Positions 1-64,000 of a stretch of 64,000 nt of DNA are shown here, one piece after another. This stretch comes from Candidatus Terrybacteria bacterium RIFCSPHIGHO2_01_FULL_48_17 (GTDB lineage Bacteria > Patescibacteriota > Minisyncoccia > Terrybacterales > 2-01-FULL-58-14), in contig MHSS01000002.1 in the NCBI GenBank assembly GCA_001822835.1, forward strand, positions 65,060-129,059, given 5' to 3'. Numbering within the stretch: the first letter of the stretch is position 1; every line of letters begins with the position of its first letter. The position numbers were made by a program, and so were the translations under genes. The notes under the pieces were generated by a model. It saw only the letters and a program-made list of their open reading frames with translations, searched no databases and was not told where the DNA came from.

Positions 1-1
1 T

Positions 2-874
2 TTCGACACACCCGCAAGATTCATCCATGATTTGTGGGAAAAACTTTTGTGGGGAGATCAGCCGGCCGGATGGCACGTGGGGGGTACTCCGCAAAGCGTT
101 GGGCAGATTACATATAAGGATCTTTCGGCCTTTTTCAAAACACACTATGTGGGGCATGCCACAGTGGTATGCCTTGCGGGCGCTGCACAACAAGCCGATC
201 TTAATCCTATGCGTAAACTTTTTTCTAAGATCGGCGCGGGAGAACAACACCAGCACTCAAAAATTCAGGAGGAACAAACCCATCCGCAGGTTCTTGTATA
301 TTATAAAAAGACCGATCAGACGCATATTGACCTTGGATTTCGCGCGGTTTCCTTAACCCATCCCATGCGATATGCTCTTGCGGTACTTGCAACGGTATTG
401 GGAGGAACCATGTCCTCGCGCCTTTTCTTGGAGCTTCGAGATAAACTCGGGCTGGCATATAGTGTAAAAACCGAGACATTTTTTGATACGGAATCTGGAT
501 ACTTGGTAACTTCTGCAGGAGTTAAGCATGAGTATTTAGAAAAGGCGATACGGGCAGTGCTTGCTGCGTACCACCATGCAAAAAAGTACCCGCCGGCACG
601 AGAGGAGCTTATGAAGGCAAAAGAGGCGATGCTTGGCCGTTTTGTGCTCGATTTGGAGCAGACGGATGAGGTTGCTTCGTATGTGGCAACGAATGCGTTA
701 TTACTCAACAAGTATGAGTCGGCGGAGGAGGAAATGCGGCGGCTCAAGCAGGTAACCGCCAGACAGATTCAGGAAGCGGCGAGATTGTTTTTTACTCCCG
801 AACGTCTTAATTTTGCGCTTATCGGACCTTATCGTGATAAAAAACCTTTCTATAAACTTTTAAATAATTTTTGA
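2..874 (+). CDS. M16 (insulinase/pitrilysin-like) peptidase family protein, C-terminal part; 5' end lies outside window (frame open to position 2)
   Basis: Open frame continues upstream of the TTG at 32 with no stop; sequence resembles M16 C-terminal/inactive domain; a second M16 with the HxxEH motif is at 21606. Confidence 0.6.
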   Translation, partial: FDTPARFIHDLWEKLLWGDQPAGWHVGGTPQSVGQITYKDLSAFFKTHYVGHATVVCLAGAAQQADLNPMRKLFSKIGAGEQHQHSKIQEEQTHPQVLVYYKKTDQTHIDLGFRAVSLTHPMRYALAVLATVLGGTMSSRLFLELRDKLGLAYSVKTETFFDTESGYLVTSAGVKHEYLEKAIRAVLAAYHHAKKYPPAREELMKAKEAMLGRFVLDLEQTDEVASYVATNALLLNKYESAEEEMRRLKQVTARQIQEAARLFFTPERLNFALIGPYRDKKPFYKLLNNF

Positions 875-932
875 GTTTCTTATACCGTTCCGTTATACTA
901 CTCACTACTTCCTGCTTTCTATTTTCTAAATT

Positions 933-1943
933 ATGTCTCTCGATATTCCCACAAAAACGATTGTTCGAGTGTTTGCAGCGCTTTTTATTGTTGCGCTGGT
1001 TTTGGTCTTGAAAGATATATTGGCGCTGTTTTTTTTGGCGCTCGTGGTTGCCTCTGGCCTTTCTCCTGTTATTGGATGGATGGAACGGAGGGGGTTTCCG
1101 CGCATTTTGGCTGTCACCATGCTTTTTGTTGGCGCGGCATTATTTATTGCGGGGCTGTTTTGGTTACTGATCCCCCCAATTTTGGAAGACATTAGCGAAC
1201 TCTCCAAAAATTTCCCCTTGTATGCCGAGCTTTTACGCGATAGTATTTCCCGTTTTGGTATTGCGCCGGAGGGTGCGGTTGGGGTTGGGGTTTCAGAAGT
1301 ATTTCGGGAGTTCGCCAATTATTTTGGCAAGGGAGTAACGGCGATTCCCGCAATTGTCTTTCAGTTTTTTGGCGGCATCATTGCGCTGCTTTCGTTTGTG
1401 TTGGTAACGTTTTATCTTGCGCTTGAACGGGATGGCGTTGAGCGATTTTTGAAAGCAATAGCGCCGGGGGAGGAGCCGTACGTTGTGGATCTGTGGCGCC
1501 GCGCGCAGCGGAAAATCGGATACTGGGCGCGCGGGCAGGCAGTACTTATGATCGTGATTGGCCTGGTAACGTATGCGGGGCTTTCGGTTTTGGGCGTGCG
1601 GTATGCCTTATTGCTTGCGGTATTGGCCGGACTTTTAGAGGTGGTGCAGCTCGTGGGGCCCATCGTGGCGGGTACCGTTGCGACCATTGTCGCGTTTTCT
1701 TCTTCTCCTTTGCTTGCCGTGGGGGTAGTACTTTTGTATGTTGCGATTCAGCAAATTGAGTCCAATATATTGGTTCCGGTCGTTTTCAAAAAAGCACTTG
1801 GCCTTTCTCCGGTTGTGGTGATATTTGCCTTGCTTGCCGGCGCAAAACTAGGAGGGGTGGTGGGCATGATTATTGCCGTGCCTTTGGTTGCTATTTTGTC
1901 GGAGCTTTTGTCAGATTTTTCTAAGGGGAAAATAAAATTGTAG
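933..1943 (+). CDS. AI-2E family transporter (PerM/UPF0118-like permease)
   Basis: 336-aa polytopic membrane protein with the characteristic AI-2E layout and G-rich C-terminal helices. Confidence 0.75.
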   Translation: MSLDIPTKTIVRVFAALFIVALVLVLKDILALFFLALVVASGLSPVIGWMERRGFPRILAVTMLFVGAALFIAGLFWLLIPPILEDISELSKNFPLYAELLRDSISRFGIAPEGAVGVGVSEVFREFANYFGKGVTAIPAIVFQFFGGIIALLSFVLVTFYLALERDGVERFLKAIAPGEEPYVVDLWRRAQRKIGYWARGQAVLMIVIGLVTYAGLSVLGVRYALLLAVLAGLLEVVQLVGPIVAGTVATIVAFSSSPLLAVGVVLLYVAIQQIESNILVPVVFKKALGLSPVVVIFALLAGAKLGGVVGMIIAVPLVAILSELLSDFSKGKIKL

Positions 1944-2002
1944 AAGCGGCTCAAAGCGCGGACTTGCGCGGATTTACCCGCCAGAGGCGGGCAAGCGCCG
2001 AC

Positions 2003-2452
2003 CTACGCGGACAATACGACTAATAGTAAAATCGTTGCCATTGCAACGTCAAATGGGAGGGTTTTGATAATCTTTCGCTCGCCCCGATAATGAAGCTTGC
2101 GATGAAATGCCCGAAATTGTTTCAAAAAGGGGATTTTGGGAAATAGAGATTGCATAACCCATAGCCCGTCGGGAAGCATGGCAAGAAACGCTGCCAAAAA
2201 TAAAAGCGGTTGCCAGCCCAACAAAAGCAAAATAATGGCAAACCCGGCGGATCCTTCAAGAACAGCACCCCCGATATTGAAGAACAGCCATGCCCCGCGC
2301 CTCTTTTCTTTGATCGCCTGTACCGAATAGTCGGTATGCGGCAGCCAATCAAACGCGAAGTGGCTTACAAAAGCCAACGGCAGCGCAATGAGCGGTTGCG
2401 GCATTATAGAAGCAATGGCTGCACCGGAAAGGGCGTGTAAGGCGAGTACCAT
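2003..2452 (-). CDS. hypothetical integral membrane protein
   Basis: 149 aa, about 4 hydrophobic helices, conserved-looking His/Asp residues; no family recognised. Confidence 0.45.
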   Translation of the reverse strand: MVLALHALSGAAIASIMPQPLIALPLAFVSHFAFDWLPHTDYSVQAIKEKRRGAWLFFNIGGAVLEGSAGFAIILLLLGWQPLLFLAAFLAMLPDGLWVMQSLFPKIPFLKQFRAFHRKLHYRGERKIIKTLPFDVAMATILLLVVLSA

Positions 2453-2590
2453 ATTGTAATAAGCTCAAATGTCCAAGCCCAAATGTCAAATAAATGTCCA
2501 ATGACTTAATGTCAAAGACCCGCGCATTCGGTTTTTGACATTGCTGCTTGGGATTTTGTTTGGCATTTGGATTTTGATATTGGGATTTGT

Positions 2591-3298
2591 ATGAGCGGTA
2601 TATTATACATCGTCGCCACCCCCATCGGAAATCTTGAAGATATCACCTTGCGGGCGTTGCGCGTGTTAAAAGAGGCGGATATGGTATTGGCGGAGGATAC
2701 GCGAGTCACAAAAAAATTGCTTTTTCATTATCACATTGAAAAGCCCCTTTTGTCATATCGGCAGCACTCGGGCGAGGGAGTGGTTGAAAAGATATTAAAA
2801 CTGCTTAGGGAGGGGAGGCGCCTTGCGTTGGTAACTGATGCAGGAACGCCAGGCATTGAAGATCCTGGAAACAAGCTCGTTGAAGAGGTGATTAAGCGAT
2901 TGGGTGATGGGGTGAACGTTGTTGTAACTCCCGGCGCATCTGCGCTGACAGCCCTTGCGTCGGTTGCGGGTATTTCCATGGACCGTTTTTGTTTTTTAGG
3001 GTATCCTCCGGCAAAAAAGGGGCGCAAGAGATTTTTTGAAGAAATGGCGCACGGCAGTCACGCCACGATACTTTATGAGTCACCTCACCGCATTCTTCGT
3101 ACGCTCGAAGATATAAGAGCCATCGTCGAAAACGAACGCTATATTGTCATTGGCCGCGAACTTACCAAAAAGTTTGAAACGATTTATCGCGGCAGTGTTG
3201 AGAAAATACTCGCGCAATTAGTGAGTCAAAAACCACAAGGCGAATATACGATTATTGTTGGGGCGGAAAAAGGAAAAGGCCGCAGAGCGGCCAATTAG
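2591..3298 (+). CDS. rsmI: 16S rRNA (cytidine1402-2'-O)-methyltransferase RsmI
   Basis: N-terminal ILYIVATPIGNLEDIT(L)RA motif and tetrapyrrole-methylase fold; start taken at the Met preceding GILYIV (the ORF-track start at 2567 is also possible). Confidence 0.85.
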   Translation: MSGILYIVATPIGNLEDITLRALRVLKEADMVLAEDTRVTKKLLFHYHIEKPLLSYRQHSGEGVVEKILKLLREGRRLALVTDAGTPGIEDPGNKLVEEVIKRLGDGVNVVVTPGASALTALASVAGISMDRFCFLGYPPAKKGRKRFFEEMAHGSHATILYESPHRILRTLEDIRAIVENERYIVIGRELTKKFETIYRGSVEKILAQLVSQKPQGEYTIIVGAEKGKGRRAAN

Positions 3299-3504
3299 AT
3301 AAGGTGCAATACCGCCAACCAAGAAAGAACGGTCGGTACTAAAAGCATGATAGTGATGAGCAGCGCGTATACGGAAAGCGCGACCTTAACAGCAGCCATT
3401 GTTGCAAAATCTGGTCCTTCTTTGGTTTCGCTTCGAGCGTAATAGATTGCAGCAACAAGGCCCATGATACACATTATGGTTAAGCTTATAGCAACTACCA
3501 ACAC
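3295..3504 (-). CDS. small two-helix membrane protein (hypothetical)
   Basis: 69-aa strongly hydrophobic ORF in the rsmI-metG gap; no homology recognised. Confidence 0.3.
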   Translation of the reverse strand: MLVVAISLTIMCIMGLVAAIYYARSETKEGPDFATMAAVKVALSVYALLITIMLLVPTVLSWLAVLHLI

Positions 3505-3568
3505 GAGCTTCTCCTTTGCCTGTTTTTATTAAAGATCCACCCCGTGATCTTAGTACCGTTTCATTTCT

Positions 3569-5056
3569 ATGTCAAATAAATTCTACATCACCACGGCAAT
3601 CGCATATACGAATGCGCCGCCTCATATCGGGTTTGCCCTGGAATTGGTGCAGGCGGATGTGTTGGCGCGGCTTCACGGTCTGCGCGGCGAAAAACGTTTT
3701 TTCCTTACTGGTACAGATGAGCACGGCCGAAAAAATATGCAGGCGGCACAGGGTGCCGGCAAAAAACCTGAAGAATTTGTTGATGAAATGGCGGGGCGTT
3801 TTGAAAAGCTCGCTCGCGCATTAAACGTTTCCAACGATGATTTTATAAGAACATCCGATCAAGACCGCCATTGGCCGGGCGTTGTCCAATTTTGGAAACA
3901 ACTTCAAGAATCCGGAGATCTATACAAAGCTCAATACGAAGGGCTTTATTGTTCGGGTTGCGAGGCATTCAAAAAACAAAGCGATCTTGAAGATGGCATG
4001 TGTCCTGACCACGGCAAAGTTCCCGACAGGGTGAAGGAAGAAAACTGGTTTTTCCGTCTTTCAAAATACCAAAAAGAGCTTACGCGCATTATTGGAGCGG
4101 ACGAACTTCGTATAGTGCCGGACACCCGTAAAAACGAAGTACTGTCATTTATTGCGCAAGGGCTGGAAGACGTTTCCTTTTCGCGTCCCCGAAGGGATTT
4201 GCCTTGGGGCGTTCCGGTTCCGGGCGACGACGCCCAAACTATATACGTTTGGGCCGATGCTTTAGTGAATTATCTTACCGGAATAGGGTACGGACACGGA
4301 CCTGGGGACAGGGTTCAGGGGACAGAAAGATTTGAAACATTCTGGCCGGCGGATATTCATGTTATCGGCAAAGACATCTTGCGATTCCATGCGGTAATCT
4401 GGCCGGCAATGCTGTTGTCGGCAAGATTGACGTTGCCCAAAATCCTTTTAGTGCATGGGCACATTCTTTCCGCTGGTAAAAAGATGTCAAAAACAATCGG
4501 AAACGTCGTTGACCCTTTTGCTATTGTTGAAAAATACGGGGTAGACGCAGTACGTTATTTTTTGCTAAAAGAAATTCCGACAACCGCAGACGGTGATTTT
4601 ACTGAAGACCGATTCCTTGAGGTTTATACTTCATCGCTTGCCAATAATCTTGGGAATCTGGTAGGGAGGATTGCCGCGTTGGGTAAAGATCAGGAGATAA
4701 CAGTACAGGCAGGACAGGATATTCAGGAAGTTGCAAAACGCGCGTGGGCAGAATACGAAGCGGCGTTTGCCGCCTTGCGGCTTGATGAGGCGTTGGGTGC
4801 TGTAGATAAGTTTGTCGGTTTCGGGAACGAATTCGTTGAGCGTACAAAGCCATGGGAAGGTGAGCATAATTTGCACGGTGCCTTGCCGCAGCTTGCGTGG
4901 ATGCTTGGCAATATTGCGTGGATGTTAGCACCACTTTTGCCCGAGACCGCGCGCAAAATTTTTGACCAATTAGGAATTGATCCGGGAGATACTGCGTTGT
5001 GGGAAGGAGAGAGTATTAAAATGAAAAAGGGCGCTTCGTTGTTTCCGAGGTTTTAA
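3569..5056 (+). CDS. metG: methionyl-tRNA synthetase (short form)
   Basis: Class I HIGH-like motif (PPHIGFA), KMSKT motif, and CSGC...CPDHG zinc knuckle. Confidence 0.9.
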   Translation: MSNKFYITTAIAYTNAPPHIGFALELVQADVLARLHGLRGEKRFFLTGTDEHGRKNMQAAQGAGKKPEEFVDEMAGRFEKLARALNVSNDDFIRTSDQDRHWPGVVQFWKQLQESGDLYKAQYEGLYCSGCEAFKKQSDLEDGMCPDHGKVPDRVKEENWFFRLSKYQKELTRIIGADELRIVPDTRKNEVLSFIAQGLEDVSFSRPRRDLPWGVPVPGDDAQTIYVWADALVNYLTGIGYGHGPGDRVQGTERFETFWPADIHVIGKDILRFHAVIWPAMLLSARLTLPKILLVHGHILSAGKKMSKTIGNVVDPFAIVEKYGVDAVRYFLLKEIPTTADGDFTEDRFLEVYTSSLANNLGNLVGRIAALGKDQEITVQAGQDIQEVAKRAWAEYEAAFAALRLDEALGAVDKFVGFGNEFVERTKPWEGEHNLHGALPQLAWMLGNIAWMLAPLLPETARKIFDQLGIDPGDTALWEGESIKMKKGASLFPRF

Positions 5057-5057
5057 T

Positions 5058-5203
5058 ACTCGCGATGAGCTTTTTCGCTTTCTGCGTTCCGCCCACCGAG
5101 CGGAACGCAGGGACTCGGCCTGCGCTCCCGAGCACTCAACGCGTTGAGTGCTCGGACCATGGCCGCTCCGGCCTCGTAACCCGCTCAAAAGCTCATCGTT
5201 CGC
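5058..5203. repeat. hairpin-rich intergenic repeat, copy A (terminal inverted repeats ctcgcgatgagctttt / aaaagctcatcgttcgc; internal perfect hairpins)
   Basis: Starts 2 nt after the metG stop; arms are near-identical to the arms of copy C (42421/42573); internal 24-nt perfect palindrome gagcactcaacgcgttgagtgctc. Confidence 0.7.
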
Positions 5204-5234
5204 ATATTAAAGAAGTCATCAGTCCTCATCAAAT

Positions 5235-5831
5235 ATGTTTAGGGAAAGAGAAACAAAGGAAGATTGGCGGGAGGATTTTGAGCGTGAGGTGATTCGGCGT
5301 TCGGCAGTTTCCGATGAGGAGCTGGTACGCAAGCGCGCAGCACCCTATGAGCCGCCGGCATTTGAAATTCGGGAAGCCCGTGAACGCGATGAATATATGG
5401 TGACATCACGAGAGATTTTGGATTTGTATCGTCTTCATTCGCAGATGACGGGTGATTTGTGGCCTAAAGCGGCGCCGTCGCTCCGTCCTTATTATGAAAA
5501 GCAGCTCGAACGTGTTTGGAATAAATTGCGGTGGACAATTCGACAAGAAACGCAAGAGGCAGAACAATCAGAACCCTTTTTTGATCAAGGACAACAGGAT
5601 TTCGCAAGAAAGCTCGAGGCGCTTTGGAATTCCATGGAAGAGCTCGGAGATAATGAAGACGATCAAGAGCATCGTTTCCATCAGATTGAAATTATTGGGC
5701 GAATTATTCACAGCCTGCATATTAACGGTCCACTCGCCCGATATTTGGTACGTGATATGCGCAATTTATCTGACGAACAGATTAAAGATTTTTTTGATAA
5801 ATTAGGCAACTACTACTACGCAGTTGCGTAA
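5235..5831 (+). CDS. hypothetical acidic protein
   Basis: 198-aa ORF, charged/helical composition; no recognisable domain. Confidence 0.5.
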   Translation: MFRERETKEDWREDFEREVIRRSAVSDEELVRKRAAPYEPPAFEIREARERDEYMVTSREILDLYRLHSQMTGDLWPKAAPSLRPYYEKQLERVWNKLRWTIRQETQEAEQSEPFFDQGQQDFARKLEALWNSMEELGDNEDDQEHRFHQIEIIGRIIHSLHINGPLARYLVRDMRNLSDEQIKDFFDKLGNYYYAVA

Positions 5832-5864
5832 CTGTGCCACCAAGCACCGTGTAACTATATCTCT

Positions 5865-6734
5865 ATGCCACAATTGGTAGATATCCATGGTCACATACAA
5901 TTTTCGGCATTCAAAGACGACGCCGACGAAGTGATAAAACGCGCCATAGATTCTGGCGTTTATATTATTGCGCCTTCGTCCCAGCTTTCCACTTCTAAGC
6001 GGGCGATTCTGTACGCGGAAAAATATCCGGGAAAGGTATTTGCAGCCGTAGGATTGCATCCAATTCACTTAAAACCCGCAAAGTTCGATCCGTCTGAGGG
6101 AGAAGCGCCTTCTTTTCAAACGCACGGAGATCAATTTGATGAGAAAACATGGCGGCCGTTGGCGGAGAATAAAAACGTGATTGCGTTGGGTGAGGTGGGT
6201 TTGGACTATATTGATCGGCTTGAGCTTTCAGAAAAAGACCGCGACGTGCAGGAAGAAACATTCCGCAAAGAAATTGAGTTGGCGCTTTCGGTCAATAAGC
6301 CCATTATCCAGCATTGCCGTTCAGGCATTGTCGAAGGCAAGGAACGTGATGCCCACGACGACGCGCTCCGCATCATCCGCGACTATATCCTGAACTCTGA
6401 ACCCTCTACCCTGCGTGGCGTTGCCCATTGCTACTCCGGCAATATCGGGCAAGCCAAGAAATATCTTGATTTGGGATTTCATCTTTCGTTTACCGGCCTT
6501 ATTACTTTTAACAACTTATGGGACGAGGTAATAAAAATGGCGCCTTTGGAGCGCCTGATGGTCGAAACCGATTGCCCGTATATGACACCGATACCGCATC
6601 GCGGCAAGCGCAATGAACCGATGTACGTGCGTTATATGGCAGATAAAATCGCGGAACTGAAAGGATTTTCTTTTGAAAGGGTAGCGGAGCGAACCACAAA
6701 GAATGCACAAGAGCTTTTTGGATTGCCATTGTAA
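5865..6734 (+). CDS. TatD family metal-dependent hydrolase/DNase
   Basis: N-terminal DIHGH/HxH motif and TIM-barrel TatD layout with a conserved C-terminal PYMxP-like segment. Confidence 0.85.
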   Translation: MPQLVDIHGHIQFSAFKDDADEVIKRAIDSGVYIIAPSSQLSTSKRAILYAEKYPGKVFAAVGLHPIHLKPAKFDPSEGEAPSFQTHGDQFDEKTWRPLAENKNVIALGEVGLDYIDRLELSEKDRDVQEETFRKEIELALSVNKPIIQHCRSGIVEGKERDAHDDALRIIRDYILNSEPSTLRGVAHCYSGNIGQAKKYLDLGFHLSFTGLITFNNLWDEVIKMAPLERLMVETDCPYMTPIPHRGKRNEPMYVRYMADKIAELKGFSFERVAERTTKNAQELFGLPL

Positions 6735-6769
6735 CCCTACAGAATATGTTTTAGTATAAAAAGGTAATT

Positions 6770-7231
6770 ATGATGGCCATCATAAAATTCTTTCGTTCTC
6801 TTCCAAAATCTCTGCTCGGGGGAATTCTTTTATTGTTTCTTGCGGGCGTTTTCGCAAATGCGGTTCCAACGCTTCACGCAGAACTGTTATTCCTTGATGG
6901 AGTCGTCCCCACGTTTTTATTGTGGGACCTCGTTTCTGATGGAGAGATCAACGCATGGTATCTGGATATTCCTGAAAATCCTTATTTGAAAATTATAAGT
7001 CCGGTGTATTTAGATCTTATTCTTCCAGCTATTGCTCTGCTTCTTTTTTGGGCGATAAGACCTCCTCGTACCACAAAACGTTTACTGGCCCGTCTTTTTT
7101 TAGTTTTCCTAATTCCTTTAATTTTAATACTCCTTCCAATACTGATCGGGATATTCTTATCCACCACGTTGTTTGCTCCCCCTCCTTTTTCTGATGTACC
7201 GGGCATTGACCCGACGTATTTCCAACAATGA
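6770..7231 (+). CDS. hypothetical Pro/Leu-rich membrane protein encoded inside the tatD 3'-end duplication
   Basis: 153 aa with 3-4 hydrophobic helices; AAAGG SD-like then ATG ATG; no homology recognised. Confidence 0.45.
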   Translation: MMAIIKFFRSLPKSLLGGILLLFLAGVFANAVPTLHAELLFLDGVVPTFLLWDLVSDGEINAWYLDIPENPYLKIISPVYLDLILPAIALLLFWAIRPPRTTKRLLARLFLVFLIPLILILLPILIGIFLSTTLFAPPPFSDVPGIDPTYFQQ

Positions 7232-7352
7232 ACCGATGTACGTGCGTTATATGGCAGATAAAATCGCGGAACTGAAAGGACTTTCGTTTGAAAAAGTGGC
7301 CGAGCAGACAACAGAAAATGCTATAACTCTTTTTGGGTTAAACATCGCTTGA
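7227..7352 (+). pseudogene. displaced duplicate of the tatD 3' end (encodes NEPMYVRYMADKIAELKG... about 41 aa)
   Basis: First 54 nt are identical to 6611-6664 of tatD, the rest diverged; no upstream gene body. Confidence 0.7.
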
Positions 7353-7415
7353 CGCTTATCGTGTAAGATGTAATAACGAAATCGCGCTCTTTGAAATACA
7401 AGGAAAGGAAAGTAG

Positions 7416-7748
7416 ATGACGCTTGAAGAAGCGAAGCAAATCATGACGGATTTTGTGGAAGTCCACGTGAAAACCCCGCCATTTAACGAATACATCAACG
7501 TGGTGGCACTTACCGATCGTATTACGGCGGAATTGATGTTAGCCGGAAGGGATCTTTCAACAGCTTCGGCAGAAGAAATGAAAGCGCAGCTTGAGGGCAA
7601 TGGCGAAAATCCCGATATGTGGGTGATTGCGCTTAGTGTCAAAACAGATTTGCCTCCGGAACTTTCATTGCCGAAAGAATATAAGGGTTTGCGCGTGTAT
7701 GTGTGCTGGAAGGGCGAATTTGTCTCTCATGGGAGGAGCAGAAAATGA
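7416..7748 (+). CDS. small protein, paralog 1 of a tandem triplicated family (C-terminal LP-x-EYKGLRVYVCW-GE motif)
   Basis: Strong SD (AAGGAAAGGA) upstream; alignable to the next two ORFs; stop overlaps the next start (ATGA). Confidence 0.6.
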   Translation: MTLEEAKQIMTDFVEVHVKTPPFNEYINVVALTDRITAELMLAGRDLSTASAEEMKAQLEGNGENPDMWVIALSVKTDLPPELSLPKEYKGLRVYVCWKGEFVSHGRSRK

Positions 7749-8068
7749 CCGAAGAAGAAGCGGTTGCGATCAAAACGGAATTTTCACGGAAATATATGCG
7801 AAAGGACCCGTGGAGTGATTACGTAAATACGTGTGCCCTTTCTGATTTAGCTACTGCAGAATGGATGACGGCAGATACACAAACCCAATTATCCCCCGGC
7901 GCACTGGAAGCCATACGAGTGCGTCTTGAGAAGAAGGGTTATAAGGCAGACGATTGGTGCATTACCGTCGGTCTCCGTAAACTTTTACCCAATAATTTGC
8001 GGTTGCCGAGCGCCTATAAAGGTTTGCGCGTTTATATCTGCTGGCTTGGCGAAGTTGTCGTCCACTAG
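7745..8068 (+). CDS. small protein, paralog 2 (MTEEEA..., LPSAYKGLRVYICWLGE)
   Basis: GGAGG 10 nt upstream of the ATG at 7745; clear similarity to paralog 1 along its full length. Confidence 0.6.
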   Translation: MTEEEAVAIKTEFSRKYMRKDPWSDYVNTCALSDLATAEWMTADTQTQLSPGALEAIRVRLEKKGYKADDWCITVGLRKLLPNNLRLPSAYKGLRVYICWLGEVVVH

Positions 8069-8077
8069 GAGGTCTTG

Positions 8078-8299
8078 ATGAATTATCAGCAGGCACGGCA
8101 GGCGAGGAAAGATTTTATGCGAGAGCACTTGCAGCAATTTAGCGACACGGTACACTCATGTAATCTTCTTGTGAAATGGAGCAATCCTCCGCAATGGACG
8201 ATTTACCTACGGCTCAAAAAGGAATTGCCGCAAGGCATGTACCTGCCGGAAACTTACCGAGGATTGAATGTCCGCACAGAGGTGGGAGGAAAAAAGTAA
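8078..8299 (+). CDS. small protein, paralog 3 (shorter, diverged; LPETYRGLNV)
   Basis: GGAGG 8 nt upstream; shares the C-terminal W-I...LP..Y(K/R)GL-V motif with paralogs 1 and 2. Confidence 0.5.
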   Translation: MNYQQARQARKDFMREHLQQFSDTVHSCNLLVKWSNPPQWTIYLRLKKELPQGMYLPETYRGLNVRTEVGGKK

Positions 8300-8646
8300 T
8301 GAAAAATCATGTAACTTGGAATGTGATCGAGCTTACTATTTTTGAGGCGATTAGGAGTGATCTTTCGGCAGCGCGCTCTGGGATTATGCGAGGCAATAAT
8401 TTACCCTCGCAACACCGAATTTTTACCGCATTGCTGAAAGCAGGTTATCTCACCAAAACCTTTGATCCCGCACGCTGTTGGAGGCCGATGGAAAGGCATT
8501 GCGACAACGAGATCGAGGCGTCAATTAGTAATACTTTTGAAGAATATCTTGCACAACACAAGAAGGGTGTTTTAAAGATCGGGCCAGATATCGTGCGTCG
8601 TATCTACCAAGCGCTTGCCCAAAAAGGATACGTAAGAAAAAAATAA
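8299..8646 (+). CDS. hypothetical protein (fourth gene of the coupled operon)
   Basis: TAATG stop/start overlap with paralog 3, GGAGG upstream; 115 aa, basic C-terminus; followed directly by a terminator. Confidence 0.5.
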   Translation: MKNHVTWNVIELTIFEAIRSDLSAARSGIMRGNNLPSQHRIFTALLKAGYLTKTFDPARCWRPMERHCDNEIEASISNTFEEYLAQHKKGVLKIGPDIVRRIYQALAQKGYVRKK

Positions 8647-8647
8647 T

Positions 8648-8673
8648 CCCCGCAATTAAGCGGGGTTTGTTCT
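8648..8673. terminator. bidirectional rho-independent terminator (CCCCGC-AATTAA-GCGGGG + TTTGTTCTT)
   Basis: Perfect 6-bp GC stem 2 nt after the stop at 8646, T-run following; also sits at the 3' end of the convergent gene 8673-9371. Confidence 0.6.
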
Positions 8674-9371
8674 TATCCGTCAATGCCGACATATTTTGTG
8701 TCGCGGAACAAGGATTTTTCCAAATCCCAATAACGGTTTTTTGCATCCGCTGGCTTTTGTTCAATCACCGAAACGTCGTACCAGGGATGAGGCGTGCAAG
8801 GGAATGGTACTTCTACATTTTCCACTACGAGGCATTCAATCGATATCCCCGCTTGTCGCGCAAGATAGTTTCGGTGCACGCCGTCCATCAGGATCAGACG
8901 ATCTCCGTGTTTTTCAACGATAGGGGGTAAGTAATGGCCAAGTACGCTTTCCCCGCTCTGTGTCGTTCCTATGATGAGGCAAGCAAGGAAACGGGTAAAG
9001 CCACGCATCATGCCAAAGCCCTTAAAGGTATCTCGGAAGCCCTCGACAATTGAAATATAGTTCGGCCGATACACGAATTTTTGGCCAAGCACCAGAGAGC
9101 TTGGATCGGTCATTCGCAAGTGTACTTCATGCTCGCAATAGGGCTTTTGCGCTCGATTGAAAGACAAGCTTATGCTTGAAAGCAATTTGTCGCGATAATG
9201 ATCTGGCATGACAACTACGCTTTCTACACGTGCGATATCTTTAGGGGAAACAATCCAGCCGATTTGTTCGCAACCCGGAATTTTTGAAAGGTCGATAGTG
9301 GTGCGGAAACGAAACTCATCAACGCTAATTGGGACAAAATCGGTTTGTGTAGAGGGTGTCCTTAAAGCCAT
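8673..9371 (-). CDS. ParB/Srx-like nuclease-domain protein (DGxHR motif LILMDGVHRNYLAR) with an uncharacterised N-terminal domain
   Basis: C-terminal half carries a ParB N-terminal-domain/sulfiredoxin-type DGHR motif; convergent on the small-protein operon. Confidence 0.5.
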   Translation of the reverse strand: MALRTPSTQTDFVPISVDEFRFRTTIDLSKIPGCEQIGWIVSPKDIARVESVVVMPDHYRDKLLSSISLSFNRAQKPYCEHEVHLRMTDPSSLVLGQKFVYRPNYISIVEGFRDTFKGFGMMRGFTRFLACLIIGTTQSGESVLGHYLPPIVEKHGDRLILMDGVHRNYLARQAGISIECLVVENVEVPFPCTPHPWYDVSVIEQKPADAKNRYWDLEKSLFRDTKYVGIDG

Positions 9372-9478
9372 TCCCGTCCTTTTTCTATTGTAAAATGTCT
9401 TTCTTTTTGTATCAGAGATATGCTAAAAAGGTCAACCTGTCTTTTCTTTTGCGCATGTGTTATTGTAAAATATTGTTT

Positions 9479-10054
9479 ATGCAAAACTCGCGTATTTTGG
9501 GACTTGATCTTGATGGGACGTTGGCAGATCATACGTTCGCCAAAATTGCTATTGCCCGCGAACTCGGCTACACCCTTTCCCCTCCGCAAACGGCATCGGC
9601 GATTTTAAGACACATCATGCAGCCGGAGCATTACCGGACGTTGCAAAAGCGACTCTATCACGATTTTGCCCCACATTCCCCAAAGACCGTGGGGGCCGAA
9701 GAAGCGCTTGATGAACTTCGAGTGCGTGGGTGGGATTTCCTAGTTATTTCCCGTCGAGGGGGAGAGGACTCGCAGGACTTGGCTCGGCAATGGGTTGTGC
9801 AGGAATACGCTGGCATGATTCCTTCCGAACAGGTTTTTTTCGTTGAGGAAGACGCCGCAAAAAACACCGTCGCGAAAGAACATGGCGTGTTGGGATATGT
9901 TGATGACCAACAGGAGGTTTTAAATTATCTTGCGTCCGTAAAATACCGTTTGTTGTTTGATCCCTTTGAGAATTTTCTTACTAAAACGCCGCCGCATATT
10001 TTTCTGATGCATGCATGGCGCGAATTACCCCAGCTTTTAGCCCCGTTTGAATAA
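9479..10054 (+). CDS. HAD-superfamily hydrolase
   Basis: DxDGT motif (LGLDLDGTLAD) 8 residues after the Met at 9479; the ORF-track start at 9356 overlaps the divergent gene and is unlikely. Confidence 0.7.
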   Translation: MQNSRILGLDLDGTLADHTFAKIAIARELGYTLSPPQTASAILRHIMQPEHYRTLQKRLYHDFAPHSPKTVGAEEALDELRVRGWDFLVISRRGGEDSQDLARQWVVQEYAGMIPSEQVFFVEEDAAKNTVAKEHGVLGYVDDQQEVLNYLASVKYRLLFDPFENFLTKTPPHIFLMHAWRELPQLLAPFE

Positions 10055-10059
10055 AAGAA

Positions 10060-10086
10060 GGCCCCGCACAGCGGGGCGTTTTTATT
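10060..10086. terminator. bidirectional rho-independent terminator (GGCCCCGC-ACA-GCGGGGC + GTTTTTATT)
   Basis: Stem-loop 6 nt after the HAD stop; serves both convergent genes. Confidence 0.6.
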
Positions 10087-10999
10087 ACAGATCAAAATCG
10101 CGGATTATTGCAGAATGGTCTTCGTCGGCATAGCCCATTGCGATAAGCAATTCGTATAGGCGTTTTAGCATTAACACAAACTCAAGTTCGGGGTGCGGCA
10201 TCTTAAGGGGACTCGAAGGTTCTTTGACCATGCGCGGGAAAAGCGCGCGCACCGCCCCTTCAATATTTTTAAGATCTTTAAGATGCAACGATGCGCGAAA
10301 TGCCGGGGGGAAGGTTCGGGTACACATCGGTTCTGCTTTGCGTTCCAGCACCCGGTTGTGCGCAAGGCCTCCCTGCCACGACGTAATAGCGCTTTGCGAA
10401 TTACCTCCTCCTCGTTCTACGAGCGCGATGGCGGCGGCATCGGCAGCCATGAGTGCTGCAACAATAATTTGGTTGCCGAGTTTCGCAAGCTGTCCTGTGC
10501 CGACAGGGCCCTGATGGTATATGGTATTGCCCAGTACCCCGAGAATCGGGTGTGCGCGCGCAAGTGTTTTCGCCTCACCCCCAACCATAATGGAAAGCGT
10601 ACCTCGCTCCGCTCCTTGCGTGGAACCCGACACCGGCGCATCAAGAAATTCCGCTCCTTTTTCTGAAAGCGCTTGGGCAATATGTACCGCAACCGAAGGC
10701 AAAATCGAGCTCATATCTATTACAATCTTTCCTTGGCTGATGCCTTCGATAATCCCATGTTTTCCCAATATTATTTCTTTAACATCTGGAGAGTCGGGAA
10801 GCATGGTGATGATCACTTGCGATAGGACGGCCACGCTTTTGGGAGAATCCGCTCCTGTTGCGCCTTTGGCTACCAACGGTAGCATTTTCTTTTGGGTTCG
10901 GTTAAATACCGTTAACGGATACCCTGCTTCAAGCAATCGTGCAGCCATAGGCATGCCCATGGTGCCAAGACCAATGAATCCAATACGGGGTTTTCGCAT
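10085..10999 (-). CDS. NAD(P)-dependent oxidoreductase, 3-hydroxyisobutyrate dehydrogenase / tartronate-semialdehyde reductase family
   Basis: N-terminal RIGFIGLGTMG Rossmann motif and 6PGDH-type NAD-binding and C-terminal helical domains; start set at the Met preceding RKPRIGF (the ORF track extends to 11071). Confidence 0.8.
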   Translation of the reverse strand: MRKPRIGFIGLGTMGMPMAARLLEAGYPLTVFNRTQKKMLPLVAKGATGADSPKSVAVLSQVIITMLPDSPDVKEIILGKHGIIEGISQGKIVIDMSSILPSVAVHIAQALSEKGAEFLDAPVSGSTQGAERGTLSIMVGGEAKTLARAHPILGVLGNTIYHQGPVGTGQLAKLGNQIIVAALMAADAAAIALVERGGGNSQSAITSWQGGLAHNRVLERKAEPMCTRTFPPAFRASLHLKDLKNIEGAVRALFPRMVKEPSSPLKMPHPELEFVLMLKRLYELLIAMGYADEDHSAIIRDFDL

Positions 11000-11123
11000 T
11001 TCGCTTCCCCTTTTTATTGTCAAGTTGCGTAGTGTCTTGGTAACATATGGATTTTTTGTTGACAAGGGCACGGGGCGGCGCTAGTTTGTGGATACAACCT
11101 TGACAATGAAAAACGAGGAAAAA

Positions 11124-12293
11124 ATGCAAGCAGTAGAAATCCGTTCGGTATGGTATCCGCGAGCCGGGAGTGAAGTGCATCCGCGTGATGTTGAGAAAAT
11201 TCGCGCCCAGCAAGGGTCGCGCGTATGGATGCAGCCAACAGCTGCGTTGATTCGCACAAAACGTCCGGAACTTCGCGATACCGAGGTTCTTATTCGCGTG
11301 CGCGCCTGTGGGCTTTGCGGCTCGGACGTTTCTATGGCCGCCCAAGACCATGATGGTTACGCCCGATATCCTTTCATGATGCGTTCCCCGATAATCCCGG
11401 GACACGAGTTTGCCGGTGAAGTGGTGGATATGGGTTCGCGCGCCGCAGAAAAAAGAAGTTGGTTAAAACGCGGCGTACCCGTCACTGCCCAATGTGTTTT
11501 AAACTGCGGCGCGTGCGATAACTGCCTTAATGGGGAATTTGACAGCTGTATTGCCGGAGAGGAGCTTGGGTTTACCCGTAATGGCGGTATGGCCGAATAT
11601 TGCGCGGTAGATGCCAGGCACGTATGGTCGTTGCTTCCGCTGTCGGATCACTACCGTACCGAAGATCAACTGTATCTTGCGGGTTCCCTTATTGAGCCGA
11701 TGGCCGGAGTTTTCAAGGGCTTGAACATGGTTGAGTGGGGGCATGGCGATACGCTTCTTATCATCGGAGCGGGCCCTATCGGGCTTTCTGCCCTGCTCGT
11801 AGCGCAAGCATTGGGTTTTGGAAACATTCTTGTAGCAGAAGTTTGGCGGGAACGGCGCGTGAAAGCAAATCGTCTAGGTGCTTCACATTCATTTTGTCCG
11901 CTTGCTCACAAGCTTTCCGATGTCGTGTTGGAACTTACCGGAGGAAGAGGGGCCGATGTCGTGTTTGAGGCATCAGGATATGCAGAGAAAAATTGGGATG
12001 AACTGAATGTTCTTTGGCGGCGCCAAAAAGCAGATCCCCGAATGGTTTTTTTCGGACAATCCAAAAAAGAACTGCCGTTCAACCCACAGCTTCCTATACA
12101 GCGGTATGCGAAATTCGTTGGTTCGCATGGCCATACAAAAGTGTGGGATTCGGTGATTCGTATGGTTGGCGCAGGACGGATCAACCCACTTCCCATGATT
12201 ACGCGCACCATCTCTTTACAAGAGGCGCCCGAATGGCTCAAGCGCCTGCAAACCGATAAGTCCGAATGTAAAGTAACAATTACTGAATTTTAA
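11124..12293 (+). CDS. zinc-dependent alcohol/polyol dehydrogenase (MDR family)
   Basis: GHEFAGEV catalytic-zinc motif, CGLCGSD and CGACDNC structural-zinc motifs, GAGPIGL Rossmann; start ambiguous between 11088, 11106 and 11124. Confidence 0.8.
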   Translation: MQAVEIRSVWYPRAGSEVHPRDVEKIRAQQGSRVWMQPTAALIRTKRPELRDTEVLIRVRACGLCGSDVSMAAQDHDGYARYPFMMRSPIIPGHEFAGEVVDMGSRAAEKRSWLKRGVPVTAQCVLNCGACDNCLNGEFDSCIAGEELGFTRNGGMAEYCAVDARHVWSLLPLSDHYRTEDQLYLAGSLIEPMAGVFKGLNMVEWGHGDTLLIIGAGPIGLSALLVAQALGFGNILVAEVWRERRVKANRLGASHSFCPLAHKLSDVVLELTGGRGADVVFEASGYAEKNWDELNVLWRRQKADPRMVFFGQSKKELPFNPQLPIQRYAKFVGSHGHTKVWDSVIRMVGAGRINPLPMITRTISLQEAPEWLKRLQTDKSECKVTITEF

Positions 12294-12303
12294 AAACACA
12301 AAA

Positions 12304-12330
12304 GGCCCGGATATCGGGCCTTGCTGTTTA
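12304..12330. terminator. bidirectional terminator (GGCCCG-GATAT-CGGGCC + TTGCTGTTT)
   Basis: Hairpin about 10 nt after the ADH stop, between convergent genes. Confidence 0.5.
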
Positions 12331-12774
12331 TATGCGATCAACAACTTTTCTGAAACCGGAGATGACGACGTCTCGGGCGCGTGATTGTCGTTTCGCAACC
12401 CTTACGGCTTCTTGTTCTCGTTGTTTTCGTATTCGTCCAAAATATCGCTGGATGGCCTTTGCAAGCGGAGATATGTTGTGTTCATACGAAATTCGATCAC
12501 CGTGCGGCCATTGGTTTACCGAGAGATCTTCATAAAAAAGTCGTGTTTTCCGTTCCAGGATTTCGATAATGCAAATCCGTGGTGAGTTGGGATAATGAAG
12601 GTCTATTTCAATGCCTTGGTACGTGCCGACGAGCACGTCGTGGTATCCTTCAAAGGGATCGCCGTCGCGCTTCGTTTTCCATTCGATTTTATTTTGCTGT
12701 GTGAGGCGCGCATATCGGCGAAGAAGCCGCTTTGCTAAAGCAACCTTTTCATTCAGAAATTCCTCTTCAGTCAT
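12328..12774 (-). CDS. hypothetical protein
   Basis: 148-aa ORF with reasonable composition; no homology recognised. Confidence 0.45.
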   Translation of the reverse strand: MTEEEFLNEKVALAKRLLRRYARLTQQNKIEWKTKRDGDPFEGYHDVLVGTYQGIEIDLHYPNSPRICIIEILERKTRLFYEDLSVNQWPHGDRISYEHNISPLAKAIQRYFGRIRKQREQEAVRVAKRQSRARDVVISGFRKVVDRI

Positions 12775-12892
12775 TTCTTTCCTTTCTCGCTTTCAAGAAT
12801 GCTATACATTATATATCACATAATATAGAGCGTTGCAAGCCAACCCGTCGGAAGATAAAAGGTTGCGACCCATGTGTGTGGGTCGCTTGTAT

Positions 12893-13153
12893 TTATTCTT
12901 TGATTGCTGAATCAGCAGCATGTTGCAACGCGGCACGGATGGCGCTACAAGGTGCTTCCCGGCATTTTCCGATGTGCTCAAACGTTCCCCGGTCGCGAAA
13001 CCCAAAATGCTTTTGGCCGGTTCTAATTTCCCCGCTTAACAAGGCAGATATCGAACGAGGCAATCTATCTCTTGCTTCTTTACAGGTATCAATCATGGTG
13101 CGCTGCTCCTTTCTTTTTTGTTTCGTGCAAACGGGCAAGTTGATCACGAACAA
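12893..13153 (-). CDS. hypothetical small Cys-containing protein (possibly the C-terminal part of a frameshifted gene with 13089-13346)
   Basis: 86-aa ORF; hairpin+T-run terminator immediately downstream (12850-12890); overlaps the upstream ORF by 64 nt in another frame. Confidence 0.35.
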   Translation of the reverse strand: MFVINLPVCTKQKRKEQRTMIDTCKEARDRLPRSISALLSGEIRTGQKHFGFRDRGTFEHIGKCREAPCSAIRAALQHAADSAIKE

Positions 13154-13346
13154 CTTGGCATGACCGTTTTTCGCATAAGCCGAAATGACGGAAGGCGATC
13201 CGATCGCCCATGTCCAGATAGTTCCATTCCGTTAAGGGAATAAGCGTATTTCTATATATCAGTCCATGTAAGCTGTCGTGAATCCGCTGCCATGCTTCTT
13301 GGCATGGCATTATCTTTGCTTGCGCTTCGATATCGGCGGAAGCCAT
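13089..13346 (-). CDS. hypothetical small protein
   Basis: 85-aa ORF; both it and 12893-13153 contain HFG(L/F) segments, suggesting one interrupted gene. Confidence 0.35.
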   Translation of the reverse strand: MASADIEAQAKIMPCQEAWQRIHDSLHGLIYRNTLIPLTEWNYLDMGDRIAFRHFGLCEKRSCQVVRDQLARLHETKKKGAAHHD

Positions 13347-13479
13347 AATGCTCCTAGTTTTGAAAGTACCCTACAACGTATATAGCATACCTAGTTTGAT
13401 TTTGCAAGAGGTGCATTGACTTTTGGATGCCGCGGGCGTAAAACAAAAGCAAGTTCGTTAAAAATTGAGGAGGATTATT

Positions 13480-14397
13480 ATGCGCCTTGCGTTCAAGGTC
13501 AATGCATTCGCCAACCGTCCTGATGTGCTTGTGCACGCTGCACACACGATTAAGGATGCGGGTTTTTCCGGAATCGGGTTGGTATTTGATAAGCCGTTTT
13601 TATGGCTTCCGAACCTTAAGGCAGATCGAATCAGGCAGCTGCGTAAGCTTTTGCAAGAAACTGGTTTGTCTGTTGAGAGCGTTTCAACGTGCACCGCTTC
13701 CGGGTATTGGCGGCCTGATGACGATTTTACCCCTGCGGGTCAGCGTTTCGGCCCTTCTTTTACTTCGCGCAATTCCAAAGAGCGGGAGCTGCGGGTGCGC
13801 CATACAATCAAGGTTATTGATTTTGCCCAAGCTGTGGGATGCCGTTATGTTGATACCTCAACCGGGTATCAGCCACAGGATATGGATGTTGCGACCACAT
13901 GGAAATACACGCGCGATTGCTTGCGCCAAATTTGCGACTATGCAGAGAAACGGTGCGTGTCCGTCAATATAGAATACGAACCGGGCGAGTTCGGTCCAGG
14001 CGGACTTTTTGTGGGCGATGCATCGACGGCAATGTTGATGATAGCCGATGTTGGCTCGCCTGCGTTGGGTGTCAACTTGGATGTCGGGCACTCGTATGTA
14101 TGCGGTGAAGATGTTCCTGCCACAATACGTATGTTGGGAGAGCGCGTACGCGTGGTTGAGCTTGACGATATCGCAAGCCGGCGCGACGAAAAAGGAGTTA
14201 TGCGCCGCAGGCATTATCATCTGGTCCCCGGAGAAGGGGAGATAGAGTACCGGCCTATTTTTGAGGCGTTGCGTGAAATCAATTTTCAAGGTCCCGTAAT
14301 TGTTGAGCTTTACAGTTTATTCGATAAAAATCCCGAAGATGCTTGCAAAAAGACCTTTGGTTATTTAGCAGCAAACTACGGATCCTTTTTCAAATAA
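13480..14397 (+). CDS. sugar phosphate isomerase/epimerase (xylose-isomerase-like TIM barrel)
   Basis: GGAGG 8 nt upstream of the ATG at 13480; AP-endonuclease-2/xylose-isomerase-like TIM-barrel signature with metal-ligand E/D/H pattern. Confidence 0.75.
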   Translation: MRLAFKVNAFANRPDVLVHAAHTIKDAGFSGIGLVFDKPFLWLPNLKADRIRQLRKLLQETGLSVESVSTCTASGYWRPDDDFTPAGQRFGPSFTSRNSKERELRVRHTIKVIDFAQAVGCRYVDTSTGYQPQDMDVATTWKYTRDCLRQICDYAEKRCVSVNIEYEPGEFGPGGLFVGDASTAMLMIADVGSPALGVNLDVGHSYVCGEDVPATIRMLGERVRVVELDDIASRRDEKGVMRRRHYHLVPGEGEIEYRPIFEALREINFQGPVIVELYSLFDKNPEDACKKTFGYLAANYGSFFK

Positions 14398-14403
14398 GGA
14401 GAT

Positions 14404-14847
14404 ATGGAAAGGAAGAAGATGCCAAACTATAAAATTCTTCGGCTTGATCATTACGGCGTCGGCCTTCCTAACGAGGAAGAGCTTGAGGCCTGCCGCGAGT
14501 TTTACCGACAACTTGGATTTGAGGTTTTTGCCAAGGATCTTGATGACGGGAACCGTAAAGTTATTTGGTTTGCAGCACCAGACGGCAGAGAGTTTCATAT
14601 TTTTGTGGATCTTCGCGCCGCCCTTCCAAAAGAACCGGGCATTGTTCACGGCTGCTGGGAAGTTAATGATATTGGTGCTGCCTGGGAGACGTGGCAGGAC
14701 CTTTGGCGTAATGGGTGGTCATACAATGGCAAAACCTATCGCATGACCAAACAGCCATATAAGGACTCTAAGCTTCCAGGACGAAAAGATCGTTTTCATG
14801 CCTGGGATCCATGGTTCATTCATACCGAATGGTATGAGAACGAGTGA
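14404..14847 (+). CDS. VOC (glyoxalase/bleomycin-resistance/dioxygenase) superfamily protein
   Basis: 147 aa, beta-alpha-beta-beta-beta module with HYGVG start, GGAG SD; immediately downstream of the isomerase. Confidence 0.6.
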   Translation: MERKKMPNYKILRLDHYGVGLPNEEELEACREFYRQLGFEVFAKDLDDGNRKVIWFAAPDGREFHIFVDLRAALPKEPGIVHGCWEVNDIGAAWETWQDLWRNGWSYNGKTYRMTKQPYKDSKLPGRKDRFHAWDPWFIHTEWYENE

Positions 14848-14967
14848 TAAGCGCTAAGTGCAACGTGTTGAGCATAACGTGGCTCGCCGGAAACGGCGGG
14901 CTTGTCTCTTTCTCGGGCCTATGCTAAAGCGAAAGTACAAGTTCTTCGACAAGGAAAAAGGGAAGCG

Positions 14968-15831
14968 ATGAAGAAAAACGTAGGAATCATTGCGCCCCTA
15001 CCATACTCAACCGATATCGGCCCCGCAATTTCCCAAATGAAAGAGCACATCAAATGGCTTTCGCATACGCACGTTTCTGGGCTTTGGTTTTTGGGAACTA
15101 CTGCCGAATTTCCCTATATTGATCTTTGGTGGAAGTTTAAGGCCATTCGTGAACTTGTGCCCTATGCCAAAAAACTCGGTTTTACGACGTATTGTGGCGT
15201 ATGGGATGCAGAGCCGCATCGCATGAATATGATTGCGCGTACGGCATGGGAAGCAGGAGCCGATGCGCTTTTTGCGATGACCCCGATTTTCACAAAAGTT
15301 TCTGACGCCGAAATGCTTGTATATTATGAACGGGTTTTGGGCGAAATTGCAGAAACTCATCTGCCTTTATATTTATACGACTTCCCGCAAAAAAGCGGAA
15401 ACCAAATTTCCCTTGATGTCATTGCCGCGCTGCTTGGAAAGTATCCTGGCCGCGTTGTTGGCATAAAAGATAGCTCCGGCGACATGGTTCGGCTTGGAGA
15501 GCTTGCGCGTCGATTTGAGCCGTTCGGCTTCACCGTATTTGCGGGTACGAACGCTAAAGTAGTTGAGGCGCGAAAGGCGGGAGCTCACGGAGTCGTGGGA
15601 AGTTTAGCGAATATCTCCCCGGAACTTATGTATCAGGCATGGGAGTTTGGTGAAAAACGTGCGCAAAAAATTTTGGAGAAAGAGGCGGAGCTTATTTTGC
15701 AATACGACGGCCCGCGCGCCATCAACGCATGGCTTGGGCAATGGCGTATGGCAGGAAAACCGAATTATCCGCATACCGAGCTTTCGGCACGCGAGAGGCG
15801 TTATCTTTTTGCCCGTCTACGGAATCCGTAG
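14968..15831 (+). CDS. DapA/NAL family class I aldolase (dihydrodipicolinate synthase-like)
   Basis: GTTAEFP(Y) motif, Schiff-base lysine region (GIKDSSG), TIM barrel length. Confidence 0.75.
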   Translation: MKKNVGIIAPLPYSTDIGPAISQMKEHIKWLSHTHVSGLWFLGTTAEFPYIDLWWKFKAIRELVPYAKKLGFTTYCGVWDAEPHRMNMIARTAWEAGADALFAMTPIFTKVSDAEMLVYYERVLGEIAETHLPLYLYDFPQKSGNQISLDVIAALLGKYPGRVVGIKDSSGDMVRLGELARRFEPFGFTVFAGTNAKVVEARKAGAHGVVGSLANISPELMYQAWEFGEKRAQKILEKEAELILQYDGPRAINAWLGQWRMAGKPNYPHTELSARERRYLFARLRNP

Positions 15832-15882
15832 ACGGTTTTTGTTTGCGGGACAATATTTTATGACGTACAATGTGTTCGTGGT

Positions 15883-18495
15883 ATGGCATATAACCCGAAA
15901 GAAATAGAACCAAAATGGCAGAAGTATTGGGGAGAAAAGGGAATGTATTGCGCCGAGGATTTTTCAAAAAAGCCAAAGCACTACGTGTTGGACATGTTTC
16001 CGTACCCTTCGGGCGAGGGTTTGCATGTAGGGCATGTTGAGGGCTATACCGCAACGGACGTGGTGTCGCGGTATTTACGCATGCGCGGGAAGAACGTATT
16101 ACACCCCATGGGCTGGGATGCGTTTGGTCTTCCTGCGGAAAACTTTGCAATTTCAAATAAAATGCATCCAAGCGTTGCCGTTGCACGCAACATTGGTCGG
16201 TTCAAACAACAACTTAAGCAACTTGGATTTTCGTATGATTGGACGCGGGAAATAAATACCACCGACCCCGAATATTATCGTTGGACGCAATGGATTTTTT
16301 TGCAGCTTTTTAAAAAAGGCCTTGCCTACCAGAAAGAAGCGCCCATTAATTTTTGCCCACAAGACGGCACCGGCCTTTCGGATGAGGAAGTAGAGGATGG
16401 ATGCTGTGTGCGTTGTGGTACGCAGGTTGAGCGAAAACACATGCGCCAATGGATGTTAAAAATCACGGACTATGCTGACCGCTTGCTCGAAGACCTTGAT
16501 TTGGTCGAATGGCCGGAAAATATCAAGGAAATGCAGAGAAATTGGATTGGAAAATCGCAGGGAACCGAAGCGATTTTCAGGGTTCGGGGTTTGGGGGACA
16601 GGGGACAGGCGTTTGATCTGCCGGTGTTTACGACGCGGGCGGATACGCTTTTTGGGGCAACGTACGTGGTATTAGCGCCCGAACATCCATTACTCACAGA
16701 TCCCAGATTAGTGATTAGTAATCAGGCGGAGGTTGGGCTTTATATTGAGCAGGCACAGCAAAAAACTGATCTTGAGCGGCAGGAGCATCAGAAGTCAGGG
16801 ATTAGGGTAGAGGGTATAACGGCGATAAATCCAGTGAATGATGAAGAAATCCCCGTATTGGTTGCCGATTATGTGCTGGGATACTACGGCACCGGTGCTA
16901 TTATGGCAGTTCCCGCACACGACGCGCGCGACTTTGCGTTTGCGCAGGAACACGATTTACCAATACGAGAAGTAGTGACGCCCGACGGCAAGGCGCGCAA
17001 GAATTTGGATGAGGCCTTTATTGAAGATGGTATTTTGGTAAATTCCGGAGAGTTTTCGAATCTTTCTTCCCAAGATGCGCGCAAGAAAATTATTACGCAT
17101 CTTGCGCAAAAGGGCTTGGCAAAAAAGATCGTGCATTATAAATTGCGCGACTGGATTTTTTCACGGCAACGGTATTGGGGAGAACCCATTCCGCTCGTGT
17201 TTTGTGAGCAATGCAAAACACGAGCGGAAATCCAAAGTTCAAAATCCAAAGTTCAAAATAACGGATTCTCGGACGGAATTCCAAATTCTAAATTCCAAAT
17301 TCCAAATTCTGAGTTCACGAAGGGCGAACTCATAAATCCCGGATGGGTGGCAGTGCCAGAAGAGCAGTTGCCGGTGAAATTGCCTGACGTTGAAAGCTAT
17401 GCGCCGCCGGGAACCGGAGAGTCGCCGTTGGCTCTTATTGCGGTTTGGGTGGAAACAACGTGTCCAAAGTGTGGGGGCGTAGCGCGGCGCGAGACGCACA
17501 CCATGCCGCAATGGGCAGGGTCGTGTTGGTATTACCTCGCATACCTTATCGGGGGTCAGGGGTCGGGGTACAGGGGACAGAAATACGAATGGGATGAGAA
17601 GAAAATAAAATATTGGATGGAGCCGGAGGGGGTGGATATGTATGTTGGGGGAGCGGAGCATGCGGTGCTCCATTTGCTCTATGCCCGTTTTTGGCACAAA
17701 TTTTTGTATGATATCGGGGCTGTTTCAACCAAGGAGCCATTTTATAAATTGAAAAACCAAGGACTTATTTTGGGGCCGGATGGCCAGAAAATGTCAAAGT
17801 CGCGCGGGAATGTTATAAACCCCGATGATGTCATTGAGCAATATGGCGCAGATACTTTACGCATATACGAGCTTTTTATGGGGCCGCTTGAGGACGCAAA
17901 ACCGTGGGATACAAAGGGCATAATTGGGGTATGGAGGTTTTTGAATAAAGTTTGGTCATTAGTAAATAAAGAAGATGCTGGTCACCAAGAAACTAAAAAT
18001 CCCAATGCCCAAGTCCCAATGACCAATAAGCCCTTAAATACGTTAACGCATAAAACCATCAAGAAAGTTACGGGTGACATCGAGCGTTTTCGTTTCAATA
18101 CTGCAATTTCTGCCCTAATGGAATACGTTAATTTCCTAGGCAACCAGTCATTAGTAACCAGTCATCAGTTACGGGTCTTGGTGTTGCTGTTGGCGCCGTT
18201 TGCGCCACATTTGGCAGAAGAATTATGGCAGGAAGCATTGAAGAGAGAGGGTAGCGCGCACGAACAAGCATGGCCGAAATATGACGAGTCGGCTCTTGAG
18301 GGGGGAGAAGTAACGATAGCGGTTCAGGTTAACGGCAAAACGAGGGGACAGGTAAGGGTGCGTAAAGGCGCCACAGAACAAGAGGCAAAAAACGCTGCCG
18401 AAATAAATCCTGCTGTTGCGCGCCATCTTCAGGGGAGAACAATCAAGCGCATATTTTTTGTGCCAGATCGGCTTATGAACATTGTGGTGAGCTAG
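15883..18495 (+). CDS. leuS: leucyl-tRNA synthetase
   Basis: PYPSGEGLHVGH HIGH motif, KMSKS (QKMSKSRGN), CP1 editing domain and the typical VQVNGK C-terminus; contains unusual low-complexity insertions. Confidence 0.92.
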   Translation: MAYNPKEIEPKWQKYWGEKGMYCAEDFSKKPKHYVLDMFPYPSGEGLHVGHVEGYTATDVVSRYLRMRGKNVLHPMGWDAFGLPAENFAISNKMHPSVAVARNIGRFKQQLKQLGFSYDWTREINTTDPEYYRWTQWIFLQLFKKGLAYQKEAPINFCPQDGTGLSDEEVEDGCCVRCGTQVERKHMRQWMLKITDYADRLLEDLDLVEWPENIKEMQRNWIGKSQGTEAIFRVRGLGDRGQAFDLPVFTTRADTLFGATYVVLAPEHPLLTDPRLVISNQAEVGLYIEQAQQKTDLERQEHQKSGIRVEGITAINPVNDEEIPVLVADYVLGYYGTGAIMAVPAHDARDFAFAQEHDLPIREVVTPDGKARKNLDEAFIEDGILVNSGEFSNLSSQDARKKIITHLAQKGLAKKIVHYKLRDWIFSRQRYWGEPIPLVFCEQCKTRAEIQSSKSKVQNNGFSDGIPNSKFQIPNSEFTKGELINPGWVAVPEEQLPVKLPDVESYAPPGTGESPLALIAVWVETTCPKCGGVARRETHTMPQWAGSCWYYLAYLIGGQGSGYRGQKYEWDEKKIKYWMEPEGVDMYVGGAEHAVLHLLYARFWHKFLYDIGAVSTKEPFYKLKNQGLILGPDGQKMSKSRGNVINPDDVIEQYGADTLRIYELFMGPLEDAKPWDTKGIIGVWRFLNKVWSLVNKEDAGHQETKNPNAQVPMTNKPLNTLTHKTIKKVTGDIERFRFNTAISALMEYVNFLGNQSLVTSHQLRVLVLLLAPFAPHLAEELWQEALKREGSAHEQAWPKYDESALEGGEVTIAVQVNGKTRGQVRVRKGATEQEAKNAAEINPAVARHLQGRTIKRIFFVPDRLMNIVVS

Positions 18496-18522
18496 TTTAC
18501 TGTTGACAGAAGTCAAAAAATA

Positions 18523-18550
18523 CGCTAGACAAGAGCTAGCGTTTTTTATT
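18523..18550 (+). terminator. rho-independent terminator after leuS (CGCTAG-ACAAGAG-CTAGCG + TTTTTTATTT)
   Basis: Stem-loop 28 nt after the leuS stop with a 6-T run. Confidence 0.6.
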
Positions 18551-18574
18551 TGAAAACAGAAAAAGGAGAAATAA

Positions 18575-20113
18575 GTGGACAACAATATTGCTCGAAGAAT
18601 TATTGATGATGTGCTCGATTTTGTAGAAAAACATGGCGCATCTTATGCCGACGTGCGTTTGTATCTTGATGATCAGGGCGAATCTCTTTCCGTAAAAAAT
18701 GAGGTCGTGGAGTCCGCCTCTATTGGATCGGAATCGGGGGCGGGAGTGCGCGTACTCAAAAACGGTTCATGGGGTTTCGCAAGCTTTTCTGATTTATCTC
18801 GCCCAGAATCCATTTGTCGTCACGAACTCTTTGCGGCCGCACGCGAGGCATTGGCTTTGGCGGAAACCAGTTCACGCCTTCGTTCTTTTCCTTTAGAACT
18901 TGCTCCGTTGGGAAATGTGCCCTTGGTTGCAAACTACGAAACGTCGTATAGTGTCGATCCGTTTTCCGTCCCAATTTCAGAGAAGATCGCGCTTTTGAAG
19001 GATGCATGTGCGGCGTTGAATGATGCGAGCGGGAAAATCGCGGTACGAACCTCGGAACTAACTTCCGGCCGTTTCACTAAAATGTGGGCCGCATTTGAGC
19101 GAGGTCTCCCGCAGCGCCGATATATTACCCAGACGTTTCGTTCGTGCGCGTTTGAATTGTTTGTCCTCGCGATTGACGGCGACGAGGTACAAGAACGCTC
19201 CTTTGGACATGGCGGAATTGCGCACGCCGGGGGCCTGGAGTTCATTCACACGCTTAATGTACAGGATCTCGCAACACAGTTGCGTTCCGAGGCGCACGAA
19301 CTCCTTACTGCTCCCGAATGCGAGCCGGGCATGGCCGATATCATCATTCTTCCGCACCATCTTGGGTTGCATGTGCACGAAACCGGACATGCGTTTGAAG
19401 GAGACCGACTTCTTGGGTATGAGCAAACATACGTGGGCGGTACATTCATTAATGAAATTATTGCCGATATCGGTTCTTATCCCTTTGGTTCAGAAGCAGT
19501 TAATATTGTTGCTGAGGCCACGTTTCCTGGCGGATACGGTACGTTCGCGTTTGACGACGAGGGCGTACCCGCACAATCATTCCATCTGGTGGAGCAAGGC
19601 ATAATCAAAAACGTTTTGACTTCTCGGGAAACCGTGCAGCAAATCAATCGCCGTATTGGCCGTAACTATTTTACGCAAAGCAATGGAACTATGCGCGCTG
19701 CCTCTTATACCCGTATGCCCTTGATCCGCATGACTAATATTTCGCTTCTTCCGGGAAATGTTACGCTTTCTGATCTTATTGGGCGACTAGACCGCGGCCT
19801 TCTGCTTGAAGGAACGCAGTCATGGTCCATGAGTGAGGATCGCAAAAACTTCGATTTTGGCGTGCAATACGCGCGCGAAATTCGAAACGGCAAGATTGGA
19901 AGAGTGGTACGCAATGCCGGCTATACGGGCAATAACCTTGCATTTTGGCGTTCGTGCGAAGCCATTGCCGGAGAAAATGAGGCGTATATGCTGAACGTTC
20001 CAAACTGCGGGAAAGGCATGCCAGGGCAAAGCATGAGTACTGGGCATCGAACAAGCCCGGCGCTTTTCCGAAACGTCGAGGTGTTTAACCGGAAACAACG
20101 AGGAGGTTCATAA
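18575..20113 (+). CDS. tldD: TldD family metallopeptidase
   Basis: HETGHAFEGD HExxxH zinc motif, GTG start with AAGGAG SD; 512 aa. Confidence 0.85.
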   Translation: MDNNIARRIIDDVLDFVEKHGASYADVRLYLDDQGESLSVKNEVVESASIGSESGAGVRVLKNGSWGFASFSDLSRPESICRHELFAAAREALALAETSSRLRSFPLELAPLGNVPLVANYETSYSVDPFSVPISEKIALLKDACAALNDASGKIAVRTSELTSGRFTKMWAAFERGLPQRRYITQTFRSCAFELFVLAIDGDEVQERSFGHGGIAHAGGLEFIHTLNVQDLATQLRSEAHELLTAPECEPGMADIIILPHHLGLHVHETGHAFEGDRLLGYEQTYVGGTFINEIIADIGSYPFGSEAVNIVAEATFPGGYGTFAFDDEGVPAQSFHLVEQGIIKNVLTSRETVQQINRRIGRNYFTQSNGTMRAASYTRMPLIRMTNISLLPGNVTLSDLIGRLDRGLLLEGTQSWSMSEDRKNFDFGVQYAREIRNGKIGRVVRNAGYTGNNLAFWRSCEAIAGENEAYMLNVPNCGKGMPGQSMSTGHRTSPALFRNVEVFNRKQRGGS

Positions 20114-21510
20114 TGCGCGGAAAGACCGAAACGCTGGATATTCTTTCGTGTGTCGTCAAAGAAGCGCGGCGACTGGGACTTGATGCAGAGGCGATCTGGT
20201 CGTCATACCGCGAAGCAACCATGCGGTCTGCGTGGGGTGAAGTCCATCAGACCCCTACGGCTGATGCAGGAATATTGGAGTTTCGTCTTCGGCGAGGGTT
20301 CCGAGCCGCACGTATTTCGGTTGCCGAGTCAAATCAGAAAGCAATCAGTGCTGCGGTGAAACGATGCAGCGAAATGCTTTCCGAAGTTCCAGAAAATCCT
20401 TATCTTCCCGATCTTCTCCATCCGCCGACCGATTTCCCAGAAGAAATAGGAAATCTTCAGGGCGTTCCTGAATTCCCTGATGATCTTACTGTTAAGGAAC
20501 GTGCCTTCGCACACGTTAAACGTTCCGCACGAGGGACTCAACTTGTGGGTTCTGGGCGTTTTTTCACCGCAGGGTGTGAAATGGGCGTTGCAAATACTGC
20601 TGGCCTCGCCCGTTATCATACAGCATCCTATTCATTCCTCTCGTTGGTGGTAACCGGCGCACATGGCCTTTCTTCGTATGCGGATCGAGCATCTACTTCC
20701 CCAGAAGGAGTCGATGTAGATGCGGTAATTGATGAGGCCTTTGCGCGCGCAGCGCGTGCGCAGCAATTGCCATTTTTTGATCCGTTTAGCGACGGAAAAG
20801 GAGCGCGGCGTTATGATTCCGTGTTTACCCATTACGCGGTGGGTGAGTGGCTATATTGGTTAAGCATGTTTATTTTTAACGGACTTTCCGTTTTTGAGGG
20901 AGAATCGTTTTTAAGCGGATATCGTATCGGCGATCGTATCACCGGTGATCGTTTCAGCATGAGAGATGACTGGACGCACCCGGGTGTAATCCCCCTGCCG
21001 TTTGATCTTGAGGGCGCGACGCGAAGCGTTCTTCCGCTTGTTGAGAGAGGAATTTTCAGAGGCATTCCTTGCGATGGCATGACCGCGAAGAAAAGTGGGA
21101 TGAAATCAACCGGCCATTCGCTTTTTGGTTCATGGGGCGCAGTACCATTTTGTGTTGTGGTAGACGGCGGAAATGATACGTTTGAGACGCTCGTTGCGCA
21201 AAGCGTTACGCCAACCATTGTGGGGACATATTTCAACTATCCCAGCTTGCCGGATTTGCGCGAGGCGGTATTCACCGCAACGACCAGACACGGCACGTTT
21301 TTGGTAGAGGATGGAAAATATAAAGCGGTATGTCCTCCGTTGCGTCTTCGCATGCGATCGTTCGAAGCGCTTGAGCGCATTGATGGCATGACGCCCCCGC
21401 GATTGATTCGAGGACAGGAAAATTACGGCATGTTTTATCCGATATCATTGGTGGTTCCCGCGATGCGCCTGAGCGATGTCAATTTTGTGGGAAGCAATCC
21501 GACTATTTAA
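20113..21510 (+). CDS. pmbA: TldE/PmbA family peptidase partner
   Basis: ATGA overlap with tldD, GGAGG SD; PmbA/TldE-like length and composition without the HExxxH motif. Confidence 0.8.
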   Translation: MRGKTETLDILSCVVKEARRLGLDAEAIWSSYREATMRSAWGEVHQTPTADAGILEFRLRRGFRAARISVAESNQKAISAAVKRCSEMLSEVPENPYLPDLLHPPTDFPEEIGNLQGVPEFPDDLTVKERAFAHVKRSARGTQLVGSGRFFTAGCEMGVANTAGLARYHTASYSFLSLVVTGAHGLSSYADRASTSPEGVDVDAVIDEAFARAARAQQLPFFDPFSDGKGARRYDSVFTHYAVGEWLYWLSMFIFNGLSVFEGESFLSGYRIGDRITGDRFSMRDDWTHPGVIPLPFDLEGATRSVLPLVERGIFRGIPCDGMTAKKSGMKSTGHSLFGSWGAVPFCVVVDGGNDTFETLVAQSVTPTIVGTYFNYPSLPDLREAVFTATTRHGTFLVEDGKYKAVCPPLRLRMRSFEALERIDGMTPPRLIRGQENYGMFYPISLVVPAMRLSDVNFVGSNPTI

Positions 21511-21525
21511 TAAATAATTCAAAGA

Positions 21526-21556
21526 CCCTCTGCGCTGCAGGGGGTTTGTTGCTTTT
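21526..21556 (+). terminator. rho-independent terminator after pmbA (CCCTCTGC...GCAGGGGG + TTTGTTGCTTTT)
   Basis: GC-rich inverted repeat 16 nt after the stop, followed by a T-run. Confidence 0.55.
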
Positions 21557-21605
21557 CAAGAGGTGGTATTTTATAATGCATACACCTTAAAAATCGCAAA
21601 AGGCG

Positions 21606-22883
21606 GTGGTTGTAGTGAAGCTTCATCAGTTTCGTCTCCCCAACGACATCCCTGCAGTCGCGTATCCCATGCCAAGTACCATGAGTGTATGTCTTGCCGT
21701 TTCTTTTAGTTGCGGATCACGCTATGAATCTAAAGAACAGAACGGTATGGCGCATTTTCTTGAGCACCTGCTTTTTCGGGGAAGTAAACGTTATCCTGAT
21801 ATCGCGCGCGTGGTTGAGGGCGCAGGCGGAAGGAAGAACGGTTTTACCGCACAGGAAACCATACTTTATTTCACTCACGTTCCTGATGGAAAGAGTAAGC
21901 TTGCAGCGCAAGTGTTGTCAGACATGTTGATAAGGCCATTGTTTCGCCCTTCCGATATCGAAACCGAGCGCGGGGTTGTAGAACAAGAGCTTCGCGGATA
22001 TCTTCAAGATTCTGCCGATCGCGCCGAGGAAACCGCGATGGCGCTTTACTTTCAAGATCATCCAATGGGCCAGTCGATTGGTGGACCTATTGAGAATCTT
22101 GCAAAATGGGGGCGAGAGGATATTAGGGCTTTCTTTCAGACGTTTTATTGCGCAGAACGTGCCAATATTGCACTTGCCGGGAATGTAGATGTTACAGCAA
22201 TATCAGCTTTGCTCTCGCCCTTTGAAATAATTCCGCAGCACGTCGATTGCCAAAGGGTGATCAACATACCTTCTCTTCCCGTTATTTCCCGCGTTGCCGT
22301 GCGGCGTCTAAAGCAGCGCGAGCAGGCGTATTTTTTCCTTATTCTTCCGGGTCCCGTTTACGCACATTCTCTCAGGCGCGCAAGCAGTTTTGCTACAGAT
22401 ATTCTAGGACAGGGAATGAGCTCTCGTTTAGAAAGGGTTTTGCGAGATGAGCTTGGTTTCGTCTACCATGTGGGAGCATCCCTCAATGCTTCTCAAGATT
22501 ACGGTATCGTGGCAATTGTGGGAGCTACTTCTCCAGGACAGCTTATGCAATGTATGCGTCGTATCATTGAGGAGTTGCGTCTGCTATCGAGAGCGGGGGT
22601 GACACGCGCCGAATATTTACGCGCAAAATCAATGCGGACCGCAAGAATAATGATAGCTTCATATTCTCCAGAAAACATAGCGCGAAGGAATGCGGCTGTG
22701 ATGGCGCTTGGGATGCCGGTCTATACACCCCATGAGCGCATCGAACATGAACGCGCAGTGCGTCACGAGGAAGTTAACGAGGCGGCGCGATTATTTCTAA
22801 ACCCCTCTGTGGTTACCTTAGCAGTAGCCGGTAACGTTAAAGAGTCCGAACAAGAGCTTTTGGATATCATCCAAAACGCATAG
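21606..22883 (+). CDS. M16 family zinc peptidase (insulinase-like)
   Basis: Inverted zinc-binding HxxEH motif (HFLEHLLFRGS) plus downstream ligand E; start may be an internal Met. Confidence 0.85.
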   Translation: MVVVKLHQFRLPNDIPAVAYPMPSTMSVCLAVSFSCGSRYESKEQNGMAHFLEHLLFRGSKRYPDIARVVEGAGGRKNGFTAQETILYFTHVPDGKSKLAAQVLSDMLIRPLFRPSDIETERGVVEQELRGYLQDSADRAEETAMALYFQDHPMGQSIGGPIENLAKWGREDIRAFFQTFYCAERANIALAGNVDVTAISALLSPFEIIPQHVDCQRVINIPSLPVISRVAVRRLKQREQAYFFLILPGPVYAHSLRRASSFATDILGQGMSSRLERVLRDELGFVYHVGASLNASQDYGIVAIVGATSPGQLMQCMRRIIEELRLLSRAGVTRAEYLRAKSMRTARIMIASYSPENIARRNAAVMALGMPVYTPHERIEHERAVRHEEVNEAARLFLNPSVVTLAVAGNVKESEQELLDIIQNA

Positions 22884-22887
22884 CAGT

Positions 22888-22918
22888 CCCTTGGCTAAAG
22901 CCAGGGGGCTTTTCTTTT
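22888..22918 (+). terminator. rho-independent terminator after the M16 peptidase (CCCTTGGC-TAAA-GCCAGGGGG + CTTTTCTTTT)
   Basis: Stem-loop 5 nt after the stop, followed by a T-run. Confidence 0.55.
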
Positions 22919-23026
22919 GGGTAAAAAAGCCATACGATGGATTTATAAGGTAATCCGCCTTCGCTAAAGCTTCGGCGAGATGCTCATAGTGGCATCTGCT
23001 CGAAGTTTCTCGCAGGCCACTATGGC

Positions 23027-24859
23027 ATGTGCGGAATAGTTGGTTATGCAGGGAAAAGGGAAGCAGCACCCATCTTACTTGATGGGTTAAAGCGTTTGGA
23101 ATATCGCGGATACGACTCCGCGGGTATCGCGGTTCAAGATGGCTCTACCCATGATGCAAAGGTGCTGCGAAAAGTTGGGCGCGTGGCGCAACTCGAGGAC
23201 GCCCTGCAAAGATCTATGCCCCAAGGCATCACCGGCATTTCCCACACGAGATGGGCAACCCATGGGGTGCCGTCGGTAGGAAATGCCCATCCGCATGCCG
23301 ACTGCACAGCCGCTTTCCATGTGGTGCATAATGGCATTATTGAAAATTATGCAACGTTGCGCGAGGAATTGAAAGGAAGAGGGCATCGCTTCTCATCGGA
23401 AACCGATACCGAGGTTATGGCGCATCTTGTGGAAGAGTGTTTTCGCGGAACCCTGGAAGATGCGGTAGCTGAGGCATTAAGACGCCTACGAGGTACATGG
23501 GCATTTGCTGTGATTTCTTCCCGCGACCCGGGGAAAGTAGTGGCTGCTCGCAATTCTTCGCCGTTACTTTTGGCGATAGGCGACAATGAACACTTTGTCG
23601 CATCAGATGCGTCGGCGGTATTGTCCGCCACAAAAAAAGTGGTGTATCTGGAAGATGGCGAAATGGCAGTGCTTACGTATGACGGATTCCGGATTTCGGA
23701 TGTTGATGATATAGAATTGCGCAAGCGTCTTGTGGAGATTCCCTGGACGCTTGAGGAAGCCGAGAAGGGAGGACACTCGCATTTCATGCATAAAGAAATT
23801 TGGGAGGGGCCCGAAGTTGTACATAACGCTTTGCGCGGCCGCATTCGTACAAAAGAGGGGATGGTCAAGTTAGGGGGACTTGAAGAAGTGCAGGAACGAC
23901 TTTACAGGGCAGAGCGGCTTGTGCTTACGGGAATGGGAACGGCCTTTCACGCAGCGCTTTTGGGCGAATATTTTTTAGAAGAGCTTGCTGGGATTCCTGC
24001 GGAAACCGAATATGCTGCGGAATTTCGCTATAAAAAAACGCCCGTAGCCAGAAATTCTGTTTTGCTTGCAGTATCACAGTCGGGAGAGACGGCAGATACG
24101 TTGGCGGCGTTGCGCAAAGCGCGGGAGCAGGGAATGCTTGCGTTGGGAATCGTGAATGTGGTTGGCTCGACCATCGCGCGGGAAACCGATGCGGGCATTT
24201 ATAACCATGCTGGTCCAGAAATTGGCGTTGCCTCAACAAAAGCGTTTCTTTCCCAGGTAGTGGTGTTGTTGCTTACCTCATTATTTTTGGGCAAACAGCG
24301 AGGTATGGATATGGGGTTGGCGAAAGAAATTTTAGAAGAGCTGGAGAAAATCCCTGAAAAAATGAGAAAGATCCTACGACAGGAAGACCAGATAAAAGAA
24401 CTAGCAAATCATTACGCGGCCTTTCACGACTTCCTTTTTATCGGCAGGAAGTTTTCCGCGCCAGTTGCGCTTGAAGGGGCGCTCAAGCTGAAAGAAATCA
24501 GTTATTTGCATGCCGAAGGGTACAATGCCGCCGAGATGAAACACGGGCCCATTGCAATGATTGACGAAAACTTTCCGACCGTTGCCGTGGTGCCGGACGA
24601 CATGATACGAGATAAAACGCTTTCTAATATGGAAGAAATTCGCGCCCGCCAGGGGCCGATTTTGGCAATTGCAACAGAAGGGGATAGGAAAGTTGCGGAA
24701 GTTGCCACCGATACGTTCTTTGTTCCCAAAACCCATGAGATGTTAACGCCGCTTCTCACCACCGTGCCGTTACAGTTGTTGTCCTATCACCTCGGTGTTT
24801 CCAAGGGGTATGATGTGGACAAGCCGAGAAATCTTGCCAAAAGCGTTACCGTTGAATAG
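23027..24859 (+). CDS. glmS: glutamine--fructose-6-phosphate aminotransferase (isomerizing)
   Basis: MCGIVGY N-terminal nucleophile start, two SIS domains, C-terminal KSVTVE. Confidence 0.93.
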   Translation: MCGIVGYAGKREAAPILLDGLKRLEYRGYDSAGIAVQDGSTHDAKVLRKVGRVAQLEDALQRSMPQGITGISHTRWATHGVPSVGNAHPHADCTAAFHVVHNGIIENYATLREELKGRGHRFSSETDTEVMAHLVEECFRGTLEDAVAEALRRLRGTWAFAVISSRDPGKVVAARNSSPLLLAIGDNEHFVASDASAVLSATKKVVYLEDGEMAVLTYDGFRISDVDDIELRKRLVEIPWTLEEAEKGGHSHFMHKEIWEGPEVVHNALRGRIRTKEGMVKLGGLEEVQERLYRAERLVLTGMGTAFHAALLGEYFLEELAGIPAETEYAAEFRYKKTPVARNSVLLAVSQSGETADTLAALRKAREQGMLALGIVNVVGSTIARETDAGIYNHAGPEIGVASTKAFLSQVVVLLLTSLFLGKQRGMDMGLAKEILEELEKIPEKMRKILRQEDQIKELANHYAAFHDFLFIGRKFSAPVALEGALKLKEISYLHAEGYNAAEMKHGPIAMIDENFPTVAVVPDDMIRDKTLSNMEEIRARQGPILAIATEGDRKVAEVATDTFFVPKTHEMLTPLLTTVPLQLLSYHLGVSKGYDVDKPRNLAKSVTVE

Positions 24860-24863
24860 CTCT

Positions 24864-25472
24864 ATGTCCAAGGAAGAATACCGGGCAGCATTTAAAGAAA
24901 TTTTTGCGGCATCAAGCGAAGATGCGGAACGTACTCGTGCAAAAACTTCCCGGGAAGTTTTTCCTCAATATGCCAATCTTGATATCAACGATGATGCGGT
25001 AATCCAAAAAGCCGTTGATGAGTTGAGAGAACGCGTGGGTTTGTTCACGACCTCTGACGAGCTTGCCGAAACTGTTGCCGGGGGAGGCGTCATTCCCGTG
25101 AAGGACGATGTCAAGGAAGTGGCGGATAGATATGAAGGGGGGCCATTGCGAGATCCGCTTGTGGAGTTAGATATAGAGCGCGTGCCAGCGGAGTTCCGAG
25201 ACATGCTTATCGAACACGAACTCGCGGAGATGCTTTTTGAGATGAACGGGCTTAATCGTGACGATGCGCATAGCCGGGCGTTGATATTTGAATATCGCAA
25301 GGCGTTCGAGCTTCCCGACCCGTATGCTTTTCAGGAATATGTACGGTCAACTTACCATGAACAGTTAGAAAGGACACCCGAATGGACTGATATTATTACG
25401 CATCGTTTGAGAGAACGCGAGAAGGTATTCAAGCGGTTTAAACAGGAACACAAAGATCGCTCTAATCGCTAA
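24864..25472 (+). CDS. hypothetical acidic protein
   Basis: ORF starting at the Met 5 nt after the glmS stop (MSKEEYRAAF...); no family recognised. Confidence 0.45.
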   Translation: MSKEEYRAAFKEIFAASSEDAERTRAKTSREVFPQYANLDINDDAVIQKAVDELRERVGLFTTSDELAETVAGGGVIPVKDDVKEVADRYEGGPLRDPLVELDIERVPAEFRDMLIEHELAEMLFEMNGLNRDDAHSRALIFEYRKAFELPDPYAFQEYVRSTYHEQLERTPEWTDIITHRLREREKVFKRFKQEHKDRSNR

Positions 25473-25518
25473 CCGCTATTCGCTATCGACCGTTCACTAC
25501 TCGTCACTCTCTGATTTC

Positions 25519-25677
25519 ATGGTTCAACACATCGAAAAGGACGGCGGGGATATGTATATCTGCGATGAATGCCGTTTTCGCTACAAAGAAAAGGAATATG
25601 CACAAATGTGCGAAGCGTGGTGCAGGGAACATCAAAGCTGTAATCTTAAGATCATAAAGCATGCAATAAAGCAATAG
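25519..25677 (+). CDS. small zinc-ribbon-like protein (CDEC...CEAWC...C), below the ORF-track size cutoff
   Basis: 52-codon ORF not in the supplied track, in the gap upstream of pgk; possible alternative start at 25552 with AAGGA upstream. Confidence 0.3.
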   Translation: MVQHIEKDGGDMYICDECRFRYKEKEYAQMCEAWCREHQSCNLKIIKHAIKQ

Positions 25678-25699
25678 TGTTGCTAAGATAAAGATAAGC

Positions 25700-26863
25700 A
25701 TGAAAACACTCCAAAGTATGGATGTTGGCGGCAAGCGCGTGATTGTGCGTGCCGATCTTAACGTTTCGTTCCGGGAAGATGGCGCGATCAGCGACGATTT
25801 TCGCCTTAAGGCCTTTTTGCCAACTCTTCGAACACTACAAAGCCGGGATGCGATTACTCTTGTGTTTTCGCATTTGGGGAGACCCGACGGGAAACGAGTC
25901 GAGCGTTTTGCCCTCAAGCCAGTTGCAGAAAAACTTTCCGAATTATTAGGAAAAGATATTTTGTTTATTGATGAAACGGTCGGTAAAAAAGCGAGTGCTG
26001 CAGCGCAAAACGCAAAGCCAGGTGATATTATTGTTTTTGAAAATCTTCGATTTAACCCCGGCGAAGAATCAAACGATTCCTCTTTTGCCAGGGAGCTTTC
26101 GGAACTTGGGGAGCTTTATGTAGATGACGCATTCGGGGTATGCCATCGTGCTCATGCATCGGTCGTGGGTTTGCCAAAACTTTTACCTTCCGCCGCAGGA
26201 ATGCTTTTGGTCCGGGAAATCGCCACATTAACTGCTCTTCGGGACAATCCAGAGCGGCCGCTTACGGTTATTTTAGGAGGTGCTAAAATTTCAACCAAAT
26301 TACCTATTGTCAAGCATATGTTGCCGCGTACTGATGCGCTTTGTTTGGGGGGTGCCCTTGCCAATACGGTGCTTAAAGCAAAAGGGTTTCATGTGGGAAG
26401 ATCCATGATCGAGGAAAGCATGGTTGAACAAATGAAGGAGTTGGTTCAGGACGGAAAAAAATTGCATTTGCCCAAAGACGTAGTAGTTGCCCAAGAGGCG
26501 CTTGCGAATGCTGTTGTGCGTACATGTCTGACAGGTGAGGTGCATGAACAGGAGATGATGCTTGATATTGGGCCAAAAACAGCCGAAGAGTTTATGGAAA
26601 TCGCACAGAAATCGCGAACCGTATTTTGGAATGGGCCGCTTGGCTGGACAGAAATCCCTGCTTTTGCCAAAGGTACGGAATATGTCGCAAGACGGCTTGG
26701 AGATATTGAGGGGTTTACGGTAGTTGGGGGAGGGGATATTGTCGCAGCTCTTGCCAATATGCGGTTACTCGATAAATTTAAGTTTATCTCAACGGGCGGG
26801 GGCGCCATGCTTGAATTTTTGGCAGGCAAGGAACTTCCCGGCGTTGCGGCACTTACACAGTAA
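25700..26863 (+). CDS. pgk: phosphoglycerate kinase
   Basis: N-terminal RADLNV substrate motif and the C-terminal nucleotide-binding domain; full-length 387 aa. Confidence 0.92.
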   Translation: MKTLQSMDVGGKRVIVRADLNVSFREDGAISDDFRLKAFLPTLRTLQSRDAITLVFSHLGRPDGKRVERFALKPVAEKLSELLGKDILFIDETVGKKASAAAQNAKPGDIIVFENLRFNPGEESNDSSFARELSELGELYVDDAFGVCHRAHASVVGLPKLLPSAAGMLLVREIATLTALRDNPERPLTVILGGAKISTKLPIVKHMLPRTDALCLGGALANTVLKAKGFHVGRSMIEESMVEQMKELVQDGKKLHLPKDVVVAQEALANAVVRTCLTGEVHEQEMMLDIGPKTAEEFMEIAQKSRTVFWNGPLGWTEIPAFAKGTEYVARRLGDIEGFTVVGGGDIVAALANMRLLDKFKFISTGGGAMLEFLAGKELPGVAALTQ

Positions 26864-26881
26864 ACTCTAAAGATTTTTGAT

Positions 26882-28618
26882 ATGAGACGGTTGCATCCCC
26901 AAGCACCAAAACCACGCTGGATTCTTAAACCGCAGCCGAGTGCTGCGGCTCTTCGTGTGCTTGGCAATTATCCGCCACAGTTGGCAACTCTTTTGTGGCA
27001 ACGGGGTCTTAAAACCCAAAAAACAGCTTCGGTTTTCCTAAATCCCGATTTTACGCAGCGAGCCGATCCGCGGGTTTTAAAGGATATGGAGAAGGCAGTT
27101 GAGCGTCTCGCGCGGGCGCAGAAACACCATGAGCGCGTTTTTGTCGCGGGAGATTTAGATCACGACGGCATTTGTGGCGCCGTTTTACTCTCAGGGTTTT
27201 TTAAAGACATGGGATTGGCCCACGAGGCCTATATGCCTTCGGAGGAGGAGGGACACGAGTTAAGCTATGTTGCAGTAGAGCGTGCAGAAAAATTTGGCGC
27301 AACACTTCTGATAACAGTCGATTTTGGCGTTTCCAGTAAATCGGCAATCGCATGGGCGCGACGCAAAGGTATGGATGTTATAATTTTGGATCATCATATG
27401 CTACCTCAAGACCTCCCAGAGGCGTATGCAATAATTGATCCTCGGTATCTTGGTACGCCAACCCCGTTGAGTTATCTGTGCGGAGCAGGCGTTGCGTTTG
27501 CCTTTGTCGATGCTTGTGCGCGTGGGGGAATACTGCCCCAAAAAATTCGCGACCAAAACTCCTATTTACGCAGTTTTCTTGATCTTGTTGCTATGGCCAC
27601 GATTGGAGATTTGGTACCGCTTCAGGGCGACAACAGGAGTTTCGTGCGCGAGGGTCTTACGGTATTGGGGGAGCGGAAACGCATTGGTGTTGCAGCGTTA
27701 TGCGGGATCGCACGTTTAAAAGAGGTTGTGGGGGAGGACGATGTGGCATTTTTGCTTGTGCCGCCTCTCAACGCTGCGCGACGTTTGGGAAATGCATCTT
27801 TGGCGTATGATCTTTTGCGTGTTCGTACTGTAAAGTCCGCAGAGAAACTTGCGCGCAGCATCGGTCGTGCAAATGCCGCAAGACAAACCGCTGCAAAACG
27901 TTTCATTAAAGAGGCCATGGAAAAAATCGAGCGTGAAAACGAAATCCCTTGGGTAATTATTATCGGTGATGCATCGTGGCCAATGTCGTATTTGTCCATC
28001 CTTGCTTCGCGCATTAAAGATCGCTATCACCGGCCGGTGTTTGTATGGTCGCGGCACCCCGAAGGTTTTTTGCGGATGTCCTCACGTTCGATTCCCGCGT
28101 TTGATCTTGTAGATGCTATGCAAAAATGTGGCGGTGGAGATTTTTTCAAAAAATACGGCGGACATCCGCAAGCAGCCGGTGGAGATTTTGAGGCAAACAA
28201 ATTTGTGGAATTTGAACGGCGTATGATTGCGCACGCAAAAACCTTGCTTTCGCCTGAGAATTTAATGCCCACTATCGAGATTGACCTTGAACTTAAAGGA
28301 CATGAGCTTGGGCCCGAACTTTCCAAAAGTTTTGAACCGCTGGCTCCCTTTGGCAAGGAGAACCCTCGTCCGCGCGTAGCGGTGCGTCAGCTCCGGGTTA
28401 TTTCTGTAGGAAAGCCGACGAAAGGATGGTTTGGAAAAATTTCTGTTGTCCCCGAAAACGGCGGACGGCTAATAACAGTATTTGCCGAACAAGATCACCC
28501 CGCATTTAATTTTCGACAGGGAGATATAATCGATATGGTGATTGAATATTCGCGCCTCTTTGGCATGTCGGCCGATAAAACCGCGCTTGCGATTCTTGTC
28601 GATGCCCACCTTCACTGA
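26882..28618 (+). CDS. recJ: single-stranded-DNA-specific exonuclease RecJ
   Basis: DHH motif (DLDHDGICGA), DHHA1-like region (GGHPQAAG), C-terminal OB-like domain. Confidence 0.85.
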   Translation: MRRLHPQAPKPRWILKPQPSAAALRVLGNYPPQLATLLWQRGLKTQKTASVFLNPDFTQRADPRVLKDMEKAVERLARAQKHHERVFVAGDLDHDGICGAVLLSGFFKDMGLAHEAYMPSEEEGHELSYVAVERAEKFGATLLITVDFGVSSKSAIAWARRKGMDVIILDHHMLPQDLPEAYAIIDPRYLGTPTPLSYLCGAGVAFAFVDACARGGILPQKIRDQNSYLRSFLDLVAMATIGDLVPLQGDNRSFVREGLTVLGERKRIGVAALCGIARLKEVVGEDDVAFLLVPPLNAARRLGNASLAYDLLRVRTVKSAEKLARSIGRANAARQTAAKRFIKEAMEKIERENEIPWVIIIGDASWPMSYLSILASRIKDRYHRPVFVWSRHPEGFLRMSSRSIPAFDLVDAMQKCGGGDFFKKYGGHPQAAGGDFEANKFVEFERRMIAHAKTLLSPENLMPTIEIDLELKGHELGPELSKSFEPLAPFGKENPRPRVAVRQLRVISVGKPTKGWFGKISVVPENGGRLITVFAEQDHPAFNFRQGDIIDMVIEYSRLFGMSADKTALAILVDAHLH

Positions 28619-28700
28619 AGTTTCGGCGAGCAAGCCGGATGGCATATAATGTTTCACCAAACGGGCGAATCTGTATTATATTCGTGTTATAATAATTATA

Positions 28701-29294
28701 ATGACCACTCATCCTAAAGAAGAAAAAACACTGCTTATTATAAAGCCCGATGCGGTAAGGCGTGGCTTGATTGGGGAAATAATAAAACGCGTTGAGGTGC
28801 GAGGACTTAAAATTGTTGCCCTACGCATGTTTTGGGCAAAACCCGAGGATATGGACCGACATTATCCTAAGGATCAAACATGGATTAGGCGCTTGGGCGA
28901 AAAAACGCTTACTACCTACGAAAAATATGGATATGACGCCAAAAAAGAACTGGGAACTACTGATGTTTTAGAAATTGGTACACAGGTGCGAGGATGGCTG
29001 ATTTCGTTTATGACAGCCGGTCCCTTGGTGAAAATGATTGTTCAAGGAGTACACGCGGTTGATATGGTGCGAAAACTTGTCGGTCAAACCATGCCCGCGA
29101 TGGCGGAAATGGGAACTATCCGCGGAGATTATTCGGTTGATTCTGCTGCTGCGGCAAATCAAGACAAAAGAGCGGTTCGTAATTTAGTTCACGCATCCGA
29201 AACGCCCGATGAGGCGGCAAATGAGATTGGGCTTTGGTTTTCCAAAAACGAAATATTCGAGTATCCGCGGTCCGACGAAGATGCCATTTGGTAA
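28701..29294 (+). CDS. ndk: nucleoside diphosphate kinase (with internal insertion)
   Basis: LLIIKPDAVRRGLIGEII N-terminus, active-site His region (NLVHASE); about 50-aa insertion relative to canonical NDK. Confidence 0.8.
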   Translation: MTTHPKEEKTLLIIKPDAVRRGLIGEIIKRVEVRGLKIVALRMFWAKPEDMDRHYPKDQTWIRRLGEKTLTTYEKYGYDAKKELGTTDVLEIGTQVRGWLISFMTAGPLVKMIVQGVHAVDMVRKLVGQTMPAMAEMGTIRGDYSVDSAAAANQDKRAVRNLVHASETPDEAANEIGLWFSKNEIFEYPRSDEDAIW

Positions 29295-29305
29295 TCTTGT
29301 GGTCC

Positions 29306-30514
29306 ATGGAACTTTCTTCTGTCTTTAATTTCACATGGAATTGGTATGCGGTACCTTCTTTTATCGGTGCCCTAGTTAATATTGTCCTTGGAATATACAT
29401 ATATCTAAAACCTCGCCAGCGGGATATGGCGAGTGTTTTGTTTATGTTTTTTGTGGCGTGTCTTGCGTTGTGGGCATTTGACGAAGGATTAACCCGGCTT
29501 GCCGCGACCGAAGATGCCACGCGATTCTGGGCGAATCGCGCCTCGACCGGCTGGATTTTTATGGCACCAATCTTTTTCCATTTCGCTTTGGCGCTCACAC
29601 GGCGCGAGAAAATAGCACAAAATCCAGCGGTCATTGCTGCCCTTTATTTTCCTGCCGCAATTTTTTATTTTATAAATCTCTCAACAACTCTTTTGTTGAA
29701 TGAACATTACAAACAGGTCCCCTGGGGATGGGATAATAGTCCTCCTACGCCATTATTTAATTTAGTTTTTTCGCCGTGGCTTGAGTTTTTCTTTATCGCG
29801 TCCATCATACTTTTTCTTCGGGAAAGGGCTCGAAAAACTGCGACCTACGACGAGAAACGCCGCGCATCGCTTATCGCAGCCGGCCTTTTCGTCCCCCTGT
29901 TTACGGGAACGATTTCACAGATTATTCTCCCAGCACTGGGTATTGAAATTGTGGGCCTTACCACGACCTTTATGCCGGTGTTGGCTCTTTCGGTTTTTAT
30001 TGCCATTGTGCGCCATCGTCTTTTCATCGTGACGCCCTCATTGGCCCTGGATACGGTTTTGGAAACCATGAATGATGCTATTGTAGTTACCGATACGATC
30101 GGAAGGATCCAATTTATCAATAAAACCGCAGAGACCCTTTTCTTCTGGAAGAACGACGATATTGCAGGATACGATCTTTCGATTTTGTTTCCTTCCAATA
30201 CCAATCATCATAGTCGATTTGTGACCGATTCGGTTTCGCGTCTCATGCAGGGCGAGTTTGTGGACGATTTTGAAACAATATTTGTGGATAGCCAGAACCG
30301 TCAAATTCCCGTAACCATTTCTGCAGCCCCTGTTCAGTTTTCTGAGGAGGGATTTGAGCCCGCAGGTTTTGTGCTTGTTGCGCACGATACAAGAGAACTG
30401 CAGCTTCTTACGGGAAAACTTAAGCGCATTAACGATGCTTTGCGTGCCGCCAAGGGGGGCCTTGAATCGGAACTCGGTGTACTCATGCGGGGAAAACTCA
30501 AAGGCACACCATAA
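29306..30514 (+). CDS. membrane sensor-like protein: N-terminal about 7TM domain + cytoplasmic PAS domain, no output domain
   Basis: Hydrophobic N-terminal about 260 aa with W/F-rich helices; PAS fold (LETMNDAIVVTD...GRIQFINKTAE); ends in a short coiled coil. Confidence 0.65.
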   Translation: MELSSVFNFTWNWYAVPSFIGALVNIVLGIYIYLKPRQRDMASVLFMFFVACLALWAFDEGLTRLAATEDATRFWANRASTGWIFMAPIFFHFALALTRREKIAQNPAVIAALYFPAAIFYFINLSTTLLLNEHYKQVPWGWDNSPPTPLFNLVFSPWLEFFFIASIILFLRERARKTATYDEKRRASLIAAGLFVPLFTGTISQIILPALGIEIVGLTTTFMPVLALSVFIAIVRHRLFIVTPSLALDTVLETMNDAIVVTDTIGRIQFINKTAETLFFWKNDDIAGYDLSILFPSNTNHHSRFVTDSVSRLMQGEFVDDFETIFVDSQNRQIPVTISAAPVQFSEEGFEPAGFVLVAHDTRELQLLTGKLKRINDALRAAKGGLESELGVLMRGKLKGTP

Positions 30515-30526
30515 TCTCTGCTTTTT

Positions 30527-31729
30527 ATGTTTTATACCGACCTTTCGTCTTTAACAGATCTTGCATGGAATCCGTATGCGTTGATGTCGTTTATTCCGGC
30601 GCTTTTAATGTTTGGCCTGGCATGGTATTTGCTACTATGGTTTCGGCAGCGGCCAGGCAACATTTTCTATATCCTTTTGCTTGCGTTTTTGGGAATTTGG
30701 TCATTTACCGAAGGGATGTCCCGCTTAAGCGGAAATGCGGAGGCCGCTTCATTTTGGATTAAAGCATCAGCAATCGGATTTTGTTTTGCCATTCCGTTTT
30801 ATGCGCATTTTGCATTGTTTTATACAAGACGCGAAAAAACCGCAAGCCATCCTTTAACATATCTTTCGTTTTATTTCCCCGCACTCCTTTTTTATTTTAT
30901 AGCTATGCAAACTACGTTAATCGTTGATCCGGCAACATATGAATTGACCCCTTGGGGATGGGCTGGCATGCCTCCGCCATTTGTTCTTTTTGTTTTTACT
31001 CCCTGGTTATGGGTGCTTGGCACTCTTGTCTTCTTTCTGTTTTTGTGGGAATTTCGAAGACATGGCTTAAGCTCGAATGAGAAAAAAGTGTTGGGAGCCG
31101 CATTACTTGCAACCGCATTTCCGTTTATCGCTGGAACCATCACGCAAATCGTGCTGCCAGCTTTTGAAATCAAAATCCTTCCTCCTATGGTTACCGCTTC
31201 GTTGGTGGTGCTTGCCGCGATTCTCTTTCTGCAGGTGATGCGCTGGAAGATGTTTGGGATTACGCCTTCTCTGGCGCGACAATCGATTCTCTCTGCTATG
31301 GCAGATGGGGTTATTATTACGGATAATAGCGGGAGAATTCAGTATGTAAACCGCGCAGCCGAAAAACTCTCGGATATTCCCGAAGAAGGTTTGAAAGGAA
31401 ACGATCTTTCGGTTTTGTTTCCACGGGAAGGCATTTCCTACGAGCGTTTTGTAAGTGCCCTCCTTGCTCAAGTAAAGGCGGGCAAACGCATGAATAGTTT
31501 CGAAGGAGAATTTTTGGGAAAAGAGGGGACGCACATTCCCGTGCTCATTTCGGGTGCCGGGGTTGTCTTGGAAGAGAGCGGGGGGCGCGAAACAGTTGGT
31601 ATGGTGTTTGTGGTACACGATAATCGCAAGGCCACATCCGTTTTGCAGGAACTTGAGGCAAAAAGCCATGAGTTAGCAACCGTCGAGAAGCGGCTTCGGG
31701 AACAACTGAAGGGAGCCGCGCAAGCATAG
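30527..31729 (+). CDS. paralogous 7TM + PAS membrane sensor-like protein
   Basis: Same architecture and alignable to 29306-30514 (ILSAMADGVIITDNSGRIQYVNRAAE); tandem duplicate. Confidence 0.65.
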   Translation: MFYTDLSSLTDLAWNPYALMSFIPALLMFGLAWYLLLWFRQRPGNIFYILLLAFLGIWSFTEGMSRLSGNAEAASFWIKASAIGFCFAIPFYAHFALFYTRREKTASHPLTYLSFYFPALLFYFIAMQTTLIVDPATYELTPWGWAGMPPPFVLFVFTPWLWVLGTLVFFLFLWEFRRHGLSSNEKKVLGAALLATAFPFIAGTITQIVLPAFEIKILPPMVTASLVVLAAILFLQVMRWKMFGITPSLARQSILSAMADGVIITDNSGRIQYVNRAAEKLSDIPEEGLKGNDLSVLFPREGISYERFVSALLAQVKAGKRMNSFEGEFLGKEGTHIPVLISGAGVVLEESGGRETVGMVFVVHDNRKATSVLQELEAKSHELATVEKRLREQLKGAAQA

Positions 31730-31784
31730 CCGTCGCGCACAAGGCCGGCGGTTTGTCATATATATTGAATTGCCTGGCGTGTTT

Positions 31785-32984
31785 TTAGACCCCAAATCCA
31801 GGTTTTGCGATTGGCAAAAGAACCGTAAACGTAGAACCCTTCCCTTCTTCTGAAATAACATTGACGTCGCCTCCATGCATGCGGGCGATATTTTTTGAAA
31901 TAAATAATCCCATTCCCGTTCCCTCGGTTTGCATGCGAATAACGTTTTCTGCCCGGAAGAACTTTGTAAAAAGCCGCGGAAGATCCTCTTTAGGGATACC
32001 AACGCCCGTATCCATAACTTCCACTTTTACGCTCCCTTCCTCTTTGAAGGCACGTATCGTAATAGTCCCTCCTGGTGGCGTATAGTTTACCGCATTGGCC
32101 AAAAGATTCGAAAAAATCATAGATATGCGTTGGGCATCAAGGTATAGTTTTGGAAGTGGCTCTTCCGGTTTTTCATAGCGAACCGTAATGCGTTTTTGTA
32201 ATGCAGTTTGTTCTGTCTGTTTCACCTCTGCTTCAAGAATTGGTTCAAGTTGCGTAGGTTGCAGAGAATACCCGAACCTTCCCTCTTCGATGCGCGATGC
32301 GTCCAGCAAATCCGAAACGAGTTTAATCATTCGTTCATTCGATTCGTAGCCGCGTCCAAGAAATTCCTGCTGTTCGGAACTAAGTTGTCCCAAGTCGCCG
32401 TCAAGCGCCATGCGAAACGTCCATTTAATAGTTGAAAGGGGGGTGCGTAGCTGATGAGCCGCAATGGAGATAAATTCTGATTTAAGTTTCGCAAGTTCGT
32501 GTTCACGTTCTTGTGTTTCCATAAAGTTTTGCACAAGCTGATTGAACGAACGCCCCAGCTGCGCAAGCTCATCCTGGCCTGGGATGACAAGTTGTATCGG
32601 CTTTCCGCCATGGCTCATCCATTGGATTGCAGCAAGCATCCTGCGAACAGGACTCACCACGATTCTCGCGATAAGAAGCGCGGTAAGAATTGCGGAAAGC
32701 GACGCAATAAAGGCAATTATGGTAAATTCTGCTGTCTGTCTGCTTGTGGTTTCTGCCAAAAATATGGCCGCATCGTTTGATGAAGAAGTTCCGATGTTTG
32801 TAGTAAGGCGCTCTAATTGTATGCGTTCAAGGATAATCATTCCCACAAGTCCTATGGTAATAGGAAAGATGAGTACAACGAAAAAGAGCGATAGGATTTT
32901 TGCGCCAAGATTTATGCGCACCCGAGATACTCCAAGTTTCGTTTCTGGGGATTGTTCAACGGTTTTATAGGATGATTGGGCCAT
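31785..32984 (-). CDS. sensor histidine kinase (TM-HAMP-HisKA-HATPase_c)
   Basis: H-box (AAHQLRTPL), N/G1/G2 boxes (NLLANAVNYT, DTGVGI, GTGMGL); two N-terminal TM helices. Confidence 0.85.
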   Translation of the reverse strand: MAQSSYKTVEQSPETKLGVSRVRINLGAKILSLFFVVLIFPITIGLVGMIILERIQLERLTTNIGTSSSNDAAIFLAETTSRQTAEFTIIAFIASLSAILTALLIARIVVSPVRRMLAAIQWMSHGGKPIQLVIPGQDELAQLGRSFNQLVQNFMETQEREHELAKLKSEFISIAAHQLRTPLSTIKWTFRMALDGDLGQLSSEQQEFLGRGYESNERMIKLVSDLLDASRIEEGRFGYSLQPTQLEPILEAEVKQTEQTALQKRITVRYEKPEEPLPKLYLDAQRISMIFSNLLANAVNYTPPGGTITIRAFKEEGSVKVEVMDTGVGIPKEDLPRLFTKFFRAENVIRMQTEGTGMGLFISKNIARMHGGDVNVISEEGKGSTFTVLLPIAKPGFGV

Positions 32985-33003
32985 ACGTTTAGTGTAGCGC
33001 GGG

Positions 33004-33050
33004 AATTTGCGAAAGCAAAGAAAGTTCCCGCAGATCTTTATCTGCGGGAA
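33004..33050 (-). terminator. rho-independent terminator downstream of the minus-strand NUDIX/GT operon (TTCCCGCAGAT-loop-ATCTGCGGGAA)
   Basis: Perfect 11-bp stem just 3' of the NUDIX stop (minus strand), followed by a T-rich tract on the minus strand. Confidence 0.5.
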
Positions 33051-33057
33051 TAGTTAT

Positions 33058-33483
33058 TTATAGACGATCTTCAAATAGTGCAAAGCGTTTAAAATGACTT
33101 TGGTACATATTGGGCGGGAGCTCTTCGATGGGAAACCATTGTGCATCTAGGATATCGTCGCCGGCCCTAAGTTTCAGTCGCTCATAGACAATTGCCAAAA
33201 AAATAATGACTTCGTGGTCGTTGGTCCCGGCCTCCCTATGTGCGGCCTGAAAAACTGATGGGTCAAGCTCCACGGTTGCTTCTTCGCGCCCTTCTCGTTG
33301 CGCGGTCTCCAAGGGTTTTTCACCTTTTCGCGCGCGACCTCCAATCATTCCCCATTTGCTTGGTTTTTGGATACCCGGCGCCGGCATGCTTTCAGGATTA
33401 AGCACGAGCGCTGTTTCGTATTTGCCCTTTGGGCTTTGGTAGAGGAGCGCGATAAAAACCGATCGCGATAGCGGTTTTGTCAC
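33058..33483 (-). CDS. NUDIX hydrolase
   Basis: Nudix box GGRARKGEKPLETAQREGREEATV (Gx5Ex7REUxEExGU). Confidence 0.8.
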   Translation of the reverse strand: MTKPLSRSVFIALLYQSPKGKYETALVLNPESMPAPGIQKPSKWGMIGGRARKGEKPLETAQREGREEATVELDPSVFQAAHREAGTNDHEVIIFLAIVYERLKLRAGDDILDAQWFPIEELPPNMYQSHFKRFALFEDRL

Positions 33484-33518
33484 TTCTGCTGTGCCTCCGT
33501 TTTTGATTTTGTAGTATT

Positions 33519-34610
33519 CTACGCCTTTTTGTTTATAATGTCAAGAAACAGTTGTTCGTAGCCGTCCACCATCTTTTCTACCGTAAAATATTCCTCTACG
33601 TGTTTTCGGCACGCCCTACGATCAATTTGGTCAATTTTTTTCATAGCGTCGGCCATTTCCTCAACCGTATCTACAATAAATCCAGTCACTCCGTCTTTCA
33701 CCACTTCAGGTACCGATCCACGACGGAATGCGATTACTGGGGTTCCGCAGGCCATCGCCTCAATCATGGTAAGCCCAAATGGTTCTTCCCATCGAATAGG
33801 GATCAGTACGGCCCGGGCTTTTTGGTAGAAGCGAACAGTTTCCGAATAGGGGACAAGACCTTCGCTGCGAATCTGATTGCCATCAAGGAAGGGTTCGATG
33901 CGGGTATTCCAATAGTCATCTTTTCCCTGTCCCCCCACAATGCGAAGAGATTGTTTGCAAAGTCGTGCCGCCTCTATAGCTTCTGCCGTTCCCTTGTCTT
34001 TATTTATGCGACCGATGAAGAGGAAAAAATCTTCTGGGGTTTGGGAAAAAGGAAATTTTTCTATATCAATGCCGTTATATACTGTTTCTATCCAATGAAG
34101 ATTTTGCGCAGGTTTTCGTTGCGCATCGCTGATGGAAACAAGGTATTGGGGGGAATCTTTGAAGAGTCCAAAAGCTTTTTCATGCCAACTATATACCGGA
34201 GTATGAAGAGTATATATAGTTGGCGTCTTAGCAACAAAACCTAACGGAAGACCTCGATCAAGGGCATGGGCGTGAATTACATCAAATGGCTTGTCACGAT
34301 CCATTTTGTAGAGTTCCGCGAAAAGGCGTTGATCCCATAGATTAATGATTTTTTCCCGTTCGGTATGCCGAATATCCTCTGCCTGATAAATTTCCGGTTC
34401 TTGCGGGTAATTTTTATGAAACGGCTCAAGCTCTGCAGTAACAATAGTAGTTCCCTCAAGTCGCGAGCCATTGGGAGTAAAGAACGTAACTTCATGGCCG
34501 CGTTGCGCAAGTCCTTTATTGATCATCATGGCCATCCATATGGGGGCATACACGACCGAAGGTGGGGGCGGGGCGGGAAAGGCGGCAGTAACAATTGAAG
34601 CAATGCGCAT
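33519..34610 (-). CDS. glycosyltransferase family 4 (GT-B)
   Basis: EPFGLTMIEAMACGTPVIA...GSVPEVV...GFIV C-terminal GT4 signature. Confidence 0.85.
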   Translation of the reverse strand: MRIASIVTAAFPAPPPPSVVYAPIWMAMMINKGLAQRGHEVTFFTPNGSRLEGTTIVTAELEPFHKNYPQEPEIYQAEDIRHTEREKIINLWDQRLFAELYKMDRDKPFDVIHAHALDRGLPLGFVAKTPTIYTLHTPVYSWHEKAFGLFKDSPQYLVSISDAQRKPAQNLHWIETVYNGIDIEKFPFSQTPEDFFLFIGRINKDKGTAEAIEAARLCKQSLRIVGGQGKDDYWNTRIEPFLDGNQIRSEGLVPYSETVRFYQKARAVLIPIRWEEPFGLTMIEAMACGTPVIAFRRGSVPEVVKDGVTGFIVDTVEEMADAMKKIDQIDRRACRKHVEEYFTVEKMVDGYEQLFLDIINKKA

Positions 34611-34615
34611 ATCCT

Positions 34616-35671
34616 TTATTTTCTTCTTAAAATTTTGTAGTAGAGACGTTCATATGCCTCCACCATTCGTTCTTTTGAAAACATTCGTTCTACCCATCGA
34701 CGGCACATGTTTCTGTCAATCTCGTTGATGCGCGTCATCGCCGCCACTATTCCTGGAATGTTTTTGACAAGAAAACCGGTTTTCCCCTGAAGGACAAGTT
34801 CTGGCACTGATCCTCGAGGATATCCGATTATCGGCGTTCCGCACGCCATGGCTTCGGTCATGACAAGCCCAAATGGCTCATTCCATTCGATTGGGTAAAG
34901 AAGCGCGCGCGCACCGCCATAGAAAGCAGAGAGTTCGTGCTCGGGAATTTCTCCGATGTATTGTATTTTTCTTGATAGATGGGGCTTGATCGCTTTCCGA
35001 AAATAGTCGCGTTGCGTTGGGTCAAGTCGCCCCGCCAACAGTAATTTTTCGCCTGCACGTTCGCATGCAGCGATCGCGTTTTCGATCCCTTTGTGTTTAT
35101 TGATGCGCGCAATCCATGCAAAATAATCTTTCGGCCTTGAAGAAAAATAAAGATGTGCAAGATCGTTTCCGTTATAAATTACCCAGCTTTTGGGAAAGTG
35201 GACTTTTGCAATAGCGCGCTCGGATTTGCTGATAAATACCGCGTTGGTGCTGTGGCGATAGACACGGAAAAGCGAAAGCCGATCATCTAATCCGCGGGCT
35301 TCTCGGTAGAGTTGATTATGAAACGTGTGAACAGTTGGCGTTGCCGTAAGCTCTTGAAAAAAAAGTGTCCACAAATCAAGATGCGAGTGGATAATATCAA
35401 ATTGATGAGATTTCCCATAAACCGCGCTGAGATTCCGTAGATTCCACAGTGGATTTTGCCACTGAATACCTTCGGCAATGAGAGGTTTTGGGTATACGCT
35501 TACCAACTTCGCGCGCGTTTTTGAACCTGGCGCTGCAAAAAGCGTCACCTCATGACCATGTTCTATAAGTCCATCGCAGAGCCACGCAATAATGCGTTCA
35601 ATCCCGCCATATTTTTTTGGGGGGATGGTAAACCATAGGGGCGCAATTTGTGCGATGCGTAATTTTTTCAT
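34616..35671 (-). CDS. glycosyltransferase family 4 (paralog)
   Basis: EPFGLVMTEAMACGTPIIG signature; tandem with its neighbours. Confidence 0.85.
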   Translation of the reverse strand: MKKLRIAQIAPLWFTIPPKKYGGIERIIAWLCDGLIEHGHEVTLFAAPGSKTRAKLVSVYPKPLIAEGIQWQNPLWNLRNLSAVYGKSHQFDIIHSHLDLWTLFFQELTATPTVHTFHNQLYREARGLDDRLSLFRVYRHSTNAVFISKSERAIAKVHFPKSWVIYNGNDLAHLYFSSRPKDYFAWIARINKHKGIENAIAACERAGEKLLLAGRLDPTQRDYFRKAIKPHLSRKIQYIGEIPEHELSAFYGGARALLYPIEWNEPFGLVMTEAMACGTPIIGYPRGSVPELVLQGKTGFLVKNIPGIVAAMTRINEIDRNMCRRWVERMFSKERMVEAYERLYYKILRRK

Positions 35672-36702
35672 GCTTGTTTGGAAAGAATTTTTCTATAGAG
35701 CTTTTCGTATTCGTTTGTCATGCGCTCAAGCGAAAAGTGGCGCTCCGCAACCGCACGACACATGTGTCGCGATATCTCCGGGATTTTTGAAACGAGGCGC
35801 GCCATATGAAGCGTTGAGCGGGCAAAAAAACCGGTTTTGCCGTTTTCAATGATTTCAGGAACCGATCCTTCAGGAAATGCGAGTACGGGCGTGCCACAGG
35901 CGAGTGCCTCTATCATAACAAGCCCGAATGGTTCTCGGCGTAAGATCGGAAACAAAAGGGCGTCTGCTCCCTGCATGAGTTTTACCTTTTTGTCAAAATC
36001 TGCCTGTCCGATATAGATGATTTTTTCATTGAGACGCGGTTTAATTCTTCGCACAAAAAACTCCCAGCCGTCTTTTCCTACGATGTTTCCCGCAATAATT
36101 AATCTGCGTTTCGCAATGCGGGCGACCTCAATTGCTTCGATAACTCCTTTCTCTTCATCAATTTTTGAAAGGAACAGCAGATATCCCTCCGAGTGTTTGG
36201 AGAAAGGATAGCGCTCAAGCGGAAGGCCGTGGTAAATAACTTGTTCGATGGAAAGGGGAGATGCGCTTTGCGCTTGGTCTTTTGAAATGGCGACGAACTT
36301 GATGTTTTTTGCTTCTTGATAGAGGTGGTGGGTTTCGGGGTAAAGCGGACGATGCAGGGTTTGCACAATCGGGATGGTGAGTTGTCGTGCAAAGGGTGCA
36401 AAATAAAATCCAATGTGGCTATGGATGATGTCAAATTGATTGGCGTTTTCTGTAACTTTTTGAATTAAGTGAAGAATACATGCGTGGGGATCGCGCAGGG
36501 TTCGGTCGCGCCAAATCGCTTTGGGACACGAAGACACGAGGGTACCCGCTGTCTTGGAATCCCCTGATGCGAAAAGCGTAACGTGATGGCCGCGCGCAAT
36601 CAGCTCTTCGGTAAGAAGCGAGACGACATATTCTGTGCCGCCATGGGTAATTGGCGGCACGGGAACCCACACGGGCGCTATTTGTGCAATACGCAATGGC
36701 AC
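35668..36702 (-). CDS. glycosyltransferase family 4 (paralog)
   Basis: EPFGLVMIEALACGTPVLA signature; 4-nt overlap with the upstream gene. Confidence 0.85.
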   Translation of the reverse strand: MPLRIAQIAPVWVPVPPITHGGTEYVVSLLTEELIARGHHVTLFASGDSKTAGTLVSSCPKAIWRDRTLRDPHACILHLIQKVTENANQFDIIHSHIGFYFAPFARQLTIPIVQTLHRPLYPETHHLYQEAKNIKFVAISKDQAQSASPLSIEQVIYHGLPLERYPFSKHSEGYLLFLSKIDEEKGVIEAIEVARIAKRRLIIAGNIVGKDGWEFFVRRIKPRLNEKIIYIGQADFDKKVKLMQGADALLFPILRREPFGLVMIEALACGTPVLAFPEGSVPEIIENGKTGFFARSTLHMARLVSKIPEISRHMCRAVAERHFSLERMTNEYEKLYRKILSKQA

Positions 36703-36731
36703 AATAATAGTATAGCATAGCGTACAAGAAA

Positions 36732-36752
36732 TATCCCCGCGTGGGCGGGGAT
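36732..36752 (-). terminator. terminator hairpin abutting the stop of 36752-37153 (TCCCCGC-GTGG-GCGGGGA)
   Basis: 7-bp GC stem; T-rich on the minus strand downstream. Confidence 0.45.
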
Positions 36753-37153
36753 TATTTACCGTTTAAACATTTTCGGAGGCGGCGTTTCAAAAGCATATAC
36801 CGTTTTCGCGTTGTGAACTTGGGATCAAGCACGTATTGGCGCGTGCGTTCTTGCGGAGGGCTGAATAGAGCCCCATCGGGAAATTGCTTGCGCGTAAGAT
36901 CAATAACGCTGCCATCCGGAAGTTGATTAAAATAGTGGCTTATTGGTTCACTTACCTCCGGCACAAATACGTTGACGCGTAGCAGCGTTCCCCCAAATTG
37001 GTCTTGTACGATACATGCGGTAACGGCGCACTGTCCCCATGCCGGATTTTTTCTTGACCAATTATGAGGATCAGCGCTTGTAGCACGCGACCACGCTCTC
37101 TCCAAGAGTATCCCCAGTTCTTTAAACTCTCGTTCCTGTTTGTCTTGAGACAC
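36752..37153 (-). CDS. hypothetical protein
   Basis: 133-aa ORF, basic C-terminus; no confident family assignment. Confidence 0.45.
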   Translation of the reverse strand: MSQDKQEREFKELGILLERAWSRATSADPHNWSRKNPAWGQCAVTACIVQDQFGGTLLRVNVFVPEVSEPISHYFNQLPDGSVIDLTRKQFPDGALFSPPQERTRQYVLDPKFTTRKRYMLLKRRLRKCLNGK

Positions 37154-37168
37154 TGCGATCCTCCTTTT

Positions 37169-37678
37169 CTACCGTGCTCGTTTTATTTCTCGTTCCCCAA
37201 AAGCGACTTCAAACGAAGTAATAAGCGCCTGCTCTATTGAGAGTGAGGCGAAATCCCATCCCGCTTTATTGCGCGCCTTTACTTGCACAATAAGCTCTTT
37301 AATTTCAAAGAGCGCGCACAATCGTGCGCAAAGCGTACAGGATGCGTATGGTTCTTCGCGAATCCATGCTTCATCAGAAGGTCCCATGCCGCAAATCACA
37401 AGTGACGCACCAGAAGGATCGTGACCATTTCGTACCGTATCTCTAAGTGCAGCCCATTCGGCATGTATTGCTTCGCAACGTTCCGCTTTCCCGCGCGGCC
37501 TGATGTTTTTTCGGTATTCGCAACACTGGAAACGCGCAACGCAGGGATGGACTTTTTTGGTATATCCGCGGCCGATGACTTCGCCGTCTTTTATGAGCAA
37601 TGCACCAAATTTCATGAGTGTGCAATCAGATTGCGCGGCGAGCGCAAGACATTCTTCCGCAAGCGATCGTTTGAACAT
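37169..37678 (-). CDS. cytidine/deoxycytidylate deaminase family protein (dCMP deaminase-like)
   Basis: Zinc-binding H(A)E (CEAIHAEWAAL) and PC..C-like (SCTLCAR) motifs. Confidence 0.7.
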   Translation of the reverse strand: MFKRSLAEECLALAAQSDCTLMKFGALLIKDGEVIGRGYTKKVHPCVARFQCCEYRKNIRPRGKAERCEAIHAEWAALRDTVRNGHDPSGASLVICGMGPSDEAWIREEPYASCTLCARLCALFEIKELIVQVKARNKAGWDFASLSIEQALITSFEVAFGEREIKRAR

Positions 37679-37744
37679 CGGACAGCATCCGTTCTTTATT
37701 TTTCAAGGTTAGTTTTTGTGTAACACGGTCTTTTAAAAAAGAAA

Positions 37745-37789
37745 AGGCCGACCGAAAAGGAGTCGCCGCGATCAGCGGCGACTCCTTTT
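37745..37789 (-). terminator. rho-independent terminator 3' of tRNA-Pro (GGAGTCGCCGC-GATC-GCGGCGACTCC flanked by A/T runs)
   Basis: Perfect 11-bp stem with TTTTT (plus strand) and TTTTCGG (minus strand) on either side. Confidence 0.7.
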
Positions 37790-37863
37790 TGGTCGGGGTG
37801 GGGAGAATCGAACTCCCGCTACAAGACCCCCAGCCTTGCGTACTACCATTATACGACACCCCG
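37790..37863 (-). tRNA. tRNA-Pro (anticodon GGG), CCA encoded
   Basis: Hand-folded cloverleaf: acceptor CGGGGUG/CACCCCG, D arm GUAU/GUAC, anticodon loop CUGGGGG, T arm GGGAG-UUCGAUU-CUCCC, 3' ACCA. Confidence 0.8.
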
Positions 37864-37930
37864 AAGCCCGCCTCTGGCGGGAAACTCGAAATCCTAAATC
37901 CGAAATCCAAAATAAATCCAAAACAAAAAA

Positions 37931-37966
37931 TTCGTATATTCGTATCTATTCGTATTTCGTAGTATG
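37931..37966 (+). repeat. 36-nt TTCGTA-hexamer motif, copy 1 (ttcgtatattcgtatctattcgtatttcgtagtatg)
   Basis: Near-identical to the motifs at 40255-40290 and 45986-46020; here it lies between rpmB (minus strand) and tRNA-Pro. Confidence 0.7.
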
Positions 37967-37967
37967 G

Positions 37968-38180
37968 TCATCTTCCCTTTTTTGCTACTGTTCTCATGCA
38001 CTGGGTGCATGTCAAAAGACGAGTGCCTATGGCAAAACCCTTATATGTATACGGCAGCCGTAACCATTGGAGGTTTGGTTTTCTGTGAACAATTTTAGTG
38101 GGGTTATAGTGACCTCGGAGAAGTTTTCGTTTTCCACCCTTTAACCTCCCTTTGCCACATAATGCGCATTTTTTTTCCAT
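37968..38180 (-). CDS. rpmB: 50S ribosomal protein L28 (bL28)
   Basis: 70 aa, CxxC...CxxC zinc-ribbon L28 pattern with NP...NLQ core. Confidence 0.75.
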   Translation of the reverse strand: MEKKCALCGKGRLKGGKRKLLRGHYNPTKIVHRKPNLQWLRLPYTYKGFAIGTRLLTCTQCMRTVAKKGR

Positions 38181-38292
38181 AAAGTTTTGGTTATTGGGAT
38201 TTGGACATTTGGATTTTATCTGTTACCCTGTGTAAGGTAAACCCTATGCCTTATCCCTTATACCCTATACCCTATACTCTCATTTTTGCAAC

Positions 38293-38958
38293 ATGGATCC
38301 TATACTAGGCGGCCTTTTCACTAATGGGTTTAGTTTGGTGGTGATTCTTTTTTCTGCCATTTTGCATGAAGTCGCGCATGGCGCGATGGCATTGCGTTTG
38401 GGCGACCCTACGGCAAAATATGCAGGCCGTTTAACATTAAACCCTCTTAAACATTTAGACCCGTTCGGTTCGGTGCTTTTGCCGTTGCTGCTTATTCTTG
38501 CCCGTTCGCCCATTCTTTTTGGCTATGCGTTGCCCGTGCCGTACAACCCCTATTATTTCAAAAATCCAAAATGGGGAAGCGTATGGGTAGGGCTTGCCGG
38601 ACCCCTCACGAATATCCTTATTGCCGTTGTCTGTGCCGTGGGGTTGCGAATTCTCTTGGGCCTTGGCCTTACATTGCCGCCGCTTTTCCCGCTGCTGATA
38701 TTTTATGCGGTATTGTTAAATCTTTTTTTGGCATTGTTTAACTTAATCCCCATTCCTCCGCTTGACGGCTCAAAGTTACTCTTGGCAATATTTCCTGAAC
38801 CCCTTCGTGCATTGCAGGATTTTTTAAACCGGCTTGGAGTATTTGCCTTAGCGCTTTTGTTCCCCATACTTATTTTGGTGTTCGCCCCCATTCTTTCCCG
38901 TATTGCGATTACGGTAGCCGTATGGCTTATTGGAGGCCCGCTTCCAACCCCTCTCTAA
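38293..38958 (+). CDS. site-2 protease (peptidase M50) family membrane metalloprotease
   Basis: HEVAHG HExxH motif in the first TM helix, second motif LNL(F/I)P..PLDGS, polytopic. Confidence 0.8.
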   Translation: MDPILGGLFTNGFSLVVILFSAILHEVAHGAMALRLGDPTAKYAGRLTLNPLKHLDPFGSVLLPLLLILARSPILFGYALPVPYNPYYFKNPKWGSVWVGLAGPLTNILIAVVCAVGLRILLGLGLTLPPLFPLLIFYAVLLNLFLALFNLIPIPPLDGSKLLLAIFPEPLRALQDFLNRLGVFALALLFPILILVFAPILSRIAITVAVWLIGGPLPTPL

Positions 38959-39017
38959 TCCTTGCGTTTATATTTGGGATACTGTACCCTGTTTCCTGAA
39001 CCCTAAATCCTATTATC

Positions 39018-39428
39018 ATGCCTACTATCCACCAGCTTGTGAAAAGGCCGCGTAAAAGGGCGATCCGAAAATCGACTTCGCCCGCATTGGAATATTCGTT
39101 TAATGCCATTAAAAACCGACCCACGTTTCATGCCTCTCCTTTCAAACGCGGCGTGTGTATCAAGGTAACGACTGTTACGCCCAAAAAACCAAATTCTGCG
39201 TTGCGCAAAGTTGCGCGCGTACGTTTGTCAAACGGCATGGAAGTGACGGCATATATTCCGGGTGAAGGGCATACGCTGCAAGAGCACTCGATGGTGGTAA
39301 TTCGCGGCGGGCGCGTGAAAGATTTGCCCGGCGTGCGGTATCACGTGGTGAGGGGCGTTTTGGACGCTTCTGGGGTTGAGGGAAGAAAGCGGCGAAGAAG
39401 CAAGTATGGTACAAAGCAGCCGAAATAA
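39018..39428 (+). CDS. rpsL: 30S ribosomal protein S12 (with about 13-aa insertion near the N-terminus)
   Basis: [11 protein letters not shown]...[13 protein letters not shown] core; extra segment [13 protein letters not shown] between PAL and KRGVC. Confidence 0.92.
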
Positions 39429-39447
39429 TTAAGAAACAACTTTCATT

Positions 39448-39933
39448 TTGTGGTTTTTAAGTATGCGCAGGAACCGTAAACTTCATAAAAGAGAACAACT
39501 TGATCGTTTGTATAACTCGCCGCTGGTGGGCAAGCTTATCAATTATGTAATGTACGACGGAAGGCGGCTTACCGCCGAGAGAGTTGTGTATGCGGCGCTT
39601 AAAGAGGCGGCAAAGCGCACGGAGAAAGAGCCGCTTGCGGTATTTGAGGAAGCGCTTAAAAATACGTCCCCCGTGCTTGAGGTGCGCTCACGGCGCGTAG
39701 GGGGCGCAACGTATCAGGTGCCGCGCGAGGTTCGAGGAGAGCGCAGAGTACAATTGTCGCTTCGGTGGATTGTGGCTGCATCCCGCGGACATAAAAAACG
39801 AAAGAATATGGCAGAGGCGTTAGCCGAAGAGTTGGCACTGGCAGCGCAAGGACAGGGAAGTGCGGTGAAAAAGCGGGAGGATATGCATAAAATGGCAGAG
39901 GCGAACAGGGCGTTTGCGCATTTTGCATGGTAG
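39448..39933 (+). CDS. rpsG: 30S ribosomal protein S7
   Basis: S7 signature (DGRRLTAE...ALKE; SRRVGGATYQVP). Confidence 0.92.
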   Translation: MWFLSMRRNRKLHKREQLDRLYNSPLVGKLINYVMYDGRRLTAERVVYAALKEAAKRTEKEPLAVFEEALKNTSPVLEVRSRRVGGATYQVPREVRGERRVQLSLRWIVAASRGHKKRKNMAEALAEELALAAQGQGSAVKKREDMHKMAEANRAFAHFAW

Positions 39934-40024
39934 CTTTGGCGCTCGGGTAGCCCGCCTCGCGTCTGCAGGGGACCCTTGCGTTCCCTAAGGCCGCTTCGGC
40001 GTGCCACCGCTCGCGCCAAAGCTC
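39934..40024. repeat. hairpin-rich intergenic repeat, copy B (arms gctttggcgctcggg / ccgctcgcgccaaagc; its core is shared with copy C)
   Basis: Begins at the nucleotide after the rpsG stop; about 75-nt core about 90% identical to 42463-42546. Confidence 0.7.
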
Positions 40025-40188
40025 TCTTTATCCGCATGCGCAAGGAGGAGGGGGAGAGAAAAAACTAACTCCACAGCTTCGCTCACGCTCAGCAAGATTT
40101 TCGGGACTTTTCAAAACGCACCCTTCGCGCCTTCTTAATTGGAGGGGTGCGCGGAAGCCGGAAAAGAAAGGGTAAGAAAAACGAAAGT

Positions 40189-40212
40189 AATCCGCGGTGC
40201 GGATTTTTATTT
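40189..40212 (+). terminator. terminator-like hairpin (AATCCGC-GGT-GCGGATT + TTTATTTGGG) between rpsG and fusA
   Basis: Stem with T-run; implies fusA is transcribed from its own promoter. Confidence 0.45.
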
Positions 40213-40220
40213 GGGAAAAT

Positions 40221-40255
40221 TTGACGTATACTGCTTGAAGCGTTATTGTTATAAT
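40221..40255 (+). promoter_or_regulatory. candidate sigma-70-type promoter for fusA (TTGACG-N17-TATTGT, then TATAAT)
   Basis: Same TTGACG-N17-TATT.T architecture as the candidate tuf promoter at 43274. Confidence 0.35.
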
Positions 40256-40290
40256 TCGTATATTCGTATTCATTCGTACTTCGTAGTATT
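40255..40290 (+). repeat. 36-nt TTCGTA-hexamer motif, copy 2, ending 5 nt before the fusA ATG
   Basis: ttcgtatattcgtattcattcgtacttcgtagtatt; no SD between the motif and the start codon. Confidence 0.7.
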
Positions 40291-40295
40291 TATTT

Positions 40296-42419
40296 ATGCC
40301 TCGACAATATCCAATAGAACGTCTTCGCGACATTGGCATCATTGCCCACATTGACGCGGGCAAGACAACCGTAACCGAACGGGTGCTTTTCTATACCGGG
40401 ATTTCTCACAAAATCGGGGAGGTGCATGAAGGGCAGGCCGTTATGGATTGGATGGAACAGGAGCGCGAACGTGGTATTACCATAACATCCGCCGCCACCA
40501 CTTGTTTTTGGATACCGCTTGAGTTTACCGGTCTTGTAGACCAAGCAGCGCGAAAAGCAAAAGAATTTCGGTTCAATATCATCGATACCCCGGGCCACGT
40601 TGACTTTACTATTGAAGTTGAGCGGTCATTGCGCGTGCTTGACGGGGGCGTGGTTGTATTTGATGGAGTTGCGGGGGTGGAGCCGCAGTCGGAAACCGTA
40701 TGGCATCAGGCAGACCGGTATCACGTTCCTCGTATTTGTTTCATTAACAAACTTGATCGCCTCGGGGCTTCATTTGAAAAATCGCTTGCATCAATTCACG
40801 AACGCTTAACCCCCCATGCCGTAGCGTTGCAGCTCCCTATTGGTATTGAGGATTCGTTTTCCGGCGTTGTTGATCTTTTGCTTGAAAAAGCAATTCGTTT
40901 TGAAGGGGAACACGGGGAGAAAGTAGTATATGGGGATATCCCTGAAAACATGAAAGCGGAGGTGCGAAAAGCGCGTGAAGCGCTTATTGAAAAAATTGTT
41001 GAGCATGACGATACGCTCATGGAAAAATATCTAGCAGGAGAGATGCCCTCGGTTGATGAGTTGCGCGCGGTTTTGCGAAAAGCAACCATTACAGGAAAGG
41101 TGATCCCGGTACTATGTGGCTCGGCCTTAAAAAACAAGGGTGTGCAGCCCTTGCTTGATGCGGTGGTTTATTATCTTCCGTCTCCACCCGAGCTTCCACC
41201 GGTTGAGGGTACGCACCCCAAAACCGAAGCGCAGGAAACCCGTGAGCCCGATGACAATATGCCCTTTGCCGCTTTGGCTTTTAAAGTTGCAACGGATCCT
41301 TATGTTGGGCAATTAACTTTCTTCCGTGTATATTCGGGAACCTTAGGTCGAGGATCTTACGTGTTAAATACTACTTCCGGCGAGAAAGAGCGGATTGGTC
41401 GCATTGTGCGCATGCATGCAAATACCCGAGAAGAGGTTGAGGAAATGTTTGCGGGAGATATCGGCGCAATCGTGGGACTCAAAAATACTTCTACCGGAGA
41501 TACGTTGTGTGCGCCAGAAAAACCAATTGTGCTTGAGCGTATTACCATTCCAGAACCCGTAATCTCCGTACGGATTGAACCAAAATCGAAAGCGGATGAA
41601 GAAAAACTTGGGATGGCGCTTCGCCGGCTTGCAGAAGAAGATCCCACGTTTCGTGTTTCCGGTGATCAAGAAACGGGTGATACGATTATTTCTGGAATGG
41701 GGGAGCTTCATCTTGAAATTATTGTCGACAGAATGAAACGCGAATTTTCCGTTGATGCAAATGTCGGCGCGCCACAAGTTGCATACAAAGAAACCGTTTT
41801 AACAACGGCGGAAGCGGAAGGAAAATATATTCGCCAGACGGGCGGGCGCGGGCAATACGGCCATGTATGGCTTCGGGTGGAGCCGACGGAGCGAGGATCG
41901 GGTTTTGAATTTGTTGATGCAATTAGGGGAGGAGTAATTCCTAACGAATTTATCCCTGCAGTTGGCAAGGGCGTGAAGGAGGCAATGGATAAAGGAATTG
42001 TGGCCGGTTACCCGATGGTGGATGCGAAAGTAACGCTTTATGACGGCTCGTACCATGACGTTGATTCTTCAGAGGCCGCGTTTAAAATCGCCGGCTCCAT
42101 GGCATTTCAGGAAGCAGCAAAACGGGCAAAGCCGGTTATGTTGGAACCGGTAATGAGCTTATCGGTGGTGGTACCAGAACAATTTTTGGGCGATATTACG
42201 GGGGATATTTCGTCCAGACGCGGCCGCATTGAGGAGCTTGGCGAGCGCGGACAAATGAAGGAGGTAGATTCAAAAGTGCCCTTGTCTGAAATGTTTGGCT
42301 ATGCCACGCAACTTCGCTCTATGACACAGGGAAGGGGAGCGTTTACCATGGAATTTTCACATTACGAGGAGGTGCCCGGGAATATTGCGCAGGAGATTGC
42401 GGCAGGGAAGCGGAGATAA
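40296..42419 (+). CDS. fusA: elongation factor G
   Basis: [10 protein letters not shown]1 motif, DTPGHVDF, full five-domain length (707 aa). Confidence 0.95.
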
Positions 42420-42420
42420 T

Positions 42421-42590
42421 GCTCGCGATAGCGCTTTTCGCTTTCTTCGGCTTGTCGATTTCTTGGGCGCTCGGGTAACCCGCCTCACGTCTGCAGGGTA
42501 CCCTTCCGTTCCCTAAGGCCGCTTGGCGGGCCACCGCTCGCGCCCAACAATTTTTGACCTCGTAACCCGCTCAAATCACTATCGCTCGCT
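42421..42590. repeat. hairpin-rich intergenic repeat, copy C (composite: arms like copy A, core like copy B)
   Basis: Starts 1 nt after the fusA stop; left arm gctcgcgatagcgcttttcgctttc matches copy A; right arm ctcgtaacccgctcaaa...atcgctcgc matches copy A 5170-5203. Confidence 0.7.
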
Positions 42591-42763
42591 AGAGAAATCG
42601 AGACGCTTTTCAAAACGCATCTTCTCGCGCCTAAGAATGAGGGAGGAAAAAAGAAGCCGCCGGTGGGCGGCTGTTGTTATCCCGAGCCGGGTCGAAGGAT
42701 TGATTTTTTTGATAGAAATGGTATATGATTTTTGCACGTTTAGAATTCGAAAAGGAGGATGTT

Positions 42764-43480
42764 ATGACTGCCCCGAATATCTATCTTCGCGCATGGTATG
42801 CGCGATACGGTTTCTCCGATGCCGAATCGTTTCGAGATGCTCTTCTTTCTTCTTTCTCGGGCGCGCCTCTTTTGTCACAGTTTCAGGAAAGGAAAATCGT
42901 GTTATTCCGCAGAACCCGAATATCGCATTTCGCCTTACTTGATGTCTATGACGATGGGTTTCATATTTTATTGAATCGAGAAAGAAGCGTACGCCAGTGG
43001 CTTGTTGACATCGGACACGAGCTTATTCATACGTTTCATTATGATCTTTCGACTCTTCCGCCAGTAAATCTGTTTCGAAAGATGTTCGGGGATCCCGATC
43101 CCGCGCTTGAATATTTTTGTGATTCTGTGGCACGCCGGTGGTTGTTGCAAGATCGGAACGCACGGGCATTGGTTGCACTCTTACGGTCGCAAAGATGGCA
43201 GGGCGAGGTGTTGTGGATTCCAAAACCGCTCCATATGGGCGGTTTCCCCTTTTTATGTATATATTGTAAGGGCTTGACGGATTGTTTTGCCTTGACTATT
43301 ATAATGGTTGCGCTGTATAACAGTGAAGTTAGCTTTATTAATGAAATCCCTCGATTGCGCAGTGATTGCAAAAGGAAGTCCCTCGTTTTGCTTGGGGATC
43401 TACTTTCGCAGCCACTCGCGAAGCTCGCGGGCGAAAGTAACATATGGCAGGAAAATTTGAACGCACCAAACCTCACGTAA
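42764..43480 (+). CDS. hypothetical HExxH protein (ImmA/IrrE- or SprT-like putative zinc metallopeptidase) inserted between fusA and tuf
   Basis: AAAAGGAGG SD 8 nt before the ATG at 42764; motif [13 protein letters not shown]; the 3' end overlaps the tuf start by 37 nt and contains the candidate tuf promoter, so the true stop may be earlier (possibly decayed). Confidence 0.45.
43274..43305 (+). promoter_or_regulatory. candidate sigma-70-type promoter for tuf (TTGACG-N17-TATTATAAT)
   Basis: Good -35/-10 with 17-nt spacer about 140 nt upstream of the tuf ATG. Confidence 0.4.
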
Positions 43481-44637
43481 ACGTAGGAACTGTTGGTCAC
43501 GTTGACCACGGCAAGACCACCCTGACTGCGGCAATCATGCACGGCCTGAAACTTAAAGGTCTTATTGACACCGCAGAATCGGTCGACCAGATCGATAATG
43601 CTCCCGAAGAGAAGGCGCGTGGTATTACCATAGCCCTTCACCACTCCGAATACGAAACAGAAAAGCGTCACTATGCACACATCGATGCTCCCGGACACGC
43701 CGACTATATTAAAAACATGATTACGGGGGCAGCCCAAATGGACGGTGCGGTTTTGGTGGTTTCTGCAGCCGACGGCCCGATGCCCCAGACGCGCGAACAT
43801 ATTCTTTTGGCGCGGCAGGTGGGAGTTCCTAAAATTATCGTCTTTTTGAATAAAGTTGACGCGGTTGACGATCCTGAATTTATTGATATTGCAGAATCGG
43901 AAGTGCGGGACCTTTTGAAAAAATATGAGTATCCTGGCGATGAAATTCCTGTGGTTAGGGGATCGGCGCTCAAAGCCCTTGAGGCAAAATCCGCGGATGA
44001 CGAGGCGGTAAAACCCATTTTTGAGCTTTTGGCAAAATTGGATGAGTATATTCCGGAACCGCAAAGAGATATCGACAAACCTTTCTTGATGCCCGTTGAG
44101 GATATTTTTTCCATTGAGGGTCGCGGAACAGTGGTTACCGGAAGGATCGAACGCGGGCTTATTAAGCTTAATGATGAGATAGAAGTCATTGGATTGCGGC
44201 CAACGCAAAAGACCGTGATTACGGGTATTGAGATGTTCCGCAAGAGCTTGGACGAAGGCCGGGCAGGGGATAATGCCGGACTCCTTTTACGAGGCCTTAA
44301 GAAGGAGGATGTCGAGCGCGGGCAGGTCCTTGCAAAGCCAGGAAGCGTTACCCCGCATACTGAATTTGAGTGCGAACTTTATGTGTTAACAAAAGATGAA
44401 GGCGGCCGCCATACGCCCTTCTTTACCGGTTACAAACCCCAGTTTTATATCCGAACGTGTGACGTGACTGGAGAGGTTACGCTTCCGGAGGGCACAGAAA
44501 TGGTGATGCCAGGAGATACGGTGTCGGTGAAATCGAAATTAATGGCTCCGGTTGCGCTGGAGGAGAAACAGCGGTTTGCGGTGCGCGAAGGCGGACGAAC
44601 TGTTGGTGCAGGAGTGGTTACAAAAATTATTCAATAA
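43444..44637 (+). CDS. tuf: elongation factor Tu
   Basis: [26 protein letters not shown] motifs; 397 aa. Confidence 0.97.
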
Positions 44638-44711
44638 TACACACCATTGATTTGCGCTAGGGTGATAACGGGGCGCGCTGTTCTTTGAGGTGATATTTTA
44701 TCCGTTTTTAC

Positions 44712-45074
44712 ATGGCCGATGCTCCCTTAAAGGAAAAGAAAACAAAAGCGGTGCCGGAGATCGAAACGACACCAAAGCTACGTATTAAAGTTCGGGCATA
44801 CGACCATAAGGTTTTGGACAATTCGTGCCGACAAATTGTGGAAACGGCGTTGCGCGCAAATGCGGAAGTATATGGTCCGGTACCTTTACCCACGGAGTTT
44901 CATCGTTACACCGTAAACCGTTCCACGTTTGTGCACAAAGATGCACAGGAGCAATTCGAAATTCGTGTTCATCGTCGCCTCATTGATATCGTAAACCCTT
45001 CCCAGAAACTTATCGATGCGCTCACCAATTTGACCTTGCCAACCGGTGTTGATGTTGAGATAAAGGCCGTTTAA
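44712..45074 (+). CDS. rpsJ: 30S ribosomal protein S10
   Basis: S10 core ([14 protein letters not shown]...GPVPLPT...[10 protein letters not shown]). Confidence 0.92.
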
Positions 45075-45178
45075 GTATTTCTTTTAGAAACATGCGAATG
45101 AACTAGTATGCACTGTTGAGTCGCGAGAGCCAGGCCCGCTCCGGCGGGCTTTCTTTATGCCCGCGGCATTTAAACATT

Positions 45179-45781
45179 ATGAAATTTCTTTTAGGAACGA
45201 AAATAGGAATGAGCCAAACATGGAAAACGGATGGGGGCGTAGTTCCGCTTACCGTTATTCAGGCGGGGCCCATGGTGGTTACTCAAAAAAAGACATCAGA
45301 AAGGGATGGTTATGAAGCCATACAAGTATCCCTTGGCAAAAGAAAACGGCTTAAGAAGCCGCAACAAGGACATCTGAAGAAGGGCAAAACTGATACCGCA
45401 CGCTGGTTGCGCGAAGCTCGCGGGGCATGGAACGTAGAGTCAGGGGCCGTTATTGATGTATCCGTATTTGTTCCAGGTGATATTGTTAAGGTTTCCGGCA
45501 TTTCCAAAGGGAAGGGTTTTCAGGGAGGTGTAAAGCGACATGGTTTTCATGGGGCTTCGGCAACGCATGGTACCAAACATGCGCATAGACAGCCCGGATC
45601 TATTGGATCTTCTTGGCCCGAGCGAGTGCGAAAGGGAAAGAGAATGGCAGGAAGGATGGGGCATGAGCGGGTTACGGTGAAAAACCTAGAAGTGGTGAGT
45701 GTGGACAAAGAGAAAAATTTGTTGGCGGTGAAAGGAGCGGTGCCTGGTGCACGGGGAACGTTGCTTGAGATACGGGGCTAG
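45179..45781 (+). CDS. rplC: 50S ribosomal protein L3
   Basis: MKFLLGTKIGMSQ... L3 N-terminus; the ORF track's upstream extension from 45116 spans a GC hairpin and is unlikely to be coding. Confidence 0.9.
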   Translation: MKFLLGTKIGMSQTWKTDGGVVPLTVIQAGPMVVTQKKTSERDGYEAIQVSLGKRKRLKKPQQGHLKKGKTDTARWLREARGAWNVESGAVIDVSVFVPGDIVKVSGISKGKGFQGGVKRHGFHGASATHGTKHAHRQPGSIGSSWPERVRKGKRMAGRMGHERVTVKNLEVVSVDKEKNLLAVKGAVPGARGTLLEIRG

Positions 45782-45784
45782 ATC

Positions 45785-45945
45785 GGATGCTTGGGATGCG
45801 TCTCGAAAAGACGTGTCGCGCGCCCAGCGAGGCGCGCGCACTCTCGCTCGGCGTTGTTCTCCCGCCAACGATTAAACTTTTAGGGAAGGCGGGAACCATG
45901 CCCGCAACGCCTCCGCGAAGCTTTTCTCAACACATCCCAAGCATC
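45785..45945. repeat. hairpin-rich intergenic repeat, copy D (arms ggatgcttgggatg / catcccaagcatc)
   Basis: Starts 4 nt after the rplC stop; shares the ggaaccatgcccgc segment with copies E and F. Confidence 0.65.
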
Positions 45946-45985
45946 TGACGAGATTTTCATTTTGTCAAAGTGGCGTGAAAAAAGA

Positions 45986-46020
45986 TTCGTATATTCTTAT
46001 CGATTCGTACTTCGTAGTAT
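45986..46020 (+). repeat. 36-nt TTCGTA-hexamer motif, copy 3, ending 3 nt before the rplD ATG
   Basis: ttcgtatattcttatcgattcgtacttcgtagtat. Confidence 0.7.
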
Positions 46021-46023
46021 TTT

Positions 46024-46677
46024 ATGAAGGTTAAGGTTTATACCAAAGAAGGAAAACAGAACGGCACCGTTGAGCTGCCGGATTCTGTGTTTGGCGTTCC
46101 CATGAACAATGATTTGTTACATCAGGCAATGAGCGTTATGCTTTCGCGAAGGCGTCAGCCGCGTGCGCATACCAAAACCAGAGAAGAGGTGCGGGGCGGT
46201 GGGCGTAAGCCCTGGCGTCAAAAAGGAACTGGGTTTGCGCGGCATGGTTCGCGCCGCTCGCCCATTTGGAAGGGCGGTGGTGTAACGTTTGGCCCACGCA
46301 AAGATAAAAGATTTGCAAAACGAATTCCCGATGCCATGAAGAAAAAAGCATTGGCCGTTGCATTGTCTCAAAAAGCACGAGACGAGGAGCTTGCCGTTAT
46401 TGAAAAGATTTCCGTATCGCAGCCAAAAACAAAAGAAGCGGCATTGCTTCTTACCACGCTTCTCGCGTCAATTTTTAAAGTAGAAAAGAAAGCAAAAAAA
46501 CCATCGGTGCTTATTGCTTTTGCGAAAGAAAATCAGGGGCAGGCATTCCGTGCAGTGCGTAATATACCCTATGCCCAAGCATTCCGTCCGGAAAATCTCA
46601 ATCTTCTTGAGGTGCTGGAATATCGCTATATTTTAATCCCAAAAGAAACAGTGGATGATTTGGTGAAACGTTTTTAA
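46024..46677 (+). CDS. rplD: 50S ribosomal protein L4
   Basis: L4 family pattern (RRQPRAHTKTR...GGGRKPWRQKGTG(F)ARHGS). Confidence 0.92.
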   Translation: MKVKVYTKEGKQNGTVELPDSVFGVPMNNDLLHQAMSVMLSRRRQPRAHTKTREEVRGGGRKPWRQKGTGFARHGSRRSPIWKGGGVTFGPRKDKRFAKRIPDAMKKKALAVALSQKARDEELAVIEKISVSQPKTKEAALLLTTLLASIFKVEKKAKKPSVLIAFAKENQGQAFRAVRNIPYAQAFRPENLNLLEVLEYRYILIPKETVDDLVKRF

Positions 46678-46709
46678 GCTTTTGCCATTTATCATTTATC
46701 TTCCTTGTT

Positions 46710-47099
46710 ATGAGTCCTTTACTGCCTTTTCGTAAGGCAAAAGAGAAAAAGAGGAAACCAAGACAGGTGGAGCAGAGCAAAGAAAAGCAAGAGCCATCAG
46801 AGACAAAGATGGGCGGCACGACAGCCCATGGGATTTTATTGTCTCCGCATGTTACGGAAAAGGCGGGAAGGATAGAAGGGTTGAATCAATATATGTTTCG
46901 CATTGCGCGTGGGGCAAAAAAATCAGAGGTTCTTCAGGCAGTTTCGCAAATATACGGTGTGCGGCCCACCCGGATAAATATTATCAATCTTCCTGGAAAG
47001 TCCCGCAGGCGCGGCTCGTTTATTGGCAAAAAAAGTGGAAAGCGAAAAGCGATTGTTACTTTACCCGAGGGGAAAACCATTGAAGTATTACCGAAATAA
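46710..47099 (+). CDS. rplW: 50S ribosomal protein L23 (with a Lys-rich N-terminal extension; start may be internal)
   Basis: L23 core (ILLSPHVTEKA...YMFRIARGAKKSEV); 129 aa versus about 95 typical. Confidence 0.8.
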   Translation: MSPLLPFRKAKEKKRKPRQVEQSKEKQEPSETKMGGTTAHGILLSPHVTEKAGRIEGLNQYMFRIARGAKKSEVLQAVSQIYGVRPTRINIINLPGKSRRRGSFIGKKSGKRKAIVTLPEGKTIEVLPK

Positions 47100-47121
47100 A
47101 CGACATACATAAGGTAAAGAT

Positions 47122-47952
47122 ATGAAAATCTATAAACCTACCTCACCGGGCCGCAGAGGAATGTCTATAGTTGATTTTTCTCACATTGCCAAAAAAGACC
47201 CAGAAAAACGTTTGTCCTCTGGGAAAAAACGTTCGGGCGGTCGTAATTTTCAAGGGCGTATCACTTCCCGTTTCCGCGGTGGCGGTGCCAGGCGCATTTT
47301 TCGAAAAATCGATTTTGGGCAATCCAAACGCGACGTTCCCGGAACCGTACGTTCGATCGAATACGATCCGAATCGCTCGGCCTTTGTGGCTCTGGTTTCA
47401 TTTCGCGATGGCGATTGGCGTTATATTCTTGCACCACATGGTCTGCGTTCCGGTGACGAAGTATATATTGGGGAGCGCGCGCCCATTCGTGTGGGATCTA
47501 GGATGTTGCTCAAAAACATTCCGCCCGGAACCCAAGTGCATAATATTGCTTTGGTTGTCCAAGGTCCCGGGAAACTTGTTCGTTCAGCGGGTGCCGCCGC
47601 CATTGTGCTATCGCATGAAGGCCGTTATACTCAATGCACGATGCCTTCGCGGGAGATCCGATTGTTTCCGACAGAAGCATTTGCTTCCGTCGGTTCTGTT
47701 TCAAACGCCGAATGGAGTTCGACGACGATCGGAAAAGCAGGACGTTCGCGACTTCGGGGAAGAAGGCCACACGTACGCGGATCTGCTATGAATCCGGTTG
47801 ATCATCCGCATGGAGGTGGCGAGGGACGAGCGCCCATAGGACTCAAGCACCCGAAAACTCCTTGGGGCAAACCGGCATTGGGTGTGAAAACAAGAAAAAG
47901 ATATAAACCCTCCAACGCTTTCATTGTACAGAGGAGAACTAAGAAGAAGTAA
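47122..47952 (+). CDS. rplB: 50S ribosomal protein L2
   Basis: [13 protein letters not shown] start, GGGEGRAP and other L2 motifs. Confidence 0.95.
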
Positions 47953-47963
47953 AACATCATAGT

Positions 47964-48266
47964 ATGTCCAGATCACTCAAGAAGGGTCCATACACAGACC
48001 AAAAACTTCTCAAGAAGCTTCAGGCCTTAAAGCCGGGTGCTAAGGCGGTGGTAAAAACATGGTCGCGTGCTTCGGTGATTACGCCAGACATGGTAGGTTT
48101 TACGATAGCGGTTCACAATGGAAAACAACACATTCCCGTTCAAATAGCAGAAGATATGGTGGGTTTTCGATTAGGAGAATTTGCGCCGACCAGAAAATTT
48201 GTAAGGCACGGTGGGAAGCTTCAGCGCGAGGTTGAATCCAAAGGGCAACAACCAGCCCAAAGCTAA
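47964..48266 (+). CDS. rpsS: 30S ribosomal protein S19
   Basis: [12 protein letters not shown]...(A)[10 protein letters not shown]. Confidence 0.93.
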
Positions 48267-48285
48267 CCGATTTTTTTAAGAACCT

Positions 48286-48777
48286 ATGCAAGCATCAGCC
48301 ACGCTTCGCCATCTGCGCATAAGTCCACGCAAGGTCCGTTTGATCGCGCGGGAGCTTGGGGGAAAGCAGTTTTTCCATGCGGAAGCACTGCTTGAGCTTT
48401 TGCCACACCGGGCAACAAAACCATTGGTAAAGTTACTTCGTTCTGCCGCGGCAAATGCTGAAGCGCAGGGTGTTGGCGAAAAACAAGTATTGCGCGTGAA
48501 GGGCGTTATGGTAAACCAAGGAAGAACGATTCAACGTTTTCGTCCCCGCTCACGCGGCATGGCGCACCCTATCGCCCGTAGGTCCTCTCATATAACCATT
48601 GTGCTTGAAGGCCCGGGTGGCGTTCCCAAACGCAAACGCGCAAAACAAGAAACAACGACGGAAAGCTCCGACACGCGCGATAGGCCACACCCAACGGCGC
48701 GGACGAAACAGGATCTTCCTACACCACGCAAATTAGTTGATGTAGGAAAACGCGTTTTCCGCAGGAAATCCATCTAA
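48286..48777 (+). CDS. rplV: 50S ribosomal protein L22 (with a basic C-terminal extension)
   Basis: L22 core (LRISPRKVRLIAR...); about 50 extra C-terminal residues. Confidence 0.85.
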   Translation: MQASATLRHLRISPRKVRLIARELGGKQFFHAEALLELLPHRATKPLVKLLRSAAANAEAQGVGEKQVLRVKGVMVNQGRTIQRFRPRSRGMAHPIARRSSHITIVLEGPGGVPKRKRAKQETTTESSDTRDRPHPTARTKQDLPTPRKLVDVGKRVFRRKSI

Positions 48778-48887
48778 GGAACGAAATTCGAAATTTGAGA
48801 TATTGAAACACAAAACAATAGCTAATGGTTGCAGTTTAAAATTTTTGAATGTTTAGGATTTAGAGTTTCTTTCGCTAAGTTAAAGGT

Positions 48888-49562
48888 ATGGGACAAAAAA
48901 CACATCCAATGGCGTTGCGCATCGGTATCTTTAGGGGATGGGCCTCAAAGTGGTTCGCTCTTGATTACAAAGAACGGTTACGTGAAGATATTTTACTTCG
49001 CGAGTGGCTTCGTAAGCGACTTCGCCGTTCCTTTGTAAATGAAATCCTCATTGATCGTTCCGGCGCAACCATAAAGGTTCATATTTCCACTTCTCGACCG
49101 GGAATGCTTATTGGGCGCGGGGGAGCTGGAATTGAAGAACTAAAACGAACAGTATTAAAAAAGCTCGAGGAGTTGCGAAAACAAAAAGTAAATCCGGTGG
49201 ATATCCGTATTGAGGTACAAGAAGCTCGAAACGCCGACAGCCAAGCAGCGTTGGTCGCGCAAAGCGTTGCAGAACAGCTTGAGCGACGTTTGCCATTTCG
49301 CCGTGTGTTAAAACGCACTCTTGAACGTACCATGGCTTCTCCTGGAGTCGGTGGTGCACGAATTGCTATTGCGGGGCGTTTAGGAGGATCTGAAATGTCG
49401 CGGCGTGAGTGGATTGCCGATGGTAAAGTTCCACTTCATACTTTTCGGGCAGATGTTGATTTTGCTCAAGAGACGGCGTATACCACGTGGGGAACTATCG
49501 GTGTGAAAGTATGGCTCTATAAAGGAGAAGTGTTTAAAGAGAAAGAAGAAACTACCGATTGA
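48888..49562 (+). CDS. rpsC: 30S ribosomal protein S3
   Basis: MGQKTHPMALRIG, KH domain, GRLGG S3 motifs. Confidence 0.95.
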   Translation: MGQKTHPMALRIGIFRGWASKWFALDYKERLREDILLREWLRKRLRRSFVNEILIDRSGATIKVHISTSRPGMLIGRGGAGIEELKRTVLKKLEELRKQKVNPVDIRIEVQEARNADSQAALVAQSVAEQLERRLPFRRVLKRTLERTMASPGVGGARIAIAGRLGGSEMSRREWIADGKVPLHTFRADVDFAQETAYTTWGTIGVKVWLYKGEVFKEKEETTD

Positions 49563-49665
49563 TTTAATTTCTAATTAACCTAATTGACCTAAGTGTTTAT
49601 GTGGTTTTGAATTAGTCATTCATTAGATCAATTAGAGATTAGAGCAATTAGACATTTTTACGGTT

Positions 49666-49698
49666 ATGCTAATTCCCAAGAAAGTAAAACATCTCAAG
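49666..49698 (+). pseudogene. displaced duplicate of the rplP 5' end (encodes MLIPKKVKHLK, compare real [11 protein letters not shown]), followed by unrelated sequence
   Basis: 33-nt segment 27/33 identical to the real rplP start at 49875; continues into a GC hairpin (gcccgcctcgggcgggc), not into an L16 body. Confidence 0.6.
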
Positions 49699-49874
49699 TC
49701 GCCCGCCTCGGGCGGGCTCTCAAGAAACCCTCGGTTTCTTGCGCTCGCCTTCGGCTCGCTGGTTTCCGATACGGGAAACTTCCGTTTTCCGACCCTTTCC
49801 CGATTTTCAATGTTTTACTTTTTGCCCGGACAACATGTTTGCATGAAAAAATATAAGGTTATGGTTTTTGCGCT

Positions 49875-50285
49875 ATGCTGATGCCTAAAAAGGTAAAACA
49901 TCGAAAGTGGCAGAAGGGTAGATCTCGCGGAATGGCGTCGCGGGGAACCACCCTTGCGTTCGGCGCCTACGGTCTTAAAGCCGAAGGCACGTCTTGGATC
50001 TCATCTCGTCAGATTGAGGCGGCGCGTCGTGCTATTATCAGAACTGCTCGCAAAGGCGGAAAAGTTTGGGTTCGCATTTTTCCGGATAAGCCAGTTACGC
50101 AAAAAGGAACCGAAGTACCCATGGGTGGGGGAAAGGGCGCGCTGGATCACTATGTGTTTCCGGTAACCCCCGGGCGAATTCTCTTTGAGCTTGATGGTGT
50201 TGAGGAGGATATTGCACGCCATGCGCTTCGCCTTGGTGCCCATAAGCTTCCAATAGCGGCGCGCTTTGTACGGCGTGAACACTAA
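49875..50285 (+). CDS. rplP: 50S ribosomal protein L16
   Basis: [15 protein letters not shown]...RIFPDKPVT...GKG L16 motifs. Confidence 0.93.
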
Positions 50286-50289
50286 TGTC

Positions 50290-50481
50290 ATGGCTAAGGA
50301 ATTGTCACAACTGAAAAATATGAACGCGACTGATTTAAATCATACGCTGCAAGAAACACGAGATAAATTGCGCCAGCTTCGATTTAATCTTGCAGGGGGG
50401 AGAATTCGCAACATCAGAGAAATTCGTGCCATGCGCCGTCGGATAGCGCGCATTTTAACCCTTTTACACTTACATGAATAA
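50290..50481 (+). CDS. rpmC: 50S ribosomal protein L29
   Basis: Short helical protein (LRQLRFNLA...IREIRAMRRRIARI) at the canonical position; start set at MAKEL. Confidence 0.8.
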   Translation: MAKELSQLKNMNATDLNHTLQETRDKLRQLRFNLAGGRIRNIREIRAMRRRIARILTLLHLHE

Positions 50482-50755
50482 CACCACCTTACGCACCAGA
50501 AAACTTACCGGAATAGTAGCGAGTACTAAAATGTCAAAGACCGTTTCTGTGCGCGTTGAGCATATTAAAAAACTTGTAAAGCTCCAGCGTTTTGTGAAAC
50601 GGCATCGAAAATTCTTAGCCCATGATGAGCTTGGCGTACACGAAGGAGATCTGGTGCAGATTCAAGAGACCCGTCCCGTCTCACGGCACAAACGATGGAA
50701 GGTGGTAAAAATTATTTCTTCTATCCACAAAAGCGGAGAAAGCGAGAATGCCTAA
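50474..50755 (+). CDS. rpsQ: 30S ribosomal protein S17
   Basis: G.V.S.KM.KT..V.V OB-fold pattern; 8-nt overlap with rpmC. Confidence 0.88.
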   Translation: MNNTTLRTRKLTGIVASTKMSKTVSVRVEHIKKLVKLQRFVKRHRKFLAHDELGVHEGDLVQIQETRPVSRHKRWKVVKIISSIHKSGESENA

Positions 50756-50784
50756 CTTTTTCATGACGCGATTTAACTAAATAC

Positions 50785-51150
50785 ATGGTTCAACCTCGTT
50801 CAATGCTTCAAGTTGCAGATAACACCGGAGCGAAATTGCTGCAGGTGATTACGGTATTGGGCAGCACACGACGCAGATACGCGCAATTAGGGGATCTTGT
50901 GGTTGCGTCTGTAAAGGTGGCAGAACCTCGTAGGGCGGTAAAGAAAAGCGACGTGGTACGGGCGGTCGTGGTCCGACAAAAAAATGCATTTCGCCGTGCC
51001 GACGGGTCTTTTGTGCGGTTTGATGAGAATGCCGCAGTTCTTGTTGATGGTCTTAATCCGCGGGGCGGAAGAATTTTCGGCCCGATTGCCCGGGAAGTGC
51101 GGGATCGTGGTTTTACTAAAATTGCCTCATTGGCGGCTGAAGTTGTATGA
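50785..51150 (+). CDS. rplN: 50S ribosomal protein L14
   Basis: [11 protein letters not shown]...RRYA.LGD L14 motifs. Confidence 0.93.
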
Positions 51151-51452
51151 AAATCAAAACCGGTGACACCGTTACTGTACGCGTGGGGAAAGATCGCGGA
51201 AAATCTGGAAAGATCGTGCGCGCAATACCTTCCTTGGGCAAGGTGCTTGTGGAGAATATTAATCTGGTAAACCGTCATAAAAAACCGCGCAAACAAGGAG
51301 AGAAAGGACAGCGCGTATCGATCCCCGCTTTTATCAATGTTTCGAATGTAAAACTCGTATGCCCTTCATGCAAACAAGCAGTTCGTGTACGGTCTCGACG
51401 GCATGATGGGGGGCGCGAGCGTCAATGCCATAAATGTGGTGCATCGTTATAA
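51147..51452 (+). CDS. rplX: 50S ribosomal protein L24 (with C-terminal CxxC...CxxC zinc-ribbon extension)
   Basis: [11 protein letters not shown]...GKSGK KOW motif; extra C-terminus CPSCKQ...CHKCG. Confidence 0.88.
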
Positions 51453-51455
51453 TCT

Positions 51456-52013
51456 ATGACATCCTCTTTTGCAAAAATCCATAAGGAAATTTTGCCGGAG
51501 CTTTTAAAACATGTCGGCTCACAGAATATCCTCGCGGCACCCAAAATCGACAAGGTAATTGTACATGTGTCGGTGGGACGTCTTGTAGTTGGTCAAGGAG
51601 AAAAAACGTTGGAACCATATGAAAAGGATCTTTTACGAATTTGCGGCCAAAAGCCAGCAAGACGTCCTGCTAAAAAATCAATTTCAGCTTTTAAGGTCCG
51701 TCAAGGGATGCCCGTTGGGCTTATGGTAACGCTTCGCGGGAAACGCGCACAAGATTTTTTCTCACGCTTGATTTTAGTCGCGCTTCCTCGTTTACGAGAT
51801 TTCCGTGGAATCGATCAAAAAGCCGTTGATCAAAACGGCAATTTGACCATAGGTATTCGTGAGCAAACTGCATTTCCGGAAGCCGCGAACGAACCAACAG
51901 GAACCGTTTTTGGTTTAGAGGTAACCGTAGTTACAAAAGCAAAAAATCGAGAACATGCGCTTGGATTATTCAAATTGTTGAGAGTTCCCTTTAAAGCCCA
52001 GGACCAGGTATAA
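51456..52013 (+). CDS. rplE: 50S ribosomal protein L5
   Basis: L5 family pattern, position between L24 and S14. Confidence 0.9.
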
Positions 52014-52018
52014 TCGTT

Positions 52019-52204
52019 ATGGCAAAAAAATCGCAAGTGATACGCGCACAACGCAAGCCAAAATTTTCTACGCGCACAGTACGCCGATGTTTTCGTTGTG
52101 GAAGGCGCCGGGGCTTTATGCGCATGTTTGGAATTTGCCGTATTTGTTTCCGCGAACTTGCAAGAAAAGGCGAAATTCCTGGGGTAAGAAAAGCCTCATG
52201 GTAG
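52019..52204 (+). CDS. rpsZ: 30S ribosomal protein S14 type Z (zinc-binding)
   Basis: 61 aa, CFRCGR...CRICFRE zinc motif. Confidence 0.9.
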
Positions 52205-52232
52205 GTGCCCGTTACCCCATATTCTATCTTCT

Positions 52233-52622
52233 ATGACCGATCCCATTGCCGACATGTTAACCAGAATTCGCAATGCCTATGCCCAGGGTGCGGCAGAAGC
52301 GCGTATTCCTTTTTCTCGTCTCAAGGCACAAATTGCCGATATTCTTTCACAAGAGGGATATCTTAGCGGCGTGGAAATAAAGGGACGACTTCCGCGGCGT
52401 ACGCTCGTAGTTGCGCTTCGGTATATTAATCAACGGCCGACCATTGAGGGCATAAAACGAATTTCAAGGCCCGGCCAGAGAATTTATAGAAATGCGCGTC
52501 AATTGCGGCCAACACGATATGGCTTTGGAATAACTATTCTTTCAACCGCAAAGGGTCTTATGACGGAAAGAGCGGCAAGGGACGCACGGCTTGGTGGAGA
52601 GGTTTTGTGCGAAGTGTGGTAA
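52233..52622 (+). CDS. rpsH: 30S ribosomal protein S8
   Basis: MTDPIADMLTRIRNA S8 N-terminus. Confidence 0.93.
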   Translation: MTDPIADMLTRIRNAYAQGAAEARIPFSRLKAQIADILSQEGYLSGVEIKGRLPRRTLVVALRYINQRPTIEGIKRISRPGQRIYRNARQLRPTRYGFGITILSTAKGLMTERAARDARLGGEVLCEVW

Positions 52623-52627
52623 TTAGT

Positions 52628-53173
52628 ATGAGCAGAATCGGCAAACAACCAATTTCGGTTCCCTCCGATGTTTCGATTACCATCGAGGGATCTTTGATTC
52701 AGGCGAATGGACCGAAGGGGAAATTGTTCACCCAGCTCCCCCCCGAAATAAAAGCAGACCACAAAGACGGCATGGTGCTTGTTTCCCCTGTCGGGAACGC
52801 AACAAAACGCGTAAAATCTGTATGGGGATTAACCCGCATGCGGATTGCAAATGCGGTGCAAGGCGCGCACCAGGGTTTTTCAAAGAAACTTATACTTGAG
52901 GGAATTGGGATTCGCGCCCAGTTGGAGGGCAAAGCGCTTGTGTTATCATTAGGGTTTTCACATCCTGTACGGGTTGAGCCGCCAGAAGGCATTACATTTC
53001 TTGTTGAGAAAAATGCGGTTACTATTTTAGGGCCGGATAAACACATGGTGGGTCAAGTGGCGGCTTCCATCAGGGGAATGAAAAAACCGGAACCATATAA
53101 GGGAGCGGGAATTCGTTATGAAAATGAGCAGGTTCGCCGGAAGGCCGGGAAGAAAGCCGCTGCCATAAAATAA
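52628..53173 (+). CDS. rplF: 50S ribosomal protein L6
   Basis: MSRIGKQPI(S)VP L6 N-terminus; start set at this Met rather than the track's 52607. Confidence 0.92.
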   Translation: MSRIGKQPISVPSDVSITIEGSLIQANGPKGKLFTQLPPEIKADHKDGMVLVSPVGNATKRVKSVWGLTRMRIANAVQGAHQGFSKKLILEGIGIRAQLEGKALVLSLGFSHPVRVEPPEGITFLVEKNAVTILGPDKHMVGQVAASIRGMKKPEPYKGAGIRYENEQVRRKAGKKAAAIK

Positions 53174-53188
53174 TCTTTATAGCTTTTT

Positions 53189-53566
53189 ATGCCCCGCAAT
53201 GTTTCCAGAACCATCAAACGAATATCACGTCACCGGCGTATACGCGCACGTATTTTGGGTACAAGCGCTGTGCCGCGCCTTGCGGTGTTTCGTTCGAACA
53301 AAACTATTGTTGCGCAGCTTATTGATGATACCAGGGGATTTACATTAGCCGCGGCATCAAGTAAGCAGATAAAGAAAACAAAAGAGATTCCCAAAATAGA
53401 TTTTTCTCCGGGCCTGCTTCGGGCGTATCTGGTTGGTAGGGCAGTTGGGGATACCGCCAAGAAAGCGGGATTTTTGAGAGTTAAATTTGATCGTGGGGGC
53501 TTCGCTTATCATGGGAAGATCAGGGCATTGGCTCAAGGTGCCCGCGATGCAGGCCTTTCGTTTTAA
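53189..53566 (+). CDS. rplR: 50S ribosomal protein L18
   Basis: RLAVFRSNK(T)IVAQLIDD L18 pattern. Confidence 0.9.
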   Translation: MPRNVSRTIKRISRHRRIRARILGTSAVPRLAVFRSNKTIVAQLIDDTRGFTLAAASSKQIKKTKEIPKIDFSPGLLRAYLVGRAVGDTAKKAGFLRVKFDRGGFAYHGKIRALAQGARDAGLSF

Positions 53567-53580
53567 AGAAAGATTTTTAT

Positions 53581-54108
53581 ATGCTTCGACAAAAGCGAGA
53601 TTTCACAAGAGGCGCAAAGAAAGGAAGCGGGAGAGAGCAAGAGCAAGAATTTGAAAGCCGGACACTGGACTTAAGCCGTACTGCGCGCATGGTTGCTGGC
53701 GGGCGCCGCTTTCGTTTTCGTGCCCTGGTTGTGGTGGGTGATAGAGCAGGTAGAGTTGGGTTGGGGATGGCAAAAGCAAAAGATGCCACGCAGGCAGTAG
53801 AAAAAGCCGTAACGCGTGCAAAAAATTCACTGGTACGTGTGCCGAGACGCGGCTCTACCGTGCCAAGCGACGCAATTGCAAAGGTGGGCCCTGCAAGGGT
53901 ACTTTTGCGACCTTCACGTCCGGGACGGGGTATTCGTGCAGGAGGTACGGTACGGCATGTGCTTGAATTGGCAGGCATTGCGGACGTTACTGCAAAAATT
54001 CTTTCTCGTTCAACAAATAGTTTAAATAATGCGCGCGCCACCCTTGCTGCGCTTGAAAAACTTTCTAGGCGCCTTGAGGTTGCAAAGGTGCGAAAACAGA
54101 AATCTTAA
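53581..54108 (+). CDS. rpsE: 30S ribosomal protein S5
   Basis: RV.KGGRRFRF.ALVVVGD..G.VG.G S5 dsRBD motif. Confidence 0.93.
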   Translation: MLRQKRDFTRGAKKGSGREQEQEFESRTLDLSRTARMVAGGRRFRFRALVVVGDRAGRVGLGMAKAKDATQAVEKAVTRAKNSLVRVPRRGSTVPSDAIAKVGPARVLLRPSRPGRGIRAGGTVRHVLELAGIADVTAKILSRSTNSLNNARATLAALEKLSRRLEVAKVRKQKS

Positions 54109-54112
54109 CAGT

Positions 54113-54562
54113 ATGCAACTACATCACATCAAAAAACCAAGGAATCAAAAACTAAGCCGTCGCGTGGGAAGGGGGGGGAAGCGTGGTACGTATTCCGGCA
54201 GAGGCATGAAAGGACAACGATCAAGAGCCGGAGCCAAAATACGTCCAGCAGTTCGAGATCTTATTAAGAAGATTCCAAAATTGCGAGGGGCCGAAGGGAG
54301 AGGCACAAGCCCCAAAAAACCTCTTGCCCCAACGATAGTTTTGGTGGAACGAATCCAGCAACACTTTCGGGCAGGAGAAAAAGTAACCCCACGAACACTT
54401 TTCGCAAAAGGTATCGTTGAAAAACGGCTTGGAAAAATTCCTGAAGTAAAACTTTTGGGATCAGGAAAAATCTCCAAGAAATTATTGGTGTCTGAATGTC
54501 AAATATCCTCCGGAGCTCGCAAGGCGATTGAAAAAGCAGGCGGGAGCATAGAGAAACCCTAA
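54113..54562 (+). CDS. rplO: 50S ribosomal protein L15 (directly after S5; no L30 gene present)
   Basis: L15 G/R-rich N-terminus (RRVGRGGKRGTYSGRGMKGQRSR); start set at MQLHHIKKP. Confidence 0.9.
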   Translation: MQLHHIKKPRNQKLSRRVGRGGKRGTYSGRGMKGQRSRAGAKIRPAVRDLIKKIPKLRGAEGRGTSPKKPLAPTIVLVERIQQHFRAGEKVTPRTLFAKGIVEKRLGKIPEVKLLGSGKISKKLLVSECQISSGARKAIEKAGGSIEKP

Positions 54563-54576
54563 ACTTTATTGTATAT

Positions 54577-55848
54577 ATGTTTGAGAAACTTTTACTTTTG
54601 TGGAAAATTTCGGAATTGCGCGCAAAGATTCTTTTTGTGCTTGGCATGCTTGCGGTGTTCCGGCTCGCCGCATCGATCCCCGTGGCCGGTGTCGACACAG
54701 AACGGCTTGCTGCATTTTTCCAGTCGAATCAGCTTTTTGGCCTCATCAATATTTTTACGGGGGGAACGCTTGAAAATTTATCAATCGCCATGCTTGGTGT
54801 GGGGCCTTATATTACCGCAACCATTATTCTGCAGTTGCTGACCATGATCTTCCCGCGTTTAAAGGAAATGTATTACGAAGAGGGCGAACAGGGGCGGCAG
54901 AAATTTAACCAAATCGGGCGTCTTTTGACCGTCCCCTTGGCGATTCTGCAAGGTTTTGGTTTTTTGCGACTTTTAGCTTCACAGGGCGTTGTAGAGTTAA
55001 CACCTATCACCACCGCAGTTAACATTGCGGTCGTAGTTGCAGGAACCATTCTTTTAATGTGGCTTGGGGAACTGATTACGGAAAAAGGTATTGGCAACGG
55101 TGTTTCGCTTATCATCTTTGCCGGTATTGTGGCATCTATCCCGCAATCACTCTTTCAGTTTTTCTCAACGTGGGATCAGACAAAACTTTTTCAAACCGTA
55201 GCATTTGCGGCAATTGCAATTATTGTTGTGGCGGGTGTGGTTTTAATTAACGAGGCACAGCGGCGCGTTCCTATTGCGTATGCCAAGCGTATCCGCGGAT
55301 TTCGTATGTACGGTGGTGTTTCAACGCACCTTCCTATACGCGTAAATTCCGCTGGCGTTATTCCCATTATTTTTGCCTTGTCCATCGTGCTTTTTCCGGG
55401 AATGATAGCCCAATTTTTCACTACGGTGGATGTTCCTCAAATTGCAAGTATCGCTAATACAATTCAAAATATTTTTTCCGTAAATAACTGGACGAGCATA
55501 TTTATCTATTTTGGTTTAGTGTTTATATTCACTTATTTTTATACCGCTGTCATTTTTGATCCCAAGGAAATTTCACAAAACATCCAGCGCTCAGGCGGAT
55601 TTATCCCAGGAATTCGGCCGGGCTCGCCCATGGTAAGCCATCTCTCGCGTATTATTAACCGAACTACTCTTGTCGGAGCTTCGTTTTTGGGAATCATTGC
55701 GGTGTTGCCACAAGTGATGCAGCAGGGCTTGAATCTGCCCGCCCTCACCATCGGGGGAACGGCGGTATTGATTGTCGTGTCGGTGGTGATTGAGACGATG
55801 AAACAAATAGAAGCGCAGCTGACAATGCGGGAATACGAAGGGTTTTAG
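54577..55848 (+). CDS. secY: preprotein translocase subunit SecY
   Basis: 10-TM SecY pattern, 423 aa, canonical position after L15. Confidence 0.93.
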   Translation: MFEKLLLLWKISELRAKILFVLGMLAVFRLAASIPVAGVDTERLAAFFQSNQLFGLINIFTGGTLENLSIAMLGVGPYITATIILQLLTMIFPRLKEMYYEEGEQGRQKFNQIGRLLTVPLAILQGFGFLRLLASQGVVELTPITTAVNIAVVVAGTILLMWLGELITEKGIGNGVSLIIFAGIVASIPQSLFQFFSTWDQTKLFQTVAFAAIAIIVVAGVVLINEAQRRVPIAYAKRIRGFRMYGGVSTHLPIRVNSAGVIPIIFALSIVLFPGMIAQFFTTVDVPQIASIANTIQNIFSVNNWTSIFIYFGLVFIFTYFYTAVIFDPKEISQNIQRSGGFIPGIRPGSPMVSHLSRIINRTTLVGASFLGIIAVLPQVMQQGLNLPALTIGGTAVLIVVSVVIETMKQIEAQLTMREYEGF

Positions 55849-55850
55849 AG

Positions 55851-56000
55851 CTCGCGCAGGGCCATTTGCGAAACGCGACAATCCCCAGCGAGGATTGTCG
55901 CTCTGTCCTCGCCGCGCTCCCCCGCATACGGTTTATATTTTATAAGGAAGCGGGGACCATGCCCGCGCGGCTGCGAAGGTTCGCAAATGTCCCTTCGCTC
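55851..56000. repeat. hairpin-rich intergenic repeat, copy E (arms cgcagggccatttgcgaa / ttcgcaaatgtccct); same subfamily as copy F
   Basis: Starts 3 nt after the secY stop; about 25-nt terminal segments identical to 59705/59814; internal perfect hairpin gcgacaatcc/ggattgtcgc. Confidence 0.7.
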
Positions 56001-56099
56001 ACCCCAAAAAAGTTGCTTGGCTGCTTCATTCATTGTTTCGTAAAGAGAAGGGTAGGATAAAAGGAGACCGGCCGTGCATTGCACGGCCGGTTTTTGTTT

Positions 56100-56777
56100 T
56101 TATCCTGCTTCGTCTGATCCATCTTCATGATTTTCACCCATGATCGCTTTGAGCAGCTTTTCGGTGGGAAAGATGACGAGCGTGCCCTTTACCCATTTTT
56201 CGCGGAAATAACCCCATTGAATTAAACCATCAACGGTCCATGGGCCGTCTGACAATCGTATGAGGTCTTCCTTGGGGAATCCCGCAAGGCGGTTCCATAT
56301 ACGGCAGAGAATCATAAAGGTTTCAACAAAAGATTCATCCTCTGCTTTTCCAAGACGCAGCCCTCTTTCAAAATAGACGCTGGTTGGAGAATACCGATCC
56401 GTCCGAGAGTTTAGAGTATTTTCCAATTCTAGATCCCAAAAAGCGGCCCTACAGAAAGATTGGATGAGAACTCTTTTGCCGTGTTCGTCAATCCAGACCT
56501 CTTCCGCGTCTGTTTTTTCTGGTGCGGTTTTCCGTTTCATTTGCCTTTCTTCTTTTGTTGCGCTTTCAAGGATTTTCTGGAAGGCATCCGGGTTGCGTTC
56601 CTTCAGACGTATGACATCTGCGACGATTTTCACTTCCTCGTCTGTAAGCCCCAGCATTTGGGCTGCTCTCCCGGCTTTATTTTGGGAGCAGTGGGCGCGT
56701 TGCCCAAGCTCAACGAGAAAAGGGTTTTGCCGTAGTGCTTCCCGAATTCTTTCCGCAAGCTCTTTTTGTGAGCGCAT
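56100..56777 (-). CDS. hypothetical protein (opposite strand, between secY and adk)
   Basis: 225-aa ORF with plausible composition; no family recognised. Confidence 0.5.
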   Translation of the reverse strand: MRSQKELAERIREALRQNPFLVELGQRAHCSQNKAGRAAQMLGLTDEEVKIVADVIRLKERNPDAFQKILESATKEERQMKRKTAPEKTDAEEVWIDEHGKRVLIQSFCRAAFWDLELENTLNSRTDRYSPTSVYFERGLRLGKAEDESFVETFMILCRIWNRLAGFPKEDLIRLSDGPWTVDGLIQWGYFREKWVKGTLVIFPTEKLLKAIMGENHEDGSDEAG

Positions 56778-56997
56778 TGCTCAACCTCCGGAGGCGGGCG
56801 CGTTGCCGCTTTCAAAGAGCATAGAGAAAGCGTAGTAAATAATAGTTGGCTTGTCAATGCTTCATGGGGACACGCCGAAAGTTTTTATTATTTTTGGTTC
56901 GGACCTCTTGAGATCCTACTATCGAGGTCGGACCTCGATAGCGATAGTTTGTTGTTGCAGGAGCCCATTTTTCTTGTTACTGTATGGTTGAACTTTC

Positions 56998-57567
56998 ATG
57001 CAGAGGCGCTACGATGCGGTATTTTTAATTGGGAGACCTGGCTGCGGCAAGGGGACGCAGTCGCGGCTATTGCAAAGACGTGCTGGTTTTGCCTTGGTGA
57101 AAACCGGTACTCTTTTTCGGGCATTGGCAAAAAAACAAACAACACTTGGCCGTAACGTCAAAAAAACGCTCAATCGAGGAAAACTCATGCCGCCATGGCT
57201 TGCGTTTTCCGTAGTGCTGGATGCATCGGGACGTGTCGATGCAAAGAAGCCGGTGTTGTTTGATGGCAGCCCCCGTACTAAAAGAGAGGCCGAATGGCTC
57301 ACTGCTGCTTTACCATGGTTTGGCAGAAATCATATTGCCGCCGTGCATCTTTTCATACGTCCGCAAGAATCATACCGCCGGCTCATCTTACGCAAAAGAC
57401 ACGACGATACTCCCGTCGTGATTCGTGCACGTCTACAAGAGTTTGACCGTAATGTAATGGCTGCCCTTCGTGTGCTTCGTGAAAAGCGGCTGCTTAAAAC
57501 GGTCAAGGGAGAACGACCCATCCAGGAAGTAGCACGCGATATTCGCAGGGTATTGCATTTGACATAA
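56998..57567 (+). CDS. adenylate kinase-like P-loop NMP kinase (paralog 1, no zinc lid)
   Basis: P-loop GRPGCGKGTQ; short LID region; tandem with the canonical adk. Confidence 0.7.
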   Translation: MQRRYDAVFLIGRPGCGKGTQSRLLQRRAGFALVKTGTLFRALAKKQTTLGRNVKKTLNRGKLMPPWLAFSVVLDASGRVDAKKPVLFDGSPRTKREAEWLTAALPWFGRNHIAAVHLFIRPQESYRRLILRKRHDDTPVVIRARLQEFDRNVMAALRVLREKRLLKTVKGERPIQEVARDIRRVLHLT

Positions 57568-57576
57568 CGTGGATTT

Positions 57577-58260
57577 ATGCAAAAAGCTGTTATCATTTTT
57601 GGTCCGCCAGGTGCGGGTAAGGGGACACAAGCAGAGATGTTTGCGGACGCGTTTGGTTTTTTGCATCTTGAAACAAGCCGCATTATTGAGGAGGCGTTGG
57701 CGACGCACGATTCAACGGAATATATTATTGCCGGAAAATCATACACCTACGGGCAGGAGAAAGAAAATTTCGACAAAGGAATTTTGGTGGAGCCGGAGGT
57801 AGTTGTACATTGGATGGTTGAGGCGATACGAAGCCATGCCCGTGCGGGAAAATCGATTGTTTTTTCTGGATCTCCCCGTACCCTCTTCGAGGCAGAGCAC
57901 CTATATCCGGTATTGCATGAATGTTTTGGCGGCAATGGCTTTTTTTGTTTTCATCTAACTGTTCCGCCAGATCTTTCAGTAAGCCGTAACATGCGGCGGC
58001 GTATTTGTGTCGCATGCCGTCTACCGCATGAGCCCAATAAAACGGTGTTGGAGTGTACGCGTTGCCGGGGAAGTTTAGTGACGCGCGGTGAACTTGATTC
58101 GCATACCTCGCTTCGCAAGCGGCTCGAAGAGTTTGAAAAACGCACCCTGCCTGGAATTTATCACTTTGAAGATCAAGGTCGTGCGGTATCGCGGCTGGAC
58201 GGTTCGCGCCCACCCGATGATGTTTTTAGGCATTTGTGTGCATTGCTTGGTTTAGTATGA
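57577..58260 (+). CDS. adk: adenylate kinase (zinc-lid type)
   Basis: GPPGAGKGTQA P-loop; LID with CVACR...CTRCRG zinc knuckle. Confidence 0.88.
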   Translation: MQKAVIIFGPPGAGKGTQAEMFADAFGFLHLETSRIIEEALATHDSTEYIIAGKSYTYGQEKENFDKGILVEPEVVVHWMVEAIRSHARAGKSIVFSGSPRTLFEAEHLYPVLHECFGGNGFFCFHLTVPPDLSVSRNMRRRICVACRLPHEPNKTVLECTRCRGSLVTRGELDSHTSLRKRLEEFEKRTLPGIYHFEDQGRAVSRLDGSRPPDDVFRHLCALLGLV

Positions 58261-58997
58261 AACACTCTCCACAAGATATTGTCGCAATGCGCGCGTCGGG
58301 GCAAACCGCCGCGCGTATCCTTAAAGAAGTGGCCTTGCGCGTTCAAGCGGGTATAACGCCAAAAGAACTTGATCGTATTGCGCGCAAGGAAATTGAATCG
58401 GCAAAAGTTAAGCCCGCTTTTTTGGGCTATGATAAATTTCCCGCGGTGTTGTGCGTTTCGGTAAACAGCGTTGCGGTGCACGGCGCGCCAAGCGATATTG
58501 AATTTTGTGAGGGGGACGTCGTGGGGCTTGACTTTGGCGTTATCAAAAACGGCTGGTATTCCGATTTGGCTATAACAGTAGGGGTTGGCCAAATTTCCTC
58601 TGAAGCACAAAAACTTATTACGGTATGCAAAACAGCGCTTGAACGAGCAATTTCAGTATTAAAAGAAGGGGTGAGTGTAGGTGATATTTCCTCCACAATT
58701 CAAACATACGTTGAGGGGAATGGCTTTTTGGTTATTCGTGAACTTGTGGGACACGGCATTGGGAAAAACCTTCACGAGTTGCCTCATGTGCCCAATTTTG
58801 GGAAACCCGGCATTGGGGAAGTGCTGGAAGAAGGGGCAACGATTGCCATTGAGCCGATTATTTCGGTTTCCGACGAGCACGTGGAGCTTGATTCGGACCA
58901 GTTTAGCTGGCGTACAAAAAAAGGGTCGCTTGCCGCGCATTTTGAACATACCGTTGTAGTTACCAAAGAGGGCGCGGATATTTTGACATTGCCGTAA
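58257..58997 (+). CDS. map: methionine aminopeptidase type I
   Basis: MetAP pita-bread fold motifs (AVHG, DVVGLDFG, H..GHGIG, E..FAIEP); ATGA overlap with adk. Confidence 0.9.
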   Translation: MKHSPQDIVAMRASGQTAARILKEVALRVQAGITPKELDRIARKEIESAKVKPAFLGYDKFPAVLCVSVNSVAVHGAPSDIEFCEGDVVGLDFGVIKNGWYSDLAITVGVGQISSEAQKLITVCKTALERAISVLKEGVSVGDISSTIQTYVEGNGFLVIRELVGHGIGKNLHELPHVPNFGKPGIGEVLEEGATIAIEPIISVSDEHVELDSDQFSWRTKKGSLAAHFEHTVVVTKEGADILTLP

Positions 58998-59006
58998 GAA
59001 AAAGAT

Positions 59007-59327
59007 ATGCTGCACATAGCATCTTTGAAAAGAAGAGGAATCCCCATGGACTTTCCCCATAACTTTTCCTACGATCTACTTAAGTGTCTTGGAGTTTTGC
59101 GGATCAACGATGACGGAACAGCGACATTACAATTTTTTCAAGGCGCATCTTCTGTTAACGCACCGCTAGGATTTGTTGCGGTAGATCATATGGGTATTGC
59201 AATTGCCCATATTGTAGATAAGGATGTCGCCGGTGAATTTATAAAAATGATCCCTGGAGCCGTCTTCCGCGTTTTCAAGATAGTTCGGCTTCCGAACTCG
59301 ATCTTTCTTTTTGGCGAGCCCAGTTAG
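59007..59327 (+). CDS. hypothetical protein (occupies the position where infA is usually found, but is not IF-1)
   Basis: 106-aa ORF; no S1/OB IF-1 signature. Confidence 0.4.
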   Translation: MLHIASLKRRGIPMDFPHNFSYDLLKCLGVLRINDDGTATLQFFQGASSVNAPLGFVAVDHMGIAIAHIVDKDVAGEFIKMIPGAVFRVFKIVRLPNSIFLFGEPS

Positions 59328-59345
59328 GGTTCGCTTTTTGCCATT

Positions 59346-59630
59346 ATGCGTTTTTCAATACCCAAACAGCGCTATATTTTGACCACTGCGTTGCGGCGCA
59401 TCGGATATGCGCCGAGTCGCCGCGGGCAGAGTTTTGTGCGCAAACTTTCTTCAACGCCCTATCCCCAATTTCATTTATATGTGGAAGAAACCGAACGCGG
59501 ATGGGGGTTTAACCTTCATTTGGATCAGAAGCAGCCAACGTATGAGCCGGGGCGGGCGCACGCAGGGGAGTATGAGGGTGAAGTAGTGGAGCGCGAGGCC
59601 GCGCGAATACGCGCGTTTATCGATACATAA
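59346..59630 (+). CDS. hypothetical protein
   Basis: 94-aa ORF, charged; no family recognised. Confidence 0.4.
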   Translation: MRFSIPKQRYILTTALRRIGYAPSRRGQSFVRKLSSTPYPQFHLYVEETERGWGFNLHLDQKQPTYEPGRAHAGEYEGEVVEREAARIRAFIDT

Positions 59631-59694
59631 AGCTGGTCGGGCACATTTCGAAAAGGAGAGTGCTCGCGCAAGCCCCTTTTACTTTCCCGGTTTC

Positions 59695-59838
59695 CACGAG
59701 TTCACGCAGGGCCATTTGCGAAACGCGCGCAGCCCCAGCGTGTCTGCGCGCTCTGTCCTCGCCGCGCTCGCCCCGATGGCCATCGGGGCACCATGCCCGC
59801 GCGGCTGCGGAGGTTCGCAAATGTCCCTCCGCTCACTC
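59695..59838. repeat. hairpin-rich intergenic repeat, copy F (same subfamily as copy E)
   Basis: Arms cacgcagggccatttgcgaaacgcg / aggttcgcaaatgtccctccgctcac; internal hairpins gcgcag...ctgcgc and ccccgatgg/ccatcgggg. Confidence 0.7.
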
Positions 59839-59976
59839 GCGGGAGGATCATAACGCGCTCAAAGTGCTACGCGCCCGCAAGAATAATCTGTTTTTCTCAA
59901 TCTTAATGCACTAGTCGCGTTTTTTCTGGAAGACGCACGTTCCTCCCTTTGTTTTTAGAGAGGAAAAGAGAAAAGG

Positions 59977-60003
59977 AAGCCGCTGGTGGCGGCTTTTATG
60001 TTT
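59977..60003 (+). terminator. rho-independent terminator (AAGCCGC-TGGTG-GCGGCTT + TTATGTTTG); same hairpin type as 42655-42675
   Basis: 7-bp stem + T-run; a homologous gaggaaaa...aagccgcNggtggNcggct module follows copy C. Confidence 0.5.
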
Positions 60004-60092
60004 GTATCAGCAACATTACTATGGGGATCGGATCCCCATAGTTTGGTTAGCGCAAATTTGTGGCGTTCGTTTTCTTGCGCCTTTCCGTTTGC

Positions 60093-60121
60093 TTGACAGG
60101 TCGCTTCTCCTTTGCTATCAA
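60093..60121 (+). promoter_or_regulatory. candidate sigma-70-type promoter (TTGACA-N17-TATCAA)
   Basis: Consensus -35 with 17-nt spacer, about 120 nt upstream of the Cys-rich small ORF / ruvX. Confidence 0.4.
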
Positions 60122-60239
60122 AAGAGAGGATAAAAAAGAAAAAGCGAGGAGTATATTGACAAGAAAAAAGCCGTCCGCCGTTAAGTTCTTACGGTTTATT
60201 CATGAGGCATATTGTTTTCGTTGCCGCAGGAAACAGCCG

Positions 60240-60485
60240 ATGAAAAACCCCAAGGAAACTATTCTTTCAAATAGTTCCTCGGTCATTAGGGGACGATGCG
60301 TGCATTGTGGTACTAAGGTGAGTGTTTTGCAGAAAAAGATTTCCCTTCGCAATGCTTTGCGATCGGTCGAATGTCCTACCGATGGGGTGCACATATGTTG
60401 TATCCCGACCGGAGGTGGCGTTGATTTGTCTGAGTTTGGCTGTGGCTGTTGGTGTCATAAACCGATCGGTAGTGCGCTGCAATAA
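60240..60485 (+). CDS. small Cys-rich protein (RCVHCGTKV zinc-ribbon-like N-terminus; C-terminal CC...GCGCWCH cluster)
   Basis: 81-aa ORF starting at an internal Met of the 60060-60485 frame; 11 Cys. Confidence 0.4.
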   Translation: MKNPKETILSNSSSVIRGRCVHCGTKVSVLQKKISLRNALRSVECPTDGVHICCIPTGGGVDLSEFGCGCWCHKPIGSALQ

Positions 60486-60539
60486 GCAGCGCATTTTTAT
60501 TGAGCGATTTATGTTACGATAAAATAGTATTCGTGTCTT

Positions 60540-60920
60540 ATGCGCATACTCGCCATTGACCACGGCTCCAAACGAATAGGTCTTGCGGTAGGGGACACCG
60601 GGCATGGGGTTGCCACACCCCTAAAAAGCATTGGGGCACACGATGTCTTTGGCGAGCTTCGTGCGTTTGTAGCAAAGGAAAATATAGAACGTATTGTAAT
60701 TGGAATGCCGTTGACATTGCGGGGAGAAAAAGGAGCGCAGGCGCAAAAGGTAGAGGCATTTGGTAAAAAACTTGGATCGTTGCTTAACCTCCCAGTTGAA
60801 TTTTTTGATGAGCGCCTTACCTCAAAAATGGTGTTAAAAGACACGCAAGATAAAGACGCAGCAGCCGCTGCTATTTTGCTTTCCGATTGGCTCCAGGCGT
60901 ACCAGAATAAGAAAACATAG
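60540..60920 (+). CDS. ruvX: Holliday junction resolvase-like protein RuvX/YqgF
   Basis: MRILAIDHGSKRIGLAV(G)D RNase H-like N-terminus, 126 aa. Confidence 0.85.
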   Translation: MRILAIDHGSKRIGLAVGDTGHGVATPLKSIGAHDVFGELRAFVAKENIERIVIGMPLTLRGEKGAQAQKVEAFGKKLGSLLNLPVEFFDERLTSKMVLKDTQDKDAAAAAILLSDWLQAYQNKKT

Positions 60921-60937
60921 TGTGGTATAATAAAAAA

Positions 60938-61687
60938 ATGAACATAGGAAAACCATATCTTTCCATCATTATCCCTGCCTATAACGAAGGGGAGCGTATC
61001 GGATCAACGCTAAAGGCGGTTGCGGGCTTTATAGAGAAGCAGTCGTATTCGGCTGAAATTTTGGTGGTGAGCGACGGCTCAACAGATAAGACCGTCGAAA
61101 TTGCAGAGAGCGCCAGGGATCATATATCTTCGCTTCGTGTGATAGAAAACAAGGAGAATCACGGGAAGGGATGGGTAGTGAGACAAGGCATGCTTGAGGC
61201 GCAGGGTGGCTTCCGTTTATTCACCGACGCCGATAACGCAACTCCTATTGAGGAATTTGAGAAGCTTCTTGGTTGGGTTAAACCACAAGGCATTTATGAT
61301 ATTGCGATTGGCTCTATTGGTTTAAAAGAAAGCAAAGTAGACCGGCCTGAACCTTTGCCGCGCGTGATTGCAGGCCGCATGGCGAATTTTTTGATCCAGA
61401 CAGTGGCTGTTCCGGGAATTCAGGATACGCAGCGAGGGTTTAAGTTGTTTACCGCAGAAAGCGCTGAAGCTATTTTTTCAAAAACCAAAATAGACCGCTG
61501 GGGTTTTGATATCGAAGTACTTGCTTTGGCGCGAAAGCTTGGCTTCACCGTTAAGGAAGTGCCCATCCGTTGGATTCATATGGCCGGCTCCAAAGTGAAG
61601 GCGGATATTTATTACAAGACCTTGGCGGAACTCGCAAAAATACGATGGTGGCTATGGACGAATTCTTATGGAATTCGTCGAAATTGA
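60938..61687 (+). CDS. glycosyltransferase family 2 (dolichyl-phosphate mannose/glucose synthase-like)
   Basis: LSIIIPAYNE ... VVSDGSTD ... DAD GT-A motifs. Confidence 0.85.
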   Translation: MNIGKPYLSIIIPAYNEGERIGSTLKAVAGFIEKQSYSAEILVVSDGSTDKTVEIAESARDHISSLRVIENKENHGKGWVVRQGMLEAQGGFRLFTDADNATPIEEFEKLLGWVKPQGIYDIAIGSIGLKESKVDRPEPLPRVIAGRMANFLIQTVAVPGIQDTQRGFKLFTAESAEAIFSKTKIDRWGFDIEVLALARKLGFTVKEVPIRWIHMAGSKVKADIYYKTLAELAKIRWWLWTNSYGIRRN

Positions 61688-61748
61688 CCTAATTTCTAAT
61701 TTTTATAAAATTCCCAAAAGACCGTCTTTAGGTCAATTAGAAATTTTT

Positions 61749-62756
61749 ATGGATTCTTCTTCCGAACTTCGGAGAGATCTCATCTCTGGCGATTGGGTTG
61801 TTATTGCAACAGGTCGCGGCAAGCGTCCCCAACGGGCAGTGAAAAAACGGGCGCGCGATCTTGAGTACGAGAAAACCGAAGGATGTCCGTTCGATAATCC
61901 TCAAAGTGGGAGTAATGCGCCCCCGCTTTTTGTTGTGCAAAAACCCGGTGCACAAATGAGTGAAGATTGGTTTATTCAGGTGATCCCCAATAAATACCCA
62001 GCGCTTGCGCCCGGCGAAGAATACGATCGTACTGTTGGACCCTTTGATGTAAAAAGCGGCGTGGGATTTCATGAACTTGTTATTACTCAACCACATGATC
62101 GGGGATTGCCTCAATTTTCAATCGAGGAGGCAAGTTTGGTGTTGCATACCTATCGTTCCCGATACCATGCGCTTGCGCACGAACATTCGGTGCGTTATAT
62201 TTCGATCTTCCATAATTTCGGTAAAGAAGCGGGTGCTTCTATCTTCCATCCGCATTCGCAAATTCTTGCAATTCCCGTTATCCCTCCTGATGTAAATAGA
62301 TCCTTTCAGGGTTCGTTGAAATATTTTGAGGAGAAAGGGCATTGTGTGCATTGCGATCTTATCGGGTGGGAACGCCAACAGCGGCTGCGTGTTATTTTTG
62401 AAAATAATTCTTTCATCGCACTATGCCCTTTTGTTTCCCGTTCGGCCTTTGAAGTCCGCATATTCCCTAAAGCTCATGAGCCGTGTTTTCAGGAACTCGG
62501 AGATCGCGAACTTTCAGATGCTGCAGAAGCGTTGAAAGAAACGCTTCGAAAAATCTGGGCAGTACTCGAGGAGCCCTCCTATAATTTTTTTATTCACAGT
62601 TCGCCCTGTGGGAAATCCTTATATTTCCCGCATTACCATTGGCATCTTGAAGTATTGCCGAAAGTTTCGATTTGGGCTGGGTTTGAGATCGCAACGGGAA
62701 TCGAAATTTCGACTGTCGCGCCGGAAGAAGCAGCAGCTATGCTGCGCAAGGCCTAG
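61749..62756 (+). CDS. galT: galactose-1-phosphate uridylyltransferase (HIT superfamily)
   Basis: CPFD..., HCVHCD zinc site, FHPHSQILA HxHxQ active-site motif; start set at MDSSSELRR (the track's 61668 overlaps the GT2 gene). Confidence 0.8.
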   Translation: MDSSSELRRDLISGDWVVIATGRGKRPQRAVKKRARDLEYEKTEGCPFDNPQSGSNAPPLFVVQKPGAQMSEDWFIQVIPNKYPALAPGEEYDRTVGPFDVKSGVGFHELVITQPHDRGLPQFSIEEASLVLHTYRSRYHALAHEHSVRYISIFHNFGKEAGASIFHPHSQILAIPVIPPDVNRSFQGSLKYFEEKGHCVHCDLIGWERQQRLRVIFENNSFIALCPFVSRSAFEVRIFPKAHEPCFQELGDRELSDAAEALKETLRKIWAVLEEPSYNFFIHSSPCGKSLYFPHYHWHLEVLPKVSIWAGFEIATGIEISTVAPEEAAAMLRKA

Positions 62757-62767
62757 GTTCTTCGGAT

Positions 62768-63529
62768 TTGCTTATGAGGTACGTTATTGCAAATTGGAAA
62801 ATGTATCCCCAACGCCGGGAGGATGCGCTGCGTATTTTTGGCGATACGGTAGCCATGATGGGGGCTATGCGGGGAATTCGAGTTGCTATTTGTCCGCCAT
62901 TTGTATGGCTTCCGGTCGTTTCATCTTTGGCAAAATCAACGGTATGGCTCGGTGCGCAGGACAGCGGCTGGGCAGATGAGGGCGCGTTTACTGGGGAAAT
63001 TTCACCCACCATGTTGAAGAATATTGGCTGCCGTTTAGTCATTGTCGGTCATTCCGAGCGAAGAACTCATGTTGCAGAATCGCAAGAAATCATCAGAAAA
63101 AAGACCGTTGCAACATTACGTGCAGGTCTTTTTGCTGTTTTATGTGTAGGCGAGCAACAACGGGAAGGAGAATGGGAAAAGGAGATACTTGAGCAGACAA
63201 GAAGCGCTATCGCAGATATTGCGCAGGATAATATCCAGCGCCTCCTCATTGCCTACGAGCCGGTTTGGGCTGTTGGCACTGGCAAGGCAGATAGTCCCAA
63301 GGATACGGTAACCTCTATTTTGCTCGTTCGAAGGGTGTTAAAAGATAAATTTGGCGCAGCTGCGGCCGAACAGATGCCGGTACTTTATGGCGGATCAATA
63401 AATGCGCAAAATATTCATGGATTTGCTGTTGAACCCGAAATTGGGGGATTTCTGGTGGGGCACGGTTCGCTTGATGCAGGCGAATTTTCAAAGATCGTAA
63501 TGGCTGCCCGACTGAAAGAAGAAACATAG
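62768..63529 (+). CDS. tpiA: triosephosphate isomerase
   Basis: ANWKM start, catalytic VGHSERR and AYEPVWAVGTG motifs. Confidence 0.92.
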   Translation: MLMRYVIANWKMYPQRREDALRIFGDTVAMMGAMRGIRVAICPPFVWLPVVSSLAKSTVWLGAQDSGWADEGAFTGEISPTMLKNIGCRLVIVGHSERRTHVAESQEIIRKKTVATLRAGLFAVLCVGEQQREGEWEKEILEQTRSAIADIAQDNIQRLLIAYEPVWAVGTGKADSPKDTVTSILLVRRVLKDKFGAAAAEQMPVLYGGSINAQNIHGFAVEPEIGGFLVGHGSLDAGEFSKIVMAARLKEET

Positions 63530-63769
63530 TGCCTGTTTGTGTATATATACAAAGGGGTTTGCTCGAGGGTGCCTATATCTACCATCGGGCTTGCCGTGGC
63601 CGCTTATTCTTGTTATGCTTTTGGGAGATTTCGGTTTTGTATTTTTATCGTTCACTCGCATAAGCACGTTGGTGTTTTTGCGCAATATGCAAGTTTCCCT
63701 TACGCAATTTCCATAGCATGAAATATTTGCTGACAACACCTCGAATGCAAAGCGGGTGCGCTCACCCAT

Positions 63770-64000
63770 ATGACTTTTGGTATTGTGATCGCGGCGGCCC
63801 TGGCGCTTGCTGCCGGTCTTGGTATTGGTTGGTACCTTTGGTCTTCTCTTCCAGCCAAACAAAAAGAGAAAGCTGAGGCCTCTGCAAAATCCATCCGTGA
63901 AAGGGCAGAGGCGGATGCCAAATCATTCATCCTTTCTGCAAAGGATGAGGCGCACAAACTTCTTGAAGAAGCAAAACAAGAAGAACGTGAACGGCTCCGC
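63770..64000 (+). CDS. rny: ribonuclease Y, N-terminal part (3' end outside window)
   Basis: N-terminal TM helix followed by EAK/KEE-rich coiled coil typical of RNase Y; frame still open at window end. Confidence 0.6.
   Translation, partial: MTFGIVIAAALALAAGLGIGWYLWSSLPAKQKEKAEASAKSIRERAEADAKSFILSAKDEAHKLLEEAKQEERERLR

Follow-up and report, generated by a model that had tools for sequence, protein, structure and literature searches.

The structured repeat that directly follows secY in this Candidatus Terrybacteria contig (copy E) is probably a copy of a non-autonomous, selfish interspersed repeat, a GC-rich branched palindrome that has spread as DNA. The family to which it belongs spreads at the DNA level, entering the spacers between genes and, on rare occasions, the genes themselves, in frame. 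It is a dispersed repeat that gains and loses sites; the stems vary in sequence, but the fold and two unpaired motifs stay conserved. Taken together, the observations favour a mobile repeat at the DNA level over a cis-acting RNA.

Candidatus Terrybacteria is a lineage of Parcubacteria within the candidate phyla radiation (CPR). As CPR genomes are tiny and streamlined, a proliferating GC-rich repeat is unexpected there. No description of this repeat family was found in the literature searched, and at gathering thresholds no Rfam 15 family matches the element in the window (the whole stretch of DNA analysed, 64 kb in length), the sole match being a tRNA. The family is apparently uncatalogued. 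What is new is the family itself; small selfish palindromic repeats are already known as a kind. Its unusual traits are a branched conserved core, invariant unpaired motifs, GC-richness, a wide range of host GC content and the presence of in-frame copies in essential genes of CPR bacteria.

Copies in the window and their fold

An earlier note on this DNA had placed a repeat at 55851–56000, directly after the secY stop codon, and had assigned it to the same subfamily as a second copy, F. The repeat is present and slightly larger than described. The copies and their landmarks are given below; R2 denotes a covariance model made from 40 copies taken from metagenomes, with no window sequence among them.

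54577–55848, + strand: secY (Pfam SecY; 100 % match to the Candidatus Terrybacteria SecY of a Rifle aquifer genome)
55848–56003, + strand: copy E, whole element (extent of similarity to F; R2 match at 55854–56001; fold)
56063–56095, unstranded: terminator-like hairpin 60 nt beyond E, both strands having T-runs
59698–59837, + strand: copy F, of E's subfamily (repeat finder, R2 and comparison with E)
45783–45950, + strand: copy D, of a different subfamily, between rplC (L3) and rplD (L4)
5057–5203, + strand: copy G, of a third subfamily (loop CCCACCG, bulge ACCATGGCC), immediately following the stop codon of metG (methionyl-tRNA synthetase)

Copy E overlaps the secY stop codon TAG (55846–55848) by one base, its first. 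Copy F lies 3.85 kb away, about 70 nt past a 94-aa ORF (59346..59630) and upstream of a terminator-like hairpin at 59975–59997. A repeat finder reported the similarity between E and F as two families, D4 and D8, with 55848–55923 resembling 59698–59773 and 55952–56002 resembling 59786–59836. A first covariance model was made from E and F, and a search of the window with it yielded D and G. D was misaligned by MAFFT alone, and structure-aware alignment via covariance models was used instead. With filters off, R2 scored E at 121.3 bits (E-value 1e-28), F at 113.9, D at 69.7 and G at 58.6, and found no further copy across the window. Since R2 contains no window sequence, its recovery of E, F, D and G excludes chance. 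Four copies from three subfamilies, all on the + strand, are thus present within 64 kb.

The four copies share one architecture, foldable on either strand, in which P1, P2 and P3 are present and P3 encloses P4. Across the family this comprises a long terminal stem (P1), a hairpin with the loop CCCAGCG (P2), and P3 around P4, followed by the unpaired ACCATGCCC. In the model structure, P1 closes a three-way junction bearing hairpin P2 and the P3–P4 arm, so that the predicted form is a branched palindrome. In copy E the parts are as follows.

55854–55872, + strand: P1 5' strand, pairing with 55980–55998 (model structure, cmsearch alignments, P1 covariation)
55980–55998, + strand: P1 3' strand (model structure, cmsearch alignments, covariation)
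55875–55901, + strand: hairpin P2, 55875–55884 with 55892–55901 (10-bp stem gcgacaatcc/ggattgtcgc)
55885–55891, + strand: P2 loop CCAGCGA, carrying the family-conserved CCCAGCG motif
55911–55917, + strand: P3 5' strand, pairing with 55965–55971 (model structure, covariation)
55965–55971, + strand: P3 3' strand (model structure, covariation)
55920–55955, + strand: hairpin P4, 55920–55925 with 55950–55955 (stem CCCCGC/GCGGGG, 24-nt AT-rich loop; a variable module)
55956–55964, + strand: conserved unpaired bulge ACCATGCCC, between the 3' strands of P4 and P3

Folded as RNA, E reaches −66 kcal/mol on the + strand and −72 kcal/mol on the − strand (z about −3.8); folded as DNA, it reaches −41 and −46 kcal/mol, respectively. 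All of these energies lie 3.8–5.7 standard deviations below those of dinucleotide shuffles, on both strands.

The end segments that E and F had been said to share are present as quoted, and the ends are mutually complementary, forming the 19-bp stem P1 with two mismatches. It had also been proposed that each copy carries a different hairpin. The hairpins quoted do exist, but both copies carry both P2 and P4 (gcgacaatcc/ggattgtcgc in E; gcgcgcag../..ctgcgcgc plus gccccgatgg/ccatcggggc in F). Similarly, the picture of conserved ends around variable inner stems is right for P2 and P4, but the centre is conserved too, 88 of 92 aligned positions outside these two hairpins being identical (96 %). 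The P2 stems of E and F share 11 of 20 bases, with four pairs altered on both sides, and the P4 of E is replaced outright in F by a different hairpin. This contrast (96 % identity outside P2 and P4, about 50 % in P2) looks more like an exchange of hairpin modules than stepwise compensatory mutation.

Near-identity outside two hairpins, at so short a distance, would also be left by a mere recent local duplication, in which the palindromic look means nothing. This reading is contradicted by the recovery of E, F, D and G with the window-free model and by the existence of more than 130 diverged copies in unrelated contigs, and it is extremely improbable.

Several further proposals about the fold were rejected. 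Copy G, in which a G-to-C change in the loop and a C-to-G change in the bulge possibly compensate, suggested that the P2 loop might form a pseudoknot with the bulge or an internal loop, but variants L145, L162 and L202 lend this no support. A small ORF starting at the ATG of the bulge was dismissed because, by inspection, the downstream peptides are not conserved. Resemblances of ACCATGCC to loop C of 5S rRNA or the 1400 region of 16S rRNA, and of the P1 of one subfamily to the Tn3 inverted repeat, were topologically inconsistent or restricted to that subfamily, and there was no Rfam 5S match; they were taken as coincidental. Hypervariability of P2 and P4 relative to P1, as a trait of the family, amounted only to a weak trend among close pairs.

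Other repeats are found in the same window. A second long-hairpin family, with no R2 match, occurs at 39934–40022 and 42462–42546; its two copies are 92 % identical and begin exactly at the stop codons of S7-like and EF-G-like ORFs. A composite element at 42417–42592 has an outer stem and junctions that match copy G (5054–5203; D17, D20) and an interior belonging to the second hairpin family, which suggests modular or mosaic construction, or nesting. Mosaicism is visible in the window both in the E/F scaffold with its swapped P2 and P4 and in 42417–42592, with the ends of G and another interior. The repeat TTCGTATATTCGTAT..ATTCGTA.TTCGTAGTAT is present three times (37925–37965, 40249–40289 and 45980–46020), following structured repeats that interrupt ribosomal-protein operons; two of these end 4–7 nt before an ATG start codon, that of an EF-G-like gene (40296) in one case and that of rplD (46024) in the other. 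The repeat resembles a portable promoter, one that would give leaderless mRNAs. Short, AT-rich intergenic repeats of the GGATTT/GGATTTTG type lie at 2555–2589, 37890–37925 and 38169–38217, and some NifS proteins of CPR bacteria contain NSKF/QNSK-like inserts that seem to be translations of motifs like these.

The wider family and covariation of its stems

A loose pattern (CCCASCG-N44-73-ACCATGSCCGC) applied to species-representative genomes gave three real copies (L005, L086 and L025) in 67 loci scanned with the model; as a set, these come from metagenome-assembled genomes labelled Saccharibacteria, Patescibacteria and 'Eubacteriales'. A tighter pattern produced at least 120 matches in a metagenome collection. 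The set collected with R2 comprises at least 134 copies, of median length 138 nt, in at least 114 loci, amongst which 16 hold two to four copies each, in both orientations. The element is about 125–150 nt long, and longer where P1 extends. Its mean GC content is 0.58, compared with 0.45 for the rest of the locus, and is the higher of the two in 133 of the 134 copies; the hosts span 31–69 % GC. One exact pattern match in a viral contig (L241) was discarded, as R2 did not confirm it.

In an alignment of 112 copies, 85.5 % of cells pair among the matches listed, compared with 53.1 % in shuffles and 39–52 % with the partners slid. This alignment had been fitted to the model; three motifs were kept constant by the pattern used for collection, which left the stems unconstrained. 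Changes on both sides were seen at all 40 modelled pairs, in 1434 cells against 416 in shuffles, and one-sided changes were rare. Every P1 pair occurs in all four Watson–Crick types. From the model-derived alignment RNAalifold independently predicted the same four helices. The P2 loop is invariant in nearly all of the 112 copies, among the matches listed.

The earlier note had proposed selection for structure rather than sequence, to be judged by compensatory changes in additional copies. The double-sided changes at all 40 pairs are in agreement with this, and pairing kept across 112 diverged copies indicates that the structure is conserved well beyond recent duplication. A covariance model, which had been recommended for this purpose, was built and used to scan the window, metagenome contigs and relatives; it found further copies, and compensatory changes are present.

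Strong covariation would equally be produced by a host-beneficial, strand-specific RNA, such as a 3'-end stabilizer, a processing site, a protein-binding module or a multi-copy small RNA, with E acting on secY expression. The invariance of a loop and a bulge that are asymmetric between the strands also favours an RNA of this type, as do the start of E, D and G 0–3 nt after stop codons, the position of E and F upstream of terminator-like hairpins and the co-orientation of the four window copies with genes. This last point carries little weight, since nearly all genes in the window are on the + strand. RNAs selected on one strand tolerate G·U pairs but not A·C. In the 112-copy alignment, however, G·U (71 of 4325 cells) is matched by A·C (77 cells), and the mismatches look like unselected noise on stems kept Watson–Crick.

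The three-way junction, the few invariant unpaired nucleotides, the covarying stems and the many copies per genome could also suggest a self-cleaving ribozyme or another catalytic or ligand-binding multi-copy RNA; hammerhead and twister ribozymes are multi-copy in some genomes. Here too the lack of strand asymmetry in wobble pairs is contrary evidence. Nothing in Rfam 15 matched at gathering thresholds, E-value mode on E, L160 and L132 gave sub-threshold matches at chance level only, the hammerhead core motifs are absent by inspection, and there are copies in frame within essential genes. A catalytic RNA is therefore very unlikely.

Sites occupied by the element

Across the family, orientation relative to genes is random. 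By crude ORF calls, the upstream ORF has the same orientation as the element for 46 copies and the opposite for 46, and the downstream ORF the same for 56 and the opposite for 39. Copies lie in divergent, convergent and co-directional spacers, all four gene arrangements being seen, and by the same crude calls divergent promoter regions hold copies as often as convergent ones. Copies nested in inverted copies were found in L025, L215, L163 and L171, and tail-to-tail pairs in L137, L143, L210 and L165. Three contigs of the same population stop inside E, as expected since assemblers break at repeats.

Only three of the 134 copies are intragenic. They lie within conserved genes with the frame left open, in NifS (cysteine desulfurase) of L223 and L127 and in TsaD of L198, and all three are antisense to the host gene. 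The two NifS proteins are 45 % identical and have the element at the same loop. All three proteins match their family profiles in two stretches, around an insert of 45–50 residues, and the encoded peptide is not conserved save for what the nucleotide motifs dictate (SGHG). Amongst Patescibacteria NifS orthologues, the insert is present in P0241 and P0242, with a sister copy in P0244 (79 % identical), whereas P0243, 90 % identical to P0241, and P0245 are without it; 46 residues are missing in P0243, and comparison of the DNA agrees.

The earlier note had left the choice between a mobile and an RNA-structural element. The mobile alternative is favoured; the equal G·U and A·C counts, the random orientation, the antisense intragenic copies and the filled and empty NifS sites disfavour the other. 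Together with the nested and paired copies and the close relatives that lack the element at the same loci, these observations make a strand-specific RNA of benefit to the host quite unlikely.

A preferred reading frame was considered and rejected, as stop-free frames account for 53–59 % in sense and 22–35 % in antisense, and the frame used by the intragenic copies is not special. Nor is an archaeal host claimed for L223, a contig whose GuaA resembles Bathyarchaeia proteins but whose NifS resembles those of Patescibacteria. Among named proteins, the best relatives of this GMP synthase (L223 4154–5704) come from Bathyarchaeia, with 68–69 % identity, which may reflect inter-domain gene transfer or an effect of which proteins bear names. 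In other CPR lineages the NifS surface loop after EISKII.FK accommodates in-frame inserts of at least three further kinds (alignment P0241–P0357), and a second in-frame insert, IYPHTK...GVGVY, is found near the N terminus of NifS in P0244, P0330 and P0261. In-frame repeat insertion seems to be common in CPR proteins.

At the secY locus, E lies between the stop codon and the likely transcript end (56063–56095) and so should belong to the secY 3' UTR. Once transcribed with secY, it would fold into a very stable structure there. By analogy with Correia and ERIC elements, it may be conjectured that E blocks 3' exonucleases there, or that RNase III cuts the 19-bp P1 (PMC10969869). Relatives with 67–71 % SecY identity have no copy in the 21 kb syntenic ribosomal-protein region, and in one of these loci (L248) the secY stop codon is only 20 nt from the terminator hairpin. 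The gene downstream of secY in those relatives has no homology to that of the window, so the site after secY does not qualify there as a strictly empty one. In the window, the downstream gene (56100–56777, − strand) is convergent to secY and precedes adk; it has no Pfam domain and is not homologous to L248 11329–11967. In a relative with 71 % SecY identity, the post-secY space (L250 6618–6745) is occupied by another structured element, with ends of a similar style (GCTCGGACG...TCCGAGCTTCGC) and no R2 match. Within this lineage, the interval between secY and adk appears to be a site of variable insertion.

Mode of spread and comparison with known systems

No target-site duplication was found in the flanks of the 112 copies, nor in the comparison of filled and empty NifS sites, where the loop is variable and the boundaries are inexact. 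There is no common terminal sequence; many copies, though not all, end in GCTCAGG...CCTTCGC, and P1 frequently continues far past the modelled region. When 1323 neighbouring ORFs were clustered all against all, only housekeeping families emerged, with no transposase or autonomous partner. The genes between paired copies are ordinary, with no recurrent neighbour gene, and the ORFs adjoining E, F, G and D have no transposase domain. With target-site duplication, shared ends and a linked transposase all lacking, the element is without the features that define a classical MITE, REP/REPIN or attC site.

Spread as DNA of a non-autonomous repeat could proceed as follows. Propagating copies would have to fold as a single strand, of DNA or possibly RNA, and the fold would be conserved for this reason. 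The CCCAGCG loop and the ACCATGCCC bulge, both unpaired, may be read by a putative enzyme supplied in trans. The stems would be free to change provided that pairing is kept, and hairpin modules could be exchanged between copies; such exchange would explain the common scaffold of E and F with different P2 and P4. Copy E would have inserted downstream of the secY stop codon but ahead of the terminator, to be transcribed within the secY 3' UTR, in which case the −66 kcal/mol structure there would be a by-product.

The invariant loop and bulge, together with hosts of 31–69 % GC, exceed what is usual for a MITE family, and are compatible, too, with a functional nucleic acid that a conserved host factor binds. 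A more far-reaching reading, put forward here tentatively and considered unlikely, is that of a new class of structure-dependent mobile element, whose core (CCCAGCG and ACCATGCCC) would be the substrate of a putative trans-acting enzyme common to CPR and other uncultivated lineages. Such an enzyme may, for example, act by nicking and strand transfer on folded single-stranded DNA, or by a reverse-transcription route. If this reading is true, the element would be able to remodel essential proteins via in-frame insertion.

Whatever its route, the repeat breaks up ribosomal-protein operons and resides in frame inside nifS and tsaD. With R2 as a searchable model, metagenome-assembled genomes can be annotated for many 'structured intergenic' regions and for protein insertions that have so far had no explanation. 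The family also explains assembly breaks, and cautions against calling such elements regulatory RNAs. Its covarying stems and invariant unpaired motifs, with no linked transposase, raise the question of what recognizes the fold, and the answer could reveal a new mobilization mechanism.

MITEs are typically AT-rich, whereas the element described here is GC-rich, no parent insertion sequence was found for it, and its internal core is common to hosts of very different GC content. It also differs in that no target-site duplication was seen and in that the terminal inverted repeat differs between subfamilies, only the pairing being kept. MITEs such as Correia, ERIC, BOX, RUP and SPRITE are small, non-autonomous, mostly intergenic elements of many copies with stable stem–loop transcripts; some cluster or insert into one another (SPRITE), and some at the 3' ends of genes alter the fate of the mRNA via RNase III or RNase E (PMC10969869). 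In being small, non-coding and dispersed, with at least 134 copies, the element resembles them.

REP/REPIN sequences have a short hairpin of 20–40 bp, a GTAG or CGTC tag and an associated RAYT gene. The element, at 125–150 nt, is three to five times longer and is branched; by eye no GTAG or CGTC tag was noticed at its ends, and no Y1 transposase gene was found beside any copy. RAYT-mobilized REP/REPINs and palindromes derived from IS200/IS605 are described as mobile by way of folded single-stranded DNA hairpins, without target-site duplication or classical terminal inverted repeats, and as having structure-conserved hairpins and inverted doublets (PMC3337134, PMC3733652). The lack of target-site duplication, the structure-conserved hairpins and the inverted doublets are features that the element has in common with them.

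The attC sites of integrons are imperfect palindromes of 57–141 bp, defined by structure, active as folded single-stranded DNA and placed directly after stop codons. A site-specific recombination site of this kind would account for the conservation of structure over sequence, for stems that are almost purely Watson–Crick, as fits a DNA fold, and for the window copies that begin immediately after stop codons. However, the core sites RYYYAAC...GTTRRRY are absent: by inspection the ends do not fit them, those of E being GCGCAGGG...CCCTTCGC and those elsewhere commonly GCTCAGG...CCTTCGC. There is no cassette array or integrase nearby, the flanks are core genes in conserved synteny (secY, rplC/rplD and other ribosomal-protein genes, metG) rather than cassettes, and some copies are intragenic. 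An attC-like site is accordingly a highly improbable explanation.

The element behaves most like the Rickettsia palindromic elements (RPEs). These are palindromic, strongly folding sequences of about 150 bp with no known transposase, which lie between genes and also in frame in unrelated housekeeping genes, where they add a peptide segment (PMC10969869). The element is likewise a palindromic repeat of about 150 bp, found between genes and in frame in genes (NifS and TsaD). In contrast with RPEs, its hosts are CPR/Patescibacteria and other uncultivated lineages rather than Rickettsia, it is GC-rich and forms a branched three-way junction whose loop and bulge motifs are invariant, and of its 134 copies only 3 lie within genes. 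Given the hosts and the GC content, sequence homology to the Rickettsia RPE families is unlikely, and the likeness is one of kind, by description. The in-frame copies represent a second natural case, after Rickettsia, of protein evolution by insertion of palindromic repeats.
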